NCBI GenBank assembly: GCA_951406725.2
Contig: OX597822.1
Location: forward strand, 80,352,001-80,416,000
DNA: 64,000 bases
Source of the DNA: Octopus vulgaris
Taxonomy: Eukaryota
Direction: 5' to 3'
Shown here: one piece after another, positions 1 through 64,000 of the stretch
How positions within the stretch are numbered: position 1 is the first letter of the stretch
How the letters are laid out: each line of letters begins with the position of its first letter
Notes under the pieces: model-generated
Told to the model about the DNA's origin: nothing
Database searches by the model: none
The model's input: the letters and a program-made list of their open reading frames with translations, nothing else
Made by a program: the position numbers and the translations under genes

Positions 1-489
1 TTTTGGCCAAACATATTTAAATTATCTAAGTTTTATAAGTTACAAGTTTTTGCATACCTGATGAATGATCATCCACCACTTTCGACGGCGAGTAATTAGT
101 TGATCAATCAGCTGTGCAACCAGGTTTGGTAAAAAATATGGCGCATAAATGTCTGAGTGTACTTCGCTGACATATGAGTCCTTAATGTCATAATTAGAAT
201 GAGAAAGCAGGACGGGTTTTGCGATAAAGCTGAAGTTTTCTACTAATATTAGAATTCATCTAACAGACTTCAGAGCAGTTTCTGTCAACCTAATTTCACA
301 CAAAAACTTTGCATCTATCTGACCCTATGGTCAAAGATAATTACCAAACGTGACTCAAAAGGAGACCGAAACCTAGTTCTGCATCTCATATGAAATGAAC
401 TGCTATGAATGTATGCATACATTCGTGATAGACAACTCCATCATAAAAAAAGTGACAAGGGTTCCGCAAAATCAGCACAGATTAATTGT

Positions 490-595
490 TTACAGTGACT
501 AAATAAGTCAACGCGCCGCGCTCCTCGGGAACCGAAACCATTATCTCGTGCTCATAAGTACAACACCCTAAACACGAGGCCACCCACTTTCGCGT
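490..595 (-). mobile_element. degenerate tRNA-derived SINE head fragment
   Basis: Reverse complement reads gtggcctcgtgtttagggtgttgtactt...ggtttcggttccc, resembling Pol III A/B boxes and the SINE heads at 35570 and 59300. Confidence 0.45.
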
Positions 596-799
596 ACATA
601 CATACATATATATGTATGTGAACAGATGTACGTTATGCGTAGGAGACGAATAAATTTACGATGATTGCCATTGCCATCATTAATGTCGCAATTATCAACT
701 TTGTTAAATAATTGGCTTTCCTTTTGATCACATTAATTGAGTAAAATCAACAAAAAGACAAACAAAAACAGATGGTTTATCGTAACGATATTGTCTGAA

Positions 800-1370
800 A
801 TCTGCAGGCAGCTTTCACCCGGGGTGGGATGACCGGGTTGCGATCAATGAGTTTACCACGTCCCCCAGGAATACTGAGGTCATCCGATGGTCAACTGCAG
901 TCGAGGTTGTAATGGATATCTACTCTCGAATACCACAGACGCGGGGACCCGATCGTGCTTCCATGTAGGCTTTCACATTTGTCAGTTATATCTTCAATTG
1001 TCCTCTAGCTGGTTTGTGCCAGCTTGGGAGGGGGGGAACCGGGTCAGGTGACCACTTTGCGAATGAATTGCCCTGGGCGTCGACAGAGTGTAAGACGTCG
1101 AAGGTTGCTGTCGGATGTAAATGACCGGAATCCCAATTTTACCCCGCAACGGAACACCCGTCTGTTGCGGGGTTCAAGGTGGGTCAATTTTTGAATGCGG
1201 GGAACAAATTGCTTACGTCGATCACAGTAGTTGTGTGGTAATTTTTTTTAACTGACCTTGAGAGGATGAAGTAAAAAGTTGACCTCGAGCAGGATTGAAC
1301 TCATATTCTAAAGAATCGGAAGAGATCTCATTAAGCATTTTGCTCGACTTGCAAGCTGTTCTGCCTTCTC
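800..1370 (-). mobile_element. composite SINE-like repeat (Meta-type head plus GC-rich tail)
   Basis: 1200-1370 matches the family at 23745-24341 (gaccttgagaggatgaa...gttgacctcg...ttgaactca); 800-1180 is GC-rich with the hairpin accccgcaac...gttgcggggt. Confidence 0.45.
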
Positions 1371-1434
1371 ACTACGTTTACTTATTCCATGTAATTGCTC
1401 AAAAAATAATGAAGGAAATAAGTGAATGTATACC

Positions 1435-1812
1435 GGACGTGTTTAAGTGGCTCCGCTTGGTATCAGTTGGTTTCGGGTTCAGTCCCGAACCATGCTACCT
1501 TAAGCGAGTGCCTTCTGCTATAGTACAGGGCCGACCAATGCCACGTGAAGGAAACTTTGTAAAAACCCGCCGTATATGTAAATATCTGCATCGATATATG
1601 TGTGTGTGTGTCACTTTCTGCTTGTTTCCGTGCCTTCCATCGCTTGACAAATGTTGTTGGTTTTTTTACACACTTCTAACGTAATAGATCGGCAAAAAAG
1701 ACCTCTGGAATAAGTACCAGATTTTAAAAACCACTGGGGTGGATTTTTTCGAACAAATCATTCAAGGTAGCGCTCCAGCAAGGTTGCATTCAATTATGGA
1801 GCGATTAAAAGG
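1435..1812 (+). mobile_element. tRNA/CORE-type SINE family A (OR-like), diverged copy
   Basis: B-box ggttcagtccc, gggccgaccaatgcc, internal (TG)n, cgcttgacaa, gaataagtacc, gctccagca; colinear with 8852-9265. Confidence 0.8.
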
Positions 1813-1825
1813 TTATCTATCTATT

Positions 1826-1831
1826 TGTCTG

Positions 1832-1921
<90 letters not shown>

Positions 1922-1922
1922 C

Positions 1923-1958
<36 letters not shown>
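1826..1958. repeat. (TATC)n microsatellite
   Basis: Direct inspection. Confidence 0.95.
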
Positions 1959-1959
1959 C

Positions 1960-2085
1960 TTTACTCGTTTACTCATTTCAGTCATTTGACTACGGCCATG
2001 CTGGATCACTAACTTCAAAGAATTAATTCAATCCTATCGATTATAGTACATATTTTATCTATGTTGTCGATCATTATTTATCGAA
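1960..2085 (-). mobile_element. SINE family A 3' fragment
   Basis: ttcagtcatttgactacggccatgctgga is the reverse complement of the family A 3' end. Confidence 0.7.
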
Positions 2086-2426
2086 CAGTCTACGTATCTC
2101 AGATAAAGGGATGCAACCGGTTTTCACTAGCGGTATAAAAGTACATTTATAATCTCAATCGATTTACTAGGAATAGCAGGCCAATCAACAAATCAACCTC
2201 TTAGTATACTTCATACATTTTAAAAATGGAACGAGACTCTGATGTATCTCATTCCTTTATAAGAGAAAACTTCTAATTAATGAAGACGAAATGTTCGAGT
2301 AAAGAATGCATTTAATGATAGTTCTGAATATTCAGGGTTCATATAGAGCGAACCAACAATATGTATGTGTGTTCGTGGTGTACAAAACAAACAGATATAT
2401 TAGTATAACGCTCAGGAATAGAAAAA

Positions 2427-2465
2427 GTCTTTTATGTTTCGAGCCTACGCTCTTCTGGAGATAGG
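2427..2465 (-). ncRNA. degenerate minimal hammerhead-like motif
   Basis: Minus strand CAGAAGA GC-GTAG-GCTC GAAAC ATA: the core deviates from CUGANGA at one position, stem II is GAGC/GCTC, stem I is poorly paired. Confidence 0.4.
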
Positions 2466-2544
2466 GACACAGAAAAAAAAAAACAAGGAGAGAAACAAGG
2501 AGAGGAAAAAAATGTGTGTAGTGGCTAACGATCTATCACGGCGA

Positions 2545-2754
2545 GTATGTACGTATGAACGCATGTATGCAGGTATGTATGCAAATGTATATGCATGCAA
2601 GCATGTATGTATGCATGCATGTATCAATGTATGCAAGTATGTATGTATGTAAGTATGTATGAATGATTGTATGTATTTGTGCATGCATGCATGAATGCCT
2701 GTATGCATGAATGTATGTATGTATATATTGTATGTATGTATATATGTATGTATA

Positions 2755-2814
<60 letters not shown>

Positions 2815-3078
2815 AATGGATACATGTATATATATTTATATATACATATGCATATATTAATATATATATATTGAAATGTATATATATATATATATATATA
2901 TATACGTACGTAGATGTGTGTATATATATAGAGATAGAGAAAGAAACAGAGAGAGAGAGAGGAAGAGATAGACAGATATATAGATAGATATATAGATAGA
3001 TATGGACACGTAGACACAGAAACACACACACTCATATAGAGACTTACACACACACAAATACATATTAACATACATACA
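2545..3078. repeat. compound (TATG)n/(TA)n/(GA)n/(CA)n microsatellite block
   Basis: Direct inspection; explains the overlapping YI/CV-rich ORFs. Confidence 0.95.
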
Positions 3079-3834
3079 AATGCCGTATAAGGAAGCTTCG
3101 AATTCCCAAGTGGCCCTCTAAAGCATTGGAGACCGATCTACATTGGAAAATATAGTCGCAACTAGTGTTAGAAAGAAGGAGAAAATCTGGCCGGAATAGC
3201 ATTAAATTAGTTCAATCAGTTCTGAAAGGTGGTGAAAAGCCAACGCTAGGATCAAACAATATTTCAAGGTTTCGATCAACTAAGATTTTATGGAAAATCC
3301 TTGCATAATATTCCTCCCTGTGTCTACGAGATTGCGAATCAAACCACTTAACTGCATATCCATTGCGCGACCTATTTTATTGTTACGCTATTACACAGTG
3401 TATTGGTGGATATACAATTCATGGGTGGACATATTGATTTAGCGAATGAATTAACGCCATCTTGTTAATGATACCATGTAACTGATACTTATTGAATGCA
3501 TTTACATACATGCGAACACACAACATCTGCAAATATACGCATGCACAAACAAGTATGCAAACGATGCACATGCATAAACGATTGCACAATAAGGTATATG
3601 TATGTGTATATATATATATATATGTGTGTGTATACATACATACATATATACATACACACACATACACACACACACACACATATATATATAGGCATAATAC
3701 ATAATCACGCACATAGCGCATAAAGCCCCCAGAGATTACATAAAAATATATATGATACACAAGTATAAAGATGCAAAAGCACATATATATATGTCATATA
3801 TTTATATATATATTTATATATACATTTATATATA

Positions 3835-3882
<48 letters not shown>

Positions 3883-3885
<3 letters not shown>

Positions 3886-4035
3886 ACCGCCTTTGCTCAA
3901 ATAAATTGACCCAGGACTTATTCTTTGTAAGGCTAGTACTTATTCTATCGGTTTCTTTTTGCCGAACCGCTAGATTACGGGGACGTAAACATACCAGCAT
4001 CGGTTGTCAAGCGTTGTTGGGGGGACAAACATACA
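3883..4035 (-). mobile_element. SINE family A 3' half
   Basis: gcaccgcctttg...gacccaggacttattctttgtaag...ccgaaccgctag...ggttgtcaagcg, reverse complement of family A. Confidence 0.85.
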
Positions 4036-4252
4036 CACACACACACATACACACACACACGCATATGTATATATATATATATATGTGTGTATATATATAT
4101 ATACACACACATATATATATATACGGTTGTGTCTGGGGAGAGTAATTTTCTTTTTGTGCCTTATAATGTAACGCACTCACCGGTAAAATTCCCACTTATT
4201 TCTTATTTATATTTTCCATATATATATATATAGAGATATATGCATATGCATA

Positions 4253-4293
<41 letters not shown>

Positions 4294-4294
4294 G

Positions 4295-4325
<31 letters not shown>

Positions 4326-4369
4326 ATTTATACATATATATGTATATATATGTATATATATATGTATGT

Positions 4370-4420
<51 letters not shown>

Positions 4421-4967
4421 TGTATGTATGTAAATGCATTCTTACGTATTCACTAGAAATTGACATATTTCCTGAATATTTAGGTTTGGAGATGATAGTC
4501 AGAAAGATCTTGTGCTGGTATCATGAATACAAATGTAAATTTATAAACGCTAAGACACATCTATGTGTGGGTATAAGCGTATAAACGCATTATATATGCA
4601 CATGTTCATGTATATTCACATATAAATATATTCATTCATACATACATACTTACATATATATATAAACATATTTTCAGATATGAATATATATATGGAAGGA
4701 AATAAACATGGAGAGTAATATCTTCGTTTGTGTTATATTCATTTAAAAAAGAAAAAAAATTGAATGTGTTCATAAATATGCTGAATTTTCTGTAAATCAT
4801 TTAGGTTCCATAAATCAAGATTCTAAGCTGCATTCAGTTTGTTAGACTTTACTATAATGAACAACCTCCACAGGTCAATTCAAATAGTATCGTATACGTT
4901 GTTTTTACGTGGCAAAAGTGATGTCCTCTTTATTTCGAGGACAACTATACCCACTCATATATATATA

Positions 4968-5257
4968 CTAGCAGCTAAGCCTGGTTTCACCCAGTCGGTT
5001 TGGATGATGTGGCTGTAAAACCTGATCTGTGTAATCATTCGATCTGTTTGGGCACGCTTACGCTAAAGAGCAATGTTAGAATTACTTTTTTCTGTCAAAA
5101 ACTAAAAATATCTGGACAAAATAAAAAAAACAACAAATCAAAAGATAAACCCAAATACGAAGTGAACACAGATGAACCAATCTCACTTCCACTGCGCGCA
5201 AACGCACGCACACACAAACACATATCATATCTATCATATTCTTAACAGAATATACCA

Positions 5258-5293
<36 letters not shown>
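4968..5293 (-). mobile_element. putative non-autonomous Helitron
   Basis: The minus-strand end has a subterminal hairpin ctgggtgaaaccag followed by CTAG|T (ctag at 4968-4971); the 5' TC end is only tentatively placed at the (TA)n/(GA)n junction. Confidence 0.5.
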
Positions 5294-5329
<36 letters not shown>

Positions 5330-5416
5330 GAGAGAGAGAGATAAATATATGTATAAAGAGAGATAGATATATAGGTAGATAGATAGATAGACAGATAGAT
5401 GGAGAAATAAAAAGAC

Positions 5417-5471
<55 letters not shown>

Positions 5472-7734
5472 ATATATTTATATACATACATACATACATA
5501 CATACATACATACATACATACGTGAATACATATACACACACATACATAAATAGAAAGAAAAACCCAAGAAGCAATGTAGATGAGTAAATGAGTGAGTATT
5601 ATATGTTCGAAATGTGTGTCTTGTGCGCATGCGTTTAGTATAGGTGTGGATTGGGTGTACCATGAAACTCAAGTCGATGCCACCCGTTTGCAAATTTGCT
5701 GGAATTCTGAGAGATGTAAATGATAATATGAAAAATATAATTGCTGCATTATACCAGAAAACCAGGGGCTGTTTGCCATGTTATGTTCTCGTATTAGCTT
5801 TCAAAATGTGGTGGTTATTGTTGCATTTCTGATTGTTAATTGAAGCCTTTGCTATTATAATTACTGTTTCTATTCCTGAACATTTTCTAGAGCTATAATT
5901 GTCACATATTGCCTTTGGTTTCATCATTAATACGAGTCCTCCTGCTTCTGACTAGTGAAAACTCCGCTAGGAAAGCTATTACTGATTTTGTCATTGATTA
6001 ATTGCAAAGCTATCGTTTATACGACCGTGTATTTCTTTTGACTGGGTGAGTTAGAACGATGCTTTTATTATAAGGAAAGAAGAAAATATGGGCTTTTTTT
6101 ACGTTCATGCGTTTCTCTATAGTATTAGTGATGTACAGGATATGATATCGTTTCAAAATTGCAATGAAAATGCGTCACATTTTTAGTTTGTATCCTGCTT
6201 ATCTCTTATCTCTTTAGCGTTCATCAAATATATTGATTTCCTGGGCATTGGGCGACGAATGTATAGATTCATGCAATGAAGGAAGTTGTGTGTCGGTAAT
6301 GTATTTTTCAAGGTTAATATCAACGTCAAAGAGAGTGAATCGGATTTAATGTTGAATCCCAAAAGCATGTCGATCGCATTCGGTCGATCCTAAACTCAGA
6401 TTTACTGTATTGTGTGTAGAACTGAAACGAGAATTTATCGATATATTGATATACTAAAACTTAAAAAATGGAATATGTGAAGTCCATGCCTTCTGTTTAA
6501 ACCTGCATCTCTTACATGTTAGTAGTATGGTTGCTATATAATAATTCGTTGTTTATCATTCGTTTACAAAGAGAAGAGAAATAGATTTCTTTCCCAAACA
6601 TATAAACCGATTACTTACTCGAGCACAATTCCCTGAGTTGGCCGGAGAAGTAGGTTGTCAATATTACAATATATTTTGTGTATGCAAAGCAGCAACGTCA
6701 AAATGGATTTATTCGTCATTCGTAACTGGAATTTGGAAGGTGTACATACATACATACATACATACATACATACATACATACATACATACATACATACATA
6801 CATACATACATACGCACAGCCACACACAGATATACACACATATATATATGAATACATGTGTGTGCATGCGTGTGCGTGTATGCATTTGTGAATGTGCGAC
6901 TGAGTGTATATACCTGTGTTAAAGTTTCGGAAATTCGGTTCTATATCAACTGTGGCATTCCGAAGTTTCTAGCAAAATCATGAATGACAGTGTATGATAT
7001 ATTAGTGTTATTACTTAGTAAAACCACAAACCACTGGGATCAGAATGTCAATAACAACAAAATTATTAAAAAAAAAAATCTTGCTATAATTACAAACAAA
7101 ATAATGCTAAATCGAATTGGAAACAGAATATTCCAAAGGCTTTTTTCAATCTCGACTCCCATTTTGTCAGGTGGTAAAATATTTAACTATAATAATATAT
7201 AAGACTACGTTCGGATGAATATACGATGGTAGGGAAAACACAGCCTACTGACATAACTTCGGATTGTATGCTGAAAATGATATCTGAAAACGCTATTGTA
7301 GACAGCAGTTGACGAGATTTTACATAAAATTTAGGATATAAAAATACGTCATCACAACTTCGATGAAAATTAATGAGATGCGAATGCCATGTTAGATAGC
7401 AAAATTCAGAATTAGAACTAACACTGACTGAGAAGCAGAAAGGCATTAAGGATCTAGATAGAGAACAACACATACAAATGTATGAAAAGTCTTTAGAAAG
7501 GTTAGGAAAGAATAATATGGATGTATTATATTCAAAGGTAAATCAGAAATAATTACCTAAAAATAAACTAATAATCGACAGCACACGAACTATTTCAGTA
7601 ATAAGTTAGATGTACATGATGAATTAGACAGGAACACAAAGAAACAACTGCTGTATAATAAATACGTCACACAAAATAGGGAGCTAGATATTTCATGCAA
7701 TCAAACCATTATCATAAAATAGCTTCGTTAACAC

Positions 7735-7925
7735 GTCGGAGAAATAGCTTAGTATAATTTCTTCCGGTTCTTAACGTTCTGCGTTCAAATTCCGCGAAGG
7801 TCATCTTTATCTTTCAACCTTTCAGGGAGAATAAAACAACAACCAGTGAAGGACAGGGTTCCATATAATCGACTTCCCTTCTTTCCAGAATTGCTTCCCC
7901 TGTATCAAGTGTTGAAAGAATTATT
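7735..7925 (+). mobile_element. tRNA/Meta-domain-type SINE family B
   Basis: acgttctgcgttcaaattccgc...tttcaacctttcaggg...aatcgactt; same family as 23745-24341. Confidence 0.7.
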
Positions 7926-8851
7926 TTAAATAAGATAGTTACTGAAGGACTATAAGAATATTTGTTTCTGTTCGAAAATTGGTCCGGAAGTGTAAAACAA
8001 AGGTAATAAATGATTTGCCAGAACCCCGAGAAACAACAGAAATAATTATTACAGAGATTCGTGGTTCAAAGCTGAATTGGAAGTATTTTTGCTTATGGTA
8101 CCACACCAGAGCATTTCTACAAAAAACTACCTAAAACATATTATGGAACCTAATTACATGAAGCGACTGCAGAATATATGAATGTTAGAGTAGAAAATAA
8201 AGAATATGTAGTCTAGTCATATAAAATGCGAGAAATAACAGCAAAAACTCGCTCAGTTCATGTCTTGTCATCTTAGAAATGAGCATATTGGATGATGAGT
8301 TACTGGATACTGCTAAAATAGGTAAAAGACGTGACAATAACGGACGGAATATTTTTGATCGTATATCTGCTCGATCGGAGGTGAACTAGGACTGAACATC
8401 AGCACAACATTAACACCACCACCGCCACCATCAACAACAACAACAACATCTACATGAGAAACAATTAGAAGAAAACCTTAATAAAATCAGCACCAAATGC
8501 TATGGAAAGTAGTATAGTAAATGTTATCATATATGACAATGTAGAAGTTAAAGAAATGTCTTAGTAACAGGTGTTTGGCTTTCAAATGTTGATTAATACA
8601 TGAGAGATAGAATGAGAAAAATAAATTACTTTAAAAGCAACGCAATTATCAAATATCTAATATAATATTCTAATGACGGCAATAAATATAATTATCAGCG
8701 TCTGCAACAACAAGATAAGTAAATTAATATTTTCAAATAAACCACAGTGCAATTACATTTGGTCATACATCTTGGGAAAGGGTCTTGTTAATTAAAGTGA
8801 CTCCAGTACTTCTTTTAGCGACTCCGTGAATATAGAATAGAAAATAAGCTA

Positions 8852-9032
8852 AGCACAGGAATGGCTGTGTGGTTTAAAGCCTGTTTCCCAACCACATAGT
8901 TCCGGGTTCAGTCCCACTGCAGGGCTCCTTGGACGACTGTCTTCTACTATAGCCTCGGGCCGACCAAAGCCTTGTGAGTGGATTTGGTAGGCGGAAGCTA
9001 AAAGAGGCCTGTCTTTTATGTGTGTGTGCGCA

Positions 9033-9074
<42 letters not shown>

Positions 9075-9265
9075 TGCATATATTTCTATGTCTGTGTCAC
9101 CCCCACCATCGCTTGACAACAGATGTTGGTATGTTTATGTCCCCGTAAATGGCGGCTCGGCAAAAGAAACCGATAAAGAATAAGTCCTTGAGTAGATCTT
9201 TCCGATTAAAGGCGATGCTCCATCATGGCCGGAGTCAAATGACTGAAACAAGTGGAGGAATGAAA
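8852..9265 (+). mobile_element. SINE family A, near full length
   Basis: A-box-like tggctgtgtgg, B-box ggttcagtccc, CORE-like ccttggacgactgtcttctactatagcc, internal (TG)/(TA) tract, 3' catggccggagtcaaatgactgaaacaag. Confidence 0.9.
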
Positions 9266-9424
9266 AAAAAGGATTCGAACGATATTACTAAATACAAGTG
9301 ATAAATATATCTTGTAAATTCGTTTCCAAAATAATCTCAGGGCCAAAAGCTGGTGGGATGCGTTAGTAAATAAAATCGACCCCAGTACTTGACTGATATT
9401 TTATGTTATCAAACTGGTGCGTCA

Positions 9425-9618
9425 GAGATGAGCTGCTAGATGCTGACTGAAAGAGTGAGAGAAAGTTGTGGCGAAAGAGTCAGTAGAAGTTCCTTCTGCC
9501 GGAGCCGTGTGGAACGTAGGTGTTTCGTTCATAAACAAACTCATCGCCCAGTCTGAGATTCGAACCCTCGATGCCTTGACCGCGAGTCCGCTTCACTGAC
9601 CACTAGACTATGTGCCTC

Positions 9619-9619
<1 letters not shown>
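9425..9619 (-). mobile_element. tRNA-derived SINE (distinct family)
   Basis: Reverse complement tggaggcacatagtctagtggtcagtgaagcggactcgcggtcaaggcatcgagggttcgaatctc is a clear tRNA-like head with A and B boxes. Confidence 0.75.
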
Positions 9620-9651
<32 letters not shown>

Positions 9652-9688
9652 GTGTGTGTCTGTATGTGTATGTGCGTATGTGTGTATG

Positions 9689-9719
<31 letters not shown>

Positions 9720-10199
9720 GTACGTATGTATGTATACATATATGTGTATGTGTATGCATAGATGGGTATGTGCATGTGTTCATGTACACATATTTACACG
9801 AACACACACACCCACCCACCCACACACACACATACACACACACATAGTTATCATAACACACCTCAACGATTTTGGTAACAGGAAAGTCATACTTAACTCA
9901 ATTTAATTATTTATAGCAATTCATATTTGAAATAACCCAAAATAAAATTTGTTATTCATTTCTTCATTTCTCTTTTCCTGTCTATGATTTCCCACACTTC
10001 TTTCCTGTTTATCATATACACCTGTAATGAATTGGTGGTTGGTTCAATGCGCGTAATTTCCTCGCAATTTACATACAACGGTTTATTTTCAATTCTAGAT
10101 TATTCTAGCGGTTTCGATGTGTGGATTATTCCATATTTCACCGTAGTTATTGTTTCCACTCTTAGATAACTTAGATACTGAGATAAGTTTCGGCCAGAA

Positions 10200-10640
10200 T
10201 TAACCCAGGCCACACTACGTTAATGGCACCATTTGGAAATGCTAAATAATGCAGCTTAATATTACAGTAGTAGTTTCGGCGCACATATCCGGTTGCAGGT
10301 GGTTTATCTGAGATTTGTAGGAGATATTAGACCAAAACCGTTTGAATGTTACGAGATTCTTTTTCCTTTCCTTGTGTGTCTTGGCATAATGTTTAAGAGA
10401 ACAGAGTCTGTTAAGGTGAAATAGTTCTGACTTTGTGTTTTGATGTGACGCGAGCATGTTTTTTGTAGAGAACAGATGGCATGGACACCAAACCTTGGGT
10501 GAATGTTAAGGTGAGTGCCGACATCATGGGAGCATTGCTGTTGGAATATTTGAGTTTCTCTAAGCTATTCCAATAATCAAGACTTGACATGTCGTCCATT
10601 TTCTTTGTGATCTATTTCTAGAATGCTTCAATTTATATAA
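10200..10640 (-). mobile_element. CR1/L2-group LINE 3' remnant
   Basis: Minus-strand peptides MSSLDYWNSLEKLK, LLNIMP, LVTFKR and LLQISDKP resemble the CR1-type C-terminus (LxYxERLxxL...LFNxLP...FKxxLDxFL..IPDxP); frameshifted. Confidence 0.6.
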
Positions 10641-10676
10641 AATTTTACTCGCTGAGGCATACACACACAGACACAT

Positions 10677-10725
<49 letters not shown>

Positions 10726-11549
10726 CACGCACACAAACACACACACAAACACACACATTATATAGAAATACGTACAGCTAGGCGTAGGTCCCACTGCGTG
10801 GCACCTTGGTCAAGTGACTTCTGCTATAACCTCGGGCCCCCTCCCGAAAATTTCGTGCCTTGTGCCTAGAGTAGAAAAGAATTTCATAGAGTTATTCTCA
10901 GCGCATAATTTATCTCCTCTTTCCTTTTATTTATCAATTTTTTCTTGATTCTTTTACGTTGATTACATATTTTATTCTGCTTTCGTAACTAGTTTACTGG
11001 TTTCATTTGTTTGTGTGTTAGTTACGTGTTTTGTGCAGGTTTATTCGCAAGCCTGATACATTCGTGATCATCATGTTTATGACGGCAGTTTTCTTATAAA
11101 TCTAATCGAATCAGTTGTTCATAACGGTCCTCATATTCAGTACTAGACTTTCCTAAGTTGTTTTTGTTTTGTTTCGTTAAGTGTGCATGAGCAGACACAG
11201 ATAAATAGACATATGATCAAATATATTAATATTTAATCAAATCAATGTTCAGATTTTTTCGATTTTCGCTTCTGTAGCGGCTAATGTCTCTAAAAAGACG
11301 AGAAGAAAACCTGTGACCATCATGCCGTGTTTTTCTCATAGTATGTATTCATTACCACATGGCTCCATAGGTGCTTGTTTTTTTAAGACTGTGGTATGTA
11401 ATTTATGAGTGATTTGAGCTATTATTTCTACCACTTAATACTACCACATAGATGGCTTGTCGTTTGTTGATCTTATGCACCTAATCACCTAGACTTGTGC
11501 ATTCACGACATCTTCACAATCTGAGTTTGTGGGTGTCACTGTTAAACAG

Positions 11550-11790
11550 ATGCGTAGCTTAGCGGTTACGGCGTTGTCCCCATGAGAGTAAGATCGGCGT
11601 CTCCTTTTCTGGACCGAGCAATGCTTTGTATTCTACATTTCACCTTTTTCGAGTCCACTCAGTGGCAAATGAGTAACTCTTCGACGGACCGGGTCTCTTT
11701 CAGGGGTACATTCTGATCTCAGCTACTTATACACCATGGAAACCGGGTAGACTGCGGCCTATGAATCCTCGGATTCAAGGCAGTAATGTC
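11550..11790 (+). mobile_element. diverged tRNA/CORE-type SINE
   Basis: gcgtagcttagcggtta head, then agtccactcagtggcaaatgagtaac...gacggaccgggtctctttcagggg and ggaaaccggg...cggcctatga. Confidence 0.6.
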
Positions 11791-11806
11791 CAAGGGTTGA
11801 TGATGT

Positions 11807-11852
<46 letters not shown>

Positions 11853-12552
11853 GGTGGTGGTAGTGGTAATGATGATGATGATTATAATGATGATGATGAT
11901 GATGTGGAGGAGGAGGAGGAGGAGGATGAGGGGGAGGAGGTAGAGGATGAACATAAGCAAACAAAATTTGGTCGGACGCTGGAATAGAACTCTGGTTACA
12001 AACACTTGAGTGAGCTCTCGTTTCATACCACTAAATTGTGAGCCTGAAGATCTTGACCTTAAGTGAAGACGTTCGAGGCCTTTAACGAAACGCACCCCCA
12101 AAAGACTATGTGGTATCAGTGAAATAAAGAGGATATGTAATTTAGACATCTGAGGTATAACAGATCGTGATCATACATATTATTTTGAAGTTGTAAAATC
12201 ATAAATATAGCTCTCCACTATTTTATCAGCACGACATTAAATTTATAATACGGGAGTCAGGTGTAAAGCTTGTCATATTTTCATTTTAGGAAACAGCATT
12301 TATCGCTTATTACACAATCACTGGAAGCTGTGATGATTAATGTATGTAACTGTTATCATATTTAACGAGGGTAGAAGTATAAATCTGAAATGATTAGAAC
12401 ATTAAACAATAACAAAAATTAAATATACATGTCAACATATGTATGCGTATGTGTGTGTGCACGCGTTAGAGTGTATGAATTTATACACACGCATAGAGAG
12501 AGAGAGACATATATACAGACACAGAGAGAAATAGAGTTAAAACCATATATAT

Positions 12553-12673
12553 ATTGGCCTGCTCGCTTAGCCAGCGGGGTGGCGTCATTCGAAGGCTAGA
12601 ACAATGCGAACGCATTGTGACCAGCGATGTGTAACAACATATGATGGTCTGGTCGGTCACGTGATCACGTGAT
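12553..12673 (+). mobile_element. short interspersed repeat fragment (probable SINE tail) between TA tracts
   Basis: GC-rich 120-bp island ending in the palindrome tcacgtgatcacgtga. Confidence 0.4.
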
Positions 12674-12710
12674 ATATATACATATATATATATAAATATA
12701 ATTTTTAATG

Positions 12711-12840
12711 CACAGCCAAAAGAGCGTCTAGTAGCTTCATGCTTTTATTATACTTGAACAGCCATATTTATAAAATGGCTGTTCAATGGCTGTTCATGTA
12801 TTATAAGGGCATGAAACTATTAGTTGCTCTTTCGGTTGTG
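12711..12840 (+). other. long imperfect hairpin (about 54-bp arms)
   Basis: cacagccaaaagagc...gaacagcca pairs gaplessly with tggctgttc...gctctttcggttgtg. Confidence 0.85.
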
Positions 12841-12902
12841 TGTTTATATTGATATTTACCTCTCACTGGATGGAGTATATTTCTTGATTTTACCTCTGTT
12901 GG

Positions 12903-12961
<59 letters not shown>

Positions 12962-13464
12962 ATAGATAGATGAAACTTACTTGGAAATAGATGCGTGGCG
13001 TTCGATCATATAATAATGTGAATAATAAGTATAAATAATGCATATATACATACATATATGTATATACCGAATATATATGTATATATACATGCATATATGG
13101 GTACAGGACGTAAAAAAAAACGTGAACAAAATGAGGAACGAGAACATAAAAAACAAAACATAGAAAACGAATTTGCTTTCGAACAACGAAAGAAAGAAAG
13201 AGAGAATCGAGACAGGTAACATAAAAAAAAACGGAGTAGATAAAACAGGGGACAAATGATGAAGGGAATGTTTATCATGAAGGAAACGAGCGAGATAAAG
13301 GAAGGGTAATCCCATTGAAATGAGGCAAAACAGTGAAAGAAAAAGTGTTAAGTGGAATACGAAAAACACAAAATGATAAAGAGCTGAATAAACAGATGGA
13401 GAATGAAGTAATAGAAAAGAAAATGAAAGAATTAACTCAAAGAAAACAGAAAGCAAAACCTAAA

Positions 13465-13572
<108 letters not shown>

Positions 13573-13639
13573 AGAATTTTTGCGTAATGAGATAACAAAA
13601 CACGGCTGTATAGATATTAGACCAATTATAGACAGAAGG

Positions 13640-13692
13640 TAATACAGCTGTTTCTAGGATATTGATTAATAATATCCCTTCATCGGAGACGG
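13640..13692 (-). ncRNA. minimal type-I hammerhead-like motif (CCGAUGA variant) in a roughly 280-bp PLE-like terminal fragment (13571-13848)
   Basis: Minus strand: CCGATGAA GGGATATT-loop-AATATCCT A GAAAC AGCT GTA; the palindromic AGCT loop on a short stem III is typical of PLE hammerheads; stem I is mismatched. Confidence 0.55.
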
Positions 13693-13848
13693 TGTGAGAG
13701 GAAAAATTAAGTCATAATTAGTTGCGGTGTGCTACAAATAGGGAGTGAGGTGGAAGAAATAAAAAAGATGTAAAATATGTATGGGTATTGAATTCGTAAA
13801 TCCGTTTTATAGGCATAATGGTGTATATGTGTAGCATTCCAATATCCT

Positions 13849-13888
<40 letters not shown>

Positions 13889-13915
13889 AAGATAGATAGA
13901 TAGATAGATAGATTC

Positions 13916-13958
<43 letters not shown>

Positions 13959-13959
<1 letters not shown>

Positions 13960-14300
13960 GCGCAGGAGTGGCTATGTGGTAACAAGCTTGCTTCCCAACG
14001 AAATGGTCCTGGGTTCAGTCCCACTGCGTGGCCCCTTAGGAAAGTGACTTCTACTATAGCAACGGGCCGACCAAAGCCTTGTGAGTGGATTTGGTTAACG
14101 GAAACTGAAAGAAGGTCGCCGCCATCGCATGACAACCGATGATCGTGAGTTTACGTCCTCGAATCTTAGCGGTTCAGCATAAGTGACCATAAGTAATAGG
14201 CTTACAAATAATAAGTCGTGGGTCAATTTGTTCGACTAAAAGGTGGTGCCCCAGCATGGCCGTAGCCAAGTGACTGAAACAAGTGAAATAATAAAAGAAA
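13959..14300 (+). mobile_element. SINE family A
   Basis: ggcgcaggagtggctatgtggtaa head, ggttcagtcccactgcgtgg, gggccgaccaaagccttgtgagtgg, 3' gactgaaacaag. Confidence 0.9.
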
Positions 14301-15811
14301 AAGTATATATATAAATATATATATGCGCTCGTTTTGTGTTCAGGTAGCATAAAGACAATTTTATATTAAACTCAACGGTTTCTCTTTACTTTTATAGAAT
14401 ACAAATCATTATTCTTGAACAATAATAATATTCACAATGTCTTCAAAGTGTCGGCCAGCGAAGCTATCACCGGACTCTCTGTTGATAGCTTAGCTAGTCG
14501 AAATTTCGTATCAATATCAATGCTATCTTTGTTAAATATATTTACATCTGTGTGTGTATCTTTGTGTGTGTGTATGTGTGTGTATTGCAGAGATTTAACC
14601 TCTTGAAGGTATGTTTTAGAATTGTCATTGATGGTCAACAGTTACAGGATTCCAGTATAGTACTGTAAATTAGCAAATTTAGGAAAGGCCCAAATATTAT
14701 CGGTTTGGTAACATTAGATGCATCTTATGCACCACAGAAAAGATTTCGAAATGATACATAATACTTATAAGTCATTTATTTTCCAATCAAAACCATCTGC
14801 CATACCCTATTCAAATCCCAAATGTGTCGTTATGCTTTCAACTGAAAGTTATCAGCCATATGCCGAAACATCATTACCTGTGATAACCAGCGGAATCAAT
14901 ACTACATTGTCACAACGCCATCTTGAAAATTCTCACACAATTTATCACTTGAAAGAGTTGCAAAAAGGAGAATCTACGCGTATAATATATACACTCCTTC
15001 TTTTCTTCTTTCGTTCCTTTGTAGATTCTCTCATTTATTCTTTTATTCATTCAGTTATACATACGTACAGATACACGTACATACATACATACATGTATAC
15101 ACGCATACAAATATGCATACAAAAACGCACATATATGCATATGTGTATATATGTATGTATGTGTGTGTATGTGTGTGTGTTTGTATATGTATTTGTGTAT
15201 ATGTATGCATATATATATATACACGGGTGTATATGAGTGTACTTGCGTGCATGCGTGTATCTGTGTGTGTGCGTGTGTGCGTGCGTGCGTGTGTATGTGT
15301 GTGTGTGCGTGTGAGTATGTGTAACGAAGCAAATTAGTTTTATATAATAAAAGAAACGATATCTAAATTGTTTCAAATCAACGAAGTTGCAGAAAAGTAT
15401 TGACAGAATATGGAATAGCAGCAATATTGATAATTAGGCTTTAGATAATTAATTTGATTATTCTCGTGTATTATCTGGTTATATTTTTTTATTAGATTAA
15501 ATCAATTGTTTTAATTAATACAAGCTGATGAATAGGAAATTTTTTTCCTACCCTCAACCCAAATACTCCTTACACATATTCTCCTTCTCGAACTTCTCTC
15601 CAGCTCATTTGTTGTTATTGTAGAGGTTGATGCTGTTCTTCTTGGTGCTTTCCTCCTCCCCTTCCTCCTCCTCTTCCTCCTCCTCTTCCCCCTCTTCCTC
15701 TTCCTACTTCTTCTACACCATCAACAAGCATTGTATTATATGGTAGGGGAATTATCACTTTGGTTTATTAATACAATATAATTACTACTTTAGAATGAAA
15801 TTTAGGAAATC

Positions 15812-16100
15812 TTAATATTTATTGCCAAACTAACGTGGAAGTCTAGAGAAATACGACGAAGGCTGCTGTTGATTAGCTCCGAGAGGCGATTGCCTCTATC
15901 TAACTACATGACGCATGAACTTGCGTCGATAAACCTTCGAACAAAGGAGGAAGTGGATGACCTCTCCTGTTTGAAGGTTTATAGACGCAGGTTCGTGCCT
16001 CATATAGCTAGCTAGAAGCGATCGCGTCTTGGAGCTAATCAACAACACCCTTCGTCCTATTTCTATGGATTGCCACGTAAGTTTGCCTATAAATATTAAT
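15812..16100. repeat. long imperfect inverted repeat/foldback (about 138-bp arms)
   Basis: ttaatatttattgccaaac...ccttcgaaca pairs without gaps with tgtttgaagg...gtttgcctataaatattaa. Confidence 0.9.
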
Positions 16101-16248
16101 ACTCATTACTGCTGCTGTATCCTTTAGGGAGATTTAGAAATTATGGCATTTCTAATTTAGGAAACCTTAATTTTATTGTAATGCTATTTTTCCATACTTA
16201 TTCTACATTTTTTTGCATACCATAATAATAATGATAATAATGGTAATA

Positions 16249-16327
<79 letters not shown>

Positions 16328-16328
<1 letters not shown>

Positions 16329-16875
16329 TGCCATGATGCAGTACCATGCAGTGGTTGTCATGTCTTCTGATCTTAACTGATTGGAAGTGTTATCATGTAC
16401 ATTGTTTTGTCTCGGTATAAAAGGTAGGCTACAGCAAATATTCTGCTCAATACCACAGATTTGCTTGTCAGTTGTTTCACCGTAACCAGTTGAGCATGGC
16501 CATTGGTGGCTGACGATATATGCATCTCTGATCACGAGCAGAAACAGTGTAGGAGCATCATAGCCATGTGTTGAAAGGAATTCTTTGAGGTTTGGATAAA
16601 TCACCTCTGGAAACATGGGTATTTTGTTTATCTTCATTAAACAGTCCTTATTCAGGGACCTTTTGAGCGGGATAGGCTATTCGACTGGGCTCCACCTACA
16701 AGGCCAAATTCTAACTGGGCTCCACCTACAAGGCCATACGCTGTTTATCTTGATATGACATCACCATGTCGCGCACATATTGTTGTAATGCATGTGCCTC
16801 GTGTACCCTTATCAGACGGGCAGTCATGGTGGGTATACTGCGCTTCGTATATTTGACCCCAGTGTAACTTTGATG
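16328..16875 (+). mobile_element. interspersed repeat family D (probable non-LTR 3' region) embedded in (TAA)n
   Basis: Second copy in opposite orientation at 40180-40605; starts right after (TAA)n and ends tttgatgataataat; internal 22-bp duplication ctgggctccacctacaaggcca. Confidence 0.7.
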
Positions 16876-18337
16876 ATAATAATGCTTTCTATAACAGGCA
16901 CAAGGCCTAAAATTTTGCCGTATGGGTACGTCAATTATATCGACCACACTGTTCAACTGGTACGTAATCTATTTGTTGACCAAGTTAACACAAGTGGGAC
17001 TGAATCCGGAAACATGTGGTCGGAAAGCAAACTTCTTAGCACAAAAATACGTCTATTCATACACATAGGAGAATGATATAGGAATGAATTGAATTATGGG
17101 AAATACATAAAAGAGAAAAACAAAAGCAAGAAGAGAAAGCTGAGCGACAATATTACAAATGGCTGATATGGTTAAGGAAAATGAAAATGAGATTAATATA
17201 AATCCAAGCGAAGATATGGAACATCTAAAGGCAAGAAATAATGAAAACATAATAGCACACACACATTTATATGTATGATGGTAGAAGTGAGATATGTTGT
17301 TGTAGACAACATATCTCACTTATTCGAGTTAGATGAAATGATGACGGAAAACAAAGTAATAAAACATAAGAGGAAAGGAGATAAAACAACGATATATAAC
17401 CGGAAATAGAGATATACGAAAAAGAGCAATTTAATGTATTGTAGAAACTCTGAATTTTAAAGAAATAGATAACGACATAATACATAAGATGGGGGAAATG
17501 CCTTATCGCTCTTAGTGCAAGTAATATATATTAATGTTGTTATGTAGTCCGAGGCCTATCTTATGTTACTGTCCTATGATCAGAAGTGTTCTCACCATAA
17601 CGCTTCCGTGTTCGTTGTATTTTAAGGCTAAGTCTATCCAGGAGTAGAGTCCGAAATATAGAGTGTGCCTATTTAAAAAAATAGCAGAGTATGATATGAG
17701 GACCACTTGGCTCCTACTTCCTGTAGATCAAGTTAGCTTGTAGATATCTCATCCACTTCTTTTTGATTTAAGTTCTTCGACTTGTTTGGAGTATAAGCCA
17801 TCGGTGTCTTTTCCCCTTTGTTTGGAGTGTCTTTTCTGCTTCTTGCCTGTTACATCCGTGATTTTTACCGAGCCATATGGATCTCTGGGGAAAGGCCTTA
17901 CTTCGTCCGGTCTTGTTGGTTTGGGAATGCAATAGATGCTTGTGTATCTACTTTTTTCTAGGTAGGAGGTGTTAGTCCTACGCAAATCAGTCTTTATCTT
18001 TGAGCAGAGATGTCTCATATTTATATATATATATATACATGTATGCACAAATATAAAACGATATGCAGGAATGTAAGTAATTAATTTATTATATAAGTAA
18101 TATAAATCATTTACATGTTCTTAAGTTACGAAACAATTTATCGTGTTATTAGAATTTTATTATTGTTAAATAAAATGTCAAGAAAATATTTCTGTCATTT
18201 AGACTTTATACATCACTTCTCTTTTTCTCTTGGATCACACTACATATTCTATATATTTTCTAGAATAAGTCTTTTAAGGTACTTTTTTTATGAATACTAC
18301 CGGATTACTTGAGTTCATATATTATGACTTAAATATA

Positions 18338-18559
18338 CAGTATCCCTCGCCATATCACGGTTCACATACCGCGGTTTATTATTTAAGCTTACATCGATTC
18401 CTTCGTGGTGTTGTTTGCACTTATAATAAAATAAATATATACAAATTATAAAAATTATTAAAAATATATATACAGTACTTTACTGTTGCTACTTCACGGA
18501 TTTTCAAATATCGCAGGGGTTTTTGGAACGTAACATCCTCGATAGTCGAGGGATGTCTG
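18338..18559. mobile_element. Tc1/pogo (Tigger-like) MITE
   Basis: TA|cagtatccctcg ... cgagggatgtctg terminal inverted repeats with an AT-rich interior. Confidence 0.75.
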
Positions 18560-18597
18560 TCTGTCTGTCTCTATGTATGTATGCATGCATCTATATA

Positions 18598-19100
18598 TGT
18601 CATTGTTGAGTTTTATTTCAAGATTTCTTAACAATAAAGAGCCGGTTTCTAACCTAGATCCAAGGCTCCTTCATCGGAATTTCGATGTCAACAACAGGGT
18701 ATATTTGCATGTATGTATGTATGTATGTATGCATGCATGTATGCATGTATGTATGTGTACAGATTAGTATGTCTTGTTTTATGTATGTATTCTCATGCAT
18801 ATAGTTGCACATCTAGACATGTTCATATATATTTAAATGATAAACGTCTGGAAAGTTTTACAAATTTTTACTGTTCCAGTGATGGATTGGCTCTGTAGTC
18901 TTCGAATTAGCTTTCTCCTCTCTGGTTTTGAGAAGCCTAATTTATAAAGATTGGAATTTAGGCTGTGTGTTACATATTCCAGGGTCCCAATAATTACTGG
19001 TATAAACCTGAAATTGTAATACGGATAGAGTTAACTGCAGATTTCTCAATAGTTCAGCGTAGGTATTCTCTTTTTCACTAATCTTCAGCTTTATGTTATC

Positions 19101-19101
<1 letters not shown>
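18598..19101 (-). mobile_element. R4/Dong-like (restriction-like endonuclease) non-LTR retrotransposon 3' end
   Basis: Minus strand: KISEKENTYAELLRNLQ (frameshift) LYPYYNFRFIPVIIGTLEYVTHSLNSNLYKLGFSKPERRKLIRRLQSQSITGTVKICKTFQTFII* (stop 18833-18835), matching the RLE C-terminal KxxxY...PxIIGxxG pattern; flanked by (TACA)n-type repeats. Confidence 0.7.
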
Positions 19102-19131
<30 letters not shown>

Positions 19132-20668
19132 TGTATGTATGTATGTATGTATGCATGCATGTATGCATGTATGCATGTATGTATGTATATGTATATATGT
19201 GTGTTTGTGTCTCTGTGTGTGTGTGTTTCAGCAATATCAGCTTCGAGGAGTGTTTAGGCTCAAACGCAGTTTAGGTTACTTAAAATTCTGAGTGCAATAT
19301 GCTTCGCTGTGGGGCTCAGTGGAAGCAGCTTGCTGCATTCATTATTCTTCTTAAAGAGCATTTCCATTTTAGTCTGCATTGTGTATAGTTACCAAAAGTT
19401 TCAATCAGTTAATCCTGCAGAAGTTACATCCCCTGTCCTGCTATGTCAAAAGTGTTAAACGGCAGTAAGCAGATATATTGATTCCCAATTGATCGAAGGT
19501 CTTCAATTTACCATGTTGCACATGTATAGATTTAACTAATTTATATTTAGTATGCAGATCATTTCTCTGAGGTATTTTCCTTCGGCCGACGTGTTACATC
19601 TGACATTAAAATATGAATAGCAGAAACAAAGGAACATAACATTACAATGACGTCAGCCGACAGCTACTGTTGCTGCTGCTGTTTAATTTATATGTCGTCT
19701 GCACTTTCCATTGGGTTGCACGGTATATCATTTCAACCGTTCAGTGTATCTATGTACAATGTAATCAGTTTTTAAGTTTTAATCTCGCCGTTTCATTTCG
19801 ATACTTGCTTCTGACCCTTATATTATTGTTTAATTGTCTTTCGCTCGCGTCTTCCCCACCGTTTAACTTATTCCGTCCCGAGCAGCGGTCCTTTTACGTG
19901 TTTTCCTATATTTAAGCTTTTGACAATCCATTTCTATTCTTTACTTATTCTCCACATACATTCTTCCATCTCCCACCAACTTGAAATATTCATGAGTTAT
20001 ATATTTTCCAAAAAAAAAAAAAATAATAAAACATAAAAAATAGAACACTCCCTCTCCGTCCATCCTACCCTACGCTGGAATCGTTAGGATATTCTTTGGC
20101 ATTTTTCGCATTTATAATGCGACACATCAAATGAAAATAATATTGGATTTTCTGAATTGTGTTAAACACGCGCATCATTATCATCACCACCGGTGTCACC
20201 GTTATCGTCCCTAACACCACCGACAGCAACATCACCATCACCACCACCATAACTCATCACCACCACCATAAATCATCATCAACATCCTCATCGTCGTTGT
20301 CGTCATCATCATGGTCGTCGTCGTTGTCATCACCTTGAATATGATTTTCAATATGTCCCCCCCACCACTTCAACCTCATATACGTTTTTTTTTTCTCATA
20401 AAACACTTTTCCTCCCTAAAACTCTGAAAGATTCAACAATGCTGTCTCGAGAGTCAAACAAATAAATAAATAAATGAATAAATAAATAAAAAAGCAAACA
20501 AATAAGTACATAGCGTAACTGAATTATTAAACAGCTGAAACAGAAGAGCGTCAAGAACAGTGGAAAATGGCCGCTATTATTTGTAATGATATGGATTAAA
20601 CTGCATTGACTGCTAGTAAGCCATATGCACACACACACTCACACACACACACTCGCACACAGACACGC

Positions 20669-20699
<31 letters not shown>

Positions 20700-20754
20700 G
20701 AAACACGCAGATACACACATACACCTCCGCGCGCGCATATACAATCGTACAAAC

Positions 20755-20801
<47 letters not shown>

Positions 20802-20940
20802 TATATGTATATACATACACGTATATAACTATATACACACACACATATATATAGTTATATTATATATGTATATATATTTATATGTATATATAAACACACA
20901 TATATACATATACGAATGTATAAATATTTATATGTATATA

Positions 20941-20986
<46 letters not shown>

Positions 20987-21037
20987 GTGTGTGTGTGTGT
21001 GTGTGTTAATATATATATATACATATATGTAAATACA

Positions 21038-21080
<43 letters not shown>

Positions 21081-21110
21081 AAAATATGTATATATAATCT
21101 TCTTATTACA

Positions 21111-21188
21111 GACAGTGACTTCGACATTTCGGCCAAGTAGACGACCGTCGGCGTTAGCCCGACTGCACGACATTTCGAAGTCACTGTC
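21111..21188. other. GC-rich stem-loop island in a TA microsatellite
   Basis: Perfect 14-bp arms gacagtgacttcga/tcgaagtcactgtc; internal direct repeat cgacatttcg and inner hairpin gtcgg...ccgac. Confidence 0.7.
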
Positions 21189-21818
21189 AATAACATTCTT
21201 GCTCAAGAATGTTATTTATACGCTACAAAATTTTAGAGTAACCCATCAGATTTATGCAAAATTGCTTTTATTAGAACTGAGCATAAAAACAATCAACATA
21301 TATATATATGAATATATGTATATATATATATATATATATATACATATATACATTCATACATAAGTATATAAATATATGGGTTTCAGTATGTATGAGGAAA
21401 CCAGTCACATGATTAGAGGGTTGATCAATGGCGAATAGAGCTTTTATTTGTATATTTTTTCTCCAGTAAGTAACAACAGCAGCTAAATGCCTTACATGTG
21501 ATTGGGGCAAAGTCAACATAAATTATATATTAGTTTCATACACAGAAATGGATGTCCATAATGTTTTACAATTCGTCCCATAATTCCCTGGTGATTTCCA
21601 ATAGAACAACATGTGAAATTGTGTTGTCTTACTTATGTGAATGTCTAAATACGGTCCGTGTATATTTGTTTTGTGAAAGAGTGTACACGTCAAGAGTGGG
21701 TATGTGGGGAATACAAACACACACACACACACAAACACACACAAACACAGACACACAGACACACAGACACACAGACACACACACACAGACACACATACAC
21801 ACACATACACACACACAT

Positions 21819-21861
<43 letters not shown>

Positions 21862-21899
21862 AATAAACAACCGTGTATGCGTACATATTCACAGATATA

Positions 21900-21934
<35 letters not shown>

Positions 21935-21937
<3 letters not shown>

Positions 21938-22250
21938 CTTTGGGCAGGTGTCTTTTGCTATAGGCTCGAGCCGACCAAAGCCTTGTGAGTGGATTAGGTA
22001 GACAGAAACTGAAAGAAACCCTTCGTATATATGTATATATCTATATGTGTGTGTGTTTGTGTTTGCCCCCTCCCCCTTAACATCACTTGCTGGTGTGTTT
22101 CCGTCCCCGTAACTTAGCGGTTTGGCAAAATCGACCGATAGAATAAGTACTAGGTTTACAAAGAATAATTCCTAGGGTTGATTTCCTCAACTAAAGGCGG
22201 TGCTGCAGCATGGCCGCAATCAAATGACAGAAACATGTAAAAGAGTAAAG
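21935..22250 (+). mobile_element. SINE family A (5'-truncated)
   Basis: ttgggcaggtgtcttttgctatagg...ccgaccaaagccttgtgagtgg...aacttagcgg...ctaaaggcggtgctgcagcatggccgc. Confidence 0.9.
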
Positions 22251-22357
22251 GAGTATATATGTAGAGAGAGAGAGTGTGAGAGAGAGACATATGTATATTG
22301 TTATACATAGACATGTATATAGATATATATATATGTGTGTGTATATAGATATAAATA

Positions 22358-22396
<39 letters not shown>

Positions 22397-22435
22397 GTAC
22401 ATTTTTATACATAAATATGTATATATGTGTATACG

Positions 22436-22469
<34 letters not shown>

Positions 22470-22873
22470 TGTATATGCATATGCATATACATATATGTAT
22501 ATAAATGACACACATGCAGAGAGAAGTTCAAGTGTGAGTGGAAGAGTCTGAGAAAGAGAGAAAAAGAAAGAGTGAGAATGAGAAAATCGACCATAAAATA
22601 AGACAAACCACTTTGAAACCGAACATGAAAGCAGACGACCATTGATTGCATGTGATAACGTAATTAGATTTCTGAAGCTTGATGTATTCTGTTTTAAGTT
22701 AGACATTGCTAGTCGACCGTCCCTTAACACACAACTGAATGACTTGGCTAAACTTGACATTTACTCAATTGTATAAAACCAGTTTCCTTGCAGAGCACCG
22801 AAACTATTTATGAAAAATTAGGTCGATCCGGTGTATTCTTTTTTTTAACTACATCTGTTATTATTATTATTGT

Positions 22874-22905
<32 letters not shown>

Positions 22906-23131
22906 CTATTACAAATCTGCAGCAGCTGCTGATGCTGTTGTTGTTGGAAACCGTTTTATGGAAAACAAAATAGATGAACTATGAAGGTGTGACAAGCTGT
23001 GATGTCGTATGAACGCAGAAGCTATTGTGTTCCCGTACAATACAAGTGTTAAACATTGTTAGGTATAGAATATCCTATTGTAATGCAGAGGTTGTATAAT
23101 ATGTTGTAGGAACGGTGATAAATATTATATC

Positions 23132-23560
23132 TGAATGGGTTTTAAGATATTCTCTTCCTAATCTTGAGATCTCGGGTTCGATCTTGCTTAATGAAATTTT
23201 AAGCCAGTGATTTCGTTCTAAGATAAACTTAAATATGAATGTAAAATGTTGCTGTGCTTATAACACAGGGTTTTAATGTAGAGGCTGTATATTGCAATAC
23301 TATGCATGAATGGGTGTTAAAATTTTCAGTTTCTATTCATGAAGTGTGGGTTTCGATTTTAGGGAATGGAATTTTGAGCAAGTGTCTTCGTTCAAACATA
23401 AACTGTAGTGCACGCGTAAAATATTGATGTGTATATAATATAGTAGTGCAATTTAAATGTTATATAATATGATTTAGAAGTAGTGATGAGTATTATAGCT
23501 AAATGAGTGTTCAGATGTTCACTTCCTAATCATAAGATCTCGGGTTCGATTTCACTCTGA
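23132..23560 (+). repeat. diverged tandem array (about 175-195-bp period) of SINE-head-like units
   Basis: tgaatgggt...ttcctaatc..gagatctcgggttcgat recurs at about 23132, 23306 and 23500. Confidence 0.6.
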
Positions 23561-23704
23561 AAGAACTGAAAGAATGTAATGTAAGAATGTCATTTAAATA
23601 TCGACCATTATTCTTCAACATTGAGGGTAACCTTCACATTTGGCTGTGTATTTGCGTGAAAGTATGTTTGTATATACATGAGCGTGTGTGCATGTACATG
23701 TATA

Positions 23705-23744
<40 letters not shown>

Positions 23745-23750
<6 letters not shown>

Positions 23751-24341
23751 CTCCTTATTACCCACTGGGTGCTAAACATAGAGGGAACAGAAAAAGGACA
23801 GACAAAGGGATTAAGTCGATTACATTGACTCCAGTGTGTAACTGGTACTTATTTAATCGACCCCAAAAGGATGAAAGTCAAAGTCGACTCGGCGGAATTT
23901 GAATTCAGAACGTAAAGACAGACGAAATACCTATTTCTTTACTAACCACAAGGGGCTAAACACAGAGAGGACAAACAAGCACAAACGGATTAAGTCGATT
24001 ATATCGACCCCAGTGTGTAACTGGTACTTATTTAATGGACCCCAAAAGGATGAAAGTCAAGGTCGACCCGGCGGAATTTGAATTCAGAACGTAAAGACAG
24101 ACGAAATACCTATTTCTTTACTAACCACAAGGGGCTAAACACAGAGAGGACAAATAAGGACAGACAAACGGATTAAATTGATCATATCGATCCTAGTGCG
24201 CAACTGGTACTTATTTAATCGACCCTGAAAGGATGAAAGGCAAAGTTGATCTCAGCGGAATTTGAACTCAGAACGTAACGACAGACGAACTACCGCTAAG
24301 CATTTCGCCCGGCGTGCTACCAATTCTACCAGCTCGCCGCC
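23745..24341 (-). mobile_element. SINE family B with internal triplication of about 179 bp
   Basis: Head ggcggcgagctggtagaattggtagcacgccgggcgaaatgcttagcgg (reverse complement of 24290-24341); Meta-like ctttcatccttt..ggggtcgattaaataagtaccag present three times. Confidence 0.9.
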
Positions 24342-25105
24342 TTATATATTTTATATATGTATTCATGTGTGTATGTATGTATATGTGTATGCATGTTTAT
24401 ATATACATGTATGTGTGCGTGTGTGTGTATGTGTATGTATGTTTATATATACATGTATGTGTGCGTGTGTGTGTGTGTGTGTGTAATAGGAGGGGCTCTA
24501 TAGAATATTTTTGATTGTGTTTAGATAAATATAGAAGAACCGAAGTCAGGATCCAATCAACAGATTTATTGTCTACAATCAATCGACTAAACGGATATTG
24601 GTAGATGCCAAACGCGAGTATGACTTATGACTTATGACATACGAGTATAGGTTATAAGTATAAACTGCAAAGAATGTAAAAGAAAAATATCCGAAAGTGA
24701 TCTTTCGCAAACTGATTTTTCACGCTCTGCCAACCACGCGCCAAAGAAGACGTAAAGATTAAGTATGACGTCACCGTTTTCTTTCATGCATCGTAGTCAT
24801 ATCTGTTCATGTCTAAATAAGCCGACAGACAGATAGAGACTCGCATGTACGCACTCGTTCACACAGACACACATCTACAAACATTTCGAAATTATGGCGG
24901 CGTAGATTATATTCTCAAATCGAGGTTATCTCTGACGTCACTCGTATTTTAGTTTCGCTCAGAGCACTTCATTTCTGATTACTCCTATTTCATAATCTTC
25001 TCCTTACATCCCTACACATTCCTCTTGTCCTTCTTCGCAACCCTAACTTTACCGTTACTTTTAGGTTACACTATTACTTTCACTAGTTTCGTTTTTCTTT
25101 CCCCG

Positions 25106-25107
<2 letters not shown>

Positions 25108-25140
<33 letters not shown>

Positions 25141-25198
25141 GTCTCTTCTTCTTCTTCTTCTTCTTCTTCTTCTTCTTCTTCTTCTTCTTCTTCTTCTT

Positions 25199-25230
<32 letters not shown>

Positions 25231-25231
25231 G

Positions 25232-25268
<37 letters not shown>

Positions 25269-25280
25269 CACTACCACCAC
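25108..25280. repeat. compound (CT)n-(CTT)n-(ACT)n microsatellite
   Basis: Direct inspection. Confidence 0.95.
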
Positions 25281-25553
25281 ATATCTCTTCTCTTTGGTGC
25301 GTACCAAATTGATTCGGTAATATGTGAAAAATTATCACATTCATCCATCAAATCATACACATACGCACACCCATACTCACATACGCACACACACACATAT
25401 ACACCAACACACGCACATATACACCAACACACACACATACATATATACACATACATATATACACATACATATATATATAGCCAATGTAAAAAATAAGGAT
25501 TACTACGAAATAGCAACAGCATTACCTTTAATTCTATAATTACATATCACCTT

Positions 25554-25644
25554 TTAAAACCAACACATGTTTCCATTGCCCCAATTAGATATCGTTGTAA
25601 TTGCAAACCTACTATAAAGCGGTGCAGTCTCTTCAGGGTTTTAA
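25554..25644 (-). ncRNA. minimal type-I hammerhead ribozyme in the PLE 3' pLTR
   Basis: Minus strand: stem I TTAAAACC, core CTGAAGAG, long imperfect stem II, GAAAC-ATGT-GTT, then GGTTTTAA closing a perfect 8-bp stem I; palindromic ACATGT at stem III. Confidence 0.85.
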
Positions 25645-25833
25645 CTTGCTATACCTCGGGATGGCCGTCTAATGATTTTCTTTTATAAACTCTGCGTTGT
25701 ATAATGTAGAGTTGTCCGTTAAATCAGACGCGAACAATATCTATTTCAAGTCCTTACTGCTTAAGCATCGTCAGTCCATCATTTCAAAACATTGTATAGT
25801 TTAAATGATATTCATTCAATTGTACTTCGTAAA

Positions 25834-27144
25834 TTAGAATTTCCTCATGTGCAAGCATCTTAATGTCTTCTCCGGTCTAGAATGTATTACATTACCGTTG
25901 GGTGTGAAATTCCTGTAAAATTCTTCTAAACACATGTTACATCTATTGGCTCCAAGTTTGTATGGTTTTGCAGTACAAATTAACTCCCATTTAATCGTAT
26001 GGTCCAGATTAATTTGCTATGACCCGTTTGGACCCTTGTATTGTTTGTCTTTATATGAACTCAAATGATTTGCTAGTCTCCTTTTGAAAATTAATAATGT
26101 TCCATCGATGTAAAAGAAATCCTTTCTCTCTGATGTAATTAAACATCTACATACTACATTTTTAGTTTTACACTTATTTTGCACATAAGAGGATTCCCGT
26201 TTAGAACAATTGCAAAGATTCCGCTTGACGTTATTATGCTTTCAATTTATTATGTTATTCTGATTGTAATCACGTTTGTGAAATTTCGGTAACATTTTAA
26301 CATTATATGCTGTTACAATTTGTTACGACTAAGACGATAACCCGATCTAATCTTATGTCGATTAAAAATCTTGCAATATTTGTGGTTTCTTGGAGAATAT
26401 TATTGAATTGCTAAATTAAACAATTTGAAAAAAATGTAATTGACCTGTTTAACAAATGGAACGATTAAACAAAAAGTATTATTCAAGATCATAAAGTATT
26501 ATTGATGAAGTATTATTAAGATCATAATTTTGATGGTAATACCCGTTTTTCGAAGGAGTATGTATTCTCTAATTTCGATCAATTTTGAAGTTTATTTTAC
26601 TTTTACTTTTATCTTTAACTCTTTTAGCCGACTTTATATCATAAGAATTTGAGATTTTATTTTGAGAATACTGCATCTTTATTTGCGTTAGCAGTACGAA
26701 AATTTTTAATCCGGTTATCAATGATCTTATTATTTTCTCTTTTGTTATAAATATAATTGCTCATTTGTTTATTTCACTATTAATATCACCTGCTCTTGTT
26801 ATTTTATCAACTTGAATATTTAATTTTAAACCTCCATTACTACATTCATTATAGGTAGATTTGTTTATAGTACTAGATTTTATGACAGCAATATTAAAAT
26901 TATTATTTAAATCTCATTCGATATTTGACATATTAAACTTAATTTCATCGTCATATCCCGCTTTCTTAAGTGCCAAGTTGTTGTAGACTTCAATAAGTTG
27001 GAAAATATTCTCATTCGCTGATAATTTATTTATTCCAGACGAAATGTTCTTTATTAGTGAATTCGTTATTGATTTGAGATGATTACTTCCAATATTTATA
27101 ATGTAATAAATTCTAGACAGGCGCATGCTTTGAGATGCTTGCAC
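25834..27144 (-). pseudogene. decayed PLE ORF: RT C-terminus/thumb plus GIY-YIG endonuclease
   Basis: INIGSNHLKSITNSLIKNISSGINKLSANENIF...NLALKKAGY (thumb); CNCSKRESSYVQNKCKTKNVVCRCLITSERKDFFYIDGTLLIFKRRLANHLSS (degenerate VVY-YIG, RxxxH); KPYKLGANRCNMCLEE; RCLHMRKF*; multiple frameshifts and stops. Confidence 0.85.
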
Positions 27145-27348
27145 ATGAAGAAATTCACATTTGCGAAGTATAAATGAATAATTATCATTTAAACTATAAA
27201 CAGTTTCGAAACGATAGACTGAAAATGATTATTCAATAAGAACTTAAAATAGCAAACGTTCGCGTCTGACTTAACGGACAATTCTACATTATACAACGCA
27301 GAGTTTATAAAAGAAAATCATCAAACAGCCATCACGAATGCTATCAAG

Positions 27349-27427
27349 TTAAAACCCTGAATAGACTGCACCGTTATATATTGCAACGATTACTAATCGG
27401 TGCAATTGAAACAAGTGCTGGTCTTAA
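27349..27427 (+). ncRNA. degenerate hammerhead copy in the inverted pLTR
   Basis: TTAAAACC CTGAATAG actgcaccg...cggtgcaatt GAAAC AAGT GCT GGTCTTAA; core and cleavage-site mutations relative to the 25554 copy. Confidence 0.7.
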
Positions 27428-27834
27428 AAGGTGGCATATAATTATAAAATTAAGGGTAATATTAATTCTACTTCAGAGTAATCCTTATTTTCAATATTGT
27501 CAATATGTATACTCCAGGAAATACTTAAGGAAATATATTCAGAATTATCCAACGGAATATTCATCTAATTTCTTATCTTATAAGACCTTTATTGGATTCA
27601 TGTTAACTGTTGAATAACATATTTGAATACCTAACTGAGAGGAAACCGGTAATCGTTTTGGGATAATGCCTTACTTTTTCATAATATATATATATAAAGA
27701 GAGAGAGAGAGAGAGAGGGGGGGTGAGAGAGAAGGTAAAAGAGAAAGAGAGAGGTTGAGCGAGAGAAAGTGAAAGGCAGAGAGGGGTGAAAGACATAGAG
27801 GGAATGAAATAAATAAAGATATGCAGATATAGAT

Positions 27835-27866
<32 letters not shown>

Positions 27867-27867
<1 letters not shown>

Positions 27868-28260
27868 AAGAAAACCTTAAATATATTCATATATTCACTG
27901 AAATAGCAATCACCCCAAGTACATAACACAGTCTATAGTAGCATTTCGAGGTAGTCGTCTAATGAGGTGATATTTAAGCAAAACGAGAATTTGTATAACA
28001 AAGTTTTGGAGGAAGCAGAATACAAAGAAAAATTAGCGTATAGCCCTGGAAACCAAGCTAAAGCAGATATATAATAAGGTTACTTGTAATATACGTAACA
28101 GCAACCGAAATAATAACCATAAAAAGAACCTAGAAGGTCCAAGTAAGTGGATAAAAAAGTCATAAATAGAGAAGAACGAATATATGGGATGCAACCAAAG
28201 AATAAACAGCTCGGACGATAATAAATAAGATCCGAATACGAGTGGATTACGTGTGCAATT
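27867..28260 (+). pseudogene. second PLE RT-thumb fragment
   Basis: ENLKYIH...SNHPKYITQSIV...SSNEVIFKQNENLYNKVLEEAEYKEKLAY matches the same PLE thumb motif; disrupted. Confidence 0.7.
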
Positions 28261-28283
28261 ATATATATATATATATATATATG

Positions 28284-28556
28284 TATATTAGAAGAAATGA
28301 GGTAATCAGAAGATCGGATGGTTCATATTTATAGATATTTATTTATATATTACATTTTTTACATATATATATCATATCATTCAGATTATTAGCGCTTTCT
28401 CCCATTCTAGTGGGGATTTGAAAACCCCACTAGAATGGGAGAAAGCGCTAATAATCTGAATGATATGATATATATATGTAAAAAATGTAATATATAAATA
28501 AATATCTATAAATATGAACCATCCGACCTTCTGATTACCTCATTTCTTCTAATATA
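28284..28556. repeat. near-perfect 132-bp-arm palindrome, 9-nt spacer
   Basis: Arms 28284-28415 and 28425-28556; one mismatch seen by eye. Confidence 0.95.
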
Positions 28557-28583
28557 TAATACATGTACATCATCTCCAAACCT

Positions 28584-28651
<68 letters not shown>

Positions 28652-28929
28652 TTTTTGATAATAATAAGAAAATGTTAAAAACAGTTTACAAGAAAGTAAT
28701 CAGAACAGGACTGCAAAAGGTAGAGTTCAATAAAAAGCATGTTGGTTTGGTAGTATATATATATATGTAAATACACAGAAGGAGACATATTTAAGAATTT
28801 ACAAAAAATTGTAGAGGAATAACTGACCTATCTGACATTTTCACTTGTGTGTCCCTTAAGTTAGCAAACATTCTTTAGCTATCTTAAGGGACAGTGTGGG
28901 AGGTTGGTTGGCGGGAAGCCGCCTTAAAT

Positions 28930-29125
28930 AATTTCAACTTTTGGCCCAAGTGCAGCAATTTTATCAATGGTATAAGTCAATTACATCGATCTCAATGTTC
29001 AAATAGTACTTATTTTATTGACCCCAAAATGATCAAAGCCAATGCCGGCCTCAGCCGAATTTGAACATAGAACGCAAAGGCAAATCACATGTCCGGCATG
29101 CTAACGGTTCTGACGGATCGTCTCC
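28930..29125 (-). mobile_element. SINE family B diverged copy
   Basis: aagtcaattacatcga...tacttattttattgacccc...ggcctcagccgaatttgaac. Confidence 0.7.
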
Positions 29126-29170
29126 TTTACTACTACTACTACTACTACTACTACTGCAACGACTAATAAC

Positions 29171-29213
<43 letters not shown>

Positions 29214-29370
29214 TTACTTATAATGATAATATCAATAATAATATCATTCTCTTCATCATCATCACCATCATCATCATCGTCATTAGCAGCAGCTGTAGCA
29301 GTAGTAGTATCGGCTTTTGCAGCAATAGTTTTGCCTTCCGAGTGACTAAGAGAAAGTCCCTAACGTCTTC

Positions 29371-29467
29371 TAATCCGAGCTTAATCCACGCGGTACTTTA
29401 ATCCCTTTTCTAATCGCTGAAGCGTTAATGTAAGAACTTAATAAACCGTGCTAAATAAACAGGATTA
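29371..29467. promoter_or_regulatory. candidate enhancer: cluster of K50 homeodomain TAATCC sites
   Basis: TAATCC at 29371, 29382 and 29399, TAATCG at 29411, GGATTA at 29462, all in non-microsatellite sequence. Confidence 0.35.
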
Positions 29468-29744
29468 TGTGTCGACTGCAGGTTTACATCGACCAATATT
29501 GTCTTGTTGGATTTCAGGATGGGAGTGGAGTGGAGTGGTGTGGGGTGAGGTCGAGTTGGAGTGGAGAGTGGACAATCAGTGTGGATGTTGTTGCTGTTTG
29601 CTAATATGAACGTTTTAAAAAATTATTTCGTTTCTTCCTTTGTTTTTTTGTCTTTTTTCATTATGGAATATACGCAAAACAGGAAAATAGGTCGATAAAA
29701 AAATTGAGAGAGAAAGAAAAAGAGCAAAAGTGTGTATGTGTGTA

Positions 29745-29788
<44 letters not shown>

Positions 29789-29919
29789 CAGAGGGAGAGA
29801 AGGAAGTAGAGAGAGAGATACAGATCAATACATTTGTAGATAATATACAGACTGCTAGGAATACAACTGCATATCCATACAGACAAGTACACGGTAGACG
29901 AAATGTATGCATGTGTATA

Positions 29920-29964
<45 letters not shown>

Positions 29965-30124
29965 ATGTGTGTGTGTGTGTGTGTGTGTGCGTGTGTGTGT
30001 GTTTGTGTGTGTTAACTGCTTCTACAACTATACAAAGCATTGTGTTCGTAAGCGAGAAATCATTATTTGTAGAAAATATACATTTTTTCGTAGATTTCAA
30101 TCGTTTTTCGCTGGTGCTTTAACC

Positions 30125-30505
30125 AAATGTTTAATGGCACTTCTTTCGGATTTTCCGTTGTGACAAGCAATCTGCCTTGCATCCAATCAAAATCAACTGG
30201 TACTACGTCGGTTACAACGCCGAGCATTTCTGTTGATCCGACCAACGCAACAGCCTGCTCGCACGTGAACTTAACGTGTAAGTGGCTGAGCACTTACTCC
30301 ACAGACACGCATATCTCGTCTACGTGGTTCTCAGGGAGATTCAGCGTGACAGAATGTAACAATGTAGAACTCATTTTTGTCAGATGGGTGGACGGGAGCT
30401 ACGTGAAACATAGTGTCTTGCTCAAGAACAAAACACACAAGTGGGAATCGATCTCACGACATAACAATTGTGTGCCAAATACCCTAACCACTACGCCACG
30501 CACTT
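30125..30505 (-). mobile_element. tRNA/CORE-type SINE family C
   Basis: Reverse complement head gtgcgtggcgtagtggttagggta...gagatcgattccc followed by CORE-like gttcttgagcaagacact. Confidence 0.75.
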
Positions 30506-30534
30506 ATCAAGATATAATAAACAGGTACCTTAAT

Positions 30535-30958
30535 ATACTTGCTTCAGTCTTTTGCGGCCATGGTGGAGCACCGCCTTTCGTCGAGCAAATCCACCCCAGG
30601 ACTTATTCTTTGTAAGCCTAGCACTTATTCTATCGGTCTGTCTTGCCGAACCGCAAAGTTACGGTGACGTAAACACACCAGCATCGGTTGTCAAGCGATG
30701 TTGGGGGAACAAACACAGACATACATACAAACACATGCACACACATACATATACATATACATACATATATACATATATATATGTATATATAAACTACAGG
30801 CTTCTTTCAGTTTCTGTCTACTAAATCCACTTACAAGGCTTTGGTCGGCCTGAGACTATGGTAGAAGACACTTGCCCAAGGTACCACACAGTGGGACTGA
30901 ACCCGGAACTGCGTGGTTGATAAGCAAGCTACTTACCATATAGCCACTCCGGCACCTA
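30535..30958 (-). mobile_element. SINE family A, full length
   Basis: Reverse complement begins aggtgccggagtggctatatggtaagtagcttgcttatcaaccacgcagttccgggttcagtcccactg; internal (TA/CA) tract. Confidence 0.9.
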
Positions 30959-31309
30959 TTGAAACACTTTATTCGCAAATACTTTTCGCTAATGCTGTGT
31001 GATACATATCAGACACGATATCAAAATTGCAATCAAAACCGAGCAATTATAATTGGGCTAAAGCTTGTCGTAAAGCATAGAATAGTTTCTGAAGGACAGA
31101 GATTCAACTCTCAATGTATGAAATATGTGAGTTGAGTTTCAAATTCGTGATTTCGTGAAAAAAAACCCAAAAAAAACTTCCCTGTGTTTATTCATTGATA
31201 AACATAATCAGGAATAGTGACTTTTCCCTTTTTCTTTTCTTTCCTTTGTAGACTTTCAAAATCACGAGCGCAAGTTGTGGATTTAATAGGATTTACAACA
31301 GTAGTAATA

Positions 31310-31625
31310 ATTCTATCTGTTATAGGCACAAAGCTTCAGATTTAGCAGACGGTGTTAGTCGATTACATCAACCCCTGTGCGTGAATTGTACTTTATTTTA
31401 TTGATCCTGACAGGGTCGAAAAAAATAAAGTAGATTTGGGGGAAAATTTGAACTCAGAACGGATTTCCAGGAGAAAATACTCCTTTTTAAACTAAAGCTA
31501 TAAGGCTTGAAACTTTGTGGGAGGGCCTAACTGAAAGGATGACAGGCAAAGTCAACCTCAGCGAAATTTGAGCTCCGAACATAAATTATATAAGTAATAA
31601 ACCTTTCTGCTGTAAGTACAAGGAC
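31310..31625 (-). mobile_element. cluster of SINE family B fragments
   Basis: ggcacaaagc...gtcgattacatc...tttattgatcc and gaaaggatgacaggcaaagtcaacctcagcgaaatttga. Confidence 0.65.
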
Positions 31626-31814
31626 TTGGTGATGTCGAAGGATTATCTCCCGCTAGCGATTTGAACACGAGTCCTTCAATGCACAGAAAGTTCATATGAG
31701 AGATTCTCTCATGACGACTATCACAGTATTATGTATCAGGAACAATAATCCACTTCTAAATGGGGATAAACATCATCTTTTGTTGTTAATACTATTTCTG
31801 TAGTTAATCATTAT

Positions 31815-31904
<90 letters not shown>

Positions 31905-31909
<5 letters not shown>

Positions 31910-32135
31910 GATATGACTGTATATACGTTTTTGTCACCCAGCCCCACTGCTTCACACTTCGTGTTGGATTGTTCGCGTCTCCGTAACATTAGTGGTTCGG
32001 CAAACGAGAATGATAGAATAAATAGCAACACATTAGAAAATAAATAAGCCCTAGGGTTAATTTTTTCGACTGCGATTCTCTGAGGCAGTGTTCCAGCATG
32101 TCACTCTGCAAGGGCTGAAACCATTAAAATATGAA
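31905..32135 (+). mobile_element. SINE family A 3' half after a (CA)n tract
   Basis: ccgtaacattagtggttcggcaaac...gatagaataa...ttccagcatg. Confidence 0.7.
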
Positions 32136-32845
32136 AAATGTATTTAATAATAGATGTATATGAACGTATGAACCTATTGTCTCAACAGAAAATAAAACAA
32201 AACAAGCATACATGTTACTATTTTACTATCCGTATGTACAGATTCAGAGCTAATGCACTTGTAGATATCCTAGGGAATCGCTTCTCTATAGAGAAACACA
32301 ATAATTGTAATATTTCGTTCCATATTTTCCTGCGCACAAAATTTTAAATGGCAACGTGATAGACTAACAACGTTAATCTGGTTATAGTTACAATTTTTAT
32401 GATAAACGTGCCATCAAAATGTCAGTAGCGATAATGTATACGGAGCCACAAATATTGTCTAATAAATATTTACAATGGAACACGCGTATAACTGCCAGCC
32501 TGTTCTAACCGTCTAAGTTCAGCGATAAACGATTCATATGTGCCCGCGTGAGTGTTTGTATGAAAATTATGCATACATTAAAACTTACATGTATGCATAC
32601 GTATACACACACATGCACATACACACACACACGAACACAAAAACATAAACTCACACAAATACACTCAAACACACACTCATGTATGTGCAGATATATACAT
32701 ATATACATATATGCATTTGTGTGTGTATATATATATGTATGTATATATATACATATATATATATATGTGCATATATGTATGTATATATATATATATATAT
32801 ATATGTTTATATATATATATGTGTGTGTGTATCTATATGTATATA

Positions 32846-32879
<34 letters not shown>

Positions 32880-33629
32880 CATCAATATGAGAAATGATCA
32901 TTCATTTAAAACATACATACATGTATACTATACAGAGACACACACACACGCACACACACACACACATGTACTTACACATGCACAAATTAAGCTGTATTGA
33001 AACGAAATATTTCGAAATAGAAGTCTTTTTTTTGTCTCTCTTTTTTTTCCCACAATTACCTTTACATAATATCTCTCAGGACGTTGTCGGTGTATTGCTA
33101 GGTAATAGACGAGTAAACAGCATGCTATAGTTTCCTCTGTATAAATAACTATTGAATGTATAACTTGGATCGATTATAGAAAGCATAAAGCATAAAGCAT
33201 ATCCATTAAATCTTTAATTGTTTCCAACGATATCGTGGTAAGTTCAGTGGCTTGAGTCACTTGCTTAACACATAATGAGCTGTTGATGACGGTTTTTCGA
33301 TTATCGACAATATCCGCGCGGGGATCTGTCGTTCAGATCGTTGCAGTTAGTTTAGAAGCATCTAGCTGATCACATAATGCAAATCTCTGGTCGGAGCGAA
33401 ACAAAGCGACATCAAAATGCTGTAGGTTTTAAATATTGAAATGCTTTAATAAGTTAATCCTACCTGAATAATGCAAACCTTATAGTTTATTTTTAAATAA
33501 TTGTTCTTGGACCCAAGGGCTTACAATGGTAGTTACTCGGTTTCCAAGGCGAATAAGTGATGGAAATCTCAGTGTTGCCACTGAACAGACTGTCGGGCCG
33601 TTGTTGCATTCAATGTCAGTAAATTTGAG

Positions 33630-34050
33630 GTCAGAAGCCAAGTTCATTACATCGATTTTTCAGCACTTCACTGATATTTCAATTTGCCACCCACCGAAGG
33701 AGATGAATGGTAAAGCTGATTTCGCTGGGATTCGAACTCAGAAGATAAGGAGCTGGAAGATATGCAGCGAAACATTTTCTCCAACATGCTAACGAATCTT
33801 CGTGCTTACCGCCAAAATCCTTATAATTCTTTTTGATTATGGCACCAGGCCAGCGATATTTAAGGGAAGGAGCAAGTCAATTACATTCACTCCAGTACTT
33901 CAATGGTACTTTACTTTTATTTTATTCAATCGACTCTGAAGAGATAGACTGTAAATTTGTCCTCGATGTGATTTGACCTCAGACCATAAAGAGACAATAA
34001 ATGCAGTGAAATATTTTATCGAGCAGCTAACGATACTTCCAGCTCACAAA
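33630..34050 (-). mobile_element. two adjacent diverged SINE family B copies
   Basis: attacatcgat...ccgaaggagatgaatggtaaagc...ttcgaactcag and aagtcaattacatt...ggtactt...aatcgactctgaagagat. Confidence 0.65.
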
Positions 34051-34559
34051 CACAATCTTTATAATGTACAGGAATGAAATATTTCTATTACAATTCTCAC
34101 GGAATCACAAATATATTAGAGAGGATGTCCAAACTACTAAATCTGTCTCTATACTTCACTTGGTGAGTGGAACATCCAACCTGTTCTAAACCACCAGGTC
34201 TCATTTATTCCCTCTGTTGTCGCGTGTTTCTTAAAGACAGCAAAGTAACAGGCTTTTTGCGTTCTGATTTCGAATCCTGCCATGACCTAAGTGGATAGAA
34301 GACTTTATCGGTCACTGGGTTTAACACAATCCGCTCATGCTAGTCACTTAGATTATGTCTCTGTTTTGCGATTGCCTTCTTCTCTCTCTCCTGATCGTCT
34401 TGGGAGCCCTAGAAGGAATGAGAGGCATCATACAACTCACTTGGCTAAGCGATACATTAACATGTTCGGGCTGCACATAGTAACATCACTCTTTATCAGT
34501 CTGGGAAAGATGAAAAATAGATCTTGTTTTCTGCCTTTTATTCTCAGTAACTGTCACTA

Positions 34560-34995
34560 TAGGCACATGACCGGTTGTGTGGCTAAAGCAGAAGCTCGCT
34601 TCGCAATCATATTGATTCAAGTTCGGTTCCATTATGCGTCATGTTGGACAAATGCCTACTACAGCCACAAGTCGACCAATGAGTCGTGAGTGAATTTAGT
34701 AGACAGAAACTGTGTAGAAGCCTGTCACATATATATGTGTGTGTGTGTGCGTGTGTGTGTATGTGTTTGTGTGTTTATGATTGTTACCCCACCACCACCA
34801 CCACGCTCCTGCTTGACAACCGGTGTTGGTTTGTGTACCTCTTCGTATACAAAGCGTTTCAACAAAAGCGACCGATAGAATAAGCATCAGGCTTAAAAAA
34901 TAAGTACTTAAGTTGATCTGTTCGACTAAAAGCCGTCAAGGCGATGCCCTAGCATGGCCGTAGTCCAATGATTGAAATCAGTAAAAGGTAAAAGG
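34560..34995 (+). mobile_element. SINE family A diverged copy
   Basis: gttcggttccatt...gtgagtgaatttagtagacagaaactg...(TG)n...gcttgacaaccgg...gttcgactaaa...agcatggccgtagtc. Confidence 0.85.
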
Positions 34996-35569
34996 TTAAT
35001 TTCGTGGGGATGAAGGGCGGAGTCAACCCTGGTGGGATTTGAAGTCATAATTTCAAAGGAAACGACGAAGCTGCAAACAACCTATTTTACTCTTTTAACT
35101 ATTTCCCACCTTCAGTCAAATTAAATAACGTAGTGATTGCCATAATTATTATGTTAAATAATATAATTATATTAAAAACAAGGAAATAGCTATATTGATT
35201 AAAAATTATTGATTTTCTAATTAAGTTTGGATATTAAAATTAAGTTCTGAGAGCGGTAGACAGATGGGAAAGTCACTAGGGTATCAATCAATCAGCTGAA
35301 AAGTTAGTATTTTTATTTCCTTCATCGATAATTATCAGCTTCCCTGATACAAGCAATGTCAAAACCACAAGCCGAGGAAGGAACTTCTGCGTAGTCACTT
35401 GATCTACTAGAAATGGCAGCCAAAGAGTGGTGAACCAAAACTTTTACAAATTCGACCTCGTCAACACACGGTGATTGTTAAGTGAGATATGCTCTTCTGG
35501 TCGGATCTGTACGTCGTTAATTCAGTTTTTCATGAGTTCTTTTTAGAGCCAGGTAAGCTTTTAATATAA

Positions 35570-35760
35570 AAGCGTGTGGTTTTTTGGTCAAAGTGTCGTA
35601 CTCACGATTGCAAGACAGTCGTTTCGATTTCCGGAGCGGTCAGTGCGTTGTGTTCTTGAGCAAAACATTTCATTCCATGTTAGCTCAGTTCACTCAGCTT
35701 CGAAATGACTAGCTCTGTCATGGACCTGTATCTCGTAAAGTGGGAATGTTTTGGAACCGT
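35570..35760 (+). mobile_element. tRNA/CORE-type SINE fragment
   Basis: gtttcgatttcc B-box-like, gtgttcttgagcaaaacatttc, cagttcactcagc. Confidence 0.65.
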
Positions 35761-36106
35761 AAGTATTTCAAAATGCAATTGAAATAAAGAAAACAAATAT
35801 TATGGACATTCATACGTAAAATGTGGCCACTCTTAGTGCGCTAGACGTTCAAAAACCGTTGAGAATGTAGCATGTTTCTGAAGACTGCGTTTTCGAACTC
35901 CTTTCTGCTTCATAACAAGAAATAGAAACAAGGCATTGCCAGGAGGTAACGAGTATCCCAAACAAAAGTAAACTTGCGCATTGGCTCTACCAATTCATTG
36001 GTGTCGTATAGCAAATCTGAGAAGACCATCAAAGAATGATCAATGAAAGAGGCACATTCATGTTGCGTATATGAAAGAAAATGCTTGGAATATAAAACGC
36101 TAAGTA

Positions 36107-36616
36107 CGAGGTGGTATCAAAAAGTTCCCAGAATATTTATGTAGCGCCCAACAGACCGTCAATTGAGAATTCTACAGCGAAGTTTTGAAGCGTTCGCAAC
36201 GAAAGCAACTGGATATGTGGAGCGCGAAAACTGGATTCTTCACGATAACACTGCAGTCTCTCCTCACTCCTGGGTTTCTCGCCAAAAATAACATGAAAAG
36301 GGCGCTTCTGGAAACACCCTTTTTGCCAGATTTAGCAGCTGCGGACTTTGTTCTCTTCCCCAATGTGAAAAGGCAGCTCAAAGGTCTCCGTTTTAACACC
36401 GTTGTCGAGATCCAGAGCTAATCGCAGAAGGTCTTCGACTCGCTTACGCAAAACGACTTCCAGGCCGGAATACAAAACTGATAGGCACACTAGGGCCGGT
36501 ATTTTGCTGCGCAAGGTAACTATTTAGAAGGATATGATTTTAAAACTCAGGTAAGTAAGTTATATATATTTTTTGTATTAAACATAGCTAGTAGGGAACC
36601 ATTTGATATCACCGCA
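36107..36616 (+). mobile_element. internally deleted mariner (Tc1/mariner) transposon
   Basis: TA-flanked TIRs cgaggtggtatcaaaaagttccc / gggaaccatttgatatcaccgca; peptides WILHDN and PFLPDLAAADFVLFPNVKRQLKGLRF correspond to the mariner HDNA and YSPDLAPxD motifs. Confidence 0.9.
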
Positions 36617-37149
36617 TACAGGTAAATATTGCAAAACAGTCGGTCCCGCTATATAACATTTCTGCCATTCACGATTAAAACCTAAATTTCACCTCAGCAA
36701 AATTTGTAATTAAAAACGTAAAATATCGCATCAAATACGGCAAGTTTTTTGTTCGATGTCTCTAATGATTCCGCCATCCACCGCCTATTTCGAAACACCT
36801 TTATAAAATCAGAAGTCTGTGTAGTTTGAAGGGAATAACCCTGCTCGTAACTAAAGGTATTTTCCGAATACCTTTAAGTGTTTTCTGACCATTACTAGAA
36901 TGTTCTTCATATAATTTATTACTAGGATCCTTAGTCCTTTTCACTGTTGCCCACAATCATCTTTATAACATTTTAATGAAGCACTGAATGGCTTCAGGTG
37001 TTACTCTACTTTAACAATATTTAATGCGAATGCTCAGTTCGAAGCAACATAGAATATAAAGAGATTAGAGTAAGACAACTTACAGAGCTGGTAAAGGCAA
37101 AATATAAAATTAGACCCAGGAAGTATTCGCATCAAAATGACCACAAAAA

Positions 37150-37500
37150 GTATTACAAAATTGAATTACGCATGCTCTGTGGTCATAAATGTTTAGTGAT
37201 GACCAGAAGAGAACGATTGCGAACACAAGCAATGGAAATGGGGTTCTTGCATAAGAACGTTAATTATTAGGCCTCGTGGCTTGGAGCCGCTAATTCTCTG
37301 AGACGTCAAAGCTCCGGTACTACGGAAATGTAATTAGAATGACGCAGGAAAGTATTGGATGACAGATTATTGAAGCGCAGCCAACCATCAGGAGTCCAAG
37401 GGGTAGAGCAAAATGGATGGTCAGATAATATCTATAGTCTCAGTATGTCTCACTTGGGAATCCGACAGGAATATGTCCTTGCAGTTGCTTTTGACAGGAC
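37150..37500 (+). mobile_element. RTE-group LINE 3' remnant
   Basis: Frameshifted peptides RLRTQAMEMGFL, LEPLIL, QSSGT/LRYYGNVIRM and RSPRGRAK resemble the RTE C-terminal (LRWxGHVxRM...RxRGRP) pattern. Confidence 0.65.
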
Positions 37501-38287
37501 CCTATAGAGAAGGTGCCTCAGGGCTTTGCCTCCATTGCACTCCCAAGAAAACTGGGTGGAGAAAATGGAAAGATAGTATTATGTTTCAACTTGAAGAGCA
37601 TACAGCCAAATGAATGTTTCTTAACGTGTATGCGAGACCTTCTAGAAATGGCTACCGAACCCTGTCGAATTCGATCCACAAACTTTCAAAGAATAAGTGG
37701 CATATGATGTAATGTAACTCGCCAAAATATAGGAAGATCAGATTTTGAATATAATTCGGTCGTGGTTCTGTTGCTTCATGGCAAACCTAGGGTTAAAGAA
37801 AACTACACCAACTAAACAAAAAAAAGAAGAGGAAGACAAAAAGACATCAACGAAAGTGATTTATTCGAAGTGGTTCTGAGTTACATGAAAGGTCTCCTCA
37901 CTTAATCGAGATTTCTGGGAGTGGTTTGACAGTTAAAACACGTAGCTTCTCCATTAAAGGAAGTCAATAGATATAACAATCTATTCAGACGAAGGGACAG
38001 ACACTAAGGATTTTCGATCTATGCAGCTTTTCAAAAGCCCTGCACGCCCCACGCCACACACACACACGCACACAACCCATATACTTACACGTACACACAC
38101 AGACACACACGACTATATATAAATTAATGCTGGAGAGCTTATCTTTGTGTCTGTGCGCATGCGTCGTGTGAGTAACCGTATCTGTGAATATATGTTTATA
38201 CACACACACACATACACAGACACACACACACATATATATATATTTGTGTGCATGTATTTGTGTATATAAACAGTACATATACATACA

Positions 38288-38350
<63 letters not shown>

Positions 38351-38673
38351 GTATGCATTTGTGTTATTGTTACCGTTTCAAAGCATTGGGCAATATTTTT
38401 GTAGGTCTTTATATACAATATATTCATAGCCACGTCAATATAAACCAATTCCTCTGTTATATTGGTCTGATTTCCTCTATATCCCAACACAAAACTACCC
38501 ATCTGCAGTTTTGCCTATATACCCGATTACATACTTACACACAGGCATATATGTATTGCATCGATTCATAAATTCATACATACGTATAACAGGCTGACAC
38601 TATCGACCAGACGCATCTGCAGTGGAAATCCACGGAGTCTTTTATTGCATAAATTTCATATAAGTCCGTGTGT

Positions 38674-38716
<43 letters not shown>

Positions 38717-39029
38717 CGCGTGCGTATGTGTGTGCATGAATGTGCTTGATTCCGCCAGGTAGTGTTTTCATATAAAGGCATGTTACCAATTCAAAATTAA
38801 TATAGGAATGAGCCTGAATATATGAAAAGTGTTTTTAGACTTGGAATATACGAAACCAATATTTGCGTGATAGAATTTGTTATGAGATTAAATCTGGCAG
38901 AGACTTATATTAAATTTACTGACGATGGAATCAATTGCCCTCTTTCACACCAATGAAAAGACACATGATACACACACATACATACTCGTAAACGCACATA
39001 TTCCTAAGCCTATTCATATTTGGACGTAT

Positions 39030-39146
<117 letters not shown>

Positions 39147-39153
39147 CATATAT

Positions 39154-39224
<71 letters not shown>

Positions 39225-39799
39225 CATATTTATATACATATATATATATGCATATATATATAACTATATAAATGTATAAATGACATACACATGCACGCAC
39301 ACACATGCACACGCACACGCATTCACACGCACACACATGCACACGCACACACGAGCACACGCACACACAGACACACTCACACACGTACACAGATGCACAC
39401 ACCTATTTACGTAGCTGTATAGTTAATATACATTATCGATAGACACATATTCGTGCATTGATTCTGCTAATAAATATCAATGGAAAAGTTTTAGAAAATT
39501 CGCTTGCTAATGAGATAGAAAGTCGAGAAATGGAGGTGATAATCGTAGCGGTGGCGATGGTAAACAGTGTTTACGGGTGCGGTGCTGGTGCAGGTAGTGG
39601 TACCTGCTTTGCTGTTTTTGCAGATGAGGTTGGTGGTTGTAAAAGAAGTCACTGATGACGAATATTGTAATAATATAGATAATAAGTGTAAAATAAGACA
39701 ACAACAGCAAGAAAAAAATAACAATAACGTGGAATATCGTAATTGTTTACTAAGAACAAAATACTGGTGTTATTATTTCTGTTATTGACATTTTTGTAG

Positions 39800-40110
39800 C
39801 AGCAGCAGTAGTAGTAATGGTATTATTATTATTATTATTATTATTATAATTAGTAGTAGTAGTAGTAGTAGTAGTTGTAGTAATATTCTAGTAGGAGGAG
39901 GATTGCTAGTAGTAGTAGTAGTTGTAGTAATATACTAGTAGTAGTAGGAGTGCTAATAGTAGTAGCAGCAGTATTATTATTATCATTGTTATTATTATTA
40001 TTATTTATTATCTATTATTATAATAATAATTATTATTATTACTACTATTATTGTTATTATTATTATTATTAGTAGTAGTAGTAGTAGCAGTAGTAGTAGT
40101 AGTAGTAGTA

Positions 40111-40163
<53 letters not shown>

Positions 40164-40178
40164 TGTTCTTGTTGCTGT
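39800..40178. repeat. compound (TAG)n/(TAT)n trinucleotide block
   Basis: Direct inspection. Confidence 0.95.
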
Positions 40179-40179
40179 T

Positions 40180-40605
40180 ATTTAGTGAGAGAGCAGCGCA
40201 TGCCATCAAAGAGACGCTGGGGCCAAAGATATACGAGCCCCAACAAGGCTAGTGTACGTACTGGTCTGATAAGGGTCCACTAGCCACATGCATCACAACC
40301 ATATGCACGTGACATGGTGTCTTCATATCAAGATAAAAAAAAAGTCAGCACATAATGTTTAAGGTGTGACCCAGTTAGAAGTTTCTGCATGTCGAGTAGC
40401 CATTTCTGCTCAAACGGTCTTTGAATAAGGGTTGTTTAAGGATGATGAACAAAGCACCTATGTTTCCAGATGTGAATTATTCAAACCCCAAAGGAAACCT
40501 TCTGAGCACATAGCTCTGATGCCGCCCCCCCACCGCCACTGCTTCTGCTTGTAATCAGAGGTGGATGTATATCGTCAGCTACTAAGGGACATGCTCAATT
40601 GGTAA
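40180..40605 (-). mobile_element. repeat family D copy (inverse of 16490-16875)
   Basis: catcaaagagacgctgggg...ctgataaggg...gacatggtg...gaataaggg...gtttccaga...catgctcaa is the reverse complement of the 16.5-16.9 kb copy. Confidence 0.8.
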
Positions 40606-40935
40606 AAAAGTTCTACAGGCACGGGCGTGCAGTCAGTCGGACTTGTCCGAGATACACACGGAGCGATGAAACCGTTTTCTATGCTTTCATACAGTCTCCG
40701 TGTATTGCTGACTTGTGGAGCTTTGTCAAGTGGTTATTGTCACGTGTAGGACGGATCCGGCTATCGTCCGAGTTCATGGTGAAAATCGCCCCCACCTCCT
40801 TCCTTTGGTCGGGAAAGGAGGGCAATTTTTCTCTGCACGGTAGCTATAGCAAAAGAGGCTGCATGGTGAACGCGATTGAAAGGGTTGCAGACGGGTACGT
40901 TCCTCTTTGGCCAAGATCTCATTGACATTTTCATT
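40605..40935 (+). mobile_element. L1/Tx1-like LINE 3' remnant (zf-RVT region)
   Basis: TCPRYTRSDETVFYAFIQSPCIADLW resembles the degenerate CxxC...ETxxH...C....W zinc-binding motif. Confidence 0.6.
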
Positions 40936-40939
40936 CTCT

Positions 40940-41020
<81 letters not shown>

Positions 41021-41113
41021 AGGCGACGATGGTGTTCTTGATGATGATGTTATTGATAGTGAGGATGATGAAGAATATGATGATGATTATTATTATTATA
41101 GAATATGATGATG

Positions 41114-41148
<35 letters not shown>

Positions 41149-41169
41149 GGTTATTATTATTATTATTAA

Positions 41170-41221
<52 letters not shown>

Positions 41222-41605
41222 GCCAAGTTAATCATGATGGTGATCATCATCATCATCATCATCGTGAATATGCAGGTGGGTGATGCTGATCGGCAGATAA
41301 GATTATTTCTTTTCATTGCATGAAGCCATATTGAATTTTTCGTTGCAATAAAATATATCGATATTTTTACTTAATTATATCAACAATTAATTCCAAGCTG
41401 CTCTGCTGATATCACACCTCTGATAAATTGCTACTAATTTTCATGATCAATCAATTAACATTATCGATCACATTGAATATTGATGTACATCTCCTCATTC
41501 ACTTGCAGCGATATATGAATCTGTGTGTATGTGTGTGTGTATGTGTGCGTGTTTTGTATACCTGTGTGTATGAGTAGATATGTATGCAAGTGTATGTAAA
41601 CATAT

Positions 41606-41653
<48 letters not shown>

Positions 41654-41756
41654 ATGTATGTATACATATATATATATACATATATATATATATACATATA
41701 CACATACATATATATATACGCACATATATTTATATATACGCATACACTCACATATA

Positions 41757-41811
<55 letters not shown>

Positions 41812-42472
41812 GTATGTATATATATACATATATATATGTATATATACAGAGTGAGAGAGATGCTCTCAGATACATGCATACACACCATCACAAATGTATT
41901 AGATTATTTATTAGTTTTGTATTTTACGCATTCTATAATTTTATGGCATTCTTGTGTTGATTTCTCTCTATAATATAGAATGTATGTATGATCTGTAATT
42001 AGGTATACCATGTGCAACCCGCTTAGTATTTGAATTGAGAAGGTGTTATCATAAATATGAATGGCCAGATCCAGAGATCTGCTAATACCCTCTCATGTTA
42101 CATAACACACGTGCATGCACACGATCTGACTGCTGTATGTAGCAGGTCGAGACACAATCTGGCTTCAAGATTAATTATTGAGATAACATGGCCAAATCAA
42201 TGACGTAAAAAAGTGACAACCAGATTTGATCATATATGAGCTGAACATGTATAAAAGCCGCACCTCTGATTTAATTTTAGAATTTCGGCAGGAAACGTTT
42301 TCCTCTTATAGGTTTAGTTTTTCTACGTATAATCGTGGCACCGCATTTTTTTTTTTTGCAAACATCAAATATAAAACAGTCCGACTTAAACAAATAAATA
42401 CGGTATTCTTTTATAATTCGTGATATATAACTAGCTAATGATGATGATTTGTTTTTGTCTGTTCATCTAGTC

Positions 42473-42707
42473 TAGTGGTTCTCAACCGGAATCCGAAAAA
42501 ACACTTAGGGTCCATATAAGATTTCGTTGTTGAAATTTATATACAATATATTCGTTATAAGTCAAGAATAAGCAAAATATCTTAATTCGTATTTAACTGT
42601 AAAAATACAGTCGTATTTTTTTTATATGCATTATATGACTATGAGGGTTCATGTGAGTAAAATAGGTATTATAAGGGTCTATAGGCAAAATTGGTTGAGA
42701 ATCGCTA
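42473..42707. mobile_element. hAT/Charlie-like MITE
   Basis: TIRs tagtggttctcaacc / ggttgagaatcgcta; left flank atctagtc resembles the NTCTAGAN target; TSD not conserved. Confidence 0.7.
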
Positions 42708-43964
42708 GTGTATAGGCAACCCCACCCCCGAAAATCCGGGTATATTACTGTGAGGTACCTCAATTATATCCAGGATGTGAGTAGATCACCCACTCAGCAT
42801 AACGAAACCTAATAAGCTTTTGATCTATAAAAAAAAATGTTCATTTGTGTCTCGGATGCCACTTATGGCCTATTGATTGGTTGTAGCTTGTTTTTATTTT
42901 TAAATATTTTGAAATTCAAAGTGATAAAACGCGCGCACTCACACACACACTTGCATAAAATTGCGTATTCACATACACGTAAGTACACAGAGATGCGCGT
43001 ACGTGATACAAAGAAAATGAAGTCAATCTTACCAATTTCACCAGCAAAAATATAAACTTACCTGCAAAAGAAAAAGAAAAAGTACTTTAAATTTATTTTA
43101 AAATAAAGCATACTAATTTATTTAAATTATTTCAAATAAATAATAATTTTATTACAATAATTAGATTGTGTGTTTTCCTGCAAAATGATATAATGTAATA
43201 TAATATGATATCATATAATACGATATAGCATAATACAATATAAAATAATATAGTACAACATGATAGAAAATACAATAATATGTGTGATATGTGTGAAAAC
43301 AATATGTGTGTTATTTCAATTACGCAATAGACACGACGATCACATTTACATGAACACAAACAGTTCTAGCTACAGCAGATCAAAACCATCATTGATCAAA
43401 CACGTCATTGCGATTCATAACCATCATTACGGTAAATGCAAGTGAAGTATCTATGATAATCAATGCCACAGTCACAGCACCAAGATAAAGAACAACTTAC
43501 TGACAAGAAAATCAAATAAATAAGTGAAATAGAAATAAGAAAAAAAAATAACACCATGACCTCTGTAACTCCTCGCGTTACGAACATCTGAACTACGATA
43601 CTTGGAGGATAGTCAAAAGAACCATCAGGGACACGAGAAAACATTATCATCGTTATCGCCATGTAGACACTACCAAATAACAGCGAGACCGAAGGCATAA
43701 TATCTACCGTTAGTATGGCAATGAGAGTAAGGTTTTGTGACATTTCTATCCATTAGGTGATGAATATGAATATACTCTGCTAGAGAAGTTCAGAACCCAA
43801 CGTTAGGGATGAGGAAGGAAGAATTGTGCATTAAGATATTTGCTTGTTGGGAATTACAGAAACACGAGAAGTATGTAACAAATATATTTAAATTAACAAT
43901 TGCGTGTACTGCGTTGCTTATTATTGAGTATATTTATATGTGTGCGCTTCTGTTTGTCTGTCTG

Positions 43965-43995
<31 letters not shown>

Positions 43996-44018
43996 TGTAC
44001 ATATTTATATTCATCTAT

Positions 44019-44111
<93 letters not shown>

Positions 44112-44166
44112 TAGATAGATAGATAGATACACACACACGCACACATACATATATATGTACATATAT

Positions 44167-44205
<39 letters not shown>

Positions 44206-44227
44206 TACATATATACAGGTAAATATA

Positions 44228-44272
<45 letters not shown>

Positions 44273-44971
44273 ATATATATTGCATAAGTCCCATTTACTC
44301 TGCCCATTAATCAAGAAATATATTTATGCATATTATTAACTAAATTATCGTTGCGTTACGATGATTTAATAGTGCGTATGGCATTAACGTACCTACAAAA
44401 ACAACAACAACAACAACCACAACCACAACGAAATGCTAAATTACATATGTATTTTACTATTCTTCATTACATTAGTGAGACATACATTTGAAACATAGTT
44501 ATAGAATCAATAAAAAGTGGTTATACGGTAAACGGTAATCAGATTTTAGAATGAGTCAAACACCATATTAGTAAATGGGCGCCAATCGTTGTATAACGTA
44601 CATCCACTATATATTACATGTCAGCTTGCATCATATTATCAGTCCCTAACAAGAAAATCGAAACAAATTTACTGTATAGGTTTTATGAATGTAAGTATTA
44701 ATGAAGGCATTTATATAAAAGGATATATATAAAGGTCTTGACAATTAATTTGACAGCCTTCTTATATATATATATATATATATATACATACGTATACATG
44801 TATATATGTGTGTGTATGAGTGTGGGTGCGTGTGTGTATCTGTGCATGTTTGTGTCTCTGCCTGTTTTGTAAGTATATACGATTATAGTTTATATAAGGT
44901 TGTGTAGTTGTGATTGCTGTTTGATTTATGCATATGTACCGTTGTGTGTGGATATATATATTTATATAAAT

Positions 44972-45030
<59 letters not shown>

Positions 45031-45190
45031 CATATATACATATATATATATATTCATGCACATACGCACACATATATGTATATATGTATATATATATATA
45101 TATATAAATAAATATATATGTATAATTCTATAGGTGTGTGTGTGTCTGTGTATTAAATATAAAAGGAAAAACAGATAGACAGAAAGATAG

Positions 45191-45222
<32 letters not shown>

Positions 45223-46451
45223 GCAAAAGAGTCATATTGAGAGCGCGTGACAAGAACGAAATATTGGGAATATTATTTGTAATTTGCTTGTTCATCACCT
45301 CCTAAGAGAATCACATTTTCATATAAACATCACACACATACTCATGTGAAACGATGCGTCGTTTGTGTATATGTGCATATGCGGATAGTCATGCTCACAA
45401 ACACTGGGGAATCACAGACACTCTCACATATTAGTGTATACGAAGCATTACACTGTTGCTCACACGATACACCCCGACATCACAGTGACTCCTCGTACAT
45501 CATTGCATGTCATCATTAGAAATGACAGCTGTCAAACTCTATTCGCCTGACTGATTGAAAAGAGGTTTTACGCGCGCACACAAACACACACTGGCATACT
45601 GACACACACATGCACACACACACACACTGACATACTGACACACAAACACGCGCACATACACATATAATATATATGTGTGTCTAAATGGTCCAAAAATGGA
45701 GTTGTTGATATTACATTTATTCCTTCGCTACAATCGTTTCAACAATAACTGGTATAGACACACCAGCAATATAAACAACAATTATATAATAGTACAACTT
45801 ATTCTATGTGACCCATGCTCGCCTCGTAAACATGATATACTTGTATTGCTTTTTAACGGGTAACTCCACAAAGCCTGTTCATTTGAACTGGTTGGTCAGT
45901 GGACACTGTGCAGCATGAAGACCAAGACCGATCAAATATTGCATGAATTAAGGGGTTTTAACAGCCACCCATCTTCGTGATATATATATGCGCGAGAACT
46001 CATAAATTTCTGGTCTGGTAGCCAGGTGTGCATTTAGTGAAGCAGGGTATTAATATTCGTAGACTAAATGAGCACCTAAAGGCAACGAAACCACACCATG
46101 GACACCTTTCGTCCAAAAGACCGAGGAGTGTTGTTTATTGAGCTTCTAGTAAACGTTTGCACAAGATTTTTACAATTGGTATTTCAAGAAAGTGCAGCTG
46201 GTTCTACACAGTTATCTGTGTGGGTAGTCTAACAGATGTAATATTGGTTTCAAATTTTACTACAAGGCACGCAACTTCGGAAATGGGGTGTAGGAGGGGG
46301 TCAATCTGCATCGAGCTCGTTGATCAATTGGTACTCCTTTTATAGATCCTCAAATGGATTAAGGACGAATTTGGGCTCGTTGGAATTTAACAGCTTTAAT
46401 ATTGGCTGATAGATGCATACATCAAAGCCGGTGTGAGATTTTACTAAAAAC

Positions 46452-46798
46452 GGTAAAGGGTAAAGATCCCCTTCGGCTATTAATAACCATGGGATTGCAC
46501 CTAGAAAGGTACACTCCGAGGCACAAGCCCGGGCAAGAGTGTGTATGGAAAACCAGCAATCACCCATGCATGCTAGCCTCCCCTCTTCACGCCACCAATG
46601 TTATCCAAAGGAAAGGCAAAAGCTGACACAGCTTGGCACCAGTGACATTGCAACTCATTTCTACAGGTGTGTGAACAGGGGCAACATGAAATAAAATGTC
46701 TTGCTCAAGAACACAACACACAGAACGGTGCAGGAAACGAACTCACTACCCTATGATTGTGTGTCCAATGCTTTAAACGCTGAGGCTTGCGCCTTCAC
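46452..46798 (-). mobile_element. tRNA/CORE SINE with a distinct 3' tail
   Basis: Reverse complement head gtgaaggcgcaagcctcagcgttt...gtgagttcgtttcc, CORE-like gtgttcttgagcaagacatt, tail ending ctttacccttta. Confidence 0.75.
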
Positions 46799-47329
46799 AA
46801 GAGTGTTTACTACGCGTTAAACACACATATACTGGATGATGGAAAGATGTGGGGGCGGATAAAGGGAGAAAAGCCACAGGTGAGTAGAGAGGAAATTAGA
46901 TTAAAACAAAAAAATCGATTTGAATATGGCGGCTGGTCAAAAAAGGTTACTCTCTGGTTATTTTTATGCATGAAACTTGTTTTACTTATACTTTACGCTG
47001 ACATTTGACTTTGATGTAGACGGTCAATAACTCTTGAAACAGAAGATATAGGTTTAAATATGTGTGTATGTATTATGTACTTATATTTGCACATATCTGT
47101 ATTTATTCATGGTAACTTTCATATATGCGTGCAGGCATGCATATTTATATATAAACACTGAGGGAAACCCCACTCGCAATCATTCATACACGCGAGTACA
47201 CAAACCTATATGAAAATGTATAAGCCTAGTTGTATACATATATATATACATATGTAGATAAAACAACAAAAATATATGCACACCCACGCATATATATGTG
47301 TGTGTATGTGTGTGTGCGTAAAATATATG

Positions 47330-47373
<44 letters not shown>

Positions 47374-47689
47374 CCACATGCAGTCATATATATATGGATA
47401 TCTATATATATAAATATATTTGTATATATGTACACACACACACGCACACACACATATATACATAGATATATAACTATATATATATATATTTATATATATG
47501 TGTGTGTGTATGTATGTGTGTATGTACACACAAGCGCGCAAACACACAGAGACACACAGACACATATACATATGGAGTAAATTGCTATTTTCCTACAATT
47601 ATTTAGATAGGAACTGTAAAGGAATTCACAAAACTTCAGTTTATACTACAACAGCAACGGCATGAACAGCAACAACTACTGTTACTACC

Positions 47690-47726
<37 letters not shown>

Positions 47727-48597
47727 GTAATAATAACCTCGTAACTATAAAAAAAGATGTGCAACAGCAACAGGAATTCGCATCGATTTCGAAAGTGAAA
47801 CAAAACAAAAAACAAAGAAACCCAAGCAATGTGGGCGTTCTTGGAGAACAAAAGCTAAATAATGGATAATGACGTTGGAGCTTAAGAAAAAACCTCTGAG
47901 TTTGTATTAAATAATTAATTAATTTACAGGAAGTGGAACCTGCAAGGAAGAAAAACGGTAAAGTGCCGGCGTTTATATGAAGTATATATATTCATTTGTT
48001 TTCTTCTTTTTCGATTCGAAATTCTGTTGCTTTGTATTGATTATCTTTCATCTTGTATCGTTTGTCTTCTGCGTTTTACTGGTGTCGCTCATTGGACTGC
48101 GGCCGTGTTGGGGCACCACCTGGAAGGGCGTCGTCCAACAAATCGAATCCAGTACATATTCCTTTAAGTCTGGTACTGTTTTTGTCGGTCACATGACTGG
48201 TCTTAGAGATGTTTATAGGTTCGCCGCTACGTCGACTGCGAGGCCGCACAGACATGTGTGCAAAAATGTCCCCCAAATTCCAGGTTTCCCACTCCACCTA
48301 TGTTCAGCGAACACCACAGATGAAGCAAGGGTAATCAAAGTAAATACTTTCATACAAAAGTACGGACCAAGACTTAACAAACTTCAACAGTGTACACAGA
48401 CAACTATTCAGACACAAAACTCATTCTGCCACTTAACGTGAGAAACCTACACAGCTAATAACCTACGCTATAGTCACAGAACTACATACAAACGATTTCT
48501 TCCGTTCTCCCACCAGACATATTAATTTTGGAATGCCTTGATTAACTAAACATGTTCATTCAACCGTGTCGGCCTCATTTTTAGGCTAAAAATATAC

Positions 48598-48740
48598 TCA
48601 TTATTTACATTTGACAGATATTTGTCCTCATCGTGTTTGTTGTTAACACAACTTTTCGGCTGGTATGCCCTCCAGCCTTCATCAGGTGTCTTGGGGAAAA
48701 TTTCGAACTTGGGTTCTCATTCCTAAGGTATATTCCGATG

Positions 48741-48829
<89 letters not shown>

Positions 48830-48877
48830 ATTGTTGTTGTTGTTGTTGTTGTTGTAGTTGTTGTTATTATTATTATG

Positions 48878-48944
<67 letters not shown>

Positions 48945-49054
48945 TCTCTGTCTGGAAACGAACTGGGAATCTTGGGGTTAGTAGACCGTGCTCCTGTAAT
49001 GTAAATAATATAAATAATGTATATAATTCCTCATCTCTTAAATATAGAACTGTA
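48598..49054 (-). mobile_element. tRNA-headed, hammerhead-tailed non-autonomous retroelement
   Basis: Minus strand: tRNA-like segment with B-box (48941-48994), (AAT/AAC)n, HHR-bearing tail; inverted copy of the tail end (aatgtaaataat) beyond the head. Confidence 0.7.
48645..48690 (-). ncRNA. minimal type-I hammerhead ribozyme
   Basis: GACAC CTGATGAA GGCTGG-agggcata-CCAGCC GAAA A GTT GTGTT: intact core, perfect 6-bp stem II, stem I GACAC/GTGTT; GAAAA is found where GAAAC is usual. Confidence 0.8.
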
Positions 49055-49565
49055 TTATCAAAATATACTGTCACGTGACACTAACTCCCGGATGTAGCGG
49101 GAAACGTACAAAAATGTTATAACTTAATCATATGTTCCTTCTCTACCGACACTTGACAAAAAACATTTAAAGCATAGATTGTTTGAATGAGTTCGGTCCA
49201 CCGTATCAACCTTAACATACGACGCCAAACATTGTCACTTGATACGGACGTAGCGGGTAACCTATGAACATTTCTAAAACCAGTCATGTGACTATCCTCT
49301 ACCAATAACATCCTATTCAAAACATACTAAAATGAACCATGAACTCCCTATAAAAATAGGGGCAAGCTTCAAACACTATTCAGAAGCAAGACAGCTGCAA
49401 CATATGCCACGTCTTTCTATTTCAACTTTTTGAAAATCAGTGAAAACTGTGAAACCAGTTAAAGCTTTAAATATATTAATAATAAAAATATTTTAACTAT
49501 TCTCAGTGCATTTCCAACTTCTATTTTTCCTTTATTTCTACCCGTGTGGACTAAAACAACTCTGT

Positions 49566-49611
<46 letters not shown>

Positions 49612-50229
49612 GATCTAATTTAGTTTTATGTATGTTATATGACATTTTATGCAATTAAAAAAAGATGAATATGTTTGGGTGGAGGGATTTGCGGGTAATT
49701 TAACTGCTATTTCTGGCAAACCTAACGGTCAATCTAAATCTATCATCTGTCTATGAAAGGCTCCTCCTCGGTAGTTCATTGAGAAAATAAATGGCGGTTG
49801 CTAGGTTGGCAAATAATCAAATCGGTTAGTTCTGCCATATCTGCGTTGATCAATTAAGTAACTGGAGGTAATTCAATCGACTATATCGCCGTCGTCATCA
49901 TCATTATCCTCGTTGTCATCATCATCATCATCATCAACACCGTTATCGTCATTAGCTTCCTGCTCTTCTTTTTCCAGCCCTTCCTTTCGTTTGTCATAAT
50001 CGTCTTTATCTTCGTCGCCATCATTATTATCGTTCTCATTATCGCCATCATCTTCGTCAACATTTCTTAGTATTCATCGTAATCATCATCAACATCATCA
50101 TCGTCATAATCCTCATCTCCATGGTTATCGCCTCCTCTTTCCCCTCTTCCTCCTCCTCATCATGGTTATTCTCCACTTCCTGCTTCACTCCATCATCATC
50201 ACGGTTATTTTCCCCTTCCGCCTCCTCTT

Positions 50230-50288
<59 letters not shown>

Positions 50289-50772
50289 CCACCACCATCA
50301 TCAAAAACCTTTCCAAATTGGCGTTGTGCCTAGTTACAAGAAAAATATTAAGCTCTCCGTTGTAAACAGCTAAATTTAGTGCTGTGTTAGAATAACGGGA
50401 AAGTCATATAAATGTCTGCTGATGTTAATAATTTTCTGTATTTAATAGCATTATTAGTAACATTTCTCATGCAGTGGTCATTAAAAAGTTAATTAGAAAT
50501 AATTATCCCGCGAAGAATGTATATTAATCAATGAGTAAGATCATTTTAATTATTCCGGCCTGAATAGAAGACCGGTATTTTCCGGTTATATTTGATCAGA
50601 GAATTCAAATAACGCCGGGATCGATTTTGCTTTGGCTTCAGGGTCGATAAAATAAAGTACCAGTAAAACAGCCAATTTTGAACTCAAAATATAAAGTGCC
50701 GGAGATAAATATTCCATGGCCTTTTGTCAAAAACACTTGTAATACCAGTAATATAATGCGGTCATTTATAAA

Positions 50773-51225
50773 TCTCTTATTATAAAAGGCAGATTTTATC
50801 TGCCTCCCTTTGTCAGTTATAGAAATCTACAATATAGGATTTCTTCAATTACAATTTACCTAGCATTTTTAAGAGTAGAATGCATCGGGTCATGCCAGGT
50901 TCAGTTTTTAAAATTTAAACTCCAATTAAGCAAAATTTACAGAAAACTCACATTCTGGTGTGTATGTCAAATGCTTTTCTTAATGTGGTTTACACCACAC
51001 GCACACGCACACACACAGTGTGCAACGAATAAAATGAAAGTAATTCACTGTGTGTGTGTTGGCAGGTAGACAATAGAATGCGATGGCGATGGCGATGTAA
51101 TATTTGTTTCTGTCTATCACGCTGATAGATACATGAGTAAAATGTATGGCAAGCTAAGAGATAAGAGTGAGTGAAAATGTTCTTGGAAGAGAGTAAATAG
51201 CGAGAGTGATTTGAGGAAGACTTTA
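50773..51225 (+). mobile_element. possible Helitron 5' portion
   Basis: A|TCTCTTATTATAAAAG start resembles the 52330 Helitron start; no CTRR 3' end found. Confidence 0.4.
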
Positions 51226-51268
51226 CATTAAATAACCGTAGTGGCTTGTATATATATATATATACATA

Positions 51269-51535
51269 CATAAGACAGTAAGGTGTGATTTGAGGGAGAT
51301 TTGGCTGCTATTTCTACCATGTCTAGCTGCCATGTAGGGGGTCTCCCTCATAGGCTCATACATACATATAGACATAGATAAGACAGTAAGGTGTGATTTG
51401 GGGGAAATTTGGCTGCTATTTCTACCAGGTCTAGCTACCATGTAGAGGTCCCCCTCATTGGCTCATATATATATACATACATAAGACAGTAAGGTGTGAT
51501 TTGAGGGAGATTTGGCTGCTGTTTCTACCAGGTCT
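51269..51535 (+). repeat. tandem trimer of an approximately 105-bp unit
   Basis: ataagacagtaaggtgtgatttg.ggga.atttggctgct.tttctacca at about 51270, 51378 and 51481. Confidence 0.9.
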
Positions 51536-51599
51536 GTTAGGCCTTCTCATGTAAACTCAAGCTTTCTCATGCCTTGAACATAAGACCAAAGCAGAGAAT

Positions 51600-51815
51600 G
51601 TATTCTTTTATTCTTCTGCTTTTTCCAGCCACTGGTCTGTGGCCATGCTGGGGCAATGCCTTGACGAATTGTAGTTTAATGAATCAACTCCAGTTTTATT
51701 TTTGTAAGCATTGTACTTATTCTATCTGTTTCCTTTGTCAAACCACTAGATGACAGGGATGTAAACAAACCAACATTCGTTGTCAAGCAGTGGTGGAGGA
51801 CAATCACAAGCACAG
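51600..51815 (-). mobile_element. SINE family A 3' half
   Basis: gtggccatgctggggca...tacttattctatc...gttgtcaagcagtggtgg. Confidence 0.75.
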
Positions 51816-51855
51816 ACACGCACACACACACACATACATGCATACACATATACAC

Positions 51856-51886
<31 letters not shown>

Positions 51887-51908
51887 TATATATATGTGTA
51901 TATATATA

Positions 51909-52167
51909 TTGCAGCGTGGAAGGTGTTTGTAAGCCATTTAAGAAACACACAAAAACCGTTAGATTCACTTCAACATTTAAATTTAATTTGCCAAAATATT
52001 TTCGGCGCTTTGAGACCGCGACCTGTTCACTGACAAAAATATCGTGCTAACAGGTCGCGGTCTCAAAGCGACGAAAATATTTTCACAAATTAAATTTAAA
52101 TGTTGAAGTGAATCTAACGGTTTTTGTGTGTTTCTTAAATGGCTTATAAACACCTTCAACGCTGCAA
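51909..52167. repeat. about 119-bp-arm inverted repeat (PLE pLTR-like) with 21-nt spacer
   Basis: Arms 51909-52027 and 52049-52167 with few mismatches; the spacer contains an inverted piece (atatcgtg) of the downstream flank. Confidence 0.95.
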
Positions 52168-52329
52168 CTGTTTTCGTTCCAGCACACGATATCAGATCAA
52201 GTCACTTGCTATGCAAGTACATCTCTGTAACTATATATATATTTATATATATATATATATATATATTGGTAAAAACAGTAAGATAACAAAAGAAAGAAAG
52301 AGACCTCAATATTATGTAAATAGAGGAAA

Positions 52330-52724
52330 TCTTTATATATAACAGTGAGGTTGTGTGTCTGTCTCCTACGATTTAGATTCCTAACTACTCCCACATTTTG
52401 CGGTGCAGTTTAACCAAAACCGGGTATCTTATAGTCGTGATTCATATCGAGACCGTCTGGGTATTAGCGCGCGTCTACGATGAGTCTACGATTTAAAAAA
52501 AAATTTACCATCAATTTTTCCCATTTTTAATCCATTTTTGACATATATAAGGGAAGTAACTCTCTAAAATTTATTATTAAATCTCAGAACGTAAAAAGCT
52601 ACAGTAACACCCCTCCCCCTTTGTGGTTAGCCATATTGAGATGGCTATAATACTTTACATCTCTAAAAATGCTTATATAATTATTTCCCTTACAAACCCG
52701 AGCAACGCCGGGCGATACTGCTAG
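52330..52724 (+). mobile_element. non-autonomous Helitron, complete
   Basis: A|TCTTTATATATAA start, subterminal hairpin cccgagcaacgccggg, CTAG|T end, no TSD. Confidence 0.85.
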
Positions 52725-52736
52725 TATATATATATA

Positions 52737-52821
<85 letters not shown>

Positions 52822-53056
52822 CATATAAAGTTTATATAATGTTGTTTCTTGGATAAGATAAGCCATCATCGAATGCCTTGATCTTGCATGTTTATGGTTG
52901 CTTAAAGTTTTACCTGAAGATGGTGGAATTATGCTATGATATAATCTATGCATATATCAATAAAATTCTAACGAAACAGCTGTAGTAAATTATAAACTCC
53001 ATTTGTGATCGTCTTTTAAAATAGTGTAGAATATATTTATAAAACATGTTCGTATA

Positions 53057-53111
<55 letters not shown>

Positions 53112-53168
53112 TCATGTACATGTACATACATTTATACATATACATCTTTCTAAATAATTATCTACCTG

Positions 53169-53229
<61 letters not shown>

Positions 53230-53669
53230 GAATGTTTATATGTATGTATATGTAAACATAGACACCAATTGAGGATTCATGGCTTTGGCAAGCTATTAGT
53301 GACCTGTTTAACCTACACAAGGCACAGTTGATTCCTCTGAGAATCTATCTAAACCAAAGAACATATCTTGTTGTATTTTTTGTTTTCTTTGCCGCTATAT
53401 TTGCCTACGGCATTATCTTTCTTTTTCTTTTTTATTGTAGATATAATTACTGCTGCTGTTGTTGCTGTTGCTGCTAGTGTTCCTGTTGTTATTGTTGCTT
53501 TAGTTTCTGCTGTAGTTATTTTAGTCCAGCACCGATATACGTACATAAATTTACATTGATTGCTGTTGTTTGATTTTGTTGTTGTTGTTGGCGGTGAAGG
53601 TTGTAGTAGTAGTTTTGCTGTTAATTTTTACTTTAATTTCTGCTGACGTTGTTGCTGCTGATTATATTT

Positions 53670-53708
<39 letters not shown>

Positions 53709-54004
53709 CATTGTAGAAATTATTGTTGCAGATGACGTTCCTCTTTTTGTTGCGAACATCACTTCCGATGCAGCATTTTCTAAGGTCGAAAATTTTAGAT
53801 CAGAAAAGCAGAACCCCTCTCAAACGTATCGGTAGCGTAGATGGAACTCGTAGCGGCTGATGTAGTTCTATTGAGGACAATCCAAGGATGACAGAACTTG
53901 CCTTACCTCCACTTAATCTATCATGCATTATCCTATGTCACACAACCTTACTCGACCTTATTCATTTCAATTTCCGCACAAGGACCCTAAACAAGGACCC
54001 TAAA

Positions 54005-54236
54005 CAAGCGGTTCCCGGGCCACATTCCTAGCACGCCACCCCCAACTAACCATTACAAACATAAACCTTTTTTCTGAACTAAATTCAAAGCAACTGTATT
54101 TCACAAATAAAACTTAACCTAATAAACCCATTATTTTGTCGTTTTTATATAAATCACTTCTCCATTATCACTCCACTTTGCTTCAACTTTCGCCTGCCCT
54201 CAGAGGGGGCAATACCGCCCACTTCGGGAACCACTG
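54005..54236. mobile_element. possible hAT-like MITE
   Basis: caagcggttccc ... gggaaccactg termini; flanks ccctaaa and tactagtc. Confidence 0.45.
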
Positions 54237-54344
54237 TACTAGTCAAGAACTCGGTCCATTGCGGCGACTAATCTTCTCCACTTAATTGTACCGGTCTTGT
54301 ACCTAAATTTTAAAATATCGTCTCATTATTTTCATTAGGAACCA

Positions 54345-54890
54345 GTGCCCTAAACCATAAATTACCCTACCTCCCTCCATTAATTTACCTCATCTTACCA
54401 TATCTACCCAATTTTACTACCCATCAATAACGTTTAATCTACCTTACTAAATATTACTGTTCCTACTCAACATTACTTTACCTTATCCTGTTTTAAATTA
54501 CGCCTCTTTACTCGAGATTTCTCCACCTCAATTTACCTTGCCCTACGTTACGTTATTTACTCTAAAATAACCTAACTTACCCATCAATTTCACACCTTAA
54601 TTACCCACGCCATATATGATTTCCTGCATCTTACTTTAGACTTACCTGACGTAATTTCCCTCCCCGCTACGTTACACTATGTTACCCTACATATCAAGCA
54701 TGATTTACCTTACCCCACCTTTACCCAACTTAATTTTCCCTGCCTTTAACATACGTTGCCCCACGTTAACCCAGATACCCCTTAACACAATTTAGCTCAC
54801 CATACCCTTGACCTACCTTTCGTATTTTTCCATGCCATAACCCACGTTACCCGATATTAGCCCAGGTACATACCTTACTCTAGACGTGCC
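54345..54890 (+). repeat. degenerate (TTACC)n-like pentamer low-complexity tract
   Basis: Recurrent ttacc/ttacct/ttaccc with strong G depletion on the + strand. Confidence 0.75.
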
Positions 54891-54904
54891 AACCTCAATA
54901 ATAT

Positions 54905-54922
54905 TGAAGATGATGATAATAG

Positions 54923-54963
<41 letters not shown>

Positions 54964-54968
54964 CTAGG

Positions 54969-55021
<53 letters not shown>

Positions 55022-55458
55022 CATCATCATCATCATCATCATCATCATTATGCTAATGGTGATGATGGGTTATAGTGGTGGTGATGTTTTTGATGATGAT
55101 GATGATGATGCTAATCATTGTGCTTGTGCTACAACTACTACCACACATTTGCCGTTTAGAAATGTGGAGTTGTCCTTGGAGATGTCGCTGTAGCTGCTGC
55201 TGCTGAAGATATTGTGTCTGCTGCAGATGACGTCGTTGCTGCTGCTGCTTCTGTTACCGGTGTACTTCTAGTAGAGGTTTCTCTTAGGTTGCATCTCATG
55301 TTGTAGATGCTGTCGTCGTGGCTGCTGTTATAGTTGCTGCTGTTGATGATGATGATGATAATAATGATGATGATGATGATGATGATGCTGATGATGATGA
55401 TGATGACGATGATGACGACGACGACGACGACAACTGCTGTTATAGTTGCTGCTGCTGT

Positions 55459-55517
<59 letters not shown>

Positions 55518-55766
55518 GTGATGACAATACAGCTAAAGCGGTTAGTTGCTACTGCTGCTGCCGTTGTTGATGAGGATTTCGCTGTAGATGTCCATGCTGA
55601 AGCTGCTGTTACCTTTGTGTCAGCTATTGCTGTTAGTGATGATGCAGCTTCATCATCCTCGTCATCATGATGACGGTGTTGTTGTTATTGTTGTTGTTGT
55701 TGGTGGTGGTGGTGCAGATCTGGTTTGCAACTCTTGACTTCCTGCAGGTTATTGCCCTTTTCCGTA

Positions 55767-55858
<92 letters not shown>

Positions 55859-55865
55859 TTGCTGC
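54905..55865. repeat. compound trinucleotide block (GAT, TAT, GTT, CTA, CTG)
   Basis: Direct inspection. Confidence 0.9.
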
Positions 55866-56413
55866 CACTTGCTCCTGCTGCCGCTACTACTTACTTTCAA
55901 GTCCCTGACACGACGAATATACTCAGAAACGCCGCTTGATGCAACAAACCCGCCCACTATCACTTATATCACAGCCATAATACTATATCTGTCAATACGG
56001 CAAACACAACATTTGACCGCCAACTGTCACCGTTACCACGCCGTGCTAGAAACAGCAGCAGCTAAATCTCTCTAAAATCATACCTTTCTGTGTCATTACA
56101 CAATACTGGCCAAAGTATCCCTCGGGAGAACGGGTTGTCGCGATGGGTTACCGACGACTAAACAATAGCAGCAAAAATATCCATTATCACAAACACCTTT
56201 CACAGCACTATTATCTTCCTATAACGTCTCTGGAAAAATTGCCATACCTACCTACCTACCTACCTACCTACCTACCTACCTACCTACCTACCTACATACA
56301 TACATACATACATACATACATACACACATACATACATACATACATACATACCTACCTACCTACCCACTTATCTACATATCACTCTACCAACCTACCTACA
56401 TACCACCCGACCC

Positions 56414-56486
<73 letters not shown>

Positions 56487-56586
56487 CCTATATATATATA
56501 TATATATATCTATATATCTATCTATCTATCTATCTATCTACCTATGGATCGATCCATCTATATACACTCACACAAGGTTGTATATA

Positions 56587-56647
<61 letters not shown>

Positions 56648-56703
56648 TCATGTGTATGTATACATGTATCAACGTGCATATCTAACAATCTACCTACTTA
56701 ACG

Positions 56704-56742
<39 letters not shown>

Positions 56743-58214
56743 CATCCATCCATCCATATATCTATCTATCTATCTTTCTATTTATCTATTTATCTGTCTG
56801 TCTGTCTCTCTGTCTAATATATTTTTCATATAGAGATGGTCCCATCCGGAGCGCCTCTGATCATATATCTACCGATTTCTAAATGACTGTGGCTAAAGAA
56901 CAAAAACACCAACAACACAGAAAACTACCACCACAGACCTCTGGCTACTGCTACATCACTAAGTCACCAATGTGGCCATCGTCACTTCTACATCCTCACC
57001 AAAATTATGATAACAAGGACATGAAATAGTAATTTCATTTGTAGCTAACACTAGTATTGATTTTCATTCACTCTGCGCATTACCAATTTCACAATTTTCT
57101 ATCGCAGATGTGATGCACTTGACCATGCTGAAGCCACGTGTATTACTGGTAGAGATACAACGTCCATTTTTCAGAACCTTTAATCCCAACGCCTTTCAGA
57201 TTTACTGATTTTTTTGAAGCTGGGGTGGTCATCTTGGCAATGACATTCTAAAGTAAACAAATCTTAAATTTACTTCAATAAGTATATAGGTGAAGGCGTG
57301 GCTGCACCTATATAATTACGTGGTTCCGGGTTCAGTCCTACTGCATGGAACGTTGAGCACGTTCTATACATCAGAATAAAATAGTGAGGATTATAAGAGG
57401 TTCCGAAACGTAAGTGTCCGGAAAATTGGTCATGTAACATGTAATACGTATAACAGTTATAAAAAGAGAACAAGAAGCAAATTCTCTCATGCCATTTTAC
57501 AATGATTCTACATGGTAAATCATAGAAGTATGTGAAACCTCCATTGAATCTCATTGGAATTTCCAGTCAGCAAACAGGTGGAACTTTTGCAGCCGGATGC
57601 CCTGCATTTCGGTGGTCACACCATGTTTGCGCGTACGATAAAATTTCGCCATGACCATACATGTTTCCAAGGAAGATTGTAAAGGAGCGATACCGCTCGC
57701 GAGGCGGTGTCACTCATTTGCAAATACCAAGCGATATCAAGAGAAGACATTAAAGCACACACACACAAACACACATACATATGCTTTGGTTGGTCCATTA
57801 CCGCCGAATGTGTCTGTGGTGAAAATATTTCAAAATATTGAATTCAACCAATTTCCAAACTAGGAACGACAGGATGGTACTGGATTAGCGTTAAAAGCAT
57901 TTTTTTATCATTATTAATTTGAATAATTCTCTTGACACAGTAGACACCAGCAAACGAGGTGCAGTAGTTCATGCAGTCCATCGATCTTTTGGAAATAGCC
58001 AAATCTGTCTGAAATTTCACTAAATTGTAATATCATTATATACATACACTCACACGCACGCAAACAGCAAACACATACATACGCATACATGCATAAAATA
58101 ACACACGCGCGCGCACACACACACATACACACGTTCACATACAGAAGTCTGATAAGTGCCAAGTATGAAACGCTAGACACTTGCGTCATTTTTTTAAAGA
58201 TGTGCTGAAGGAAA

Positions 58215-58790
<576 letters not shown>

Positions 58791-59299
58791 TAATAGATAA
58801 AAGATACACAAACACACATGCACACACAAACATATGCACACATACTGAAGTGCATGCAAACTTTTGTAAATGCATATGCGTAGACTTCTATGTGATATGT
58901 ATGTGTGTGTATTTGTGTTTGTGCATTATTACATACATAGACAGGTGTAAGTACATTTATACATATGCATATATGCACTGGCGCCAGCAAAATTGAGCAG
59001 TACCAATGGCAATTGGCGCGAAACTGCTATGACATTTTGCATCATTGACCAACGAGAAAAAACTCAGCAGCGAATATTCCATGTATCGTGTCCTTTTCTA
59101 ATATTCTCTGTGTTAAGTCTTCGTCTAGTTTCCCGTTTGCTCTGCTTTCGTCTAACTTCTCGTTGTTGTATTCTTTCTGTTCTACGATGATGATGAATAC
59201 TCGTTGGTCAGCTTTAGCCGAACCTGCTAAATGACTTGTATATAGTGATCAGATGTATGTACCATACATTAGCTTACTCCCTCTATCAAATCAACGAGC

Positions 59300-59450
59300 A
59301 GGTGCACGTGCACTACGCAACCAGACGTCGAAGTGCTGGGTGGCAGAGTAGCCTGAAATGAAATGTTTTATTCAAGAATAAAACGCACCCTCGCGTCTAT
59401 GAATCGAAACCACGATCTCGCATCGGGAGTGCAACACCACTAGGCCATAG
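59300..59450 (-). mobile_element. tRNA/CORE-type SINE fragment
   Basis: Reverse complement atggcctagtggtgttgcactcccgatgcgagatcgtggtttcgattc...ttcttgaataaaacatttc. Confidence 0.65.
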
Positions 59451-59519
59451 GTCATACATATATGTGTATGTGTGTATATATATTTATGTGTGTGTATGTA
59501 TATATATAGACGTGTGTGC

Positions 59520-59601
<82 letters not shown>

Positions 59602-60358
59602 ATTTGTGAAACGTGTTTACTTTCGGTTTGAACATATTAAACCTAGCCAATACATAGGCATTTCAAACACTCTATTAGCAATAGCAATATAAACAACAAT
59701 ATCATCCAATATATTTCTCCTTTTGCAAAGCAGTTGGTTAATATTGAAGGCAGCTGTCATTTCTGTTAGGAAGATGTTGTGGGAACGCTTCAATGTTCTA
59801 TGATTGTTTCAAGATCAGAATCAGTAGAGCATCCTACTTTTCCATGTGCTCGTCTGTTGTTTATTCATATCGACTGTCTTGCGAGAGTTAAGTATCCATT
59901 TATTTGCTCTGCAGTCGAGGTACATCATTGCCAGAGGCGCTAATTGAATTGACATTAACCGAGCATTCACTCCTTTCGCCACAGCTGTGGCTATAAGCAT
60001 ATATGTATATTTGTGCATATGCGTACACACACACACACACAGACACACACATATATCTATATATATATAACCGAGTGTGTGTGTGTTTGAGAGAGAGAGG
60101 AGAGGTATTATATCTAGATTTATCTACATGTTATGCGCGAGAATGTGAGTATATTAAGAGACAGAGAGAGAAATACAGAGAGAGAGAGAGAGAAAGTAAG
60201 CGAGATAGAGCAGATGAGTGAACGGGTTAAAGAAAACTATATTGTTAATATGAACGCACGCAAACACACAAATATATATATACACGTAAAAACGCAAAAT
60301 GAGATACGCATATGCATGCATATACACAACATGGTATATGTATACATACAAGCATCTA

Positions 60359-60449
<91 letters not shown>

Positions 60450-61289
60450 ATATATATATATATATGTATATACAAGTATATATATATATATATACACAAA
60501 AAATATATGTATACATATATATATGTATACGCACACACACACACACGTACATATATGCATACATTCATATTTACTCAACACATAGTTACCCATCCATATG
60601 TATGTGTATGTATGTATGTATGTATGCATGTATGTATGTATGTATGTATGTATATATGTATGTATGTATGTTTGTATGTATGTATGTATGTATGTATGTA
60701 TGTATGTATGTATTTATGTATGTATGTATGTATGTATGTATGTATGTATGTATGTATGTATGTATGTATGTGTATCTCCAGACAGAATTGATTTGGTTCG
60801 AATGCGTTTATCTAATTCATCATGGCTCTTCTGAAGTAGAAACCGACTTCAGGCTAAACATATATTATAATATTAACTACATTATAATTTCTCAAAGAAC
60901 GAGAAATGTAGTCGAACAGATCGATATTTTCCTTTGACCTTACTCTATCCAAATCCTTAGGGACGGTTGGAAGAAATCGACCGCTGCAGAATTTGATCTG
61001 TGATTGAGTCAAACGAGGGGTGCTGAAGAGTTCTTAGCGTTGGGTAAATGAAAATACAGGGAGAAGGGGTAAATGGAAATACATATTCCCCTCTCGTATT
61101 GCCACACTTATTCCACCTTTCCTTCCGTTTTTCTAAGTACTGTTAAAGAACTCGTAAAGTTTGGCCTCTAGCCAGGCTTTTCGTCAAATCCTTAGAGACA
61201 CAAACTTTTCAGCACCCACTCCCATTATAAAAGCAGTCGTCTACTGCTCTTCCAATTACGCCAGTCTGTCTGTTTTGTCTAAATTTTTA

Positions 61290-61745
61290 CCGTTTATGTT
61301 TTACTTGTTTCATTCATTGGACTGCAGCCATACGGGGGCACAAACGTGAAGGGGTTTTAGACGAATAAATCGAGCCTGGTACTAGTTTATTTAAGTCTTC
61401 TACTTATTCTATTAGCATCTTTTCTCGAACCGCTGAGTGGGGGAGTCTTAAGGAAACCTAAACTGGTTGCTGAGGGAAGGTGTTACATACGTACAATACA
61501 CATACACACACACGCACGCAAATACACACACACACGCTCACGTATATGTATAGAACGGGCTTCCACGCAGTTTCCGTCTACCAAATTCACTCACAAATCA
61601 TAATAGAAGAGACTTGCCCATGTTGCCGCGTAACTCGAAACCAATGTGATTGCCCATGTTGCCGCGTTACTCGAAACCAATGTGATTGCCCATGTTGCGC
61701 GTAACCCGAAACCAATGTGATTGCAAAGCAGCCCCCTAAACCCAC
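61290..61745 (-). mobile_element. SINE family A with an internal 36-bp triplication
   Basis: cttgtttcattcattggactgcagcc...gtttccgtctaccaaattcactcaca...; unit ttgcccatgttgccgcgtaactcgaaaccaatgtga x3 at about 61614-61722. Confidence 0.8.
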
Positions 61746-62872
61746 AGCCATTCCTGTCGGGGGTGGGGGGGGGGAAGAAACAGAACACAGACTAACAAAC
61801 GAGCTAAGATACAAAACAGAATATCTAAATTTAGATTGATCTATAAAAAGTGACAATAATTCACTGCGAAACCCTCACGAAAATCTCGGTCTACTTCATT
61901 GCACCACGTCTGGTTTTGGTTTTTGTCTTCTGATTGATTGCCACAGTAAGACAAGTCGATTTTCCCCCATCTGATGCTGACTCTTTTCCGTTTTATTCTT
62001 AATTTATGGATTTAAAGATTTCTCTGTTTGGACATATTCCAGGTTTTTGGATTTATAATTTCACTATTTTGGATACAATCCCATTAATATTATCATTTTT
62101 TTTTCCTTTTCTCTTTTGATCGATTGTTTATTTTCTCTCTTTTCAGCTCAAAAGCCCAAAAAAAAAAATGAAAGACATCAAAAAACATAAACGGAAGACA
62201 AACCAGATTTGCGTATTGCGATTTTATGAATTTGCGTATTGCAAATATATTTACTGGTATATATAAGCGATTGGTTGGTTCATCATAAGATGCTTTTAAT
62301 GCATGCTAAATACAAAATAAACCTCTCACATTTTATATACACAACAGGTGTTGAAGTTATCCCCATAAATAACCGAAATTATTTGTAATTAATAGAAAAG
62401 TCATTAAGGTGAAAATTGGCAGGTTAATTGCTGATGTGGAAATTTAACCTTCAGTGAGAGAGCGTTGCTCTCCAGGAATTTCAAAAGAACATATTTGAAA
62501 ATTGCTTGAAAGAGAACGAAGGATTAGTTAATCTGAAAATTTAATTATGTGTAAACTTTATGGTCGGCCACAAAGGCATCTTTTTTTTTTTTATCTATAA
62601 AACGCAAACGTTAAATCATTATTATGATTAAGGAACCATTTCAGCGGAAAGTTTGCACTTTCTCCGGAAGTGAAATGCACAAACGCCTGATCAATTTCAT
62701 TATCAAGGTGGTGGTGGTGGTGGTGGTGAGTTTTGCAGTCATTGCTGTTTCACATGTTAAATACTTGCCTGATTTTAAGTATCCAAAGGAGATTTAGTGC
62801 TCACCAATCACGATATACATGTGTGTGCACGCGCGTGTGTGTACGTACATACATACATATATATATACATAC

Positions 62873-62945
<73 letters not shown>

Positions 62946-63003
62946 GATAGATATATACATACATATATGCATACATACATACATACATACATACATACAT
63001 ACA

Positions 63004-63039
<36 letters not shown>

Positions 63040-63860
63040 TGTATATATATATTTATGTATACGCATGCTTGCAGACACGCACGCACGCACACTAAACATA
63101 GAGGAGTCGCAGAGAACCTGACTAGTTTGGGGTAAAAAATATATAAATGATTGGTAGACAATTACGATACCAAAATGACTCAGATGCCATTAATTTGAAG
63201 TATAATCAGGCAAAGTTAAAACGATTAATGACTTAAAACGGATCGTTTAATAATTATTTGTAGAGATATTCCTGGAAAGTGCATAAATTTTGCGAGTTCA
63301 CTACGCTTTCCCCTCTGCATTGCAATGTATACGTTGGCAAACCCATGTTTATCGGTCAATCTTAGTTCACCCATCAAATAGAAGGAAATAACATCTAATT
63401 CTAGTTATGTATTTTACTCTATTTTAAGCAATGCTTCAGATGTAATCTATTTTAATCTCTTGTGAGAGATTGGGAATTAATCTCAACGTTTTGGGACGCC
63501 TATCTATTTATCAATAATTTGTTAATGGTTTAATAATCCTCAATTCGTTTCTCAATGTTTTCTGAAACATATTGAGGCTTTTGTCGATCGAGTGTGTCGC
63601 AACATTTGTCTTTCATCACCGATATATTGAAATCTAACATAAAATAAAACTAAACAATTTCTATCAGAATTTCTGTCTGTTTCTTACTGTCTTCTCTCGG
63701 ATATGACTACTTTTCTCTCTTGAAATGCTTTTACATGTCTCAGTTTAAGGATGGAAGAGGCTACTAAAACATTGTCGTCGAGGAAAACAAATTTCGCATC
63801 AGTATTTCTTAAAAGACAAAACAAAACAGGATATCATGATAGAAAAATATAAAGAGAAAA

Positions 63861-63898
63861 ACGTCTGTCTTGAAAACAGACGTTTTCAAGACAGACGT
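63861..63898. other. perfect 17-bp-arm hairpin
   Basis: acgtctgtcttgaaaac-agac-gttttcaagacagacgt. Confidence 0.9.
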
Positions 63899-64000
63899 AT
63901 GAGAGAATGGTAATACAGCTATATGCAATATTTTAGCAATTATTGAACATCTGAGAAATGTTGCATTAGTTGAGATTGAGAATAATGTTCACTAGCGTGG

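What the first reader, a model, noticed from the sequence alone, without database searches (positions are those of the whole stretch)
48598..49054. SINE-like chimera: tRNA head + (AAT)n + hammerhead tail, with a Penelope-style inverted end
Seen on the minus strand: a truncated tRNA-like segment (gagcacggtctactaaccccaagattcccagttcgtttcc, with B-box), an (AAT/AAC)n spacer, then a tail with a minimal type-I hammerhead (GACAC CTGATGAA GGCTGG/CCAGCC GAAA AGTT GTGTT) ending ...caaatgtaaataa. Immediately beyond the head, aatgtaaataat reappears inverted and extends about 55 bp further. Established: PLE pLTRs carry minimal HHRs, PLE insertions often have inverted partial pLTRs at the 5' junction, and most SINEs borrow LINE tails. 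Inference: this is a Pol III-driven, ribozyme-bearing non-autonomous parasite of Penelope-like elements rather than of LINEs, an unusual SINE/retrozyme hybrid.
Basis: partly seen in the sequence, partly recalled or inferred. Interest (0 to 1): 0.85.

Follow-up and report, generated by a model that had tools for sequence, protein, structure and literature searches.

The report
Penelope retrotransposon with captured tRNA promoter

Summary
The parts are real, but they are not a separate SINE. Head, (AAT/AAC)n and hammerhead tail together form the pseudo-LTR of an autonomous Poseidon/Penelope-clade element. In 25 of 30 endonuclease-anchored copies the head follows the stop codon, typically 36 nt after it. 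In 5' repeats the 'tail' runs into an 834-aa RT/GIY-YIG frame, so the tail and the hammerhead are the first codons of the ORF. The window copy is a standard inverted PLE insertion: 10-bp target duplication, empty site found, one arm ending at each of two family 3' ends about 34 nt apart.

The tRNA head is the new part. Exact 20-mer counts jump from 865-903 upstream of it to 5,148 inside it, and 24 of 30 copies start within -8..+7 of tRNA position 1. The family's A and B boxes match the recalled consensus. The 2.65-kb sense strand has no TTTT (3-4 expected, P 0.01-0.03; controls carry many). Pol III transcription is inferred, not shown. A 5' palindrome and a TATA-like motif are rivals, and RNA-seq did not decide. 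Short and ORF-linked copies share age and subfamily markers. The window copy has lost its A box and has mutated B-box and ribozyme bases.

The parts
48589..48598 (.). target-site duplication, left copy (10 bp)
   Evidence: identical 10-mer at 49060-49069; present once at the joined empty site in 4 of 5 homologs of the host repeat
48599..48720 (-). first ~121 nt of the PLE ORF (ATG at 48720), ending at the family's 'short' 3' end; frameshifted by one extra T in this copy
   Evidence: aligns to the family unit; continues into the RT ORF in L271, L278, L261, L268, L260, L265, L274; 3' ends bimodal
48645..48690 (-). minimal type I hammerhead inside the ORF start; predicted cut after 48650; stem III C>A change in this copy
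   Evidence: activity not tested
48721..48741 (-). short leader between the microsatellite and the start codon
   Evidence: conserved in family copies
48742..48939 (-). (AAT/AAC)n spacer, length variable between copies
   Evidence: sequence; spacers of about 7-160 nt in copies without nested inserts
48940..48993 (-). 5'-truncated tRNA-derived head (family positions 23-76); A box lost; B box at 48965-48954 with one change
   Evidence: family head matches a profile of this genome's tRNAs in register (E 7e-6); this copy alone E 0.32
48998..49059 (+). inverted arm: last 62 nt of the pseudo-LTR including the ~34-nt PLE 'tail', ending at the family's 'long' 3' end
49060..49069 (.). target-site duplication, right copy (10 bp)

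Best explanation
The feature is a short, doubly truncated insertion of the pseudo-LTR of a Poseidon/Penelope-clade retrotransposon whose repeat unit begins with a captured tRNA-derived segment that likely serves as an internal RNA polymerase III promoter. Shown: the unit is tRNA head, (AAT/AAC)n, ATG, hammerhead within the first codons, 834-aa RT + GIY-YIG ORF, 36-nt UTR, then the next head. 3' ends fall at two sites about +123 and +157 nt into the ORF. Most copies start at the head. Inverted insertions pair one short with one long end inside an 8-16 bp target duplication. Inferred: RNA starts about 7 nt before the head. The element's protein starts reverse transcription inside the ORF's 5' part, as shown in vitro for the anole element PAc. 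Priming at the 5' copy of that signal would give about 300-nt head-spacer-ribozyme cDNAs (the SINE-like majority), and priming at the 3' copy would give ORF-bearing copies. Priming on both cut strands would give inverted pairs like this one. The ribozyme is likely not cut in the template. The short copies are likely by-products of the same master loci, not a self-renewing SINE lineage.
For: Head after the ORF stop in 25 of 30 GIY-YIG-anchored loci, tail downstream in 27 of 30. 5' repeat runs into the ORF N-terminus, and the only two 5' repeats that reach the head (L271, L278) begin at it. Three copies have repeat sequence at both ends of the ORF. Majority ORF is 834 aa without a stop; it is 37% identical to an 836-aa Anolis protein and 57-76% to its closest fetched relatives, and relative P0005 has the same ribozyme-coded peptide. 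20-mer counts: ORF -200 nt 903, UTR 865, head 5,148, ribozyme 7,812. 5' ends at -8..+7 in 24 of 30 and 23 of 30 loci (five loci shared between the sets, some are two arms of one insertion) and in about 14 of 20 copies without an inverted arm (counted by eye). 229 of 269 3' ends fall in two clusters. 70 of 83 inverted pairs are long+short; duplication of 8 bp or more in 42 of 83 against 3 of 408 shuffled. No T4 run in the 2,649-nt sense unit; in the 2,502-nt ORF 3.0-4.3 expected, P 0.03-0.01. Controls: other GIY-YIG ORFs of this genome have 8, 8 and 1; 39 related PLE stretches of 1.2 kb or more have 215 observed against 169 expected, two with zero, none of the nine over 2 kb. No tRNA-like head behind the ORF in any of 80 related loci (46 have enough 3' sequence by my count). 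Divergence 4.8% vs 4.4% and a shared subfamily in 28 ORF-linked and 75 short copies.
Against: No direct evidence of Pol III use. In three RNA-seq runs (about 6% of each read) reads lie equally in both orientations, 86-87% run on into unlike sequence, no ends pile up, and ORF depth is a few hundred-fold below the repeat, much as in the contig run. A sharp 5' border with a palindrome also occurs in PLEs with no tRNA segment reported, and those have TATA/Inr-like motifs (PMC3846280, passages). Here a 12-nt palindrome spans the border and a TATA-like motif lies 34 nt upstream. The T4 result is modest, rests on a majority sequence, and one related intact PLE has only 1 run in 2.36 kb (L337). The 20-mer profile uses one word per position. 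Uncapped Pol III RNA is a poor message and SINE-length limits argue against a 2.9-kb Pol III transcript (PMC10886601, passages). No intact copy appeared among the 150 best endonuclease hits (longest frame 362 aa), so the family may be silent.
Confidence: 0.6

Rival explanations
1. Same architecture, but the tRNA segment is a passenger. A Pol II promoter (TATA-like motif at the ORF stop) or fold-back at the border palindrome sets the 5' end, as in ordinary PLE pseudo-LTRs.
For: TATA-like motif 34 nt upstream of the head and a palindrome across the border. Rotifer Penelope pLTRs of 193-218 bp have 5' palindromes and TATA/Inr motifs. Several copies show 1-3 nt of fold-back at the border. Pol II gives a capped, translatable RNA (established knowledge).
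Against: Does not explain the A and B boxes kept in tRNA register while the cloverleaf decayed, or the absence of T4 over 2.65 kb. The step also holds in copies without an inverted arm.
Confidence: 0.27
2. An independent Pol III SINE that renews itself from dispersed short copies and borrows the PLE protein in trans, with the autonomous element having the same head.
For: Short copies outnumber ORF-bearing ends about 6 to 1, start at the tRNA 5' end and many keep both boxes (673 exact matches of a 32-mer with the A box).
Against: No short-only diagnostic change in 75 vs 28 copies; same age; linked subfamily in both. PAc needs ORF sequence downstream of its priming sites (first 172 nt; PMC11167929), which short copies would lack by analogy.
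Confidence: 0.1
3. A retrozyme-type element that cleaves at the hammerhead and amplifies through circles or tandem arrays, or a chance nesting of a tRNA SINE, a microsatellite and a PLE fragment.
For: A minimal hammerhead with a palindromic stem III is present in the family; animal retrozymes derive from PLE pLTRs (bioRxiv 2026.07.22.740005).
Against: 0 of 269 3' ends and 3 of 269 5' ends lie within 4 nt of the cut site. Copies are dispersed and mostly inverted pairs, not arrays. Head and tail co-occur in 27 of 30 loci.
Confidence: 0.03

Closest known systems
Poseidon/Penelope-clade PLEs, e.g. PAc of Anolis carolinensis (PMC11167929, parts 1-2 of 4 read)
   Same: Single RT + C-terminal GIY-YIG ORF, pLTR overlapping the ORF start, minimal hammerhead at the start codon, two internal RT start sites bounding a 30-40 nt tail, no insertion ends at the ribozyme cut, inverted 5' arms, 8-16 bp duplications.
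   Different: tRNA-derived head with A and B boxes and an (AAT/AAC)n leader at the start of the repeat; T4-free sense strand; about six-fold excess of copies starting at the head.
Sm-alpha / Sj-alpha SINE-like elements of Schistosoma (passages in PMC6765202 and PMC2770079; primary papers not read)
   Same: tRNA-related, apparently Pol III-transcribed repeat carrying a hammerhead, at tens of thousands of copies.
   Different: Described as non-coding, often tandem and released by self-cleavage, with no autonomous partner named in the passages read. Here the unit is the end repeat of a protein-coding element and the ends ignore the cut site.
TRIMp3 elements Cassandra, Helenus, Ajax (PMC10886601, passages)
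   Same: A small-RNA-gene-derived Pol III promoter captured inside a terminal repeat.
   Different: Those are non-autonomous LTR elements of 0.3-1.3 kb; that paper expects their autonomous partners to use Pol II. Here the autonomous element carries the head.
Animal non-LTR retrozymes (bioRxiv 2026.07.22.740005, parts 1-3 of 5 read)
   Same: Short hammerhead-bearing repeats derived from PLE pLTRs.
   Different: Defined as tandem arrays; no tRNA head mentioned in the parts read.

Membership tests
Poseidon/Penelope PLE | single ORF with RT and C-terminal GIY-YIG, no Zn-finger linker | tested here: met
   834-aa majority ORF with RT motifs and terminal endonuclease, no CxxC linker by inspection; RVT_1 in a real copy. 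Pfam GIY-YIG did not hit the L179 fragment, so the endonuclease call rests on motifs and homologs
Poseidon/Penelope PLE | phylogenetic placement in the clade | tested here: inconclusive
   groups with the Anolis protein apart from the genome's Zn-linker PLEs, but only a quick tree with no named reference clades; that P0042 is PAc is my inference
Poseidon/Penelope PLE | pLTR overlapping the ORF start, with direct and inverted arrangements | tested here: met
Poseidon/Penelope PLE | optional 30-40 nt tail and short target duplication | tested here: met
   two 3' end clusters about 34 nt apart; duplications of 8-16 bp in 42 of 83 pairs
Poseidon/Penelope PLE | minimal type I hammerhead in the pLTR | tested here: met
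   core and stems present; fully intact core in 27 of 103 copies plus 6 with the tolerated position-7 change
Poseidon/Penelope PLE | ribozyme self-cleavage | not testable with these tools
   needs an in vitro assay
tRNA-derived SINE | tRNA-derived head with A and B boxes | tested here: met
   family head matches genome tRNA profile in register, E 7e-6; best of 30 sampled tRNA genes is Arg(TCG), then Arg(TCT) and Ala(TGC), not decisive; box consensus recalled
tRNA-derived SINE | transcribed by Pol III | not testable with these tools
   only indirect signs; RNA-seq did not decide
tRNA-derived SINE | head foreign to the autonomous partner; only the tail shared | tested here: not met
   the autonomous element has the same head at both ends
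tRNA-derived SINE | own lineage of master copies | tested here: inconclusive
   no short-only markers in 103 copies, small sample
non-LTR retrozyme | head-to-tail arrays of two or more hammerhead units | tested here: not met
   84 of 106 head+tail copies have an inverted neighbour, 20 are direct, 2 ORF-linked; one direct tandem seen (L014)
non-LTR retrozyme | unit ends at the cleavage site / circular RNA | tested here: not met
   insertion ends avoid the cut site; no end pile-up in RNA-seq; circles not testable directly

The most novel reading that the evidence does not exclude
An autonomous, protein-coding retrotransposon transcribed end to end by RNA polymerase III from a captured tRNA promoter. 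Its 2.5-kb ORF was purged of TTTT terminators, its unstructured (AAT/AAC)n leader supports cap-independent translation, and internal priming on its own RNA spins off thousands of SINE-like copies. It would be a SINE and its 'LINE' in one unit, and a direct route by which hammerhead-bearing tRNA SINEs such as Sm-alpha could arise.
Probability: 0.35. Interest if true: 0.9.

Novelty: new variant of a known kind. Interest (0 to 1): 0.7.

Why it matters
How PLEs are transcribed is still open, and autonomous retrotransposons are assumed to use Pol II (or Pol I read-through for R2; recalled). A PLE with a tRNA head, a sharp start at that head and a terminator-free ORF makes three questions testable with one 300-nt construct: which polymerase, whether an uncapped ribozyme-bearing RNA can be translated, and how SINE-like families arise from a PLE. 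The long+short pairing of inverted arms (70 of 83) also gives genomic support for priming on both strands from the two RT start sites seen in vitro for PAc. For annotation, roughly 20,000 such units in this genome (rough estimate) would be mislabelled as a tRNA SINE.

Tried and rejected
Pfam GIY-YIG search of the genome returned other PLE families. None of 50 fetched loci shares the tail. My scripts label them 'Naiad', but RT, then Zn-finger-like linker, then C-terminal endonuclease makes them Neptune/Nematis-like; they served only as controls. An early idea that the tail encodes a PLE C-terminus was wrong: it encodes the N-terminus. Rfam and ARAGORN do not recognise head or ribozyme. The source tRNA was not identified: only 30 tRNA genes were sampled, with no Arg(ACG/CCG) among them. 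Viral contigs held no relative. The run search listed no holder on record as RNA. Laying three RNA runs and one contig run showed no start or cut site. The careful tree did not finish. The 3' UTR came from only two copies through a filter error; it was redone on 24 copies with the same T4 result. Literature: nine searches listed no paper on a tRNA-headed or Pol III-transcribed PLE; most hits were seen only as listings. Repbase, Dfam and subscription journals could not be searched, so the family may already be deposited as a Penelope or SINE consensus. The 1994 octopus OK/OR1/OR2 SINE paper is recalled only and was not compared. Supplements of the bioRxiv preprint are closed, and PMC supplements were not opened. 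Three look-ups in earlier scan findings returned nothing.

Full report
Observation. The window lies in a 2.8-Gb, microsatellite-rich animal assembly (G000); my guess of an octopus is recalled from size and repeat content and was not tested. A 10-bp direct repeat flanks the whole (48589-48598, 49060-49069). It occurs once at the joined site in 4 of 5 homologs of the surrounding repeat, which fixes the insertion's ends. Alone the ribozyme pattern is weak (16 of 100 shuffles give a match), and Rfam and ARAGORN miss both ribozyme and head.

Family. Tail and inverted piece each retrieve many genomic copies, and the inverted piece is the family's own 3' terminus. The tail follows the head in 27 of 30 loci picked by a head 32-mer. 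The family ribozyme reads CTGATGA...GAAACGTT with a palindromic stem III (32 of 59 copies; intact core in 27 of 103). The window copy has C>A there. The family head has an A box at +8 and a B box at +51 that match the recalled consensus. It matches a profile of this genome's tRNAs in register (E 7e-6). The best of 30 sampled tRNA genes is Arg(TCG), only slightly ahead of Arg(TCT) and Ala. The window copy lacks the A box and has a changed B box, so it is likely inert.

The partner is the element itself. Seven of the 30 head-anchored loci continue upstream into shared sequence, and the longer ones translate to a GIY-YIG C-terminus. Searching with it gave 150 scored copies, none intact. Among 30 fetched, 25 have the head after the stop, typically 36 nt after it, and 27 have the tail further on. 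Searching with the N-terminal part gave copies whose 5' end is the same repeat running straight into the ORF. L271 and L278 begin at the head. L278, L265 and L274 have repeat sequence at both ends. The majority ORF is 834 aa without a stop and starts 21 nt after the microsatellite, so the hammerhead and the whole 'tail' are coding. Homologs include an 836-aa Anolis protein (37%) and closer unnamed proteins (57-76%), one with the same ribozyme-coded peptide. The other GIY-YIG families in the genome do not share the tail.

Insertion mechanics. Of 269 tail segments, 111 end near ORF +123 and 118 near +157. None ends, and three start, within 4 nt of the ribozyme cut. Of 83 candidate inverted pairs, 70 join one short and one long end, and 42 have a duplication of 8-16 bp against 3 of 408 shuffled pairings (a few loci gave more than one candidate pair). 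The window copy has this form. This matches PAc, where RT starts at two internal sites in the ORF's 5' part that bound the tail, both strands are cut and extended, and ribozyme mutants do not affect insertion (PMC11167929). It also matches rotifer Penelope anatomy (PMC3846280). These features are ordinary for PLEs.

What is not ordinary. (1) No tRNA-like segment follows the ORF in 80 related PLE loci from metagenomes (46 have 200 nt or more behind the ORF end by my count). (2) Exact 20-mer counts are flat at 903 and 865 from 200 nt to 15 nt upstream of the head, then 5,148 in the head and 7,812 in the ribozyme. 5' ends lie at -8..+7 of tRNA position 1 in 24 of 30 and 23 of 30 loci and in about 14 of 20 copies with no inverted arm. 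(3) I noted the prediction that a Pol III template should lack TTTT before testing it. The 2,649-nt sense unit has none. In the ORF 3.0-4.3 are expected by three shuffles (P 0.029, 0.020, 0.012), while three control ORFs of this genome have 8, 8 and 1. Related PLE stretches show 215 runs against 169 expected; 2 of 39 have zero, both with low expectation, and the lowest over 2 kb has one. At the 13 TTT sites only 26 of 409 copy observations have a fourth T, so the majority does not hide a terminator. (4) Short and ORF-linked copies are equally diverged (4.4% and 4.8% outside CpG) and share a three-marker subfamily.

Mechanism. Most likely RNA starts just before the head. Because the RT priming signal lies about 120-160 nt into the ORF, every transcript offers a priming site near its own 5' end, which would yield 300-nt SINE-like copies, and tandem masters offer a second site after the ORF. 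This explains the six-fold step, the shared subfamilies and the two full-length copies that start at the head. That Pol III makes the RNA is inferred from the boxes, the start position and the missing terminators. How the protein is made is open: Pol II read-through could supply it, or the unstructured leader could allow cap-independent initiation (analogy to CAA-rich viral leaders, recalled).

Against. A palindrome spans the 5' border and a TATA-like motif lies 34 nt upstream, as in PLEs without a reported tRNA segment. RNA-seq from three runs shows abundant reads in both orientations, 86-87% running into unlike flanks, no end pile-up, and ORF depth a few hundred-fold lower. This fits read-through of embedded copies and says nothing on the promoter; whether that organism is the same species as G000 is unknown. 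Long Pol III transcripts are considered unlikely for retroelements (PMC10886601).

Relation to known elements. tRNA-related SINE-like repeats with hammerheads are known in schistosomes. Pol III promoters inside terminal repeats are known in non-autonomous TRIMs. pLTR-derived retrozymes are known. Nine searches found no report of an autonomous PLE with a tRNA head, with the limits given above. Verdict: a real, new variant of the Poseidon/Penelope kind; the SINE label fails one defining test; Pol III use is likely for the repeat (about 0.6) and possible for the whole coding unit (about 0.35).

Noticed in passing
window about 48188-49292: The insertion sits inside another dispersed repeat with inverted ends (48188-48233 vs 49247-49292), 337 first-look candidates, about 80-84% identical; possibly a non-autonomous DNA transposon.
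   Followed up: partly
L109, L110, L067, L072 and relatives: A young Neptune/Nematis-like PLE family with many intact 781-aa frames, plus at least four related families; a few have hammerhead-like motifs (L095, L098).
   Followed up: partly
L157, L164: ORF end joined to the microsatellite with the tRNA head missing after nearly the same point in two copies: recurrent deletion or a relic of the state before capture.
   Followed up: no
window 14241, 22195, 30553, 34870, 58698, 61298: Diverged copies of another short interspersed repeat, also seen at about 48070-48190; other tRNA-like heads at 46732-46784 and 9554-9614.
   Followed up: no
family ORF start: A 9-nt repeat near the short 3' end varies in number without breaking frame. 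Of the three subfamily markers, one falls at the variable ribozyme position 7 (Asp to Glu) and one is synonymous.
   Followed up: partly
L326, L324: Related PLEs from metagenomes show clear partial-tandem 5' repeats with the hammerhead upstream of, not inside, the conserved N-terminus.
   Followed up: no
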